Shown: positions 1 to 64,000 of the stretch, one piece after another
Layout of the letters: the number at the start of each line of letters is the position of its first letter
How positions within the stretch are numbered: the first letter of the stretch is position 1
Assembly: GCA_950097015.1 (NCBI GenBank)
Contig: CATNEN010000001.1
Location: 17,050,001 to 17,114,000, forward strand
Length of the DNA: 64,000 nt
Direction: 5' to 3'
Source of the DNA: Macrostomum hystrix
Lineage: Eukaryota > Animalia > Platyhelminthes
Program-made: the position numbers and the translations under genes
The notes under the pieces: model-generated
Told to the model about the DNA's origin: nothing
The model's database searches: none
Seen by the model: only the letters and a program-made list of their open reading frames with translations

Positions 1-3000
1 GGAGGCGGTTTCTTTGACTCCAGCTTCGAGTCGGACACCTACACTGACACGGCCAACGAGTCAGCTGCGGTTGCCGCCGCTGCAGCCACAGCAGCCGCTC
101 TGGCCGCTTCAAAGCCGTCTCGTTTCGGCTTCCTAAGAACCGGATTGTCTCTGTACAGGCAGCAGCAGCAAGCGTCAATAAATCAGCGAGTTAATCGATG
201 CTATTCAACGCCAAGCGACACTGATTTGGCCGCAGCCGCGGTGGCAGCGGCCGCCGGTGCGTCATCGCGCAACGAGGACCTACTGGCGTTGCCAAGGGAG
301 GAGCTGATCCGGCTTGTGCGGGAGATGCGCGCTAGGGTTGGCCAGACCTCCGCTAGGCTGGTCAGGGAGCTCAAGAGGCGAGATCATCGGCTGGCTAGGC
401 TGCAGAAGAATTGCGACCTGCTCACTGCGGCTCTGCAGGCTGCGAGTCAGAAGAGAAGTGAGTGCCCACTCAGTGCTCATTACTCAGCAGTCTTTTCTGA
501 GAGGTCATGGCTCGTTCTATTCAAAGGTCGCGGCTAATACTATTGAGATATCATGGCTCATTAATGAGTGCTTATGGCTCATTGGGTAAGGTAGTAGTGA
601 CTCATTCAATTAAGAGATCAATGCTCATGAGTCATCACGGCTCATTAATGAGTGTTCATGGCTCATTAATTAGTGGTCATGGCTTGTTGATGAGTGGTCA
701 TTGCTCATTAATGAGTGGTCATTGCTTATTGTTGAGTGGTCATTGCTCATTAATGAGTGGTCATTGCTTATTGTTGAGTGGTCATTGCTCATTAATGAGT
801 GGTCATTGCTTATTGATGAGTGGTCATGGCTCATTAATGAGTGGTCATTGCTTATTGATGAGTGGTCATGGGTCATTAATGAGTGGTCATTGCTTATTGA
901 TGAGTGGTCATGGCTCATTAATGAGTGGTCATTGCTTATTGATGAGTGGTCATGGGTCATTAATGAGTGGTCATTGCTTATTGATGAGTGGTCATGGGTC
1001 ATTAATGAGTGGTCATTGCTTATTGATGAGTGGTCATTGCTCATTAATGAGTGATGATGGCTCATTCAGTGAGACCTGGTAGGGGTCGTGCAGTGGCTCA
1101 TTAGTTAGAGGTCATGGCTCATTCATCAAGCGGTCATTGTTCTTTCAAAGAGACATTATGGTCATGCCTTTTTAGGTATTGGTAACTTAATTTTGTTTTA
1201 TTTAAATGGGAAGTTTTTAAATACTTAAGATTTACTTGCATTTAAAGTACAAATGTGAAGGAAATGATACAAAAAGTTTGATCCTACCATTAATATTCCA
1301 GGAAATTTTGCCAGCTAAAGCTTAATCTAGCAAACATTTTTCTTAAAACGGTAAAACTAATCACTTTGACCCCCTATATATCTTTAATGTCGTAAACTTT
1401 TTTTCTAGATGTTGTTAAAACCAAATAGTGCATGATTTTCATATCATTTTGTCTCATTATTAATTTTCGTGTTGTGTCTACCTGTTTTGGATGTATGACA
1501 AAAGTTTTAGCAGATAAGAGACAAAGATGTCAATCAAAGCTTGCTACACACATTGGCTTGCATGTTGTCGTAGCTTTGTACGTACTCATGTTGTAGTCCA
1601 AGTTTTATTCTAGCACAGAACCTTGAGTATGTAATTGCAATGCTACATGAGTTTTTTATTTTTTTTGCACCGAGACTCTGCAATGTTTTGTGACATTGGG
1701 TGCCTGTGTCTGTTTGTCTGTCTGCCTGCCAGCAAACGTTCTTTAATTGACCGTGACCTGTGTCACTATCACAGAGTAAGAGAATATATTACCTCTTTCC
1801 TTTTATAGATCCTCACGCTCGTATTAGGGGATTTCTGTCCTCAATAATTGATGCGTTGTTTGTTTTAGTGAATCCCCGTTCTAAATCCTAGATAGACATT
1901 CTCACACTCACCTTCACACATTCCCACAACACATTCTCGTATCACACTAACAGACATTCACACTAATATACATTCACACTAACAGACATTCACACTAACA
2001 GACATTCACACTAACAGACATTCACACTAACAGACATTCATTCTAACAGACATTCACAATAACAGACATTCACACTAACAGACATTCACACTAACACACA
2101 TTCACTCACTAACACACATTCACACACATTCACTCACTAACACACATTCACTCACTCACACACATTCACTCACATTCACTCACTCACACACATTCACTCA
2201 CTAACACACATTCACTCACTCACACACATTCACTCACATTCACTCACTAACACACATTCACTCACTAACACACATTCACTCACTAACACACATTCACTCA
2301 CTAACACACATTCACTCACTAACACACATTCACTCACTAACACACATTCACTCACTAACACACATTCACACACATTCACTCACTAACACACATTCACTCA
2401 CTAACACACATTCACTCACTCACACACATTCACTCACTCACACACATTCACTCACTAACACACATTCACTCACTAACACACATTCACTCACTCACACACA
2501 TTCACTCACATTCACTCACTAACACACATTCACACACTAACACACATTCACTCACTAACACACATTCACTAACATACATTCATTCTAACAGACATTCACA
2601 CTAACAAACATTCACAATAACAGACATTCACACTAATAGACATTCACACTAATAGACATTCACACTAACAGACATTCACACTAACAGACATTCACAATAA
2701 CAGACATTCACACTAACAGACATTCACAATAACAGACATTCACACTAACAGACATTCATTCTAACAGACATTCACACTAACAAACATTCACTATAACAGA
2801 CATTCACACCAACAGACAGTCACACTAACACACATTCACACACATTCACTCACTAACACACATTCACTCACTCACACACATTCACTCACATTCACTCACT
2901 CACACACATTCACTCACTAACACACATTCACTCACTCACACACATTCACTCACATTCACTCACTAACACACATTCACTCACTAACACACATTCACTCACT

Positions 3001-6000
3001 AACACACATTCACTCACTAACACACATTCACTCACTAACACACATTCACACACATTCACTCACTAACACACATTCACTCACTAACACACATTCACTCACT
3101 AACACTCATTCACTCACTCACACACATTCACTCACTAACACACATTCACTCACTAACACACATTCACTCACTAACACTCATTCACTCACTCACACACATT
3201 CACTCACTAACACACATTCACTCACTAACACACATTCACTCACTAACACACATTCACTCACTCACACACATTCACTCACTAACACACATTCACTCACTCA
3301 CACACATTCACTCACTAACACACATTCACTCACTAACACACATTCACTCACTAACACACATTCACTCACTAACACACATTCACTCACTAACACACATTCA
3401 CTCACTAACACACATTCACTCACTAACACACATTCACACACATTCACGCATTCTATGACAAGCACGCTGAAACTATGACAACCACCCTCACCCACGCGTG
3501 CACTGATTGGCTCAGCTGGTTATAGAGTGTGCAAAGTTGCTCGCTATACAGCATTCCATTCGCCTATTGTATAGCCATTTAGTTTCTAGCCAAAGCTTTA
3601 TGACAGAGAGGCACAACTTAACAGCCAGTACAAATGCTATTTAATAATTCTTGAAAAGTGGAATCTCTTATAAACTATAGAAAGCCTTTAAGTGTCTTGC
3701 CTGTGGTTGGCGGTAAGCTATAGATTCGACCTTTATCTGTTATCATCCAGTTGCGCTTTTTTGCTATTAGTTATCCGAGTACAGTTTAATTCCCCTACTC
3801 AGTTTCCCCCTTCCTCTCGTTCGAGCAGTCTATATTTGGATGTCCCATGTCTGTTTCCCCTCTGCTCACTGGATCCTCTGCTCAGTTCAATCCAGTTGTT
3901 ATCCCTCTATACTGCTTGAGTACAGTCAGCTAATTCGGCATCTCCATCCGAGTACATCCAGTATTGATCTCCTCTGGTTGAGTAGCCTCCTGCCTCTTTT
4001 CCTGTTTCTTCTGACTCTGAAATCCCTATACAGCATCTCCCCAAAAGCGTGGGTGAGTGGCAAGCCAGTGGAGACTTTGCAGCTCAGCCTCGACCCCTGC
4101 TCCAACCAATCCCCTGAATCTAAAAATAATCCTCACCCGTAGGGGCGGAGGCTGCACTTCTACTTCTTCTCTTCCTCTCTCCCTCTCTCCCTCTCTCCCT
4201 CTCGCGGCGCAAAGCATAATAATATCTACGTCACACAGTTGGTTTCCCTACTCAAGCATCATCCCAACCTAGAGAATCTGCTTTTTTATTGTCCAGAACT
4301 TCAAAAGTTTCATCTGAAAGTACAGATTTATAGAATGGCTACAGTCAGTGGTTTAACTAGTTCCCCATCGATGCCATTGATCCAATGCTCGGATAGCCAT
4401 TTAACTAGTCCTCAGAGAAATAGGAGATTTATTCAGCAGCAGCAGCAGCAGCAGCAGCACAGTTCTGAGTCATCGAATCGTGCCGTATTGGCCGATAATT
4501 TGAGAAAACTTCGCTCAAACACTCAGCGACTGCAGCTGCAGAGGCAAGACGGCTGCTTAGCTAGTTTGACAGGAGGCAAATCTCAAACCATTCTGGTGTC
4601 AGGTAAAATTTACTCATGTTCATTTATTGATTTTCAGTACGTTGTATGTAAGATCAGGTTCTCAAACTGTGTTCATGGGTAGTTTTGAATAAGTCGTTAC
4701 TTTCGTTCAGTTTTTTTCCCAAACTGTACTCATCGGTAGTAAAGAATAAATCGTTACTTTCATTCAGATTCTTCTCAAACTGTACTCATCGGTACTTTAG
4801 AATAAATCGTTACTTTAATGCAGTTACTTTGCAAACTGTACTCATCGGTAGTTTAGAATAAATCGTTACTTTAATGCAGTTACTTTGCAAACTGTACTCA
4901 TCGGTAGTTAAGAATAAATCGTTACTTTTATTCAGTTTCTTCTCAAACAGTACTCATCGGTAGTTAAGAATAAATCGTTACTTTTATTCAGTTTCTTCTC
5001 AAACAGTACTCATCGGTAGTTAAGAACAAATCGTTACTTTAATGCAGTTTCTTCTCAAACAGTACTCATCGGTAGTTAAGAATAAATCGTTACTTTTATT
5101 CAGTTTCTTCTCAAACAGTACTCATCGGTAGTTAAGAACAAATCGTTACTTTAATGCAGTTACTTTTCAAACAGTACTCATCGGTAGTTAAGAATAAATC
5201 GTTACTTTAATGCAGTTTCTTCTCAAACAGTACTCATCGGTAGTTAAGAACAAATCGTTACTTTAATGCAGTTACTTTTTAAACTGTACTCATCGGTAGT
5301 TAAGAATAAATCGTTACTGTCCCGACTAATTTGTCTAGAAGCAAACTGAAATCATCACTGACCTAGTAGAAATCGTTACTTTTCTCTTATTCGTTGTCAA
5401 ACTGTACTTCTCAGTAGCCTAGAATGAAATCGTTACTTTTTGCGATAAGTCTAATTAAGTGGAAAAGTAACTTATATTTGTACCGCAATCGCCTACGCCA
5501 GTAATTTTATATGAATTCTTTAACGCGGTTTTTTCTGTCGCGTCATTCGTGTTTCTAATATTTTAGTTGCCATTAAAATATTTTAGCTCGTAAATTTATT
5601 CTCTGCTCATCTGTTTATTGTCTCCCAGTCTTTCTTCTGTTCGAAAGATAAATAGAAATTCTCTAACAACCGAAAACTTCTTACCTCGGCTGAGTGTGTG
5701 TGCACCTGTGTGACATTGCGCTGTTCTGGCTTCCAAACTATCGCCTCTTTTTGTCTTCTTGGCTTTGCTGCTTTTTATTTTCTGGAAGCTGTGCTCAGCT
5801 CAGTTTGATGTGTGTTTGCTTATTGGCACACGCGGCACGTGTCTTTTCACTGCTACGTGCTCAAAGATTGTTTCTGTGCTGATGATTTTGAGTTCGCAAG
5901 CTGGCCTGTATGGCCACTGGAGATTGCCTGACAAGCTAGAAATCAGAAGCTTATCAGAAAGTATCAATTCAAACTAGATCCAATCGTCAGGTGGTGAGTG

Positions 6001-9000
6001 GCAGACCGGTCTGCCTCCCGCAACAATGTCCCTTAGCTCGATTCCGCGGCGAGGCCACATTCATTTATATTCAAGGGGCAATTTACGCCCTTTGAGGGAC
6101 AACCTCCAAGGCACAGTGAGAGTGTACACTGCCTGACGATGAGAATGTCCGGGCAGATGTACACACCTGTGTGAGCTTGTGCTCAGGAGTCCAGCGGAAT
6201 GGGCAGAATTGCCTCCTCGCTGGCTGCGGGTCTAGTGCCACCAAATGGTGTGCCATTGCCAGCAGCCCTCCTGAAATTATTATTATATAAAATCCAATCG
6301 TCTAACAATTATTCAGGCCAGGATGCCAAGCTCAAATTCACAATCGAACCGCGTCCCGGCGAGGAGGCCTTCAATCAGTGGCGCGACGGCATGCGGGCAG
6401 TGGCCAGACTGCCCAACGGCATTCCCGTGGAGTTTCGAAGAAAGGTTTGTTGCCCCATTCTTTTCATGTCTACATTTGGGATGTTTGCATGTAGAATTGG
6501 GATTTCCCGAGATTTGGCTTATATTAGATTGGTATTATCTTCGACTAGGATTATCGTAGGTTGGTATAATCTTCGACTAGGATTATCGTAGATTGGTATA
6601 ATCTTCGACTAGGATTATCGTAGATTGGATTAATCTTCTACTAGGATTATCGTAGATTGGTTTAATCTTCGACTAGGATTATCGAAGATTGGTTTTATCT
6701 TCGAATAGGATTATCGTAGATTGGTATAATCTTCGACTAGGATTATCGTAGATTGGTTTAATCTTCTACTAGGATTATCGAAGATTGGTTTAATATTCGA
6801 ATAGGATTATCGAAGATTGGTTTATTCTTCGAATAGGATTATTGTAGATTGGTATAATCTTCGACTAGGATTATCGAAGATTGGTTTAATATTCGACTAG
6901 GATTATCGTAGATTGGTTTAATCTTCGACTAGGATTATCGTAGATTGGTATAATCTTCGACTAGGATTATCGTAGATTGGTATAATCTTCGACTAGGATT
7001 ATCGTAGGTTGGGATAATCTTCTACTAGGATTATCGTAGATTGCTATAATCTTCGACTAGGATTATCGTAGATTGGTATAATCTTCGATGGATTATCGTA
7101 GATTGGGATAATCTTCGACTAGGATTATCGTAGATTGGTATAATCTTCGACTAGGATTATCGTAGATTGGTATAATCTTCGACTAGGATTATCGTAGATT
7201 GGTATAATCTTCGACTAGGATTATCGTAGATTGGTTTAATCTTCGACTAGGATTATCGTAGATTGGTATAATCTTCGATGGATTATCGTAGATTGGGATA
7301 ATCTTCGACTAGGATTATCGTAGATTGGTATAATCTTCGACGGATTATCGTAGATTGGTTTAATCTTCGAATAGGATTATCTTACATTCGTATTATCTTA
7401 GATTAGGATTTAAAAAAAATATTTTTCAAAGTGAAATCCTTTAAATCTTAACCCACCTGGCCAGGTGTGGCTGTCCCTAGCTGAGTTTTACCTGGCCTCG
7501 CAGCGTCTCGATTGGCAAAGAATTCGCAAGCTGTGCTTCAACGATCGACTGAATCCGGACGATGACTCGCTGGACCATCAGATTGTGAAGGATTTGCACC
7601 GCACGGGCTGCGAGGAATTCGGCTCCGAGCACGATAGAGCTGTGCTCAAACGCGTCCTGCTGGGTACGCGTGCTCAAACTGCGCTCATCAATGAGAAATC
7701 AGTACTTATTTCCTAGGCAGCAAAAGAGAAATCGTTACTTATCTCCTAAGTAGCCAAGGAGAAATCGTTACTTATCTCCTAAGTCGCCAAAGAGAAATCG
7801 TTACTTATCTCCTAAGTAGCCAAGGAGAAATCGTTACTTATCTCCTAAGTCGCCAAAGAGAAATCGTTACTTATTTCCTAGGCAGCAAAAGAGAAATCGT
7901 TACTTATTTCCTAGGCAGCAAAAGAGAAATCGTTACTTATCTCCTAAGTCGCCAAGGAGAAATCGTTACTTATCTCCTAAGTCGCCAAGGAGAAATCGTT
8001 ACTTATCTCCTAAGTCGCCAAGGAGAAATCGTTACTTATCTCCTAAGTCGCCAAGGAGAAATCGTTACTTATCTCCTAAGTCGCCAAGGAGAAATCGTTA
8101 CTTATCTCCTAAGTCGCCAAGGAGAAATCGTTACTTATCTCCTAAGTCGCCAAGGAGAAATCGTTACTTATCTCCTAAATCGCCAAGGAGAAATCGTTAC
8201 TTATCTCCTAAGTCGCCAAAGAGAAATCGTTACTTATCTCCAAAGTAGCCAAGGAGAAATCGTTACTTATTTCCTAAGTCGCCAAAGAGAAATCGTTACT
8301 TATCTCCTAAGTAGCCAAGGAGAAATCGTTACTTATCTCCTAAGTCGCCAAAGAGAAATCGTTACTTATTTCCTAGGCAGCAAAAGAGAAATCGTTACTT
8401 ATTTCCTAGGCAGCAAAAGAGAAATCGTTACTTATCTCCTAAGTCGCCAAGGAGAAATCGTTACTTATCTCTTAAGTCGCCAAGGAGAAATCGTTACTTA
8501 TCTCCTAAGTCGCCAAGGAGAAATCGTTACTTATCTCCTAAGTCGCCAAGGAGAAATCGTTACTTATCTCCTAAGTCGCCAAGGAGAAATCGTTACTTAT
8601 CTCCTTTCTGTTCTTAAATGGTGTCTTTCTGTCCTTTAAGGATGTCTTTCTGTCTTTTAAGGATGTCTTTCTGTCCTTTTAAGGATCCCTTTTTGGAGTC
8701 TTTCTGGTGTACTATTGCGACATATTTTTTTCGAGGTTCTTTTTCGGTTTTCAAGTTTCAAAATATTCACAATATCCCGCCAAATCCTCCAGCCTACGCC
8801 CGTTGGAACAAGCGGGTCGGCTACTGCCAGGGCTTCAACGTGTTGGCCGCTCTCATCCTAGAAGTGATGGAACGCAACGAAGACGAGGCATTGAAGGTCA
8901 TGATCTTTCTGGTTGACAGCTGCCTACCCGAGAGCTACTTTGCACAGAACCTGCAAGCTCTCACAGTTGACATTGCCGTGTTCCGCCAGCTACTCCGAGC

Positions 9001-12000
9001 GCACCTGCCACAGCTGTCCAACCACCTGGACAGGCTGCAGTCTGTCGCAGCTAGCGGTCATGTGGCTTCTCCTGCCACCCTGGCCGCTGCCTATGAGCCG
9101 CCTCTAGTGAATGTGTTCACCATACAATGGTTCCTCACACTGTTCTCAACCTGCCTGCCTGCCTTTGCCACCCTGCGCCTCTGGGACGCCATCATGCTGG
9201 AAGGTCAGTCAGTCAGTCAGTCAGTCAGTCAGTCAGTCAGTCAGTCAGTCAGTCAGTCAGTCAGTCAGTCAGTCAGTCAGTCAGTCAGTCAGTCAGTCAG
9301 TCAGTCAGTCAGTCAGTCAGTCAGTCAGTCAGTCAGTCAGTCAGTCAGTCAGTCAGTCAGTCAGTCAGTCAGTCAGTCAGTCAGTCAGTCAGTCAGTCAG
9401 TCAGTCAGTCAGTCAGTCAGTCAGTCAGTCAGTCAGTCAGTCAGTCAGTCAGTCAGTCAGTCAGTCAGTCAGTCAGTCAGTCAGTCAGTCAGTCAGTCAG
9501 TCAGTCAGTCAGTCAGTCAGTCAGTCAGTCAGTCAGTCAGTCAGTCAGTCAGTCAGTCAGTCAGTCAGTCAGTCAGTCAGTCAGTCAGTCAGTCAGTCAG
9601 TCAGTCAGTCAGTCAGTCAGTCAGTCAGTCAGTCAGTCAGTCAGTCAGTCAGTCAGTCAGTCAGTCAGTCAGTCAGTCAGTCAGTCAGTCAGTCAGTCAG
9701 TCAGTCAGTCAGTCAGTCAGTCAGTCAGTCAGTCAGTCAGTCAGTCAGTCAGTCAGTCAGTCAGTCAGTCAGTCAGTCAGTCAGTCAGTCAGTCAGTCAG
9801 TCAGTCAGTCAGTCAGTCAGTCAGTCAGTCAGTCAGTCAGTCAGTCAGTCAGTCAGTCAGTCGGGCCTCCAATCCGCAGGCAGCGAGATGCTTCTCCGCT
9901 GCGCGCTGGTTCTGTGGCGGAAGCTGCAGGCGAAGATACTCAAAGAGACAGATAGTGCCGATGCATTCTACTGCCACATGGGCGAGATCACGGCCCTGCT
10001 GAACTCGGAGACACTCATCACTACGGAGCAGCTGATCGAGGAGCTGTACGCCTCGATGTCGGAGATACCGTCAGGCGCCATCTCAGAGCTAAGGGAAAGA
10101 TTCACCTTTAATATTAAACCGTTTTCTGCCCCAGTCGGCGGTCGCTCGGATCGCAATAATCGCTCGAAATCTTCTGGCAAGTCTGGCGGTCGAGGAGGTG
10201 AGAGTCCATTTTCTGGAGTATTTTCTCTTAAATCTGCAGTAGGATTTAAATTCTAAACTGTCTATTCCTAAGATACCAAAGCTACAGTTTTACTGTCTTA
10301 AAAATTTCCTTAAGTTCAAAGTTCCTAAATTCTAAAATCCCTAGATCACTTGATTCTATAATCCCAAATCCCTAGATTCCTTGATTCTATAATCCCAGAT
10401 CCCTAGATTCCTTGATTCTATAATCCCAAATCCCTAGATCCCTTGATTCTATAATCCCAGATCCCTAGATTCCTTGATTCTATAATCCCAAATCCCTAGA
10501 TCCCTTGATTCTATAATCCCAGATCCCTAGATCCCTTGATTCTATAACCCCAAATCCCTAGATTCCTTGATTCTATAATCCCAGATTCCTTAATTCCTAG
10601 ATTATGAAATCCCAGATTCCTTGATCCCTAGATTATGAAATCCTAAATTCCTTGATTCCTAGATTCTGAATTCCCAGATCCCTTGATTCCTAGATTCTGA
10701 ATTCCCAGATCCCTTGATTCCTAGATTTTTTATTTCAGATCCCAAATCCCAAACATATAAAATCCCAGCTAGGCATTGTGTGACGCCCGAGCAGAATTCT
10801 GTGGGAAATTTTTATTTTAGCAGTAAACACCGTAAAATAATTTATTGTTTCGGCCACCATGAGAAATTCAGTTTTAGATTTTGAAGGGAAAGGAAAACCC
10901 ATTGGGAAAACTATCCCCTAACGGCTGTAGATTTGTAATTTTATTCCTCTAACAGTCGTGGCCCCGCAAACTAAATCCAAGATTAACTGCTCGATTTAAA
11001 ACTGCAATGCAGCGCACCGGAAGGTGTTTCATAGCCGCTACTCGTCTCTTAGCTCAGTGTGTGTGAAGAAATGAAAAAAACTAATTTAGTTTCCAGAGAA
11101 CAGATTTCTTGAGGTCAATGGCTGCTCACGTTTTCTCTTTCTCTCTCCCTCTCACTCTAATCTTTACGAGCTCATATAACGCCCTAGCGTTGCACTTGTG
11201 GTCGCATTATTCATTTGAGCATAGTCCTTAAAAGAGAGAAAGAGAGAGCGCGCGAGTCAGTATTAATAAAAGCGAAGAATGTACTTTTGTGGCGTGTTTT
11301 GTTTTTCTAAAATTCACGGGTCACTTAGTTTTATAACATTTTTATGACTACAATTTCAAGCATTTCGTGATTATTTAAGTTTCAGCAATGCTTTACATGT
11401 AATTGGATACCAACTTGATAAACTACAATGGGATAACAGTCAGTGGACTACAATGGGATAACAGTCAGTGGACTACAATGGGATAACAGTCAGTGGACTA
11501 CAATGGGATAACAGTCAGTGGACTACAATGGGATAACAGTCAGTGGACTACAATCGGATAACAGTCAGTGGACTACAATCGGATAACAGTCAGTGGACTA
11601 CCATGGGATAACAGTCAGTGGACTACAATGGGATAACAGTCAGTGGACTACAATGGGATAACAGTCATTAAACTACCATGGGATAACACTAACAGTTAAT
11701 AAGCTACAATGGGATAACAGTCAGTGGACTACAATGGGATAACAGTCATTAAACTACCATGGGATAACACTAACAGTTAATAAGCTACAATGGGATAACA
11801 GTCAGTGGACTACAATGGGATAACAGTCATTAAACTACCATTGGATAACACTAACAGTTAATAAGCTACAATGGGATAACAGTCAGTGGACTACAATGGG
11901 ATAACAGTCAGTGGACTACAATGGGATAACAGTCAGTGGACTACCATGGGATAACAGTGAGTGGACTACAATGGGATAACAGTCAGTGGACTACAATGGG

Positions 12001-14987
12001 ATAACAGTCATTAAACTACCATGGGATAACACTAACAGTTAATAAGCTACAATGGGATAACAGTCAGTGGACTACAATGGGATAACAGTCATTAAACTAC
12101 CATATGATAACAGTCAGTGGACTACAATGGGATAACAGTCATTAAACTACCATGGGATAACACTAACAGTTAATAAGCTACAATGGGATAACAGTCAGTG
12201 GACTACAATGGGATAACAGTCATTAAACTACCATGGGATAACACTTACAGTTAATAAGCTACAATGGGATAACAGTCAGTGGACTACAATGGGATAACAG
12301 TCAGTGGACTACAATGGGATAACAGTCAGTGGACTACAATCGGATAACAGTCAGTGGACTACCATGGGATAACAGTCAGTGGACTACAATGGGATAACAG
12401 TCATTAAACTACCATGGGATAACAGTCATTAAACTACCATGGGATAACACTAACAGTTAATAAGCTACAATGGGATAACAGTCAGTGGACTACAATGGGA
12501 TAACAGTCATTGAACTACCATGGGATAACACTAACAGTTAATAAGCTACAATGGGATAACAGTCAGTGGACTACAATGGGATAACAGTCATTAAACTACC
12601 ATATGATAACAGTCAGTGGACTACAATGGGATAACAGTCATTAAACTACCATGGGATAACACTAACAGTTAATAAGCTACAATGGGATAACAGTCAGTGG
12701 ACTACAATGGGATAACAGTCATTAAACTACCATTGGATAACACTAACAGTTAATAAGCTACAATGGGATAACAGTCAGTGGACTACAATGGGATAACAGT
12801 CAGTGGACTACAATGGGATAACAGTCAGTGGACTACAATCGGATAACAGTCAGTGGACTACCATGGGATAACAGTCAGTGGACTACAATGGGATAACAGT
12901 CATTAAACTACCATGGGATAACAGTCATTAAACTACCATGGGATAACACTAACAGTTAATAAGCTACAATGGGATAACAGTCAGTGGACTACAATGGGAT
13001 AACAGTCATTAAACTACCATGGGATAACACTAACAGTTAATAAGCTACAATGGGATAACAGTCAGTGGACTAAAATGGGATAACAGTCAGTGGACTACAA
13101 TGGGATAACAGTCAGTGGACTACAATGGGATAACAGTCAGTGGACTACAATGGGATAACAGTCAGTGGACTACAATGGTATAACAGTCAGTGGACTACAA
13201 TGGAATAACAGTCAGTGGACTACAATGGGATAACAGTCAGTGGACTACAATCGGATAACAGTCATTAAACTACCATGGGATAACACTAACAGTTAATAAG
13301 CTACAATGGGATAACAGTCAGTGGACTACAATGGGATAACAGTCATTAAACTACCATGGGATAACACTAACAGTTAATAAGCTACAATGGGATAACAGTC
13401 AGTGGACTACAATGGGATAACAGTCATTAAACTACCATGAGATAACACTAACAGTTAATAAGCTACAATGGGATAACAGTCAGTGGACTACAATGGGATA
13501 ACAGTCATTAAACTACCATGGGATAACACTAACAGTTAATAAGCTACAATGGGATAACAGTCAGTGGACTACAATGGGATAACAGTCATTAAACTACCAT
13601 GGGATAACACTTACAGTTAATAAGCTACAATGGGATAACATTCGATGTATTTAACGAGATGTCTTCTGATAGATCTCAGAGCTGATTCCCCAGTGTCTAA
13701 TTTCTCCCATCCGCAGACTCAGCCTATCTGTCTGGCAACGACGACGAAGATGATTTGGACATCCTCGGTGGTGGCGGTGGCGACGGAATCTCCGGCGGCG
13801 GCAGTTCCGGCGGCGGAGGCGGCGGCGGAGGTCGCAGCGGCGGCAGTAGTCTCGGCATCGGTTGCTTCTCCGCCGCCTTCCGTCTGGCTGGCGGCGGCTC
13901 CTCCGGCAGCAATGCCCCCCTGCCACACTCAGCATCAGCAGGAGCTGCCCTCAGTGACCTCAGCGCCCTCCAGCAGCAACAGCAGCAGCTGCAGCAGCAC
14001 TCGGGTTCAAAGGATGGCGCTTCCAGAACCGAGCTAGAACGGCGCAACACGAATTTGAACCACCTGCTGAGCAATTATCGTCGGCTGCAGCACAGGCAGC
14101 TGCGCGCCTCGCTTGTCATCGCCTCAGGCGGTGGAACTGGCGGCGGTGGCGGCGGCGGCGTCAACGCAGCCGCATCGAACGGTTCCGCCGCCAGTTCCGT
14201 GGTGGAGCATCCGGTGATGAATCACTTGCTGCTGGGCCGGCCTAGTCCTGCTGTTCCGTCACCAGTCTCACCTGCGCCACCGCCGCCGCCATCAGCTCCG
14301 ACGGCTCCTCCAGCCGCTGCGATGATCAAAAAATCGTCGCCAGCCGTGTCGCCTGTTTCTCCATCGCCGTCCGTGTCTCTGTCGCCAACGTCTCGCCGAC
14401 CGGAGACCCTGTTGGCCATGGTGTCAAAACGTCTGAATAATGTTGAACCTACCGTCGACGCTGCCACGGACGAGTCGAGGCAGTCGAGGCCAGAGTCGCA
14501 ATCGCAATCGCCGGCCTCTCGCATCGATACCGGCGGCTTGGACATTGCTCTGGGTCGAACTATCGATCGGCAACGTTCATCTGCGGCTGCCAAACCCGCC
14601 AAGTGCGATGAGACACCGTCTAGGACTTCAGCAACACTGCTGGATCCGCAGGCGGCTGAAGAGACTGTCGATGAGCAGCAGCAGCAGCAGCAGCAGCAGT
14701 CGCCATCTTCAGGACCCGGCTTCGAAGATGGTGGCTCAGGCAGTCGAGAATGGCTGAGCTCGGCTGCTCAGCCCCCGCAGTTTTTGGCTTCGACTTCAGC
14801 CGCGGGTGCCGCAGCTTCAGCATCGGCTTCGGCTTACGCGTCCGCGTCTGGCGGCAGTGCGGCCTCCGTGGCGGCCATGAATCCGCACCTGCTGCGCGGT
14901 AATCGGCTTCGATTCGGGGCCCAGTTCGGCCTGTACAAATCGGTGCGCACCCAGCTGCAACAGCCGGCTAGCTTGACAAATCACTGA
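1..14987 (+). CDS. TBC1D30: TBC1 domain family member 30-like Rab-GAP, 5'-truncated. Exons <1-457, 6317-6444, 7465-7663, 8793-9203, 9880-10197, 13717-14987
   Basis: Spliced peptide has DAKLKFTIEP, AVARLPNGIPVEFRRKVWL, IVKDLHRTGC, YARWNKRVGYCQGFNVLAALILEVME and YEPPLVNVFTIQWFLTLFSTCLP, which match TBC1D30 and the TBC IxxDxxR and YxQ fingers. All introns are GT-AG and phases agree. Confidence 0.92.
555..1130. repeat. 21-bp minisatellite (TGCTCATTAATGAGTGGTCAT)
   Basis: Visible tandem units; source of ORFs 507-1082, 670-1065 and 701-1054. Confidence 0.9.
1945..3445. repeat. CA-rich 16/18-bp minisatellite (CACACATTCACTCACTAA)
   Basis: Visible tandem units. Confidence 0.9.
4335..4602 (+). CDS. 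Putative alternative first coding exon of the TBC1D30-like gene (MATVSG...QTILVS)
   Basis: ATG at 4335, 89 open codons with polyQ, donor CAG|GTAAAA in phase 1, compatible with the exon at 6317. Upstream CCAAT-like (3503) and GC-box-like (4142) motifs. Confidence 0.55.
4660..5440. repeat. 56-bp minisatellite with AAATCGTTACTT core
   Basis: Period 56 (4721 to 4777). Confidence 0.9.
5989..6291 (+). mobile_element. tRNA-derived SINE, family 1, copy A
   Basis: Degenerate A/B boxes (GCTCGATTCC), body shared with three other copies, 3' stem-loop, (ATT)n tail, 11-bp TSD ATCCAATCGTC at 5978-5988 and 6292-6302. Confidence 0.85.
6525..7380. repeat. 32-bp minisatellite (TTCGACTAGGATTATCGTAGATTGGTATAATC)
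   Basis: Visible tandem units. Confidence 0.9.
7692..8605. repeat. 33-bp minisatellite with AAATCGTTACTT core
   Basis: Period 33 (7759 to 7792). Confidence 0.9.
9204..9862. repeat. Pure (GTCA)n microsatellite, about 165 units
   Basis: Uninterrupted run filling TBC intron 9204-9879. Confidence 0.97.
10335..10760. repeat. 31-bp minisatellite (ATCCCTAGATTCCTTGATTCTATAATCCCAG)
   Basis: Visible tandem units. Confidence 0.85.
11420..13640. repeat. 25-bp minisatellite (GGACTACAATGGGATAACAGTCAGT) with longer variant units
   Basis: Visible tandem units with recurring variant blocks. Confidence 0.92.
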
Positions 14988-16881
14988 CTTGCCTCACTAC
15001 TTCAAGTAGCTTTTTAATGAGATCAGCCCGGCACTTTAACGCAATATTAGTCCCTGAGCACGGGTGGTATTTCAAATACAGTTTTTTCAGTATCTCCTAA
15101 AATATTCAACTAATCGCTATTAAAATCCATGGCGATTGGTCAGTGCCATGAAAACGTTCTAACAGAGCCTTTCAGCCAGGTTTCAACTGTACTACTGATA
15201 AGTAGGCGAGAATAGAATATTCATGTTTGTTATAATAAACCAGTACCGGATAGCCCAGTTTGACTATTTCAAATTGCTCTTCTTCAATCTATCTAGTCTA
15301 CATAAACAAAAGCAAAAAATGAAAACAAAATACCATGTTCTTTTACCACTAATATTATAATTGTTGTGATGTTAACTTTGTTGAGCTGTGAATTTTTATT
15401 GTGAGGTTGTCATACTATATTTATTTTTTTCTCGTTAATTTTCTTTCAATGAGGAAATCCTACTTGATCTTTCCAGGACTTGACTATTAACTATTAGTCA
15501 CATGATTAAAACTAAATTATAATTGCTTTTTAATCGTACCCTTTTTAGATCACAAAATTGGTCGATAGCTTTTTTTATTTCCAAAGATCAAATCTTGACG
15601 CGATTTTTTGTTGTTTGTGTATTAAATACGACAAAAATGTTGAATCCGTGATAAAATTATACACCGCTTTCAATTCATGACATCTCAGCAGAATATTGTT
15701 GTGGTAGATTTGTTTTATTGTTTAAGTTTTTCTATTCCTAAAATGACCACATTGAAATAATTGCTGAGCCCACATTTGTTCAACTTCGGTTTGATGTTAT
15801 ATCAGTGCTTTTAGTAACTGAATGTACACCATATATTTTCCGTGCTTGTTCTTTTAGTTTCAGATGAGTTAAATACACATTGTGAGCTTTTCAATGCTAT
15901 GCATAATCGCTGTGCTTGTCATTTAGGCTTCCATTAAAAACGCAAGAGCTACCGTCAAAATAGCAACTTTCTCATCCTGGTTCTGGGAATCCGGAAAAAC
16001 CTTACCACATGCTTACTGGTTTCCCTCGACTTGCTTAAGGCTTTTCATTTTTTATTTAATTGCTTTGAAATATTTATTGCTTTATGCGTCAGATCAGACT
16101 AGTGACTTTACATTAAGTTTACATCTACGCAGAAGACATGCTGTTATACGACTTAGCAGCATTAAAAAATAATTTATAAGCATGCGCCAGTACGTGGCCT
16201 TTCCTTGTATACTTCTCTGATTCCCACCACGTATTTGACAGCAGAACTTATTATATCAAATACGAGAATATTCTGCTGGGTGGACATATTTGCTTTCTTT
16301 CACGAATAAAAACTTATAGAATGATTTATTTTATTTATAAGGCATTATGGCTTATACCATAAGCCTTATGGATTATAAGGCTTGGGCCTTATTTTCGGCA
16401 AGCATCCAGTCTACGAAATAAAAAAGAAGTTAAAATAATTTTCTTTTTTATTTTTAAGTCTATGACACTAGCTAAACTTAGTTTTCTTACAATTTAGTTC
16501 AATATTAGCTAATTATTATGCGCAGTTAGCTACTTCTGCTTTTATTATTGTTTTACTAAGTTATAATAAACTGGTCAAATAAAATTAAAACTGCAAGGCA
16601 GTCGTCACAGTGGGCTGTTTTGCTTTAAAACCCTTATTCGACGCAAATCGAGGCACAGTTACTCGTCTTTTTCACCGTTAAAGGGTATATTGACGTGTAG
16701 AATATTTAATAGTAAGCTGGCTTATTGCTAAATCATTCTTCGGAGTTCAAATTGCACACTCTAACTATATAGTTTTACTTCCAATGTAGCCATCCCACCA
16801 GTCAACTGTAAGACATCCAGATTGGTCTTAAGAACTTAAGGTCCTCTTTTAATAATAACTAAATTAGCAAAGCGAGTCAAC

Positions 16882-19800
16882 ATGAATATTGACGCTCTAA
16901 AAGTAGCTGATTTAAGAGAAGAATTAAAGAAGCGAAATCTTTCAACAAAAGGTCTTAAAGCAGAGTTAACGCAAAGATTAAAAGATGCCATTCAAAAGGA
17001 ACAGCTATCTGATGGTAAGAGTTAGCTAGCTATTACTACCAGCTGATATTTGTTTACAAAAAGTGACTATATTATAGCATAACGCCTACATTTTTACACT
17101 TTGTGGACTATTTTTTTTCTAACAGAAGAAAATGCTTTGACTTTTTTTCAAATACATACACTTTATCATTTACCATGTTATGATATTAGTTGACAAAGTG
17201 ACATAAGTAGGCTTATGTCTGTTTGTAAAGGCTGAAATTTTCATATTCTAAATCTAAATTGTCATATCTATTTAGATTCAAACCTTTTTATTTTCCTTAA
17301 GCGGAATCTCCCAGAAACATGTTTCTCTAATGTACCCCCTTTATGCATTTCAGATGGCTTTTGCAATTGACTGTAAATAGTAAATTGATATCTATACAAC
17401 GTCTATTTGTTAAGCTATGGAATAGGTATAGCTTTGCCACTTCTTTAAAGCCAAAAGAGTTATATATTGTAAACAAATAAACATGTCTTGTCAGCATAGT
17501 AATCCTATTCCTATTCAATGTAAAAAACGAAATTTAATACTTTAATAAATGAGTGTTAATAAAAGATATTTTAATTCCATAGTGTAGATAAAAAATGACC
17601 TATATGCTTTTGGAATCTTTCAATTCCATAAAAAAAATAAATTAGTTATTGCAATATTTTTGTTTTCCAAGTCAAATCCATCCTGTCATCTAGATCACAG
17701 CCCCTTAAGGGAAAAATACATTACAAAAAAACTATTTTAATGTTGATTAAAAAAGTTTTATAACTTTTTTATTACCTGACCAATTTTGATGAGTGAGGTG
17801 AACTCGGACAAGCAAGATCTGTAATACAAGAAAACCAAAAATATGAATTTTAAAAATTAATAACTGGAGCCCCTCGCATAATTTTGAAAAGTTGTCCTCT
17901 TTGTGGTTTTTAATTCATGCAATTGTTTTGGTAGCTGGCCATTTCAGACAACCATTTCAGCCTCAAACAAATTTACCTACTTGTAAAGTAATATAAAATG
18001 TTAGGGTAATGTATCATCAACCAAACAAGAATGTGTATTTTTTAACTTAAAACCTAAGCTACAGATTTTCTATTTAAGATATGATGATAAATCAAAAGCC
18101 AAGTTATAGAAAACAGTTACATCTTTCTAAAAAGTATCTGCTTTTGCTATTTTATCATATAGAAAAAAGTTATTTCTGCTTTTTATCTAAAACCGAACAA
18201 TGATTTTCATGTATCTTCAAACCAAACAGAGAATTTGATGTTTGGTTTTACAATTTGAGTGAGTGGTTTAATCTTATTTTAAGGAGTGAACTATCAAGAA
18301 TTATGTAATTTGAAAGCATTTTTCATGCTCTATAAATAACTACATTTATGGTCATTTAATTGGCAGGCAACCACATACAATCTTTGTCTAAAGTACATAC
18401 AGAAAATTTTTTGTTAAAAAGTATGCTTTTGCAATAAAAATTTCTATTAAAACATCAATATCTTTCTTTCCTCTTAATGCTTCATTGCACATCATGCCTC
18501 AGCTTGTAGATAATTTCTTCAACTTTCAAATTAGTTGTTCTGTGAAACACAATAGCTTGTTTCTGTCTTGCACGAGACCAAGGAAGAAGTCAAAATTCTT
18601 GTTCGGTTTTGAAGATACACTGTTCGGTTGATGATACATTACCCTATCTCTATTAAAAAACTTAAACTTAAAAAATTTAAAAATAAATTAAATTTAATAT
18701 AATATTTGTTTAAAACATTTTTATTTGACTTCTTATTAGGAAAGTAGTTCCTAATCTTAAAATACATTTTTTTAGATATTAAAATCTATATTTGCAAGTG
18801 TTTGCGCTGTGCAGAACTAGATGTTATATCTCTTAAATAATGTGTTATATAAAAAAGTGATTAATCACAATGATTAAGTGTGCATTGATAAAAAACTGAT
18901 TATTTAATTATTGAGATTATATATTATATATTGAGGATATAATATTAATATATATTGTTATAGCATGCCACTGTATAGTATTTTTATCTATACTTTTTTA
19001 TTCTATTTTTTATTACCAACCAGCATATTCAGACAGAAAGTCCAATAATATCCACTTGTACTACTTCTCTTATAACTAGCTAAGCACAAGTGATTTAACT
19101 TGTAAAACTAACATTTTCATTAATTGTTTTTAGTTTTTTATTACTGCCCATGCTTATGCATTATTAGTTAAAGTAAAAATAGCTACATAAAATCCTTCAT
19201 AAATTAAAGTTTTATTATATACAATTTCTTCTGAAAAGGATGTAGCCATCCAGTAAGTATTTAACATTTTCAATGGAGCTCTAATTATTTTGTATCATTT
19301 CCTTGTGAAATAGTGATTCTACTATCTATACCAATTTCCTTTCTGCAATATTTAGGCCAGGCACCAGCAGCACCTGCTCCTGACATCGATGCTCTGCCAC
19401 CTGACGATTCCGCTGGCGATGCTGCCCTGTCAGCTGATGACACATCTGTTTGTTTGACACAATCTGAACAAGTGACCGCTGAAGAGAATGGAGGTGTCAG
19501 TGACCCTGTAAGTTGGTATAAATATCACTTAAAATATTGATCGTGTAAAGTGTCTGTTGATTTCATGAAACAATTGTACTTATCCTTTTTCTTTAGGCTC
19601 TGCTGCAGCCTATTGAAACACTTCAACAAACAGAAGATAAACCAGAGCCTACTCCAGAACCTGTTCAACCGCAACTGGAAGCCACACCAGAACCTGTTCA
19701 ACCAGAAGCCACTGCTGAACCTGTTCAACCAGAAGCCACACCAGAACCTGTTCAACCGGAAGCCACTGCTGAACCTGTTCAACCGGAAGCCACTGCTGAA

Positions 19801-22800
19801 CCTGTTCAACCGGAAGCCACTGCTGAACCTGTTCAACCGGAAGCCACTGCTGAACCCGTTCAACCGGAAGCCACTGCTGAACCTGTTCAACCGGAAGCCA
19901 CTGCTGAACCCGTTCAACCTGAAGCCACTGCTGAAACTGTTCAACCGGAAGCCACTGCTGAACCTGTTCAACCGGAAGCCACTGCTGAACCTGTTCAACC
20001 GGAAGCCACTGCTGAAACTGTTCAGCCGGAAGCCACTGCTGAACCTGTTCAGCCGGAAGCCACTTCTGATCCTGCTCAACTGCCTGAGCCAATGCAAGCA
20101 GAACAGGGTCCGGAATCGCAGGCCAAACAGGCTAAGCAGGATTCTCCGAAATTGGAAAACAAAGAAGACAACTCAGCTATCGCTTTGTCTAAAACTGAAG
20201 AGAAGGATCAGACAGAACCAGCGGCTGTAGCTCCGTCAGATTCTTCGTCTCCCCAGAGGAAGCGCCGACATCGCAGTCCGTCCCCGTCTGGCAGTCATCA
20301 TCAGCATCCGGAGCAGGAGCAGCAGGATGGCAAGCGATCGCGAACTACAGCTTCGGCCTCGTCGTCAACTGCCGGCTCCACTTCGCGGCATCATCATCAC
20401 GGCGGAGGCGGCGGCAGCAGCAGCCGGCATCATCGCAGCCGTCGATCTCGTTCGCGTTCTCGCTCCCGGTCTCGTTCGGCCCGATCCCGTTCGCCCGCTA
20501 GCGGAGCTGCCGCCGCAGCTGGTGCTGCCGGCTCTTCCTCCGCTGGCAACGACGCTATTGAAGCCGAGATCGCCGACATGCTGGGACCGGAGCCAGCCGG
20601 TTGGGAGTTGGACCAGCAGTCCAAGCCGCGCCTAGATCCCTATCATTGCGATCTGCATCTGAAGGTCGGCTGGCCAGATCGCCTGCACGCCAGGCCCGTG
20701 GCTGATGAAGGCTTCGCATTCTGTTGGGCTGGCGGTCGGGCTACGCACGGCGTGGCTCACGGCTCCGCCCAGCTGCAGCGCCCGCTGCGAGTCTGGTACG
20801 AAGCCAAAGGCACTAAGAAGGTGGAGGATGTTCGACTTCCCAGTGGAGAACCGGACAGTTGCGCTATTAGATTCGGCTGGATGGCCGACGGTGTTGGCAC
20901 CGATTTTCAGCTGGGTAAGTTTTCAAACTCATGTAGGTAGTCCGGAGTTCGATTCTCCGCCTTTTTGGCTCCGCTTAAATGACCGGTGATAATAAATGTC
21001 CGCAGGTGAGGCGCCTAATTCCTACGGCTACGAGAGTACAGGAAAGCGATGCGCCAATGGCATATTTGAAAAATACGCGGCTCCATTCGCCATCGGAGAT
21101 GTCATCACCTGCTACGCTGTAAGTTGATTGATTTTAAACACAATCCTTATTTATATTCGGCTTCTAAAATAAATGATGAAAAATTGAGACAAACTTCAGA
21201 GCGTTGGACATTGTCCTACGCTTTGTGATTGACACGTGCTTAATCTTTTCTGATCGATTTTAACATTTTTTCTGTACATGCATGCTACTTAGAATGACAT
21301 AGTTTTTTCATTAAAACCTGGCAATTTTTCTTAATGATGAAAACATATGACAAGTGAAGGTACGCCTTATGATTGACATGTGCTTAATCTTTTCTGATAA
21401 GAAAATCATTGCCAATTCATAATTGTAGACTATTTTTGTTTCTTAGTTAAGCAGCTTATTATATTAATGATGAAACTAACACGGACTAGAGTCTCAGAAC
21501 TCTACTTTATGATTGACAATTATTTGCTTCCGTTTCTGAACAAGCTGCTAGAAAATATTATATGGATTGTCATATTATAGTATTCCATACTATTAGGTAC
21601 ATATTTGTTGTTTATAGTCAGGCAAAATATGATGAAACCTACACGGACTAGAGTCTCAGAACTCTACTTTATGATTGACAATTATTTGCTTCCGTTTCTG
21701 AACAAGCTGCTAGAAAATATTATATGGATTGTCATATTATAGTATTCCATACTATTAGGTACATATTTGTTGTTTAAAGTCAGGCAAAATATGATGAAAC
21801 CTACACGGACTAGAGTCTCAGAACTCTACTTTATGATTGACAATTATTTGCTTCCGTTTCTGAACAAGCTGCTAGAAAATATTATATGGATTGTCATATT
21901 ATAGTATTCCATACTATTAGGTACATATTTGTTGTTTAAAGTCAGGCAAAATATGATGAAATCTACACGGACTAGAGTCTCAGAACTCTATTCATGATCG
22001 ACAATTATTTGCTTCCGTTTCTGAACAAGCTGCTAGAAAATATTATATGGATTGTCATATTATAGTATTCCATACTATTAGATACATATTTGTTGTTTAA
22101 AGTCAGGCAAAATATGATGAAACCTACACGGACTAGAGTCTCAGAACTCTATTCATGATCGACAATTATTTGCTTCCGTTTCTGAACAAGCTGCTAGAAA
22201 ATATTATATGGATTGTCATATTATAGTATTCCATACTATTAGGTACATATTTGTTGTTTATAGTCAGGCAAAATATGATGAAATCTACACGGACTAGAGT
22301 CTCAGAACTCTATTCATGATCGACAACTATTAGCTTCCGTTTCTGATCCGCTAATATAGATTATGAATTTATGCCATGGAGTTTCGTATGTTAGTAGAAC
22401 AATAATCGTTTCCTTTATCGCAGGACTATCCAGCTGACACAGATCTAGTCTATCTGTCATTCGCTGTCAATGGTAGCTATCAGGGCGCCGCATTCGCTGT
22501 CAAACTGCCAGCAGTGGACGAGGCTAATGTGTCCGCTACAGCTTTGTACCCGTGCGTACTAGCCAAGAACCTAGCCTTCGCTGTACAGTTTGGCTTCTCG
22601 GCTACCACAGGCGAAGAATCCTATTGGTTTCAACCGCCGCCAGTAAATATTACCGATTCCGGCACTGAAGATGCGGCCATTGTTGAAGAAGCATCCGAAT
22701 CTGAAGCCGAGCCTCGATTAGAGCCTCGTCCATTGGATTATAAGCTTCCTAGTGATGACTGGCTCAGCATGGCCCAGCTGATGCAAGCTAGGCCAAACTG

Positions 22801-25372
22801 TTTAGTCCGAGCTTGTCTTCCGCCGGCTTCCAAATCCGACTGCGAAGTTATCCTCATGGTTGGACTGCCCGGCGCCGGCAAAACTCATTGGGTTAGGCAG
22901 CATTTGGCTGAGAATCAGGATAAGCGCTACACTATACTGGCTAGCTATGCCGTGCTGGACAAGATGAGTGTGAGTTGAGCAATTCTGTAACTTGCTTCTA
23001 GTTGCTTTTCTTTTACAAGTTGTTACCCCAAATTCTGATCTTATCTTATCTTCTGATCCGGAAATCCCAAATCCTCATATTGTTCCATTATTAAAAAATC
23101 CCATTTCCCACCCGCAGGTATCCGGCAAGTCCAGACGGGATCTCACCCAGCCGCATCGTTGGCAACTGTTTCCTCAGCGTGCTACAGCCTGTGTGGCCAC
23201 TCTCTGCAAATTAGCCTCACTGCGACGCAGAAACTACATCATCGATTTGGTGAGTTGCTTATATTTTTTCTCGTGTTAAAGCAAGTTAATAATCCCAATA
23301 GTGTTTTATTGAGCCGGATTTTCCTATTTCCAAGAAGCAGCCCAGCGAGACCACTTTCTTTAATTAGGATGGAGTGATTTCTCCCAGTTTACTAATCCCC
23401 CGTAATGCAATCGCTCATTGATAAGCTGCGGAGTCGACCATTTACTCCAAGCCAGGTATATCCCATATTTAATTATCCCCTATCGTATGTTAATTGCTTC
23501 TGAACTTACAGCAAATCTACGCGTCACTGTGCAGAGAGAATTGCTTTTTTATTTAACGGACAGGACAAGCTAAAACTACAAAGGTTCAGATACCGTTTGG
23601 AAATTTCCCAGTGCCCAGATCCCCAAAGATACCCACAGCAAATGGAGAAAAAGAGACGCAGACGACACAAGGGCAGCGTGTGGCCAACTAAATCGCGCAT
23701 AATTGATTCATCGTTCGCTCCCCTCTCCCATTTTTTTCTCCACTCCACAACTGTCCATGATCTCCCCCGACCTGACCTGTGATGACCAATGCTAAAGACC
23801 AACGTTGTGCCAGCGGGCCAGTCGCAGCGAATTCGCCCATTCGCCGGCTTTAAACGCCGGGCTGTCGTTATTGTGCCGCCCAATGAGGAGGAATCGGTCA
23901 GGCGCGCCAGTCTGCCGCGCGTTAAAGAAGTCGGAAAGGAGGTAGCCGACAACGACCTGCTAGAGATGAAAGGTTTCTGCCCAACTGTTTGATTCTGCTT
24001 GTCATTATTTTACAGTATCTTTGTGCTCACACATTTTCTAACGCGGTAGAAACTTGCCTGAACTGAAATGCCTATTTTAATTTGCTCAGTTGATTATCTA
24101 TTTAATTATATTGATCTATCGATGCTCACTTGAATCAAATCTGACATCACTTTCCCCCCTTCCCCTCAAAAACACAACTCCGAACACCCGCACTACTCAG
24201 CCAAATTCGCGGTGCCCAGCTCCGATCTTATCGACGAGTTCATCTTTCCTGAGCTACCCGAAGCCGAGGCTCGCCTAGCTGTAGCCCAGTACAATCGCGA
24301 GGGCGGCCAGTCTGCTGCTTCAAATAGCTCCGCTTCGCGTTCCCGCGTCGGCTCCAGGTTCGATAACGACGACGGTGGAGATGCCGATCGTCAGCCGAGG
24401 CGACCTGGCGGCGATAACAGAGACCGGGACCGCGACAGGGATCGGGATCGCGACCGGGACAGGGACAGGAATCGAGACCGGGATCGCGATCGTGACAGAG
24501 ACCGCGACCGGGACAGAGACCGAGACCGCGACCGGGATCGTCAGGGTGGTCGCCGCGGCTTTGATCGCGGCTACAATCGCGACTTCCGCGGCGGCGGTGG
24601 TGGCGGCTTGGGTCGCGGCGGCGGCGGAGGGGGATTCGGTCGCGGGTTCGGCGATCAAGGTCGATTCGGTGGCGGTGGCGGCGGAGGTAGATTCGACCGA
24701 GGCGGAGGCGGTGGTGGCATCGGCGCCGGTTTTGGCGGTCGCGGAGGAGGAGGCTTCGGCGGTGGTGGCGGAGGAGGCGGCAGACGCGACAATGATCGAT
24801 TTAGCGGTGGAGGCCATCGGGACGATCGCAACCGCCGCTCTGGTGGATTCGGTGGCGGAGGCGGAGGCGGCAGCTTCAATCAGCACCGGGCTCCAGTGGC
24901 GGACCTGATGCAGCAGCAGGTCCAGCCGCTTTTGCCGCCTTCGCACGGCTCCAGTTGGGGTGGCAGCGGAGGCGGAGGTGGTCGTTACGGCGGACGAGGC
25001 AGCAGCGGTGGCGGAGGCAGTCGGTTTGGCAGCGGTGGCGGTCAGCCTCCAGTGCCTCAGCTGGCCTCCCTTGTGCCGCCGCCACCTCCGCAGCAGCTGC
25101 AGCAGCCATCGTTGTCTCATCTGGGAGTTGCGGCTCTGGCAGCCCAGCCGCCGCCGCCGCCTCCCCTGCCACCGGTGCATCATCAGCTGCAGACGCATCG
25201 TATGCCGCCACCGCCTCCACCGCCTGCGGCCATGCAGCAGCCGCAGTTTCAGCAGTTCCCGCAGTACCAGCAGCAGCCTACAGCCTGGCCTAGTATCGAT
25301 CACCAGCATCAGTCTGCTGGCTTTGGTCAGCAGCAGCAGCAGCAGCAGCAGCAATGGCCAGGTGGTTACTGA
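16882..25372 (+). CDS. HNRNPUL1: hnRNP U-like protein (SAP, SPRY/B30.2, P-loop, RGG, P/Q-rich tail). Exons 16882-17014, 19356-19507, 19597-20914, 21006-21118, 22424-22969, 23118-23249, 23798-23972, 24201-25372
   Basis: SAP-like LKVADLREELKKRNLSTKGLKAELTQRL; SPRY-like LDPYHCDLHLKV, WAGGRATHGV, QLGEAPNSYGYESTGK, GDVITCY; Walker A VILMVGLPGAGKTHW; RRRNYIIDL-TNV; RGG repeats. Phases agree across all introns. Paralog assignment (U, UL1 or UL2) is uncertain. Confidence 0.88.
18004..18644. mobile_element. MITE with ~24-bp TIRs and TA flanks (possibly Tc1/mariner-pogo type)
   Basis: GGGTAATGTATCATCAACCAAACA ... TGTTCGGTTGATGATACATTACCC, TA on both sides, internal copies of the TIR motif near 18190, 18211 and 18600. 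Confidence 0.75.
19630..20065 (+). repeat. Coding 27-bp minisatellite (EPVQPEATA)n in hnRNPU-like exon 3
   Basis: In frame with exon 19597-20914. Confidence 0.85.
21173..21253 (+). ncRNA. Intronic box C/D snoRNA candidate A
   Basis: C box ATGATGA at 21173, D' CAGA, internal hairpin AGCGT-GGACA/TGTCC-ACGCT, C' GTGATTGA, D box CTGA at 21250-21253. Guides TTGAGACAA and GCTTAATCTTT are antisense to the conserved 18S 5' sequence UUGUCUCAAAGAUUAAGC. Confidence 0.8.
21334..21397 (+). ncRNA. Intronic box C/D snoRNA candidate B
   Basis: C box ATGATGA, D' GTGA, hairpin AAGG-TACG-CCTT, C' ATGATTGA, D box CTGA. Long terminal stem TGGCAAT.TTTTCTTA / TAAGAAAA..ATTGCCA. Guides CATATGAC and GCTTAATCTTT are antisense to the 18S 5' end. 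Confidence 0.85.
21467..22346 (+). ncRNA. Tandem array of six box C/D snoRNA candidates (family C): 21467-21539, 21629-21701, 21791-21863, 21953-22024, 22114-22185, 22275-22346
   Basis: Each copy is ATGATGA...ATGAT(T/C)GAC...TTCTGA, 72-73 nt, with a 161-162 bp period. Copy 1 has terminal stem AGCAGCTT/AAGCTGCT. Same scaffold as candidates A and B. Confidence 0.78.
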
Positions 25373-26172
25373 GAGAATGATGTTAATAAATCTATGCGAG
25401 ACTTGTTTTACATTTGGCAGCCTTGCCGTTTAATATAAATTGATTAATCCTTTGTTATAACCGTTTACCAATCATCCTACTCGTTTGTTCGTTTTTTATT
25501 AGTCGTTTATCACAAGCGGAACTTCTATTAGGATGTCGTAATAAAAAGCAACTTGCTGTCCTTTAAAAGATCTTTGAAGCTTCAATTTTGTAAGCTAATT
25601 TATTTGTTTTATTCTAGACAAGTTTCGCTGTACTTGTTTTAGTACTGTTTTTGGTTTATTAGGTAGCTTAATCTGAGCTAGGTTTTCTATTAACTCCTTC
25701 GCCACCTTTTATTGCTGTGTAAATATTAGTACTGCTTTTGTGTCTGCTTTGACACATTTTCTAAGCTAAATATCATCTATTTCCAGCACTAGCAAAGCTT
25801 CACGCTTGTCGATTACTGAATTAGTTCTACCAATTTTCTGTTGCATTATCGTTTCGTTGTCATCTATCTATTATTCTCCCTTACTAATTTTCGCGCATAA
25901 TTTATTATTTGGTATTTTAATAATAAGTAACTTTATTTGTTGTTTTCTATTGTAATTTAATAAACAAATAAAATTCTCAGCTAATAATATCATTGTCTAT
26001 TATTATTAATGTATGACTAAAACTCTTGTTACTTTCTTATCATTGAGTTATACGAGTATTAAATATAATCTATATAATCAAAGTCTATCGTTTTCAGCTA
26101 ATTCGATCATCAAAATATAGAAAATCAATAAATTGCGATCCCTAGTAACCGTCGCTAAGCGAAATAAAGAGC

Positions 26173-26403
26173 ATGACTATCGCCGAGACGTGGGAACAAT
26201 TCTCCCAGGTTGTAGACATGATGTTCGCCGAAGACCCCAAGCGTTGTCGTGTCACCGTCAGCTATCGGCAGGCGCAGGGCAGTCTGGTCTTGAAGGTCAC
26301 CAATGATCACGTGACAGTCAAGTACAAGACTGAGCATGCTCAGGATGTGAAGAAATTGGAGAAACTAACCAGTCACTTGATGCGACAGTTGGTTTCCAAA
26401 TAG
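26173..26403 (+). CDS. SRP9: Signal recognition particle 9 kDa protein
   Basis: 76 aa: TWEQF..DPKRCRVTVSYR..GSLVLKVTND..VKYKTEHAQDVKKLEKLTSHLMR matches the SRP9 family. Confidence 0.95.
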   Translation: MTIAETWEQFSQVVDMMFAEDPKRCRVTVSYRQAQGSLVLKVTNDHVTVKYKTEHAQDVKKLEKLTSHLMRQLVSK

Positions 26404-26649
26404 TCTAAGCCTAGTTGAATTTTATGTACTCATTTTTCTGTGCATTGTCTTCTAAAAGCGTACGGGACTTTTGCATTCGTTTAATTATTTCCGTTTTAAG
26501 ACAGATTCGATAGCAGGTGTATTAGGTTCTGCTTATTGTGAGTGACATTTTCGAGTTCTTATTCTGTTTTTTTTTAGATTTTGAGACATTTTGTGTTCTT
26601 AAACTAAAGAGAATTAGATTTGAGAGTTCTCATTTTGGATCGAGTATAA

Positions 26650-26937
26650 TACTAATAGTTTTAGGAGAGCTGCGGGCAATGGCACATCATTTGGTGACAC
26701 TAGACCCGCAGCCAGCGAGGAGGCAATTCTGCCCATTTCGCTGACTCCTGAGCACACACGCACACAGGTGTGTACATCTGCCCTGACTTCCTCATGGTCA
26801 GGCAGTGTACACCCCTCACTGTGCCTTGGAGGTTGGCCCTCAAAGGGTGTAAATTGCACGACAAGCCACCAAGCCTTCTCTCCGCGGCTGCGCCCCAATT
26901 AAATGTGGCCTCGCCGTGGAATCGAACTCAGGAACCT
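26650..26937 (-). mobile_element. SINE family 1, copy B (5'-truncated)
   Basis: Reverse complement of the same body, B box GAGTTCGATTCC. Confidence 0.8.
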
Positions 26938-27098
26938 ATTCGAGCACAACTAAATCCATTTTTAACTTTAAAAGGCTAATAGTAACCTTGCTTAATCATC
27001 TAGTGTGATCTAATCATTATACTGTATTACTACTAATGCTAGTTCATTATTGTGTTAGTACAGTTTGAGTTGTCACTGGATGTGTTGACCGTATATTG

Positions 27099-27578
27099 CA
27101 GGGGTCGGCAACCTTATATACCCCGCGGGCTAAAGAGAGAATCTTAAAGACGACGGCGGGCCGCATGAAGAAAGGGGAGAGATGAGTGTGAGAGATACAA
27201 TTCAGACTACTGCAAGTAGAAAAGCAAAGACTTGGCTGCAAAACTCTCACATAACACTAAAAAATATCACCATAAAATGGCTAGCTTAAAAGAGACTTCT
27301 ATGCACACTAAGAGTGGGTCTCGGTCTGCCAGCGCGAGGTTCGTTCCCCACTTTTAGTGTGTTACAATGAGACAGGTGAGAAATGAGACGGGGGAGATAA
27401 GACGCAAGAGAGATGAGACGCGGGAGATAAGACGCAAGAGAGATGAGACAGGGGAGAGGTGAGACAGGGGAAAGATGAGATAGGGTGTACTGTAGAGGGT
27501 GTTAGGAGGAGCTAAGGGCCGGATTTCGGAGCTTCGAGGGCCGCATCTGGCCCGCGGGCCGGAGGTTGCCGACCCCTG
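27099..27578. mobile_element. hAT-family MITE
   Basis: TIRs CAGGGGTCGGCAACC / GGTTGCCGACCCCTG, perfect 8-bp TSD GTATATTG, GGGCCG subterminal motifs. Confidence 0.9.
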
Positions 27579-29274
27579 GTATATTGTAATTCGCATTTAT
27601 TTCAATATTGTGTTAAGCAGATAATTATTCCCATGAAAATCAACTAGGCCTAGCCCACAATGTTCATTAATCGGTTTGTTTGAAGAAAATATCGGTTTTA
27701 GAGATATTGTTTATCACCTGGCTGTCTTTGTCACTGTCTTGACCTCCGCGCTTTCCCAGATATTGCCTGTATTGTTTGCTTGTCCTTTGTTATTAGAAAA
27801 CGCATTGAGAGATACAAATTAATGGTGTTCCAACTCATGATTGTCATTCATCTGTGTTTGCTTATTTCTGTATTTCCTGTTGTTTTGCTTATAATCTGAC
27901 ATTACGCACTTCTCTACTTTGGTTGCTAATATAACAAATGTTTATCAAACAATACTAACTATGAAATATGTGTAAACCATTATTTATAACATAACAATAT
28001 GCTATGTCAGTCCCTATATATTATCCCGTAAGTCCAACTTATGCTTATATTTACCAATACTTATTGCTTGGCGTGTACTGTTCAAAGCTGTATTCAAATT
28101 ATTAACTACTTATAAATATACACATTAATTGCTGGCTAACTTTATTTCCTGATTGTTTTGCTTGCTTCTCTCCAGCCATTTCGGTTTCTGGGTTTAAAAA
28201 AAACAAATAATGAAATTTTTTTGTTTACTTTCTACTGGTAGTAGAGCAACAGGGATTTTATTTGCACTAGTTCTTATCTTTCGTGGTGTTAACTATAGCT
28301 GGCCCGCTGTAGAACAGACTGTTATCTCTTGCAACACAATTGCCTTGCCCTGCGTACCGGGGGAGGGGCAGGCAAGATTGAAAAAGCAGATTGGAGAAGC
28401 GTGTGGTGTGTGCTTTCATTCCATATTTGTACTGCTAATATTGACAGTGGGTCACTTTAAACTGGTTTCTGAACCGATTTTTTTTCAAGATCTTAATCTT
28501 GAATTTCTCTTTTTCACGACACACCGCGACAGAGTTTTGGTAACCATGGTATATTTATTATAAATACTACCATATATCCGCAAATTTAATTTTTAGAGCT
28601 GTTGCGGGTCTGATTAACCGGGTGTACAGCCTAGAATTTAGCCGCCTACTCGTAAATGCGTCACTGCTCAGAGCACCGCATGCAAATAAATTGTACTGTT
28701 ATGCAATCAGCCAGGTAGGGAAATAGTGAGGTCACGCACATCTTCAGGTCACAATGCTTGCAGCTTATTTATTAGTTGTATGCTGGTAAGTAGGACTGCT
28801 CAAAAGTCTATGTAGTTTCGGTGCAACTTAAATGGTTATTTTGTAAGCTGAGGATAGTGTTGGTTTTGAGTTAGCACCCGTCAAACAGACGGATCTTAAA
28901 CATTTAGGACAGTGTGACTTTAACGGCGCAATTTAGTGTATCAAATTTCACGAATTCGGGTTTGTCTTGGCTTTTTCTAAGAAGACCGTCTACAATTCGC
29001 ATGATTACTAGTATTCAACGAAAACTGGCTGTGCTGCCAAATTACTTGCTGACGTAAACATTTTAAAGATAAAACTGAAACAGTCAAGATTTTCACCGCA
29101 CAGTAATTAAATATTGAGAGTTATAAACTTGCTTTTCTACAGAAGAATAATGCCTGCATCGTGCAGCTATCGGCACGCGGAGCGGAAAATCTTACCGTAA
29201 CACAAACACACTAAGACATCAGGTGCGTGCACAGTAAGTGCATGGACCCTTAGTTTCACTAAAACACATTCTAT

Positions 29275-29930
29275 TTACCTTCCATTCTCTATCCATTCCA
29301 TCCTCTATCCATTCTTTTTTCTGTCCATTACATCCTCTATCCATTCCATCCTCTATCCATTCTATCCTCTATCCATTCCATCCTCTATTCATTCTATTTT
29401 CTGTCAATTCCATTCTCTATTCATTCCATCCTCTATCCATTCTATCCTCTATCCATTCCATTCTCTATTCATTCCATCCTCTATCCATTCTATCCTCTAT
29501 TCATTCCATCCTCTATTCATTCCATCCTCTATTCATTCCATCCTCTATCCATTCCATCCTCTATTCATTCCATCCTCTATTCATTCCATCCTCTATTCAT
29601 TCCATCCTCTATCCATTCTATTTTCTATCCATTCCATCCTCTATCCATTCCATCCTCTATTCATTCCATCCTCTATCCATTCTATTTTCTATCCATTCTA
29701 TTCTCTATCCATTCCATCCTCTATCCATTCTATTCTCTATCCATTCCATTTTCTGTCCATTCCATTCTCTGTCCATTCCATTCTCTATGCATTCCTTCCT
29801 CCATCCATTCCATTTCTGTCTATTCCATTTTCTATCCATTCCATCCTCTATCCATTTCTTTTTTCTCTATCCATTCCATTTTCTGTCCATTCCATTCTCT
29901 ATCCATTTCATCCTCTATCCATTCCACCCT
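29275..29930. repeat. TTCCA/CTCTAT-rich degenerate satellite
   Basis: Visible tandem units. Confidence 0.85.
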
Positions 29931-30636
29931 GTATATTTCGTATCTACTGTCTACTCTTCAATATCTCTTGTTTTACACAATTCTGAACCTATTTTGCTGT
30001 GTACCTAATTATTTATTAAATTTTTGATTTTGCATATTTTGTAACTCATGGAATATATTATACAGCTCCATTTATATGTTGCATTTATATGCCAGCTGGC
30101 CCAGAAAGGCATTGCCATCTACGACTAGATAGAAACAGCATTGAACTTCTATTTTTAGCAACAGATGCAATGACGTCAATCCGGCCAATATGTTCACAAC
30201 GCCGCACAACGAGGTGTCAAAATAGAGTTTTTCAATGCTGTACGCTAAGTCTAAGCATGTACATTTGGTCAAGTACATTTCTACATAATAAAATGTAGCC
30301 ATCTAAAATGGCGTGGTAAACAAGGCCGTATCTTCTTGAGGTAAGGGAGCCAAATTCTTTATCCACTCTCTCTCTCTTCTTCTACTGGCCAAATTGGCAA
30401 GCAGCAACTGCATTTTAGCCTTCAGAGCCTTCCTTTGAAGGCTTGTGGCAGAGTTTGCTTTCAGTTTCTAAAAATAGCAGCGCGACCCTCGCTCCGACCC
30501 CTTGTAGACAAAATATGCGCGCGGGTTTAGCCATAAAAGACCGCACTGCAATCTCATCAGACATGCAAATCTTTTAAACTGCAGTCTTGTGAAACACACA
30601 AAATACTCTACAGGCTTATAGATTAGCACACTAGAA

Positions 30637-31326
30637 ATGTCTAGCAAGAAGAACTGGTTCAGACGTCGAAGCGCCACCTCAATCGGTGGCAGCCCCGATA
30701 CTGAATATCCAACTAGGAAGCTTGTGATTGTCGGCGACGGCACCTGCGGCAAAACCTCACTATTGTTCGCCTTCACCAGGGACGAATTCTACGAGGCCTA
30801 CGTGCCGACCATCTTTGAGACATCCATTGTGGACATGGAGATACGGCCAGGTAAAGTCATCGCTCTGAGCCTGTGGGACACGGCTGGGCAAGAAGCCTAT
30901 GCTCGTCTTCGACCTCTGTCCTACACCGACACTCACGTCATCCTGATCTGCTTCGCCATGGACAGTCTGGACAGTTTCAACAATGTCCGCGACACCTGGA
31001 TCCCGGAGGTGCGCCACTACTGTCCCAGGGCGGCCCTGCTGTTAGTTGGCTGCAAGAATGATCTGGCGGTCGGCAGTTCCAGCGACTGCGTCAGTCGAGA
31101 TCAAGTTGAAAAGCTGGCCGTCAGTATCGGGGCCACCGGGCACTTCCTGTGCAGCGCAAAGACACGGGAGAATGTCACCGAGGTGTTCGAGTCAGCGGCC
31201 AGCGTGGCCTACGAAGCCGGCAAGAAGAAGTCGAAGGTTAGCGGCAGCCTCGGCAGCTGCTTCGGCGGAAGAAAGAACAAGCAACAGAAGAATATGAAGA
31301 AGTCTTTGGCAAGAGGAGCCAGGTGA
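30637..31326 (+). CDS. Rho-family small GTPase (RhoA-like core), single coding exon, no CAAX
   Basis: RKLVIVGDGTCGKT, YVPTIFE, LWDTAGQEAYARLRPLSY, VGCKND, CSAK. Confidence 0.92.
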   Translation: MSSKKNWFRRRSATSIGGSPDTEYPTRKLVIVGDGTCGKTSLLFAFTRDEFYEAYVPTIFETSIVDMEIRPGKVIALSLWDTAGQEAYARLRPLSYTDTHVILICFAMDSLDSFNNVRDTWIPEVRHYCPRAALLLVGCKNDLAVGSSSDCVSRDQVEKLAVSIGATGHFLCSAKTRENVTEVFESAASVAYEAGKKKSKVSGSLGSCFGGRKNKQQKNMKKSLARGAR

Positions 31327-31760
31327 ATATTAAGGAGGCCTTGAAAATCTAGAACAATCCGCAAATTACATTCTTCTTCACAGCCGTCTTTCTGCCGTCA
31401 TTTGTTCTCGAGTCTTTTCATCTTTTTCGACATCAAAATTCTTCTCCGCCGCAAATCGTCCATTATTGTCTTGTGACATTCAATTTTCAACGTCACTACT
31501 TTGTATCATAATTTGTATTCGAAATGGATAATCCTGTGTGTAAATTGGCTGAGTCGTTTCGATTGCTCACCTTTGCAAATTAATATTTCATTCAGTAATA
31601 CGAAATTGATGTTTGAGTATAGTGCCTAGCTTAAACTGTTTTATACTGTGCAAGTTAAATCAACTTCTAATATTCTTAAGTACACAAACTGCTTTTGCTG
31701 ATCTCTATTTAATTCAATTGTCTTCTTTTGAACTCATTTTCGAAGTGAAGGTAAAGAATT

Positions 31761-32605
31761 TGGGAATCATTCACAAACTGAGGGAATCATTCACAAACTG
31801 AGGGAATCATTCACAAACTGAGGAAATCATTCACAAACTGAGGGAATCATTCACAAACTGAGGGAATCATTCACAAACTGAGGGAATCATTCACAAACTG
31901 AGGGAATCATTCACAAACTGAGGGAATCATTCACAAACTGAGGGAATCATTCACAAACTGAGGGAATCATTCACAAACTGAGGAAATCATTCACAAACTG
32001 AGGGAATCATTCACAAACTGAGGGAATCATTCACAAACTGAGGGAATTATTCACAAACTGAGGGAATCATTCACAAACTGATGGAATCATTCACAAACTG
32101 AGGGAATCATTCACAAACTGAGGGAATCATTCACAAACTGAGGGAATCATTCACAAACTGAGGGAATCATTCACAAACTGAGGAAATCATTCACAAACTG
32201 AGGGAATCATTCACAAACTGAGGGAATCATTCACAAACTGAGGGAATCATTCACAAACTGAGGGAATCATTCACAAACTGAGGGAATCATTCACAAACTG
32301 AGGGAATCATTCACAAACTGAGGGAATCATTCACAAACTGAGGAAATCATTCACAAACTGAGGGAATCATTCACAAACTGAGGGAATCATTCACAAACTG
32401 AGGGAATTATTCACAAACTGAGGGAATCATTCACAAACTGATGGAATCATTCACAAACTGAGGGAATCATTCACAAACTGAGGGAATCATTCACAAACTG
32501 AGGGAATCATTCACAAACTGAGGAAATCATTCACAAACTGAGGGAATCATTCACAAACTGAGGAAATCATTCACAAACTGAATAAATCACTCACGAACTG
32601 AGAGT
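31761..32605 (+). repeat. 20-bp minisatellite (GGGAATCATTCACAAACTGA), about 42 units
   Basis: Tandem units with an internal 360-bp duplication (variant units at 32041 and 32401). Confidence 0.95.
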
Positions 32606-32939
32606 ATCATTAAAAAAGTGACATATAGAGCTATGCTTCTACTAATAGTAGCGCGTAAAATGAAAAGCTAACTAAGCGACTTTGATCAGATCTGAAAACA
32701 TTAGACTCATCGCTGATTCAGCTTCGGTCCAATCGGTGCAGAGACGGCAAAAGCGTTTCGCCCATAGTCAGTCGCATTGCAAAATAATTGCTGTCAACTT
32801 CCACATTGCAATCGTGTAATTGAAGTACTTTAAAAAGTTTAGAGTAAACAAACAAAAACAGTTTGATGCACTTGTATTTGTCTCCAAGAGCAAAGATATT
32901 AACAGCAAAAGCGATTTCTCCCAATGCTCTTTCATAGTC

Positions 32940-35900
32940 TTATAAGATTTCATTGTGCCTTACACAGCCCTCCATACTGTGAGAACTATCACTGATGCCT
33001 GGGCACATTGGTGATAGCTCCATTTGATTGGCTGAAGCTTTCGGATTAGCAGCAGCAGCAGCAGCAGGTTCTCCTCGTTCAGAAGGCCAATCCGTGGTAA
33101 ATTTACACTTCGAAACGCATTCAGAAAGACAGCGGCAGCAGCAGCAGCAGCCGCACAGAAGGCGGTTCCACAGTCGGGCCAGCACGGCACCGTAGCCGCT
33201 GCTGAAGTCCCTGTTCGACAGTCCGTACACCAAGAAGTTCAGGGTCGAGTTGGAATGTGCCAGCAGCATGGCGTAGGCGTGCAGCTGAATTGGCAGCTTG
33301 TCCTCGTGATCCACCACCACCACAATGGTGAACGGCGCCCAGGTGACGAGCAGCACGGCGAACACCAGGAACAAAGTTCTGGCCAGTCGGAATGACGTCA
33401 CAGCTTGGTGCTGCCTCAGAGCGCTGCTGCAAGCGACGGCCTTCGCCAGCCGCTGTCGGGAGCTGCGGAAGTGGGCGAAGATCCTGGCGTAGCAGACAGC
33501 GATCGCCGCACTGGGCAACGCCACGCCAACCAGAGCGAAGAAGAAGGTGTACGACCTGGAGGCCGTGCGGTCCCACAGGCAGGCGAGGTTCTTGACGGCG
33601 TAGCCGTGGCCTCCCCAGCCGAGAAAGTTCGGCATCTCCATGAGGAAGCTGAGCAGCCAGATAAGGCAGCACATCGCCAAGGTGGACCGGCGACTGAAGA
33701 TCGACTGGTACACGGAGCTGTGGCAGATGTGAATGTACCGGTTGATGGCGATGGCAGCGATGCTCAACAGTGAGCAGTAACAGGACACCAGACACACCGA
33801 GGCTACGAACAGACACAGGCCTCTGCGCTCTATGAAGTACACCTCGCCATGCACAATGCCTGCGGGTATCGGGTGGCAGGTTGAGAGAAGTCTTGTTGAA
33901 GGGGAAGTGGAAGGAAATGATTCCCTCAGTTTGTGAATGATTTCCTCAGTTTGTGAATGATTCCCTCAGTTTGTGAATGATTTCCTCAGTTTGTGAATGA
34001 TTTCCTCAGTTTGTGAATGATTCCTATAGATTGTGAATGATTCCCTCAGTTTGTGAATGATTCCCTCAGTTTGTGAATGATTCCCTCAGTTTGTGAATGA
34101 TTTCCTCAGTTTGTGAATGATTCCTATAGATTGTGAATGATTCCCTCAGTTTGTGAATGATTCCTATAGATTGTGAATGATTCCCTCAGTTTGTGAATGA
34201 TTTCCTCAGTTTGTGAATGATTCCTATAGATTGTGAATGATTCCCTCAGTTTGTGAATGGTTTCCTCAGTTTGTGAATGATTCCCTCAGTTTGTGAATGA
34301 TTCCCTCAGTTTGTGAATGATTCCCTCAGTTTGTGAATGATTCCTATAGATTGTGAATGATTTCCTCAGTTTGTGAATGATTCCCTCAATTTGTGAATGA
34401 TTTCCTCAGTTTGTGAATGATTCCCTCAGTTTGTGAATGATTCCCTCAGTTTGTGAATGATTCCCTCAGTTTGTGAATGATTCCCTCAGTTTGTGAATGA
34501 TTCCCTCAGTTTGTGAATGATTCCCTCAGTTTGTGAATGATTCCCTCAGTTTGTGAATGATTCCCTCAGTTTGTGAATGATTTCCTCAGTTTGTGAATGA
34601 TTTCCTCAGTTTGTGAATGATTCCCTCAGTTTGTGAATGATTCCCTCAGTTTGTGAATGATTCCCTCAGTTTGTGAATGATTCCCTCAGTTTGTGAATGA
34701 TTCCCTCAGTTTGTGAATGATTCCCTCAGTTTGTGAATGATTCCCTCAGTTTGTGAATGATTCCCTCAGTTTGTGAATGATTCCCTCAGTTTGTGAATGA
34801 TTCCCTCAGTTTGTGAATGATTCCCTCAGTTTGTGAATGATTTCCTCAGTTTGTGAATGATTCCCTCAGTTTGTGAATGATTTCCTCAGTTTGTGAATGA
34901 TACCCTTAGTTTGTGAATGATTCCCTCAGTTTGTGAATGATTCCCTCAGTTTGTGAATGATTCCCTCAGTTTGTGAATGATTCCCTCAGTTTGTGAATGA
35001 TTCCCTCAGTTTGTGAATGATTCCCTCAGTTTGTGAATGATTCCCTCAGTTTGTGAATGATTCCCTCAGTTTGTGAATGATTTCCTCAGTTTGTGAATGA
35101 TTTCCTCAGTTTGTGAATGATTCCCTCAGTTTGTGAATGATTCCCTCAGTTTGTGAATGATTCCCTCAGTTTGTGAATGATTCCCTCAGTTTGTGAATGA
35201 TTCCCTCAGTTTGTGAATGATTCCCTCAGTTTGTGAATGATTCCCTCAGTTTGTGAATGATTTCCTCAGTTTGTGAATGATTCCCTCAGTTTGTGAATGA
35301 TTTCCTCAGTTTGTGAATGATTCCCTCAGTTTGTGAATGATTTCCTCAGTTTGTGAATGATACCCTTAGTTTGTGAATGATTCCCTCAGTTTGTGAATGA
35401 TTTCCTCAGTTTGTGATATTATGTAGTACAGCATATATTCTTTAAGCAGCTCTAGTTGCTAAGTAACTCCTGAAGGTCGCAGTTGTCAAGCGCAAGTGGC
35501 CAGCTGGTTTACTGATGGGAAAATATTTTAAGGGCCGTGTCTTGAGTTCGCCCGGAAGCGACCCAAGCGAACTCGACAGACTCTAGCTCGGAGCTGTACT
35601 GAAAAAGTACTGAAAAACGGTTTCAAGCTGGATAGAGTACACATAAGGTACAAATGCACAACTCACTCACCTATGATACCGAATGGATCAATAACCAATG
35701 TGATGCACAGGTCTGCCAGTGCCAAATTTACAATCAGATAATTGCCAATCTGCTGCAGTGACTGAAATTATTTGTTAAATAAAGTTTTAGTAGCAACAGC
35801 CGATAATTACTCTGCCTTATCATCATAATCCATCTCACCTTTTTCAACAAGACAGTTAAAATCACCAGTACATTGCCGAGAGTGCCAAATAGTGTGCTCA

Positions 35901-36078
35901 AAGACAAGATTACCAATCCGGGGTAAGTGACCTCTGTGACAGTGAGATGAGCAGGTAAATAATTATAATTTACCTTTGAATCACTAAGCTACCAAAAAAA
36001 AGTATTTTTACCTGGCAAAATGTGTAGCAAACTGCTTGTTGTGATATTGTACGGAACAGACAAGCCAGCAATATCCAT
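32940..36078 (-). CDS. Melatonin-receptor-like class A GPCR, copy 1. Exons 36078-36012, 35933-35839, 35761-35671, 33859-32940
   Basis: GTLGNVLVI (TM1), NLALADL (TM2), IAINRYIHICH (NRY motif typical of melatonin receptors), TWAP (TM6), NSTLNFLVYGLSN (TM7). Exon sizes 67/95/91 equal those of copy 2. Confidence 0.85.
33916..35416 (-). repeat. Same 20-bp minisatellite in inverted orientation, about 75 units
   Basis: TTCCCTCAGTTTGTGAATGA is the reverse complement of the 31761 unit. Confidence 0.95.
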
Positions 36079-36456
36079 GAAATCTATTTTTCCCTCTTCA
36101 GATGCAGAATTATTCTTTTTCTGGGATTTTTTGTTCAGCAGTGTCACAATGAGAATCTACGCTCGTATGCTTATTATAGCCAGCAACTGGATAGCAACCA
36201 CATGCCATTGGCCCTGCCGGTCGACAGTTGCTGAGGCCAGAGAATCCGGACAGAAGGATAGGGACAAGGGGAGCTTTATCCCATTGGTTCGCTGGCTATG
36301 AAGATATTATGGCAAAGCTTTTAACGGTTTTAATTTTGACAAAAGTTGAGCTGGAATTAAAGGACACTGGATACTGGGAAATCCCAATACCACTTAGATT
36401 GGGGTGAGACACGATATAAAATAATGAAAATCTATAAATCTATTCGCTTTTCTGTC

Positions 36457-36720
36457 AATCTCATCTCTCCCAATCTCATCTCTCCCAATCTCATCTCTCC
36501 CAATCTCATCTCTCCCAATCTCATCTCTCCCAATCTCATCTCTCCCAATCTCATCTCTCCCAATCTCATCTCTCCCAATCTCATCTCTCCCAATCTCATC
36601 TCTCCCAATCTCATATCTCCTAAGTCCGAATCTCATTTCTCCCTGTTGTACGAGTAATCTCATGTCTCCCAATCTCATCTCTCCCAATCTGATCTCTATT
36701 AATCTCATGTCTCCAAATGT
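36457..36720 (+). repeat. 15-bp minisatellite (AATCTCATCTCTCCC)
   Basis: Visible tandem units. Confidence 0.9.
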
Positions 36721-36809
36721 CCTCATTTTCACAGAATAATCACAGAAAAGAGAAAAATCTGGTTTATAAGTGATTGTAATTTGGGAGATTACTCATCTTT
36801 CATATGAGT

Positions 36810-36998
36810 AGGTTTCATCAGTCTTTGCCATAGACAGGTAAGTATAATCGGTCTTTGCCATGGACAAGTGAGTGTTTTTATCAGTCTTTGCCATAGACAA
36901 GTGAGTGTCATCAGTCTTTGCCATAGACAGGTAAGTATAATCGGTCTTTGCCATAGACAGGTAAGTATAATCGGTCTTTGCCATGGACAAGTGGGTGT
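36810..36998. repeat. 30-bp minisatellite (GTCTTTGCCATAGACAGGTAAGTATAATCG)
   Basis: About six tandem units. Confidence 0.85.
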
Positions 36999-37444
36999 CA
37001 CGAGTCTGCCCTACTAGCTACTGCCATTATTTTACCTATCCTAACGGACTGATGAACCGAGTACCCAAATTAGCAAAGATTAGCGATCTGGTTCATTCTG
37101 ATAATCCGGTTGCTTAGGCAGTAATCAGTGAAGTCTTGCGCGTGATGGGAAATATCTGATGATGAGTACAATGATATGCTGTCTGCTCCAGTGCATTAAT
37201 TTTTTCCACTGTTCTTCTCTAATTCCGTGTTCGATTATCTGCCTTGTATTAATCTGTTACACGAGTCTATTTGTTCCTGTGAAAGGAATTTTCACTGCCG
37301 TAAAAATTTCAACATTCGCAATGTAATTATTTCTTAAAGTTTTCTGTCTGTGCACTGATTTATATTAAACTTCTAATTTTAATGATTAGTCTGTGATACT
37401 TTTTCTCCAAACTATATAATAAATTCCTAGTCTTACCTTCCGTA

Positions 37445-37945
37445 CATCTGTCACTCTGTCTATCTGTCACTCTGTCTATCTGTCACTCTGTCTACCTGTC
37501 ACTCTGTCTACCTGTAAATCTGTCTATCTGTCACTCTGTCTATCTGACACTCTGTCTACCTGTCACCCTGTCTATCTGTCACTCTGTCTATCTGTCACTC
37601 TGTCTACCTGTCACTCTGTCTACCTGTCACTCTGTCTACCTGTCACTCTGTCTATCTGTCACTCTGTCTACCTGTCACTCTGTCTACCTGTCAATCTGTC
37701 TATCTGTCACTCTGTCTACCTGTCACTCTGTCTATCTGTCACTCTGTCTATCTGTCACTCTGTCTATCTGTCACTCTGTCTACCTGTCACTCTGTCTATC
37801 TGTCACTCTGTCTATCTGTTACCCTGTCTATCTATCACTCTGTCTACCTGTCCCTCTGTCTACCTGTCACTCTGTCTACCTGTCACTCTGTCTATCTGTC
37901 ACTCTGTCTACCTGTCACTCTGTCTATCTGTCACTCTGTCTATCT
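37445..37945. repeat. 16-bp minisatellite (CTGTCACTCTGTCTAT)
   Basis: Visible tandem units. Confidence 0.9.
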
Positions 37946-38244
37946 TTCATCCCACTCATCCAACTTAGAGAAAATCCAAATTTATCTGTCGCTCATCAAA
38001 TCACGATATATCACTTCATGCTCAAACTCAGATTGTCAAACATGAGTCTGCTCAGATTACGTGAGAAGCCACAATTCCTTGCCACTTTTTCTGTACTGCA
38101 ATTCCTGTCGTAGAAAGTCTGATTGTAGAAAGGTGATGGAACCCCCACTTCATTAGCTGCAGAATCAGATAGAACAAATTTCAACTGTTCTACATTTAAT
38201 GTGCAGTCTCCTATCTACTGCAAAAAAATGTGCTTTTTGAAGAG

Positions 38245-39090
38245 AGTGACTAATTCTGAGAGAGACCAATTCTGAGAGTGACCAATTCTGAGAGTGACCA
38301 ATTCTGAGAGTGACCAATTCTGAGAGTGACCAATTCTGAGAGAGACCAATTCAAAGAGTGACCAATTCAGAGTGTGACTAATTCCGAGTGACCAATTCGG
38401 AAAGTGACCAATTCAGAGAGTGACCAATTCAGAGAGTGACCAATTCAGAGAGTGACCAATTCAGAGTGACCAATTCAGAGTGACCAATTCATAGTGTTAC
38501 CATTACCAATTCAGAGTGTGATCAATTCAGAGAGTGGCCAATTCAAAGAGTGACCAATTCAGAGTGTGACTAATTCCGAGTGACCAATTCAGAAAGTGAC
38601 CAATGCCGAGAGGGACCAATTCAGAGAGTGACCAATTCAGATTGACCAATTCAGAGTGACCAATTCAGAGTGTTACCAATTCGGAGAGTAACTGATTCGG
38701 AGTGTGATCAATTCGGAGAGCTACCCATTCAGATGACCAATTCAAAGAGTGACCAATTCGGAGAGTGACCAATTCAGAGAGTGACCAATTCAGAGAGTGA
38801 CCAATTCAGAGAGTGGCCAATTAAGAGAGTCACCAATTCAGAGAGTGACCAATTCCGAGTGATCAATTCAGAGAGTGACCAATTCCGAGTGACCAATTCA
38901 TAAAGTGACCAATTCAGAGGGTGACCAATTCAGAGGTTGACCAATTCAGAGAGTGACCAATTCCGAGTGATCAATTCAGAGAGTGACCAATTCTAAGTGA
39001 CCAATTCAGAAAGTGACCAATTCAGAGGGTGACCAATTCAGAGGGTGACCAATTCAGAGGTTGACCAATTCGGAGAGTGACCAATTCGGC
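38245..39090. repeat. Degenerate 16-bp minisatellite (GAGAGTGACCAATTCA)
   Basis: Visible tandem units. Confidence 0.9.
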
Positions 39091-39259
39091 TTAATGATAA
39101 CGATTCTCGAATTGGCTTAAAACAATATTTTTCTCGAAGATTCATAAAAAATTCATGTCGCTACCTGCAGAATCTTTGGTTAGCTGCACTTATTTCTCTG
39201 AGAAAATGGTGATTTTGAAACCATGAATTATATTAGTCTCAACTGCTTCCAACTGTCAC

Positions 39260-40830
39260 CTCTCTTACATCGTCTCTCACAATCTCATCTCCCATAAATA
39301 TATTTTCTCCAATCCCATCTTTCTCAATCTCATCTCTCCCATTCTCACCTCTCTCAATCTTATCGCTCTCAATCCCATCTATCTCAATCTCATCTTTCCC
39401 AATCTTATCTCTCTCAATCTTATCTCTCTCAATCTCATCTCTCCCAATCTTATCTCTCTCAATCTTATCTCTCTTAATCTTATCTCTCTCAATCTTATCT
39501 CTCTCAATCTTATCTCTCAATCTTATCTTTCTCAATCTCATCTATCTCAATCTCATCTTTCCCAATCTTATCTCTCTCAATCTTATCTTTCTCAATCCTA
39601 TCTCTCTCAATCTTATCTCTCTTAATCTTATCTCTCTCAATCTTACCTCTCTCAATCTTATCTCTCTCAATCTTACCTCTCTCAATCATATCTCTCTCAA
39701 TCTTATCTCTCTCAATCTTATCTTTCTCAATCTTATTTCTCTCAATCTTATCTTTCTCAATCTTATCTCTCTCAATCTTATCTCTCTCAATCTTATCTCT
39801 CTTAATCATATCTCTCTCAATCTTATCTCTCTCAATCTTATCTCTCTCAATCTTATCTCTCTCAATCTTACCTCTCTCAATCATATCTCTCTCAATCTTA
39901 TCTCTCTTAATCTTATCTTTCTCAATCTTATCTCTCTCAATCTTATCTTTCTCAATCATATCTCTCTCAATCTTATCTCTCTCAATCTTATCTCTCTCAA
40001 TCTTATCTCTCTCAATCTTACCTCTCTCAATCATATCTCTCTCAATCTTACCTCTCTCAATCATATCTCTCTCAATCTTACCTCTCTCAATCTTATCTCT
40101 CTCAATCATATCTCCCTCAATCTTATCTCTCTCAATCTTATCTCTCTCAATCTTACCTCTCTCAATCATATCTCTCTCAATCTTACCTCTCTCAATCATA
40201 TCTCTCTCAATCTTACCTCTCTCAATCTTATCTCTCTCAATCATATCTCCCTCAATCTTATCTCTCTCAATCATATCTCTCTCAATCTTATCTTTCTCAA
40301 TCTTATCTCTCTCAATCCTACCTCTCTCAATCTTATCTCTCTCAATCTCATCTTTCCCAATCTTATCTCTCTCAATCTTATCTCTCTCAATCTTACCTCT
40401 CTCAATCATATCTCTCTCAATCTTATCTCTCTTAATCTTATCTTTCTCAATCTTATCTCTCTCAATCTTATCTTTCTCAATCATATCTCTCTCAATCTTA
40501 TCTCTCTCAATCTTATCTCTCTCAATCTTATCTCTCTCAATCTTATCTCTCTCAATCTTATCTTTCTCAATCTTATCTCTCTCAATCTTATCTCTCTCAA
40601 TCTCACCTCTCTCAATCTTATCGCTCTCAATCTTATCTCTCTCAATCTTATCTCTCTCAATCTTATCTCTCTCAATCTTATCTCTCTCAATCTTATCTCT
40701 CTCAATCTTATCTTTCTCAATCATATCTCTCTCAATCGTATCTCTCTCAATCTTATCTCTCTCAATCTTATCTTTCTCAATCTTATCTCTCTCAATCTTA
40801 TCTCTCCCAATCTTATCTTTCCAAATCTCA
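39260..40830 (+). repeat. 15-bp minisatellite (AATCTTATCTCTCTC)
   Basis: Tandem units related to the 36457 unit. Confidence 0.92.
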
Positions 40831-41306
40831 TTGCTTCCTTATACGTCTTTATCAGACACTTTTTAAAAATTTCCGTGAGCAATAGACTAAGGAATAATCC
40901 TTTCAGCGTTAATACATCAGTGATTTTCGCTATTGAGAGTGTGCTCAAAGATTTCTGAGTCACCTGGTACTCTGCTCTGTCATTAGCTATAATTGCCTGA
41001 CCCACCTGCATGCTTAATTGCTCAAGCAAAGCTGCCTAGAAGCAGCAAAAAGTCAAATTTGGGTAGTCAGTTGCATGTCGTTAAATGCTAACTATTTATT
41101 TCTGCTCCTTTAAGCTTCATCTTGAGATCAAATTGCGTTCTCCAACGCTCTATCTCGAAATCCGCTGTCTTTGCTCAGTTGAGTCTACAGCTCATATTGA
41201 GGAAAATGCTTTGATATTTTCCGTTCACTTGTCCATTGTGCTTCAAAGTTGCTTCGAGCATGCACCCTGATACGATTGATCTGTTCAAAAGATTTATTAT
41301 CATGCG

Positions 41307-41960
41307 ATTGCTTCTTCAGGTGAGGGGTCATTGCTTCTTCAGGTGAGGGGTCATTGCTTCTTCAGGTGAGGGGTCGTTGCTTCTTCAGGTGAGGGGTCAT
41401 TGCTTCTTCAGGTGAGGGGTCGTTGCTTCTTCAGGTGAGGGGTCATTGCTTCTTCAGGTGAGGGGTCGTTGCTTCTTCAGGTGAGGGGTCATTGCTTCTT
41501 CAGGTGAGGGGTCATTGCTTCTTCAGGTGAGGGGTCATTGCTTCTTCAGGTGAGGGGTCATTGCTTCTTCAGGTGAGGGGTCATTGCTTCTTCAGGTGAG
41601 GGGTCATTGCTTCTTCAGGTGAGAGGTCATTGCTTCTTCAGGTGAGAGGTCATTGCTTCTTCAGGTGAGGGGTCATTGCTTCTTCAGGTGAGAGGTCATT
41701 GCTTCTTCAGGTGAGAGATCATTGCTTCTTCAGGTGAGGGGTCATTGCTTCTTCAGGTGAGAGGTCATTGCTTCTTCAGGTGAGAGATCATTGCTTCTTC
41801 AGGTGAGGGGTCATTGCTTCTTCAGGTGAGAGGTCATTGCTTCTTCAGGTGAGAGATCATTGCTTCTTCAGGTGAGAGATCATTGCTTCTTCAGGTGAGG
41901 GGTCATTGCTTCCTCAGGTTAGAGGTCATTGCTTTTTCAGTGAGTGGTCATGGGTCATTC
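41307..41960. repeat. 23-bp minisatellite (TTGCTTCTTCAGGTGAGGGGTCA)
   Basis: Tandem units that grade at the 3' end into the GAGTGGTCATGG motif of the 555-1130 array. Confidence 0.9.
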
Positions 41961-42198
41961 AGTGAGACTTTATGGCTCATTTAAGTGAGAAGTCATGGCT
42001 CGATTCTCAAGTACAATATATTATATAGCATATAATGACATGAGCTCATTAAAATAGTCTCAAACTAAACATCACAATGAAGTTACAAATCTCTTGCACT
42101 ATTAATTAAGCTCGTAATAGTTCATATATTCGTATATTCGTTCATAATTAGCAAGTTTCGCATTAAAAGAGTTCCTGGGAACGGGATGCTGAAGTGTG

Positions 42199-45100
42199 TC
42201 AGCTCAAGTCTCGGAGTTCCTCCTGGCTATTCAACGGCTCCGACTCCAGCGGAGTCATACAGGCGTCCAACATTCTCTGTGAGCACATTGAGTAGGCCTC
42301 AACATCTTCCATTGAAGCTGCTGCAGCTTTGGCGGCTCCGGCGGCTTCGGCGACAGCCAACGCCGCGCCATCCGTGTGCCAGTCGCTGGTGAGGTGCCAG
42401 CTGCGGGCTCCGTTGGCCAGACAACGGCAGCAGCAGCAGCAGCCGCACAGAAGGCGGTTCCACAGTCGGGCCAGCACGGCACCGTAGCCGCTGCTGAAGT
42501 CCCTGTTCGACAGTCCGTACACCAAGAAGTTCAGGGTCGAGTTGGAATGTGCCAGCAGCATGGCGTAGGCGTGCAGCTGAATTGGCAGCTTGTCCTCGTG
42601 ATCCACCACCACGACAATGGTGAACGGCGCCCAGGTGACGAGCAGCACGGCGAACACCAGGAACAAAGTTCTGGCCAGTCGGAATGACGTCACAGCTTGG
42701 TGCTGCCTCAGAGCGCTGCTGCAAGCGACGGCCTTCGCCAGCCGCTGTCGGGAGCTGCGGAAGTGGGCGAAGATCCTGGCGTAGCAGACAGCGATCGCCG
42801 CACTGGGCAACGCCACGCCAACCAGAGCGAAGAAGAAGGTGTACGACCTGGAGGCCGTGCGGTCCCACAGGCAGGCGAGGTTCTTGACGGCGTAGCCGTG
42901 GCCTCCCCAGCCGAGAAAGTTCGGCATCTCCATGAGGAAGCTGAGCAGCCAGATGAGACAGCACATCGCCAAGGTGGACCGGCGACTGAAGATCGACTGG
43001 TACACGGAGCTGTGGCAGATGTGAATGTACCGGTTGATGGCGATGGCAGCGATGCTCAAAAGTGAGCAGTAACAGGACACCAGACACACCGAGGCTACGA
43101 ACAGACACAGGCCTCTGCGCTCTATGAAGTACACCTCGCCGTGCACAATGCCTGCGGGTATCGGGTGGCAGGTTGAGAGAAGTCTTGTTGAAGGGGAAGG
43201 GAGTGAGTGGCAGAGCGGTTGACGCGTTTGCCTCTCGCCCCAAGGTCCCTGAGCTCGATTCCACGGCGAGGCCACATTAAATTGGGGCGCAGCCGCGGAG
43301 AGAAGGCTTGGGGGCCAACCTCCAAGGCACTGTGAGAGTGTACACTGCCTGACGATGAGAAAGTCAGGGCAGATGTACACACCTGTGTGAGCGTATGCCT
43401 GCATACGGTCTCTATGTGAGTGTGTGCTCAGGAGTCAGCGAAATGGGCAGAATTGCCTCCTCGCTGGCTGCGGGTCTAGTGTCACCAAATGGTGTGCCAT
43501 TGCCCGCAGCCCTCCTGCAATTATTGATATTACTTGTGTGATTTTTTGGCAATGTTCACCACTGCTTGGCAATGACCAACCAGCAATGCACAGTGTGTTT
43601 CTGTTTCATCAACGGTGTCTTCTCGCTTGCTTTGGGTCGACTATAAATATGATTTTGAATGTGGCACCGATTTCCCAAATATTTGGCTCAATCAAGACCT
43701 TTCGCCCCCCTACTGTCTGGCTCTAGCTTACCCTGGCATGTCATTTTTTTCCTAATAATTTTGCTCCAGTTTTCGATAATTGCACTGAGCCTGTTGGAGT
43801 CCTGCAGCAAGTTGGTACCGAAAAGTGCATTGAGCATGGACTCATCAACTATAGTGTAGCTGTGTAGCATATTTTTATGGGTTTACGAATTCTGGGAGCT
43901 AAAAGTACAAACAGTAGGCTCGGGATTAGTTTTTTGAGCCCAACTCAACTTAGCTTGGGTCATTAGTGCTTGCAAAAAAAAGTAATTTCATCTTTCATCA
44001 TTTTTGTCTTTTGTTTTTGCAAGGCTATTGTCTGGGATCATCTTGTTAAAAAAACAAAGATAATATTTGCTAACAGAGACTTGTTTAAAATGGTCATTAG
44101 CGCTAACAAAGGTGCAAAAACTGATTGGAAATGATCGTGCTTTCAGCGAAGGTAACTGCAAGACTCGTTGCAATGAGAGAGATGGGATTGGGAAAGATGA
44201 GATTGGGAGAGATGAGATTGATAGAGATGAGATTGGGAGAGATGAGATTGGGAGAGATGAGATTGGGAGAGATGAGATTGGGAGAGATGAGATTCGGTGA
44301 GATGAGATTGGGAGAGCGGAGACTGAGAAAGATGGAATTTGAAGGTCCTAATTCTGTGTAATAAGAACGCTGTCTGATTCTCTATGAAGGGGAGCAGTAA
44401 TTTGAGTCTTGCGTCGATCAGAACTCAATAGAAGAATTTTGTCCTATGTTTAGTTCGCCAGTCACAGTTGCAATCTGGTTCTGTCATCTGAGCCAAATCT
44501 TAAGCGAAAATTTTTTTTTTAACTTAATGAAATATGAACCCAGACAGACGAAATATGTCATTTATTGAAAGGACACATTGTTTTTAGCTAGATTTTTGTC
44601 TCCTAAATCTACACAAACGTTTAGAGTTTATTTGCCAAATCAGTCGAACAGAGAAGATTAAGTTTGTTCCAAGCGGCTGTGCACTTTTATCTAACACAAA
44701 GCTACTGCATCTCGATGGCATTCACTGATTGTAAACAGAGCTCGACTTTCGAGCATGCCGTGTTTGAGGCTTTGAAAGTGGCTTAATTAGGTGCAGAGAG
44801 TGAAGGCCAATTAGATTAAATTGGATTATATTGCCCATATCTGCACCTGCAAACTGAAGTAAGATAATTTGCCTTTAAAATATTTACGCATAAAATTTCA
44901 GTGAATTGTCACTGCAGCCCCCCCAAATGTCTATGGCCTGTTGTTTGCTTGAGTGGATTGTCACTCCAGCTCCCCCCAAATGTCTATGGCCTGTTGTTTG
45001 CTTGAGTGGATTGTCACTCCAGCTCCCCCAAATGTCTATGGCCTGTTGTTTGCTTGAGTGGATTGTCACTCCAGCCCCCCCAAATGTCTATGGCCTGTTG

Positions 45101-48100
45101 TTTGCTTGAGTGGATTGTCACTCCAGCCCCCCCAAATGTCTATGGCCTGTTGTTTGCTTGAGTGGATTGTCACTCCAGCTTCCCCAAATGTCTATGGCCT
45201 GTTGTTTGCTTGAGTGGATTGTCACTCCAGCTTCCCTAAATGTCTATGGCCTGTTGTTTGCCTGAGTGGATTGTCACTCCAGCCCCCCCAAATGTCTATG
45301 GCCTGTTGTTTGCTTGAGTGGATTGTCACTGCAGCCTCCCCCAAATGTCTATGGCCTGTTGTTTGCTTGAGTGGATTGTCACTCCAGCTCCCCCAAATGT
45401 ATATGGCCTGTTGTTTGCTTGAGTGGATTGTCACTCCAGCTTCCCCAAATGTCTATGGCCTGTTGTTTGCCTGAGTGGATTGTCACTCCAGCCCCCCCAA
45501 ATGTCTATGGCCTGTTGTTTGCTTGAGTGGATTGTAACTCCAGCTCCCCCAAATGTATATGGCCTGTTGTTTGCTTGAGTGGATTGTCACTCCAGCTTCC
45601 CCAAATGTCTATGGCCTGTTGTTTGCCTGAGTGGATTGTCACTCCAGCCCCCCCAAATGTCTATGGCCTGTTGTTTGCTTGAGTAGATTGTCACTCCAGC
45701 TCCCCCAAATGTCTATGGCCTGTTGTTTGCTTGAGTGGATTGTCACTCCAGCTCCCCCCAAATGTCTATGGCCTGTTGTTTACTTGAGTGGATTGTCACT
45801 CCAGCTCCCCCCAAATGTCTATGGCCTGTTGTTTGCTTGAGTGGATTGTCACTCCAGCTCCCCCAAATGTCTATGGCCTGTTGTTTGCTTGAGTGGATTG
45901 TCACTCCAGCTCCCCCCAAATGTCTATGGCCTGTTGTTTGCTTGAGTGGATTGTCACTCCAGCTCCCCCCAAATGTCTAAGGCCTGTTGTTTGCTTGAGT
46001 GGATTGTCACTCCAGCTCCCCCCAAATGTCTATGGCCTGTTGTTTACTTGAGTGGATTGTCACTCCAGCTCCCCCCAAATGTATATGGCCTGTTGTTTGC
46101 TTGAGTGGATTGTCACTCCAGCTCCCCCCCAAATGTCTATGGCCTGTTGTTTGCTTGAGTGGATTGTCACTGCAGCCTCCCCCAAATGTCTATGGCCTGT
46201 TGTTTGCTTGAGTGGATTGTCACTCTAGCTCCCCCCCAAATGTCTATGGCCTGTTGTTTGCTTGAGTGGATTGTCACTCCAGCCTCCCCCAAATGTCTAT
46301 GGCCTGTTGTTTGCTTGAGTGAATTGTCACTCCAGCTTCCCCAAATGTCTATGGCCTGTTGTTTGCCTGAGTGGATTGTCACTCCAGCTCCCCCAAATGT
46401 CTATGGCCTGTTGTTTGCTTGAGTGGATTGTCACTGCAGCCTCCCCCAAATGTCTATGGCCTGTTGTTTGCTTGAGTGGATTGTAACTCCAGCTCCCCCA
46501 AATGTATATGGCCTGTTGTTTGCTTGAGTGGATTGTCACTCCAGCTTCCCCAAATGTCTATGGCCTGTTGTTTGCCTGAGTGGATTGTCACTCCAGCCCC
46601 CCCAAATGTCTATGGCCTGTTGTTTGCTTGAGTAGATTGTCACTCCAGCTCCCCCAAATGTCTATGGCCTGTTGTTTGCTTGAGTGGATTGTCACTCCAG
46701 CTCCCCCCAAATGTCTATGGCCTGTTGTTTGCTTGAGTGGATTGTCACTCCAGCTCCCCCCAAATGTCTATGGCCTGTTGTTTGCTTGAGTGGATTGTCA
46801 CTGCAGCCTCCCCCAAATGTCTATGGCCTGTTGTTTGCTTGAGTGGATTGTCACTGCAGCCTCCCCCAAATGTCTATGGCCTGTTGTTTGCTTGAGTGGA
46901 TTGTCACTCCAGCTCCCCCAAATGTCTATGGCCTGTTGTTTGCTTGAGTGGATTGTCACTCCAGCTCCCCCAAATGTCTATGGCCTGTTGTTTGCTTGAG
47001 TGGATTGTCACTCCAGCTCCCCCCAAATGTCTATGGCCTGTTGTTTGCTTGAGTGGATTGTCACTCCAGCTCCCCCCAAATGTCTAAGGCCTGTTGTTTG
47101 CTTGAGTGGATTGTCACTCCAGCTCCCCCCAAATGTCTATGGCCTGTTGTTTACTTGAGTGGATTGTCACTCCAGCTCCCCCCAAATGTATATGGCCTGT
47201 TGTTTGCTTGAGTGGATTGTCACTCCAGCTCCCCCCCAAATGTCTATGGCCTGTTGTTTGCTTGAGTGGATTGTCACTGCAGCCTCCCCCAAATGTCTAT
47301 GGCCTGTTGTTTGCTTGAGTGGATTGTCACTCTAGCTCCCCCCCAAATGTCTATGGCCTGTTGTTTGCTTGAGTGGATTGTCACTCCAGCCTCCCCCAAA
47401 TGTCTATGGCCTGTTGTTTGCTTGAGTGAATTGTCACTCCAGCTTCCCCAAATGTCTATGGCCTGTTGTTTGCCTGAGTGGATTGTCACTCCAGCTCCCC
47501 CAAATGTCTATGGCCTGTTGTTTGCTTGAGTGGATTGTCACTGCAGCCTCCCCCAAATGTCTATGGCCTGTTGTTTGCTTGAGTGGATTGTAACTCCAGC
47601 TCCCCCAAATGTATATGGCCTGTTGTTTGCTTGAGTGGATTGTCACTCCAGCTTCCCCAAATGTCTATGGCCTGTTGTTTGCCTGAGTGGATTGTCACTC
47701 CAGCCCCCCCAAATGTCTATGGCCTGTTGTTTGCTTGAGTAGATTGTCACTCCAGCTCCCCCAAATGTCTATGGCCTGTTGTTTGCTTGAGTGGATTGTC
47801 ACTCCAGCTCCCCACAAATGTCTATGGCCTGTTGTTTGCTTGAGTGGATTGTCACTCCAGCTCCCCCCAAATGTCTATGGCCTGTTGTTTGCTTGAGTGG
47901 ATTGTCACTGCAGCCTCCCCCAAATGTCTATGGCCTGTTGTTTGCTTGAGTGGATTGTCACTGCAGCCTCCCCCAAATGTCTATGGCCTGTTGTTTGCTT
48001 GAGTGGATTGTCACTCCAGCTCCCCCAAATGTCTATGGCCTTTTGTTTGCAACAGCCCAACTTATCTCTAAGTACTCTCTTGTTTACACAGTGTCTGTCT

Positions 48101-49451
48101 TGCCGTGTAAGTTCACACTGCCTCAGTTGACCTATTAAATTGCTTACTCAAGCTAGCTTAATTTTCGATATTTTTGCGTGGGGTGAGAAATGACACGGAC
48201 AACTTCCGTACCTACAGTGAGTTGGCACTATGGATTCAATGCAAGTTCACATCGCTAGGTCATTGCTATGGAGTAAATAAACACAATCTAATTGCCTTAA
48301 CACGCAAAATGTGAATAGAATTTTCGTTTTCCTTTCGAGATTGCCCCTGCAGAAAAAAACGTGGTCTAAAAATGTAAGACAAGAAAGCTTTTTACAGTTT
48401 GCGCTCCACTTTGCGAAACGACGTATCGATTTCCATTAAGTGAAGTTTAGTAAGATCTTTCCTGTGCAGTCAGTTTCGATTTTAAAATCTTTTTTTCGTT
48501 CATGTGCATCACAACTTCTGTAACAAATGCTGACTTATCTGTCTAACAGGTGACTTTTCTGTCTAACAGGTGACTTTTCTGTCTAACAGGTGACTTTTCT
48601 GTCTAACAGGTGACTCTTCTGTCTTACAGGTGATTCAAACAGTACATAACTTACTGACAATTCCGAACGGATCCACCAGCAAGGTGATGCATAGGTCGGC
48701 GATCGCTAAATTCACAATAAAATAATTGCCAATTTGTCTCAGCGACTGAAAAAATGTAAATTTGAGTCCTTTTAGTAATTTTTATTTTCTACAATATTCT
48801 ATATCTCTGCCGAGGTAATAAAATCTTGCTCACCTTCTTTAGCAGAATGGTGACAATCACAAGTACGTTGCCAAGGCTGCCAATGACGGTGCCCACTGAT
48901 AGGATCAGCAGGGCAGGATACGTCACTTCTGCGACAACGTGGGTTGGTTTTAAGCGAGCTGTCAGCGTTACGCCAAAAATAATTTCAAAGCCATTACAGC
49001 ATTTTTCAATTTTTCGTTTTAAGGCCGCGCTGTGTTTCGATTGGTTCCTTCAAGGTCATTACGCACTGCACTCGTGGAGCCAGCACGCCCACTCCCGATT
49101 GGAAATTTCAAGGTCATGCCGCCCTCCCTAATTCGATCTCTCAAGGCCATCAAATCAACTCCCTGATTGGTTCCTTCAAGGTCATCACGCACTGCACTCG
49201 TGAATGAAGCACGCCCTCTCCAGATTGGAAATTTCAAGGTCATCATGAGGGTATCAAAAACTTTCAAGGTCATCCCGCCCTCCCTAATTGGATCTTTCAG
49301 GGCCATCAAACCAACTCTCTGATTGGTTTCTTCAAGGTCATCACACCTTCGCCACCGCCCAACATCAAAGGAATAATTATTTACCTGGCACAACGTGCAG
49401 CAGACTTCCAGTAGTAAAATTATAAGGAACTGATAAGCCGGCGATATCCAT
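42199..49451 (-). CDS. Melatonin-receptor-like class A GPCR, copy 2. Exons 49451-49385, 48928-48834, 48745-48655, 43151-42199
   Basis: MDIAGLSVPYNFTTGSLLHVVP / EVTYPALLILSVGTVIGSLGNVLVIV / NLAIADLC / NRYIHICH. Same exon phases as copy 1. Confidence 0.85.
43200..43530 (+). mobile_element. SINE family 1, copy C
   Basis: A-box-like GTGGCAGAGCGG, B-box-like GAGCTCGATTCC, shared body and tail. Confidence 0.85.
44176..44325 (-). repeat. 15-bp minisatellite (GGGAGAGATGAGATT), inverse of the 36457/39260 family
   Basis: Reverse complement of AATCTCATCTCTCCC. Confidence 0.88.
44898..48050. repeat. 52-53-bp minisatellite, about 60 units, with a 1107-bp higher-order duplication
   Basis: Identical ORFs recur at an offset of 1107 (45999/47106, 46159/47266). 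Confidence 0.93.
48535..48633. repeat. 20-bp minisatellite (CTGTCTAACAGGTGACTTTT)
   Basis: About five units; same family as 52415 and 53345. Confidence 0.85.
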
Positions 49452-49994
49452 TAGCCTCTTTATCGTATGTGGCGCTTGTAACAGGTGACAACGTCTATCT
49501 GTTGGTGGTTGGAATCGAAAATCGCCTTTTCTGATTCGAGTCCACTTCGAGTTTTAAAAAATCTGGGCTTCCTTATGCACCCCCTTCGACTTCCTACTGG
49601 ATTGGCTGTAGATGAGGATTGGGATAGACATTTAGGAATGAGGAGAGACAGGCGTACGAACATCCCTTGTGCTGGTGCATCGCTCGCGTTGAGGAGGATG
49701 ACTCGACGGGACAGGCCTGTATTGCTGCAGACTGCTCAATCAGATAAGGCTAATTATTTATGGCAAACTCCAGCGATGCGGTAAAGAACACGAGTTTTGT
49801 ACCGATTTGGCCACAGCTTTGATGGCTCTGAATATAGCTATGCTGTACTGTAGTGTACTGTTGTGTTGTACTCTAGTAAAGGGTTTGTTGAAACTTTTCT
49901 AGAGATTTTTGTCTACATGTCTTGTCTTCCAAAGCCAGCGGAGTTTTAAGCCAGAATAAAACGAATTCTTGAGCAATAACTAGAGATTAAGAAG

Positions 49995-50225
49995 AGGGAG
50001 AGAATGGGAGGGTGAGAATGGGAGGGAGAGGATTAGAGTGAGAGAATGGGAGGGAGAGAATGGGAGTGAGAGAATGGGAGGGAGAGGATTAGAGTGAGAG
50101 AATGGGAGGGAGAGAATGGGAGGGAGAGAATGGGAGTGAGAGAATGGCAGGGAGAGGATTAGAGTGAGAGAATGGGAGGGAGAGAATGAGAGGTAGAGAA
50201 CGGGAGAGAGGGAATGAGAGTGAGA
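49995..50225. repeat. GA-rich degenerate repeat (GAGAATGGGAGG)
   Basis: Visible tandem units. Confidence 0.8.
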
Positions 50226-51012
50226 AAAGGATTTTAGGATAAGAAGGTCTGCCGACGCTCTCACAGAAACAAAATATCTGCTGACGGTTTCATTGAAACA
50301 AAATGTCGGTCTCACGTCGGTCTGACGGTCTCACTGAAACAAAATGTCTGCTGACAAAAACAGAAAGAGTCAGTTGTCAATTTGACTGATTGCAGAATAA
50401 TCCCTTTGTCTGTTGAGCAGACATTCCATATTTTATTGGCGATATATTTAACAGTTAATAAATTTTAATCAGACCGGATCAAACCGAAAATGTGTGCATT
50501 CGACACAAAACGAGAACGAATTCGTTTTTGTTAAATTGATTTCCAGCCAGACGGCCCTTTTAAAAGACGAATGATTAAAAAAGCAAAAGTGCATTAATTA
50601 TATAATGAAATATATAATGGAGGATAATGAAGCTGTCATAAAGATGTCATGAAAGCAGAGTGTGTCTCAAGATTCGCCCTGAGGTCGTCGGGTTTGTTGT
50701 CGCCGGGTATCAGTTAAGGTTTTTCAGCGTCGCCTAATTGCCTAAAAAGGGCTTTTTTTGTCAAAATGTCTGCCCTTAGGAGGTTTAAGTGAAAACAATT
50801 TCATAGAATATAATAATATCTTGCTGCTCACATACTTAGTTACTTACGAGTAATTACCGGATGAACTTAAGTAGGAACTTGAGCTTGTCGGAAACAACAT
50901 GTAATCAGTTGAGCTGCGATGCCATTTGGCTTTTTAACATTGCAATTTTCTATGCGAAAATTCCATTTTCGAAAACAACGAAACAGCCATTCTTTGAAGT
51001 GCTGGTTTCAAT

Positions 51013-51707
<695 letters not shown>

Positions 51708-52010
51708 GCAGAGGTTGTAGCCTAGTGGTTAGGGCGTCGGACTCACGACTTGAAGGTCGGGGGTTCGATTCCCGACTCCACTGGAAAAATTTGCGTCCTT
51801 TAGCAAGACACTTAACTCTGCATTGCTTCAGTTCACCCAGCTGTTAAATGGGTACCAGCATCAGCTGGGATAATTGAAGGTGGGTGTGGCGTCCCCCCAG
51901 TCCGTGGTCTGAACAGCTGTACGCAGCCTTCAGATGCGCCGCGCATTAGCTGCGGCTGTGCTGTCGGCTGCACATCTGACCCAATTGGGGCAGGTGTAAT
52001 CAATTCAATT
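51708..52010 (+). mobile_element. tRNA-derived CORE-type SINE, family 2
   Basis: tRNA-like head with A box TAGCCTAGTGG and B box GGTTCGATTCC, CORE-like GTCCTTTAGCAAGACACTTAACTCT..CACCCAGCTGTTAAATGGGTACC, flanked by (TATC)n on both sides. Confidence 0.8.
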
Positions 52011-52414
52011 ATCTATCTATCTATCAGCATTCAGCTAAAGTACATTGGAAGTCGCACTGAGTTTTGAGGATCAGACAATCGATTCTGTCAGACAAAAGAA
52101 TCCTGAATAAGGATTTCGTCCCATTTACAAATGCCGATGTATCAACGTCACCCCCTAAGGCGGAAGAAATTGGTTGCCATGGAAACCTAACTGAATGGCT
52201 CTAGTAATAGGTCTGAGCTCGGCAGTGGATTATCTACGGCTTAGAAGCTCCCAGTGCGAATTTTTCTTAACGGAAATTTGAATTCCAATATTCTTACAAA
52301 GGATCTAATCAAAGACTAAATTAATTATTTTATTGTTTACCTGGTCACGTCTAGTTAATTATTGTCCCGACTAGAACTCATTTTCAGTCCGACACAACTG
52401 TTTACAAACACCTG

Positions 52415-53060
52415 GCTTCTGTCTAACCGGTCAGTCTTCTGTCTAACAGGTGACTCTACTGTCTAACAGGTTACTCTTCTGTCTAACAGGTTACTCTACT
52501 GTCTAACAGGTGACTCTTCTGTCTAACAGGTGACTTTTCTCTCTAACAGGTCAGTCTTCTGTCTAACAGGTGACTCTACTGTCTAACAGGTGACTCTACT
52601 GTCTAACAGGTGACTCTACTGTCTAACAGGTGACTCTACTGTCTAACAGGTAACTCTACTGTCTAACAGGGGACTTTTCTCTCTAACAGGTCAGTCTTCT
52701 GTCTAACAGGTGAGTTTCCTGTCTAACATGTGAGTTTCCTGTCTAACAGGTGAGTTTCCTGTCTAACAGGTAAGTATTCCGTCGAACAGGTGACTCTTCT
52801 GTCTAACAGGTGACTTTCCTGTCTAACAGGTCACTCTACTGTCTAACAGATCACACTACTGCTTACCGGTGACTCTTCTGTCTAACAGGTGACTCTTCTG
52901 TCTAACCGGTCAGTCTTCTGTCTAACAGGTGACTTTCCTGTCTAACATGTGAGTTTCCTGTCTAACAGATCACACTACTGCTTACAGGTGACTATACTGT
53001 CTAACCGGTGACTTTTCTCTCTAACAAGTCACTCTTCCGTCTAACTCTGCTATCTAACAG
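52415..53060. repeat. 20-bp minisatellite (CTGTCTAACAGGTGACTCTA)
   Basis: Visible tandem units. Confidence 0.9.
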
Positions 53061-53344
53061 TTTTAGGTCGTTGATGAAAGGAAAAAGGTATTTCTGTTTT
53101 AAGGAACACTATGAGGACATAATTGTTTGTTTCTAAGGCACATATATTGTACATTCTTTATAAAGTAGTTAGTTAGCGTATTTTTATAAAGCAAGTCAAC
53201 GAAACAACTTCCTTGATTATTTATATTACTGTAGATTCAGATTAAAAAACGAAAGTATTTTACAAGAGACAAGCGTCAAGTATGAAAATTGCCATAGACT
53301 CAGTTGCGTAATGATTCAAATCATAAATACAGAGCAAAGGCACG

Positions 53345-53695
53345 TCCTGTCTAACAGTTGAACACCCTGTCTAACAGGTGAACACCCTGTCTAACAGGTA
53401 AGCACCCTGTCTAACAGGTAAGCACCCTGTCTAACAGGTGAACATCCTGTCTAACAGGTGAACACTCTGTCTAACAGGTGAACATCCTGTCTAACAGGTG
53501 AACACCCTGTCTAACAGGTGAACATCCTGTCTTACAGGTGAACACCCAGTCTAACAGGTGAACACCCTGTCTAACAGGTGAACACCCTTTCTAACAGGTG
53601 AACACCCTGTCTAACAGGTGAACACCCTTTCTAACAGGTGAACACCCAGTCTAACAGGTGAACACCCTGTCTAACAGGTGAACACCCTGTCTAAA
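53345..53695. repeat. 20-bp minisatellite (CTGTCTAACAGGTGAACACC) just 3' of the CCDC157 stop codon
   Basis: Tandem units start about 30 nt after the stop on the minus strand. Confidence 0.9.
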
Positions 53696-53726
53696 GGCGA
53701 ACAAGCCAGCCAGAATCGAACCAGAA

Positions 53727-56700
53727 TCAGGTCTTGCCGGAGCAGTAGTTTCTATGCATAGCCAGGTCGCTTTTCAGTTTGAACGGCTTGTTGCACTTGG
53801 CGCACGGGTACACAATCTCTTTCCTCGGCGAGGCGGACCAGGCCAAAGCCGTCGGACCAGTTGAAGAACTCGCCGATGCCTGCTGACCTGCGGCCTTCGA
53901 CCGTCGATAGGCTTGCAGCGCGGCGGCTGAGCTGTTGACGCTGCCGACGCCACTGCCGGAGGCTGCCGACGATGGTCGGCCAGCGCTTCCACTGCGCTTG
54001 GAAGAATCCGTCGGCTTTGGAGGCCTTGACTGCTGCTGCTGCTGCTGTTGCTGCAGCTGCCACAATGGCACCGGGTCGGAAATTCTGCGCGCCGACTGAC
54101 GTGAACCGAACGGCTGCTGCTGCTGAGTCGATGATGAGTCTGAGTCGCTAGAAATTCAAGTGAGAATGAGTGCACTCAGTATTCCCCATCAACTCGAAGA
54201 AGTCGGGATTCCCCAGAAAATCAAAGAACTTGGGATTCCCCATTAAATCAAACAACTTGGGATTCCCCAGAAAATCAAAGAACTTGGGATTCCCCATCAA
54301 ATCAAAGAACTTGGGATTCCGCATCAAATCAAAGAACTTGGGATTCCCCATATGATCTAAAAACTCGGGATTCCCCATCAAATCAAAGAACTTTGGATTC
54401 CCCAGAAAATCAAAGAACTTGGAATTCCCCAGAAAATCAAAGAACTTGGGATTCCCCAGAAAATCAAAGAACTTGGGATTCCCCAGAAAATCAAAGAACT
54501 TGGGATTCCCCAGAAAATCAAAGAACTTGGGATTCCCCAGAAAATCAAAGAACTTGGGATTCCCCAGAAAATCAAAGAACTTGGGATTCCCCAGAAAATC
54601 AAAGAACTTGGGATTCCCCAATAGATCTAAAAACTCGGGATTCCCCAGTAAATTTAAGAACTCGGGTGTTCCCATTTAATATGAGAACTTAGGATTCTCA
54701 ATCAAATTAAAAAACTCTGGATCCTCATCAAGCCTAAAAACTCGGGATTCGCCGTCAGGTCTGAAAACTCGGCAGTCCCCATTAAGTCTAAAAACCTGGG
54801 AATGCCCATGGTATCTAAAAAACTGTAGATTCCCGACCAAACCTGAGAACTTAGAGAATCGGAATTCGCCACAAACCTCTTGTTTTCCTCATCACTCGGA
54901 ACTGGCTGCTGCTGCTGCTGCTGCTGTTGTTGCTGGTTCTGCCACGCCTGTTGTCGAGTAGACATCGCTGCCGTTGGACCAGGCGGTGGTCTCCCAGCGA
55001 TCTGCAGGTGTGAACTGATCGGCGGCAGGTGGATCGCCGATTCTTCCGGCTCCGGAGCCTCCGACGATGGGGCCAGATCGCCGACGCCGCGGCCGACGCG
55101 ATCCAAAGCTCGCCTCATGTTGTCAGTCTGCTCTCTGAGCAGCCGGATTCTGGTCTCATTAGCGGACACTTGCTGTTGCATGTCCAGCAGCGGATCACCT
55201 GTGCCTGATGGATGGATTTTGGGGAAGAATGTTTCGCGAGTGCGAAGGGATTAACGCTCGCTGAGTCGATAACGTGATTGCAAAGAAATCTTAATCCATT
55301 CAGCGGGTGGACACGTCTCAAAGTGACACACCCGAAGAAACTAACTTCCTGCAGATAATGGATTTGCGAGAAAAAATGCATCATGAGAAAATTATAGGAG
55401 ATGGACTCATTAAAAGTGAAAATACTACGGAGGAGTTTAAAAGTTCTCACATTTTCCTTTTTTCTCCTAAATGCTCAACCAATAACCATGAAAATCCTGA
55501 ACGGAGCCTAAAATTCTCAGCTCCGTTCTAATGTTATCTAATTCTACTAGATCTAGTCTCATGCCATCTAATTCTACTAGATCTAGTCTCATGCCATCTA
55601 ATTCTACTAGATCTAGTCTCATGCCATCTAATTCTACTAGATCCAGTCTCATGCCATCTAATTCTACTAGATCCAGTCTCACGCAATCTAATTCTACTAG
55701 ATCCAGTCTCACGCAATCGAATTCTACTAGATCTAGTCTCATGCCATCTAATTCTACTAGATCTAGTCTCACGCAATCGAATTCTACTAGATCTAGTCTC
55801 ATGCCATCTAATTCTACTAGATCTAGTCTCACGCAATCTAATTCTACTAGATCTAGTCTCATGCCATCTAATTCTACTAGATCTAGTCATCTAATTCTAC
55901 TAGATCCAGTATCATGCCATCTAATTCTACTAGATCTAGTCTCATGCCATCTAATTCTACTAGATCCAGTCTCATGCGATCTAATTCTACTAGATCTAGT
56001 CTCATGCCATCTAATTCTACTAGATCTAGTCATCTAATTCTACTAGATCCAGTCTCATGCCATCTAATTCTACTAGATCTAGTCTCATGCGATCTAATTC
56101 TACTAGATCCAGTCTCATGCCATCTAATTCTACTAGATCTAGTCTCATGCGATCTAATTCTACTAGATCCAGTCTCATGCGATCTAATTCTACTAGATCT
56201 AGTCTCATGCCATCTAATTCTACTAGATCTAGTCTCATGCGATCTAATTCTACTAGATCTAGTCTCATGCGATCTAATTCTACTAGATCTAGTCTCATGC
56301 CATCTAATTCTACTAGATCCAGTCTCATGCCATCTAATTCTACTAGATCCAGTCTCATGCCAGCTAATTCTACTAGATCTAGTCTCATGCCATCTAATTC
56401 TACTAGATCTAGTCTTCTGCCATCTAATTCTATTAGATCTAGTCTCATGCCATCTAATTCTACTAGATCTAGTCTTCTGCCATCTAATTCTATTAGATCT
56501 AGTCTCACGCAATCGAATTCTACTAGATCTAGTCATCTAATTCTACTAGATCTAGTCTCATGCCATCTAATTCTACTAGATCTAGTCTCATGCCATCTAA
56601 TTCTACTAGATCTAGTCTGATGCGATCTAATTCTACTAGATCTAGTCTGATGCGATCTAATTCTACTAGATCTAGTCTCATGCAATCTAATTCTACTAGA

Positions 56701-59700
56701 TCTAGTCTCATGCCATCTGATTCTACTAGATCTAGTCTCATGCCATCTAATTCTACTAGATCTAGTCTGATGCGATCTAATTTTACTAGATCCAGTCCTA
56801 ATTCAAATTTTAGATCTAGTTTTTTACGCTAAATGCACTTTATATGAAATTAAACTGAAAATAGAATTTTACGAAACGCATTCCGTATATTTTAATCGAA
56901 TGGCTTAAGATTTCATGATGGAGATAGAGATAGAGACAGAGATAGATATAGAGATAGAGTTGAGATTGAGATAGAGATCTTAGATGAGGTAGATTGACAA
57001 AGTGATAGCCAGCCGAACTAACCTTCAAGATCCTGATTGATCGGCCCGTTCAGATCTGGGTACTCGATGAGGACTCGCTTCTCATCCTCGCTCTTCTGCA
57101 GCGCAGTCTGCAGGTCGGACACCTGTGCTCTGAGTCGCTGTACCGACAGTGTGAGCATGTCCTGCGCCTCCGTGAGCGACTTAACGAGCAGCTGAGTTCG
57201 GGGAGTTCAGGATGCTGATGGCTTTGGGGGTGGTTTCACACCGCACTTTTCTACTCTCACAATCTACTTTCGTCTCGCTCTCCCCTCTTATCTCATTCCG
57301 CTCTAATATATTCTCATCTCACCCAACTTTAATCTCGACATCTCTAATCTCACCCTCTCTAATCTCATTCCTCTCTACTCTCATCCCTCTCTAATCTCAT
57401 TCCTCTCTAATCTCATCCCTCCCTAATCTCAACCCTCCATAGTCTCACCCTCTCAAATCTCACTCTCTCTAATCTCACCCTCTCTAATCTCACCCTATCT
57501 AATCTCAACCTCTCTAATCTCACCCTCTCTAATCTCACCCTATCTGATCTCACCCTCTCTAATCTCACACTCTCTCATCTCACCCTATCTAATCTCACCC
57601 TCTCTCATCTCACCCTCTCTCATCTCACCCTCTCTCATCTCACCCTCTCTAATCTCACCCTATCTAATCTCACCCTCTCGAATCTCACCCTCTCTAATCT
57701 CACCGTCTCTAATCTCATGCCACTCTAATCTCATCCCTCTCTAATCTCATCCCTCTCTAATCTCACACTCGCTAATCTCACCCTATCTAATCTCACCCTC
57801 TCGAATCTCACCCTCTCTAATCTCATCCCTCTCTAATCTCATCCCTCCCTTATCCCACCCTCTCTAATCTAACTCTCTCTAATCTCATGCCACTCTAATC
57901 TCACTCCTGTCTAATCTCACCCTTCACCACCATCGCCGTCACTCACTTCCGCCTCCTGGGCCTGCATCCTAGAAGCAACAAGTTGTTTATCCACATCCTT
58001 GCCCGAATCCCGGTGATTGTCTTTGTATTCTTCCAACTCGTCCAGCTGCTCCTTGAGCTGCTCATTCTCGGCTGACAATTCGGCCGCCCGGTTGGCGGTC
58101 ACGCGGTGCTTGGCACGCAGAGTCTCATTCTGGCGGGCCAGGTTGCTGCAGCGGGTGTTCGCGGCTTCTGTCTCCTCCTTGGCTCTGGTCAGCTGATCGG
58201 TTAGGTCAGTGAGCTGCCGACCAATTGAACACACAGCTTGTTCCAGGTCTTCCACTCCGAGATCGGCTCTGTTGCTCACCTGTGTGAGCTTATCTTTCAC
58301 GCGATCTGGGTAGCGAAATTGGAGACAAATTATGAAACATTTGCAACACACTACTTAGTTGCTATGAAAGGTTACAAGGCATGATTGAAAAATAGCTTAA
58401 ACAGTGATTTTTCTGCAGTCGCAACTTTCCCTCGTATCTGCACTTTACACGGGTTAACTTTATTTTCTTACCGTCTCCCTGCTCGGTGATTGGTCATTCT
58501 GTTATTATCTCTCCCCCCTCTCTCTCTCTCGTGTCCAATCGTGTTTTGCGTGGCCCACCATTTCATCTCTTACCCTCATCTCATGCCGGCTCGTCCTCAC
58601 TTATCTTACCCGCCAACCCCTTCTTATCTCGTGTTACTTAAATACAAGTACATTGACTTGCTGTCTTAACAGGTGAAAGACAACTCTATTTTTTATCCTG
58701 CGGAAAGACCTACTTCACGATACCATGAATGATCCTCACCCAGCAGTGCTATGAGTCTCTCCTGCTGAGCAATGTTCCTCCTGGCTGACTCAATGTCATC
58801 AGTCAGCTGTTGTTTGCTGGCCTCCAACGCCTTGTTGGCCGCCTTGAGCTGCTGAACAGCGGCCTCCTGCTCCTTGACCAGCTTGCTCAGCTTCGTCTCC
58901 AATTCGCGCCTCGAGTTGGCCGCCTTCAGAGCGTCCGCGGTTCGCTCCCGATCGAAATCGGAGATTTGAGATTTGGCCTGATCCAATGCGCTGCTGAGTT
59001 CTGCGTTTTGCCGTTTCAACTGGGTGTTGGTTTCTGCTACCTGCGTTGGAAAACAAACAAATACTCTAGCATGGTCTCAAAGAAAATGTGTTATCATCGC
59101 TTCAAGCTTCCTGAACATTCGGACTGCCAAGCCATTTTGCCGCCCGTTTTTATTCCATGGGGGTTTTGGCAGAGCCCGAATGCTAACAGCGTTCGGTGGT
59201 GACTGATTGGTTGACAGACTAGGCGATGGTGTCCTGTGGTTGAGCTGCGCCTAAAATTTAGGCGACAGGGTGTCCATAGTGGCCAATTTCTACCTGTTGT
59301 AGTCCTTGAAGGTCCAGCAGTCCGTCTAGATAAAGGTCGGTGACCGCCGAGGACGGAGATGATGCAGGCACATTCGGGTGACATCCTGATAAATGCTGAC
59401 GATGAGAAAGTCAGGGCACCTGTGAGTGTGTGCTCAGGAGTCAGCGAAATGGGCAGAATTGCCTCCTCGCTGGCTGCGGGTCTAGTGTCACCAAATGATG
59501 TACCATTGCCCGCAGCCCTCCTGCAATTATTATCATTATTATTATCTCACCTGGCTGAAGTGTTTCGCCAGCCTGTTGGCGTCCTTCTCCAGTTCCACGC
59601 TCCATCGGACTAAGTCCCCAGCCGCCAGCCAGTCGCTGTCGAGATTGCCAGCAGCCGCCAATTGCTGAGATCGGTAGATCTTCAACGACGATGGCAGGCG

Positions 59701-61191
59701 TTCTCGATCGCACAGGCTGGCGAGGTGGGCGCTGACGCGGCTAAATCCGTTCTGCACCTCGGCGCAGCTGTCGCAGGGCACGAAGGCTGTCTCGATGGTC
59801 TGGCAGGATTTCACGGAATTTGTTGATGAATGTTTGACATTAGGAAGCTGATCCTTATGGTTGGAGACAAACTTTGCTGCTGCTGCTGTTGCTGCTGCTG
59901 TTGCTGCGGCTGCTGATACTGAGGAAGAACTTGTACTATTCAACTGGTCTCGCTGCTGCTGTCTGAGTTCGTTAAGGCGTGCCTGTGTAAAAATAATAAT
60001 TGCCAGTCTGAAGCCCTGATTAGTAAAAATATATAATAAAGTAAACAAAAGCTATTGCTATTGACCTCAATTAATATTCTATACAATCCTTTAGTGCTCC
60101 AGGTATAATCCCCAAAAATCCTTTCTATTAATCCTACCATAATCCATCCTATAGCCCTACAATAATCTATCCTTAATCCTGCAATAACCCACCCTATAAT
60201 CCTACAATAATCCATCCTATAATCCGACAATAATCCATCATATAACCCTACAATAATCCATCCTTTAATCCTACAATAATCCATCCTATAACCCTACAGT
60301 AATCCATCCTATAATCCGACAATAATCCATCATATAACCCTACAGTAATCCATCCTATAATCCGACAATAACCCATCATATAACCCTACAGTAATCCATC
60401 CTATAATCCGACAATAATTCATCCTATAATCTTAAAAATCTATCATATAACCTTACAGTAATCCATCCTTTAATCCTACAATAATCCATCCTATAATCCG
60501 ACAATAATCCATCCTATAATCCGACAATAATCCATCCTATAATCTTACAAGTCCATCCTATAACCCTACAGTAATCCATCCTATAACCCTACAAATGAAT
60601 CCAACTAATTCAACAATATAAGATGCCCCACTGATTAACACTTATTAAATGTTTACGTGAAAAACTAACCAACTAAATGTACTTACATCATCAGTCAGCT
60701 GTCTAACCAGCAGAGCCATCTGACCCATGCGATTCCAAAACTTCTTAGCAACCAGACCTAAACTGCTGCCAGCATGGGTCTGGGTGGACTGCTGGCCTGA
60801 ACCCTCGGCCGGCAGGTGGGTCATGATGAACTGCGACAATACCTGCAGCATCAGGTTGTACCTGTAAAATTAAGATTATAGAACTGAAATCGATCCGTTT
60901 AAAATGCTACATAAAATGAATTTGATGGTTACGTTTAACTTACCTGTCGATAATTAGCTCTAAAAGTACAATGTGGGACACTTGATTGGCTTCCGGCTCG
61001 TCTATGCAAAATGCGTATTGCTGCAGCAGGTAGGGCACGTCAAGGTCGCAAGCTTTTTTATCTGGAAATTTCCACGACATAACGGGAACAGGGCCCGCTT
61101 TGGCTATGAGTTCCTGCAGGATGCCATGCAAATCTCGCGCGTCACTTGAAAGACTTTTCAGGCAGTATTCGCTGCCTAGGAGATGGGCCAT
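53727..61191 (-). CDS. CCDC157: Coiled-coil domain-containing protein 157. Exons 61191-60944, 60861-60687, 59982-59551, 59040-58740, 58305-57947, 57191-57023, 55204-54877, 54147-53727
   Basis: N-terminus MAHLLGS..AGPV..SWKFPDKKACDLD..SHIVLLELIIDR matches CCDC157. Also SCQTIETAFVPCDSCAEVQ, coiled coils and YPDLNGP..DMQQQVSANETRIRLL. Phases agree. Confidence 0.88.
54180..54830. repeat. 27-bp minisatellite (TTGGGATTCCCCAGAAAATCAAAGAAC)
   Basis: Tandem units filling CCDC157 intron 7. Confidence 0.9.
55535..56805. repeat. 30-bp minisatellite with palindromic core ACTAGATCTAGT
   Basis: ATGCCATCTAATTCTACTAGATCTAGTCTC units. Confidence 0.92.
57340..57920. repeat. 15-bp minisatellite (AATCTCACCCTCTCT)
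   Basis: Tandem units of the 36457/39260 family. Confidence 0.88.
59393..59544 (+). mobile_element. SINE family 1, 3' fragment D
   Basis: CTGACGATGAGAAAGTCAGGGCA...GCCCGCAGCCCTCCTGC followed by an (ATT)n tail. Confidence 0.8.
60130..60595. repeat. 23-bp minisatellite (TAATCCATCCTATAATCCGACAA)
   Basis: Visible tandem units. Confidence 0.85.
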
Positions 61192-63140
61192 GCTTAGCGC
61201 TGCAAAATAATTCGTTTCGTTAAGACTAAGGAGGACATCATTTTATTCGAACTATCAAAACCTTGCTTTAGGATTAAAAAACAATTACAGTCCTTAACAA
61301 CCTGTATTATCTATAAATAATTATTCACATTTTTCTGTAAGAAAACGTGTCAAACGAGATCGTGTTTTAAGCATCGAGATAATATAAAAAAATCATTGTT
61401 TTAATGACAAATTTTTTTATACATTTCTCGTGGTCATTCTAAAATCATAAAATTAAATGCGTTACGTTCACCATGAGTAAGAACACTTTTACGTTCCCAG
61501 CAATGCTTTAATACATAAAAAATTATAGACTCGTGAAACCAGTTCTTCTGACTTTTCTAGTCGCTTTTCGAGTTTCTTTTCTAGTTTATTTATTAAGCAA
61601 AATATTTCTGGGGAAATCTAGTTTGCCTGTTCGCCCAAAAAGTTATTTCTACAAAAACATACATTGAAAGAAATCACAACAAAAACGTATCGCACATAAC
61701 TTCATCGAAACACTTTACTGTATTTGAAAATATAGTATGAAGCCTTTAGAAATGCATGATGATAATACGCTTTCTGTTTATCTAGTTACAAAGTCACAAA
61801 GTTTCTAATAAAAACGGTTATTATATATAAATTCGAGATGTTAAATACTTATCGTAGTAATCTCACCGAATTTATCATTTATAAGATTCTCTGTTACTTA
61901 AAATCCATGATAGTTAAAGCACTGAAAGTAAAACGATACAAAAACGACTGAATTACTAGACGAAATAAAAGTGTAGATAAATACGTCGTATTACGTGCGG
62001 GATTTAAAAATTGTGTGGAATTTTGCAAGTCAAACACGTGCACCGCGTCCTACTACAAATATTATAACAAGAGAGAACAGTTAAAAAATTTTAAATGGGT
62101 AACTTCAAATAAATTAGCCTCCTTCTTTATGAAAATTATTTAATATACGGATCAAAGTATTGCTAACTAATTTACGAGTTTTATTTGTACTTCCTATATG
62201 CATAATTTGAAAATTAGAAATATTATCAGGTTTTCCTAGTTAAAACTACTGAACCTGTCATATTATAATTAGGATTGAGGTTTTCTTTATATGCGCTTAT
62301 AAAGAAGGCAACAGATTAATTCACGATGGTGAAACTCCATCTTTCATCACTTTTGGCTCTAATTCTGCTAACTGTTCGATTCGGTGAGTACTGTAAATTA
62401 TATATAATCAATCCATATTTATTAAAACTCTAATCATAAGTTTTAAAGGGTGAGTGCCATGACTCAAAGAAAAAGTAAGATTAGAAATTTACATATTATC
62501 CATGCAATCGTGAAACAAAAAGATGCGATGCTTTCACTTATTCCAATATTTTTTGCCAATTGACTGCCCAGTCTCCTCCCAACCAAATCTCTGTTTGTGT
62601 TTGTGGACCAATTTTGTTGTAAATTTAAATTCCAGCACCGATTATTTACCGATTATTATATTCTGTGCCAATAACTGATAGGCGCTACAGTACTAAAGCA
62701 ATATTGCTGCTTATCAGATAAGCAGACTAGACAGATAAGCTCCTTACTCCTGCATCTTCTATATTAATACAATTATGTTTATTGAAGTATAAGTAAAACA
62801 ATAAAAATGAAATTCAAACAATCTCTTCATTATAATTATGAAAAAATGTGAAGAATATATCGGTCTAATCTTTCATGCTGATAAGCAGGCCATATTGTCA
62901 CCGTATTGTAGGCCTAGCAATAGTTTGCAAGTAATTGGCATAGTACCAATAAGAAAGAATGTGAATAAAAATAATTTAGTTGTTTTATAATTTAACTTAT
63001 GCCTAATCAATAGATCTGTCATAAATAACCAGTTTTATGTTTTCTTATCTTGTTATCTTATTGCATTAATTATCTGTGTATAATCTTTATAACAAAAATA
63101 ATTTGTCCTAAAATTCACATTTAGCCTAGACAACCATTAA

Positions 63141-63573
63141 GGTACCTAGACACTTCGTCATCTTACAACTTCATCCAGATGACGATCTTTCCAATATCTC
63201 AGAGGGTGGATGACGAAGAGACTTAGACTTGTGGACACTTCGTCATCTATAAACTAAAGGTTTCAAAGTTAGAACAGAACCACCCCTCCCCACCTCCTCA
63301 CATCCTGTTGGCACCTATCTTTTCAACTCTTATAATGAAATCAGTTTTGACACCTCTTTTTGACAATTTAGAGTGTGAAGTGTGTTCACACCTCTGCCCC
63401 ACCACCCCACCCTCACTTTATTGATGACAAACTTGATTGCTTGTTATTAGTAGATGATTATTAGTAGATGACAAACTGACCAAACTTTTAAGCATGCCAA
63501 TTGGCTGGATGACGAAGTGTCCTACCTTACAAGTGGATGACGAAGTTGTAAGATGACGAAGTATCTAGGATCC
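63141..63573. mobile_element. MITE with ~32-bp imperfect TIRs (possibly Mutator-like)
   Basis: GGTACCTAGACACTTCGTCATCTTACAACTTC ... GAAGTTGTAAGATGACGAAGTATCTAGGATCC, 8-bp TSD ACCATTAA, internal repeats of ACTTCGTCATC. Confidence 0.8.
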
Positions 63574-64000
63574 ACCATTAAAGATTAGATAAAGATTTTT
63601 ATTACTTCAAGAACTTATCTTCATTTTATTTTTTTTGTTAATAACATTTTTGATAAGCAATGAAATCTATTTACATTTTTTCAAAAAATGAAATGGTATA
63701 TGTAGGTTTTTTAGCAATTCAACAGAAAAAACAAGCAGATAAATTCAGCGCATGTGCACAGGAAATTATCCTTATGTGCAGTGTAATATTTTGTACAGGA
63801 TTTGGAAAATGTTTAGAAATAATATTATTTTCTTATTATATAAAAAATAACATAACTATGTTATGGTAAATTGAATTGGTAAAAATATGTATGATACATA
63901 AACATTAAGCAATTAAGATTTGTATGAGTTAAGTGTATGCACTATATACAGAAGGTCAAAAATAAATGTAAACTTAACTTATTTATGTCATGAAATGGCT

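What the first reader, a model, noticed from the sequence alone, without database searches (positions are those of the whole stretch)
21119..22423. Eight box C/D guide RNA candidates with one scaffold and different guides in a single intron
Seen: hnRNPU-like intron 4 (1.3 kb) holds eight units of ATGATGAAA-[guide 1]-D'-hairpin-RTGATYGAC-[guide 2]-TTCTGA, starting at 21173, 21334, 21467, 21629, 21791, 21953, 22114 and 22275, mostly about 161 nt apart. The boxes are constant while the guides fall into three families. Established: C (RUGAUGA) and D (CUGA) boxes define fibrillarin/Nop56/Nop58/15.5K snoRNPs; animal intronic snoRNAs usually occur one per intron and are released by debranching and exonucleolytic trimming, while intronic clusters are better known in plants. 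Inference: this is a polycistronic guide array that needs endonucleolytic cuts between units and is diversifying guides by tandem duplication.
Basis: partly seen in the sequence, partly recalled or inferred. Interest (0 to 1): 0.9.

Follow-up and report, generated by a model that had tools for sequence, protein, structure and literature searches.

The report
Flatworm intronic box C/D snoRNA array
One intron of a flatworm hnRNPU-like gene carries eight sense-strand box C/D guide-RNA genes: six near-identical copies of the well-known SNORD52/snR78 type and two older paralogues aimed at the 5' end of 18S rRNA. This is a real but fairly ordinary snoRNA cluster, and its expression and processing could not be tested here.

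Summary
**Observation: confirmed.**
- Intron 21119-22423 (+) lies in a SAP-SPRY-P-loop (hnRNPU-like) gene of a Macrostomum flatworm; the assembly statistics fit M. hystrix.
- It holds eight units built as C box - guide - D' - C' - guide - D box, at the stated starts.
- There are only three kinds. u3-u8 are a 162-bp tandem repeat, 95-100% identical including the spacers.

**Guides.**
- The D' guide of u3-u8 matches the Rfam SNORD52 consensus over 12 nt (GACUAGAGUCUC). It pairs 12 Watson-Crick bp with the genome's own 28S and predicts Um2744, by guide identity the site of human U3904; yeast snR78/U2421 from memory. Anchored shuffles give p~0.001.
- These six are the only such guides in the 220-Mb genome.
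- u1 and u2 share a D guide that pairs 11 bp with 18S 39-49 (predicted Gm42, p~0.009, no known counterpart).

**Specificity.** A strict C/D-plus-rRNA-guide scan of both strands of the window returns only these eight units.

**Interpretation: partly supported.**
- These are very probably real snoRNA genes made by local tandem duplication with guide turnover.
- The need for endonucleolytic cuts is untested. Spacers show no significant structure and u4-u7 lack terminal stems. snoRNA-ended long RNAs or silent copies remain open.

**Context.** The scan has noted other snoRNA arrays on other DNA of this genome. I confirmed one of them, 0.77 Mb away.

**Verdict:** new member of a known kind.

The parts
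21119..22423 (+). Host intron (1305 nt) of the SAP-SPRY-AAA_33 (hnRNPU/SAF-A-like) gene. It starts GTAAGT and ends CGCAG.
   Evidence: Sequence. tblastn of M. lignano P0001/P0151 is colinear across 21118|22424. Pfam finds SPRY and AAA_33 on the flanking exons, and SAP+SPRY+AAA_33 on the orthologue.
21173..21253 (+). u1, 81 nt. C box 21173-21179; D'-like CAGA 21197-21200; internal hairpin 21200-21222; C'-like GTGATTGA 21225-21232; D guide GCTTAATCTTT 21238-21248; D box 21250-21253. A weak AU terminal stem TAAAAT/ATTTTA flanks it.
   Evidence: (fold z -3.2). The D guide pairs 11 WC bp with SSU 39-49. The 5' element TTGAGACAA pairs with SSU 32-40.
21334..21397 (+). u2, 64 nt. C box 21334-21340; C'-like ATGATTGA 21369-21376; D guide 21382-21392; D box 21394-21397. 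The D' box is uncertain (GTGA 21354-21357). A 15-bp terminal stem abuts both boxes (about 21319-21333 with 21398-21414).
   Evidence: Terminal duplex -14.4 kcal/mol, 0/500 shuffles. The 3' half is 25/26 identical to u1. Best Rfam hits are all sub-threshold C/D families.
21467..21539 (+). u3, SNORD52-type, 73 nt. C box 21467-21473; D' guide CGGACTAGAGTC 21482-21493; D' CAGA 21495-21498; C'-like ATGATTGA 21509-21516; orphan D guide; D box 21536-21539. External stem AGCAGCTT (21447-21454) with AAGCTGCT (21542-21549).
   Evidence: External stem -12.8 kcal/mol, reached by 1% of shuffles.
21629..21701 (+). u4, SNORD52-type copy (a-subtype), with the same layout as u3.
21791..21863 (+). u5, SNORD52-type copy. 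Its snoRNA body and spacer are identical to u4.
21953..22024 (+). u6, SNORD52-type copy (b-subtype: 1-nt deletion, C' ATGATCGA).
   Evidence: (SNORD52 alignment, 18.9 bits).
22114..22185 (+). u7, SNORD52-type copy (b-subtype).
22275..22346 (+). u8, SNORD52-type copy (b-subtype). It has two changes in the D-guide region. Its D box ends 77 nt upstream of the 3' splice site.
21467..22346 (+). 162-bp tandem repeat (snoRNA body of about 73 nt plus spacer of about 88 nt), 5.5 copies, 98% matches.
   Evidence: TRF. BLAST within the genome finds only these copies.

Best explanation
The intron carries a locally amplified family of box C/D snoRNA genes that are transcribed as part of the host pre-mRNA.

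**SNORD52/snR78-type units (u3-u8).** These six units are orthologues of SNORD52/snR78. Their D' guide (CGGACUAGAGUC, then one nt, then CAGA) places fibrillarin on U2744 of the flatworm 28S rRNA. By guide identity this is the conserved E-site-proximal U, equivalent to human U3904; equivalence to yeast U2421/snR78 is recalled, not tested. Their second (D) guide has no credible target.

**Older paralogues (u1, u2).** These come from the same ~161-nt unit. They kept the C, C' and D boxes but now carry a D guide complementary to 18S nt 39-49, which predicts Gm42. Their 5' elements are complementary to 18S 32-40 (u1) and 23-30 (u2).

**Release (inferred).** After splicing and debranching, exonucleases trim to the snoRNP-protected ends.
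- u8 sits at the canonical ~75-nt distance from the 3' splice site.
- u2, u3 and, weakly, u1 have terminal or external stems that could support splicing-independent assembly.
- Separating the internal units requires either cleavage in the spacers or some other route.

**What is shown.** The anatomy, the guide complementarity, the uniqueness in the genome and the duplication history.

**What is inferred.** Expression, snoRNP assembly, the methylations and the processing route.
For: - **Architecture.** All eight units have the full box layout on the host's sense strand.
- **Specificity.** The scaffold is unique to this locus in 220 Mb, with control 0. A strict snoscan-like scan of both strands of the window returns only these eight.
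- **Guide identity.** The u3-u8 guide and its D' position are identical to the Rfam SNORD52 consensus over GACUAGAGUCUC, and to Tetrahymena TtnuCD15.
- **u3-u8 target.** 12 contiguous Watson-Crick bp to own LSU 2741-2752, anchored 1 nt from D'. Shuffles reach this 0/200 and 22/20000.
- **Sole copies.** These six are the only copies of this guide after a C box in the genome.
- **Wider family.** The same C-box + guide + D' signature is found in 59 metagenome loci. 45 of 49 distinct sequences have a D box and 32 have a terminal stem.
- **Known targets.** SNORD52 guides human 28S U3904 (bioRxiv 10.1101/2022.09.24.509301). snR78 guides yeast Um2421 (PMC5699541).
- **u1/u2 target.** The D guide gives 11 anchored WC bp to SSU 39-49 (181/20000 shuffles). 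The 3' halves are 25/26 identical while the rest has diverged.
- **Stems.** u2 has a 15-bp terminal stem (0/500 shuffles) and u3 an 8-bp external stem (1%).
- **Position.** u8's D box ends 77 nt from the 3' splice site.
- **Host.** An hnRNP-type, presumably well-expressed gene.
Against:
- **No Rfam family reaches its gathering score.** SNORD52 scores 17-19 bits against a threshold of 45.
- **Weak assembly signals.** u4-u7 have no significant terminal or external stem, and the u3-u8 units do not fold better than shuffles.
- **Non-canonical C' box.** It reads AUGAUYGA, with one extra nucleotide.
- **No sign of purifying selection in the young copies.** The spacers are at least as conserved as the snoRNA bodies, so extra copies may be silent.
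- **u1/u2 guide is weaker evidence.** Under a lenient G-U-tolerant score, 10-12% of shuffles match it. Its predicted site (Gm42) has no known counterpart that I could find.
- **D' guides of u1/u2 are short.** They pair only 8-9 bp and carry mismatches next to the box.
Confidence: 0.75

Rival explanations
1. The array yields mainly snoRNA-ended long RNAs (sno-lncRNAs) rather than eight separate snoRNAs. Exonucleases would stop at the outermost assembled snoRNPs. An intron remnant of up to ~1.17 kb (21173-22346), or shorter versions between any two assembled units, would then accumulate.
For: In animals, two snoRNAs in one intron processed by the normal debranching and trimming route give sno-lncRNAs (PMC11028025). 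The repeat spacers show no significant secondary structure that would mark cleavage sites (z +0.6). All units lie on one strand in one confirmed intron.
Against: No RNA data were available. u2 has a 15-bp stem that closes it off as an independent unit. Intronic clusters elsewhere (plants, Drosophila H/ACA) do yield individual snoRNAs (references cited). The two outcomes are not mutually exclusive.
Confidence: 0.1
2. Most tandem copies are neutral, recently amplified and copy-number-variable duplicates. They would be snoRNA pseudogenes or poorly processed copies. Only one or a few units (for example u8 near the 3' splice site, u3 with its external stem, and u2) would give functional snoRNA.
For: u3-u7 are 95-100% identical including the spacers, and u4 equals u5, so there is no sign of selection on the copies. 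u4-u7 lack terminal or external stems. The ancestral external stem AGCAGCTT/AAGCTGCT survives only around u3. Tandem snoRNA arrays recur in this genome, which points to a mutational tendency.
Against: All copies keep perfect C, D', D boxes and guide 1. All 8 variable sites fall outside these elements. With so few differences this is weak evidence.
Confidence: 0.1
3. Each repeat is removed separately, by recursive splicing or cryptic micro-exons at the AG|GTACAT motif present in four of the five full spacers. This would restore 'one snoRNA per lariat' without any endonuclease.
For: TATTAG|GTACAT lies 57 nt downstream of the D box in the spacers after u3, u4, u5 and u7. The scan has noted a snoRNA host elsewhere in this genome built from 'micro-exon + snoRNA' cassettes (s1-846784, untested lead).
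Against: GTACAT is a poor match to the host gene's own 5' splice sites (GTAAGT, GTGAGT). The motif is mutated to AGAT in the spacer after u6. There is no such site between u1, u2 and u3. No junction reads were available.
Confidence: 0.04

Closest known systems
SNORD52 (vertebrates, Rfam RF00276) / snR78 (yeast) / TtnuCD15 (Tetrahymena)
   Same: u3-u8 share the same 12-nt antisense element (GACUAGAGUCUC) in the same position, directly upstream of D', after a canonical C box. The predicted target is the same conserved LSU uridine (human U3904; yeast U2421 from my own recollection).
   Different: The units score only 17-19 bits against the vertebrate-built Rfam model, whose gathering score is 45. 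D' is CAGA rather than CUGA. C' carries an extra nucleotide. There is no short terminal stem. Six tandem copies sit in a protein-coding host intron, instead of one copy in the non-coding SNHG32. Several metagenome and Tetrahymena relatives have a second guide (CCCUUGGCUGU type) that is not functional-looking here.
Intronic snoRNA gene clusters (rice box C/D clusters; Drosophila H/ACA intronic clusters)
   Same: Several snoRNA genes lie on the sense strand of one host intron, arise by tandem duplication and depend on host transcription (references; category defined in PMC11028025).
   Different: In Drosophila and Bombyx, box C/D snoRNAs are reported as one per intron (PMC3089462). Here eight box C/D units share one intron of an animal protein-coding gene. 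The processing enzymes are unknown, and no spacer cleavage signal was found.
sno-lncRNAs and tandem SNORD115/116-type arrays of mammals
   Same: There are multiple near-identical C/D units in tandem. Two or more snoRNAs in one intron is the configuration that yields snoRNA-ended lncRNAs.
   Different: SNORD115/116 units normally sit one per intron of a repeated non-coding host, and they are orphan guides. Here the copies carry a canonical rRNA guide and share one intron. No long RNA has been observed.

Membership tests
Box C/D snoRNA | C box RUGAUGA near the 5' end and D box CUGA near the 3' end, 60-100 nt apart | tested here: met
   All eight units have ATGATGA ... CTGA and are 64-81 nt long.
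Box C/D snoRNA | Terminal or external stem bringing the C and D boxes together (k-turn stem I) | tested here: inconclusive
   u2 has a 15-bp stem (0/500 shuffles). u3 has an 8-bp external stem (1%). u1 has 6 A-U pairs only. u4-u7 have none above background. u8 is not significant (0.086).
Box C/D snoRNA | Internal D' and C' boxes | tested here: inconclusive
   D' is CAGA in u1 and u3-u8 and is uncertain in u2. C' reads RTGATYGA, one nucleotide longer than UGAUGA, and is conserved in all eight units.
Box C/D snoRNA | Antisense element of 10 nt or more, ending 1-2 nt upstream of D or D', complementary to rRNA or snRNA | tested here: met
   u3-u8 give 12 WC bp to LSU 2741-2752 (p~0.001). u1/u2 give 11 WC bp to SSU 39-49 (p~0.009). 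The D guide of u3-u8 has no target in rDNA, U6 or U2.
Box C/D snoRNA | Stable 60-100-nt RNA bound by fibrillarin/Nop56/Nop58/Snu13, with the target nucleotide 2'-O-methylated | not testable with these tools
No RiboMeth-seq data are available.
SNORD52 / snR78 family | Guide to the conserved LSU uridine (human U3904; yeast U2421 from my own recollection) placed upstream of D' | tested here: met
   The cmscan alignment shows the guide identical to the SNORD52 consensus, with the same register to D'. The 5th-nucleotide rule gives U2744 in the genome's own LSU.
SNORD52 / snR78 family | Score at or above the Rfam gathering threshold (45 bits) | tested here: not met
   Scores are 16.8-18.9 bits and nothing is reported at gathering. 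The model is built from vertebrate sequences. Homology therefore rests on the guide and its position, not on overall sequence.
Polycistronic intronic snoRNA cluster processed by endonuclease | Several snoRNA genes within one intron | tested here: met
   The orthologous protein is colinear across 21118|22424, with no exon in between.
Polycistronic intronic snoRNA cluster processed by endonuclease | Endonucleolytic cleavage in the spacers (for example an RNase III-type stem) | tested here: inconclusive
   The 87-nt repeat spacer folds no better than shuffles (z +0.6). Cleavage itself cannot be tested here.
sno-lncRNA | Accumulating intron-derived RNA with a snoRNP at each end | not testable with these tools
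   The precondition, two or more snoRNAs in one intron, is met. No RNA data are available.

The most novel reading that the evidence does not exclude
An animal protein-coding intron works as a true polycistronic box C/D unit. All eight units would be released as separate snoRNPs by a so-far unknown spacer cleavage activity in flatworms. The older units (u1, u2) would have acquired new guides that install lineage-specific methylations in the 5' end of 18S (Gm42, possibly Um32/Cm25). That would be a caught-in-the-act case of new rRNA modification sites arising by tandem duplication, in a genome where snoRNA arrays are pervasive.
Probability: 0.25. Interest if true: 0.55.

Novelty: new member of a known kind. 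Interest (0 to 1): 0.35.

Why it matters
The locus supplies what look like the only SNORD52/snR78-type guides of a model-flatworm genus, and snoRNAs are essentially unannotated there. It is also a clean example of how box C/D snoRNAs multiply by cis tandem duplication and then change guides. The young copies are identical, while the old copies keep only the boxes and a new 18S guide.

If the internal units are individually processed, the locus would be a compact system for asking how animals release snoRNAs from a multi-snoRNA intron. If they are not, it would be a non-mammalian source of sno-lncRNAs.

On its own, however, it is an ordinary class of RNA in a known type of arrangement.

Tried and rejected
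- **Orthologous loci.** The look-up of encoding contigs for the two M. lignano relatives was closed, so the orthologous intron could not be compared.
- **Rfam at gathering thresholds.** Nothing was found in the intron.
- **Metagenome scan, scaffold-specific pattern.** 0 hits. The broader pattern found 59 loci, none recognisably from a close relative.
- **Canonical U27-type guide.** A search elsewhere in the genome with one strict pattern gave 0 hits, which is not conclusive.
- **Rfam SNORD18 against the genome.** No match was found, and the controls also rang nowhere, so it is uninformative.
- **Targets for the orphan D guide of u3-u8 and for the D' elements of u1/u2.** Nothing above shuffle background was found in rDNA including spacers, U6 or U2.
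- **u1 as a relative of Drosophila Me18S-Um1356.** Rejected: the 21-bit hit rests on boxes and A/U-rich filler only, with no shared guide.
- **Chance tandem repeat with fortuitous boxes.** Rejected on guide identity to SNORD52 and on the genome-wide and window-wide controls.
- **A gene on the opposite strand.** No ORF and only insignificant Rfam hits.
Full report
**Organism and host gene**

The window is G000:C1:17050001-17114000 of a 220,453,370-bp assembly in 42 contigs. The exon downstream of the intron finds its only close relatives (65-66% identity) in Macrostomum lignano SAP/SPRY proteins. The published M. hystrix assembly is described as ~220 Mb in 42 contigs (PMC10468722). I therefore take the organism to be Macrostomum hystrix. 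That rests on matching assembly statistics and the nearest relatives, not on a named record.

tblastn of the M. lignano orthologues onto the window gives colinear exons at 16882-17001, 20548-20916, 21005-21118, 22424-22975, 23118-23270 and beyond. Residues 550|551 fall exactly at 21118|22424. Pfam gives SAP + SPRY + AAA_33 for the orthologue, and SPRY and AAA_33 for the flanking exons. The host is thus an hnRNPU/SAF-A-like gene. Positions 21119-22423 are a genuine single intron (GTAAGT...CGCAG). I did not verify that it is intron number 4.

**The observation**

Each has ATGATGAAA at the 5' end, an internal RTGATYGAC, and YCTGA 64-81 nt downstream.

TRF shows that 21467-22346 is a 162-bp repeat of 5.5 copies with 98% matches. 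Within the genome the repeat unit matches only itself at 89-100% identity. The u1-u2 segment is single-copy. The eight units therefore comprise three kinds:
- u1
- u2, whose 3' half is 25/26 identical to that of u1
- the six-copy family u3-u8, with an a-subtype (u3-u5) and a b-subtype (u6-u8)

Three controls show this is not chance:
- The scaffold pattern occurs in 220 Mb only at these eight units and one unrelated place. The reversed control gives 0.
- A strict scan of both strands of the 64-kb window returns only these eight. The scan required RTGATGA, then CTGA 45-125 nt later, then an exact 10-nt rRNA antisense word ending 0-3 nt from D or from an NNGA D'.
- 8 of the 17 RTGATGA motifs on the + strand lie in this intron.

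**What the units are**

No Rfam family reaches its gathering score. Every sub-threshold hit on the + strand is nonetheless a box C/D family.

*u3-u8.* All six units hit SNORD52 at 17-19 bits. The alignment shows why. The consensus ...CAGACUAGAGUCUCUGA... matches ...CGGACUAGAGUCUCAGA... in the units, in the same position after the C box, with D' in the same register. Tetrahymena TtnuCD15 shares the same element.

I took the organism's own 18S, ITS/5.8S and 28S from the rDNA. The element pairs 12 contiguous Watson-Crick bp with LSU 2741-2752. By the fifth-nucleotide rule it selects U2744. No shuffle out of 200 reached this score. In a stricter anchored test 22 of 20,000 did.

SNORD52 guides human 28S U3904, near the E site; knocking it out abolishes that methylation (bioRxiv 10.1101/2022.09.24.509301). 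snR78 guides yeast Um2421 (PMC5699541). The equivalence of U2744 to human U3904 is inferred from guide identity, not from an rRNA alignment. The link to yeast U2421 rests only on my recollection that snR78 is the SNORD52 homologue.

A C box followed by this guide occurs nowhere else in the genome. These six copies are therefore the only candidates for that conserved site.

The same C-box + guide + D' signature occurs in 59 metagenome contigs. Of 49 distinct sequences, 45 have a downstream D box and 32 have a terminal stem of 4 bp or more. Five contigs hold two tandem copies. The signature therefore marks a widespread snoRNA family that is prone to tandem duplication.

The second (D) guide of u3-u8 has no credible target in rDNA, U6 or U2. 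In u8 it weakly resembles the second guide of TtnuCD15 but is displaced from the D box.

*u1 and u2.* The shared D guide GCUUAAUCUUU, one nucleotide from CUGA, pairs 11 Watson-Crick bp with SSU 39-49 and selects G42.
- It is significant in the strict anchored test (181/20,000).
- It is only marginal under a lenient G-U-tolerant score, where 10-12% of shuffles reach it.

Their 5' elements pair with SSU 32-40 (u1, 9 bp) and SSU 23-30 (u2, 8 bp). Neither is significant alone. However, all three elements fall within 30 nt of a 9.8-kb target. By my own rough estimate this co-location is very unlikely by chance. An earlier first-reader note (s1-848339) made the same point.

I know of no methylation at the equivalent of 18S G42 in other organisms. 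That statement rests on my own knowledge and was not searched exhaustively.

u2 is closed by a 15-bp terminal stem abutting both boxes (0/500 shuffles). u1 has a strong internal hairpin (fold z -3.2) and a weak A-U terminal stem.

**History**

The C' variant RTGATYGAC is shared by all eight units and by nothing else in the genome. u1 and u2 are 161 nt apart, like the young repeat. Their spacer keeps faint similarity to the repeat spacer (z 2.7). The C, C' and D boxes are identical across the three kinds.

This fits repeated tandem duplication of a ~161-nt unit, followed by guide turnover in the older copies. That is the cis-duplication route known for C/D snoRNAs (PMC11028025).

Among the young copies there are 6 variable sites in the 75-nt body. 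All lie outside the boxes and guides. There are 2 variable sites in the 87-nt spacer. This shows recent duplication or gene conversion. It does not show selection.

**Processing**

u8 ends 77 nt upstream of the 3' splice site. From my own knowledge of mammalian work, this is the position classically favourable for splicing-coupled assembly. That has not been tested in flatworms.

u3 has a perfect 8-bp external stem (AGCAGCUU/AAGCUGCU, reached by 1% of shuffles). Its 3' arm is repeated after u3-u7, but its 5' arm exists only upstream of u3. u4-u7 have no stem above background. The repeat spacer folds no better than shuffles.

It has no direct support here.

Three alternatives remain open:
- snoRNA-ended long RNAs, which is what two snoRNAs in one intron produce in mammals
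- silent extra copies
- separate removal of each repeat at AG|GTACAT sites, the weakest of the three, because those sites are poor and one is mutated

**Context and novelty**

Box C/D snoRNAs are reported as one per intron in Drosophila and Bombyx, whereas Drosophila H/ACA snoRNAs form intronic clusters (PMC3089462). Intronic clusters are a recognised category, and rice has intronic clusters.

Earlier notes of this scan list several other snoRNA arrays on other DNA of the same genome. I checked one of them. It lies 0.77 Mb downstream on the same contig and contains at least nine tandem C/D units, all with the D' guide GATAGGGACA to LSU 2657-2666. Tandem snoRNA arrays are therefore a habit of this genome.

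The present locus is a new member of a known kind. It is a lineage-specific amplification of a conserved snoRNA plus two derived paralogues. It is unusual mainly in packing eight box C/D units into one intron of an animal protein-coding gene.

**Limits**

Noticed in passing
L014 (G000:C1:17883000-17890500), units at locus positions 990-6430, + strand: A second tandem array of at least nine box C/D units lies 0.77 Mb downstream of the window. There are several subtypes of 73-84 nt. All carry the D' guide GATAGGGACA to LSU 2657-2666.
   Followed up: partly
window 21486-21503 (and the same positions in u4-u8): In u3-u8 the D'-C' linker ACUCUA is complementary to the 3' part of guide 1 (UAGAGU). 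It forms a 6-bp hairpin with D' in the loop. The linker is in effect a copy of part of the rRNA target, so it could act as a self-masking or 'target mimic' element.
   Followed up: partly
window 21447-21454 versus 21542-21549, 21704-21711, 21866-21873, 22027-22034, 22188-22195: The single 5' arm AGCAGCTT upstream of u3 can pair perfectly with any of the five AAGCTGCT copies that follow u3-u7. In principle this allows alternative long-range stems that enclose 1-5 units.
   Followed up: no
window 19550-20100 (TRF 20000-20078 and upstream): A 27-bp tandem repeat lies in the long low-complexity exon region of the host gene. It encodes a 9-residue repeat (…EATAEPVQP…) in the host reading frame. It is followed by RS- and His/Gly-rich stretches.
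   Followed up: no
window 51711-51780 (+): This is the only Rfam match at gathering score in the whole window: a tRNA at 31.8 bits.
   Followed up: no
L015, L030, L044, L051, L073 (metagenome contigs): SNORD52-type snoRNAs (same C box + guide + D') occur as two tandem copies 130-540 nt apart in five unrelated environmental eukaryote contigs. Many relatives carry a second guide, CCCUUGGCUGU, next to the D box, which the flatworm copies lack.
   Followed up: partly
window 24212-25372 (+): The C-terminal exon of the host gene encodes long RD-dipeptide, Gly-rich (RGG-like) and Pro/Gln-rich low-complexity tracts.
   Followed up: no
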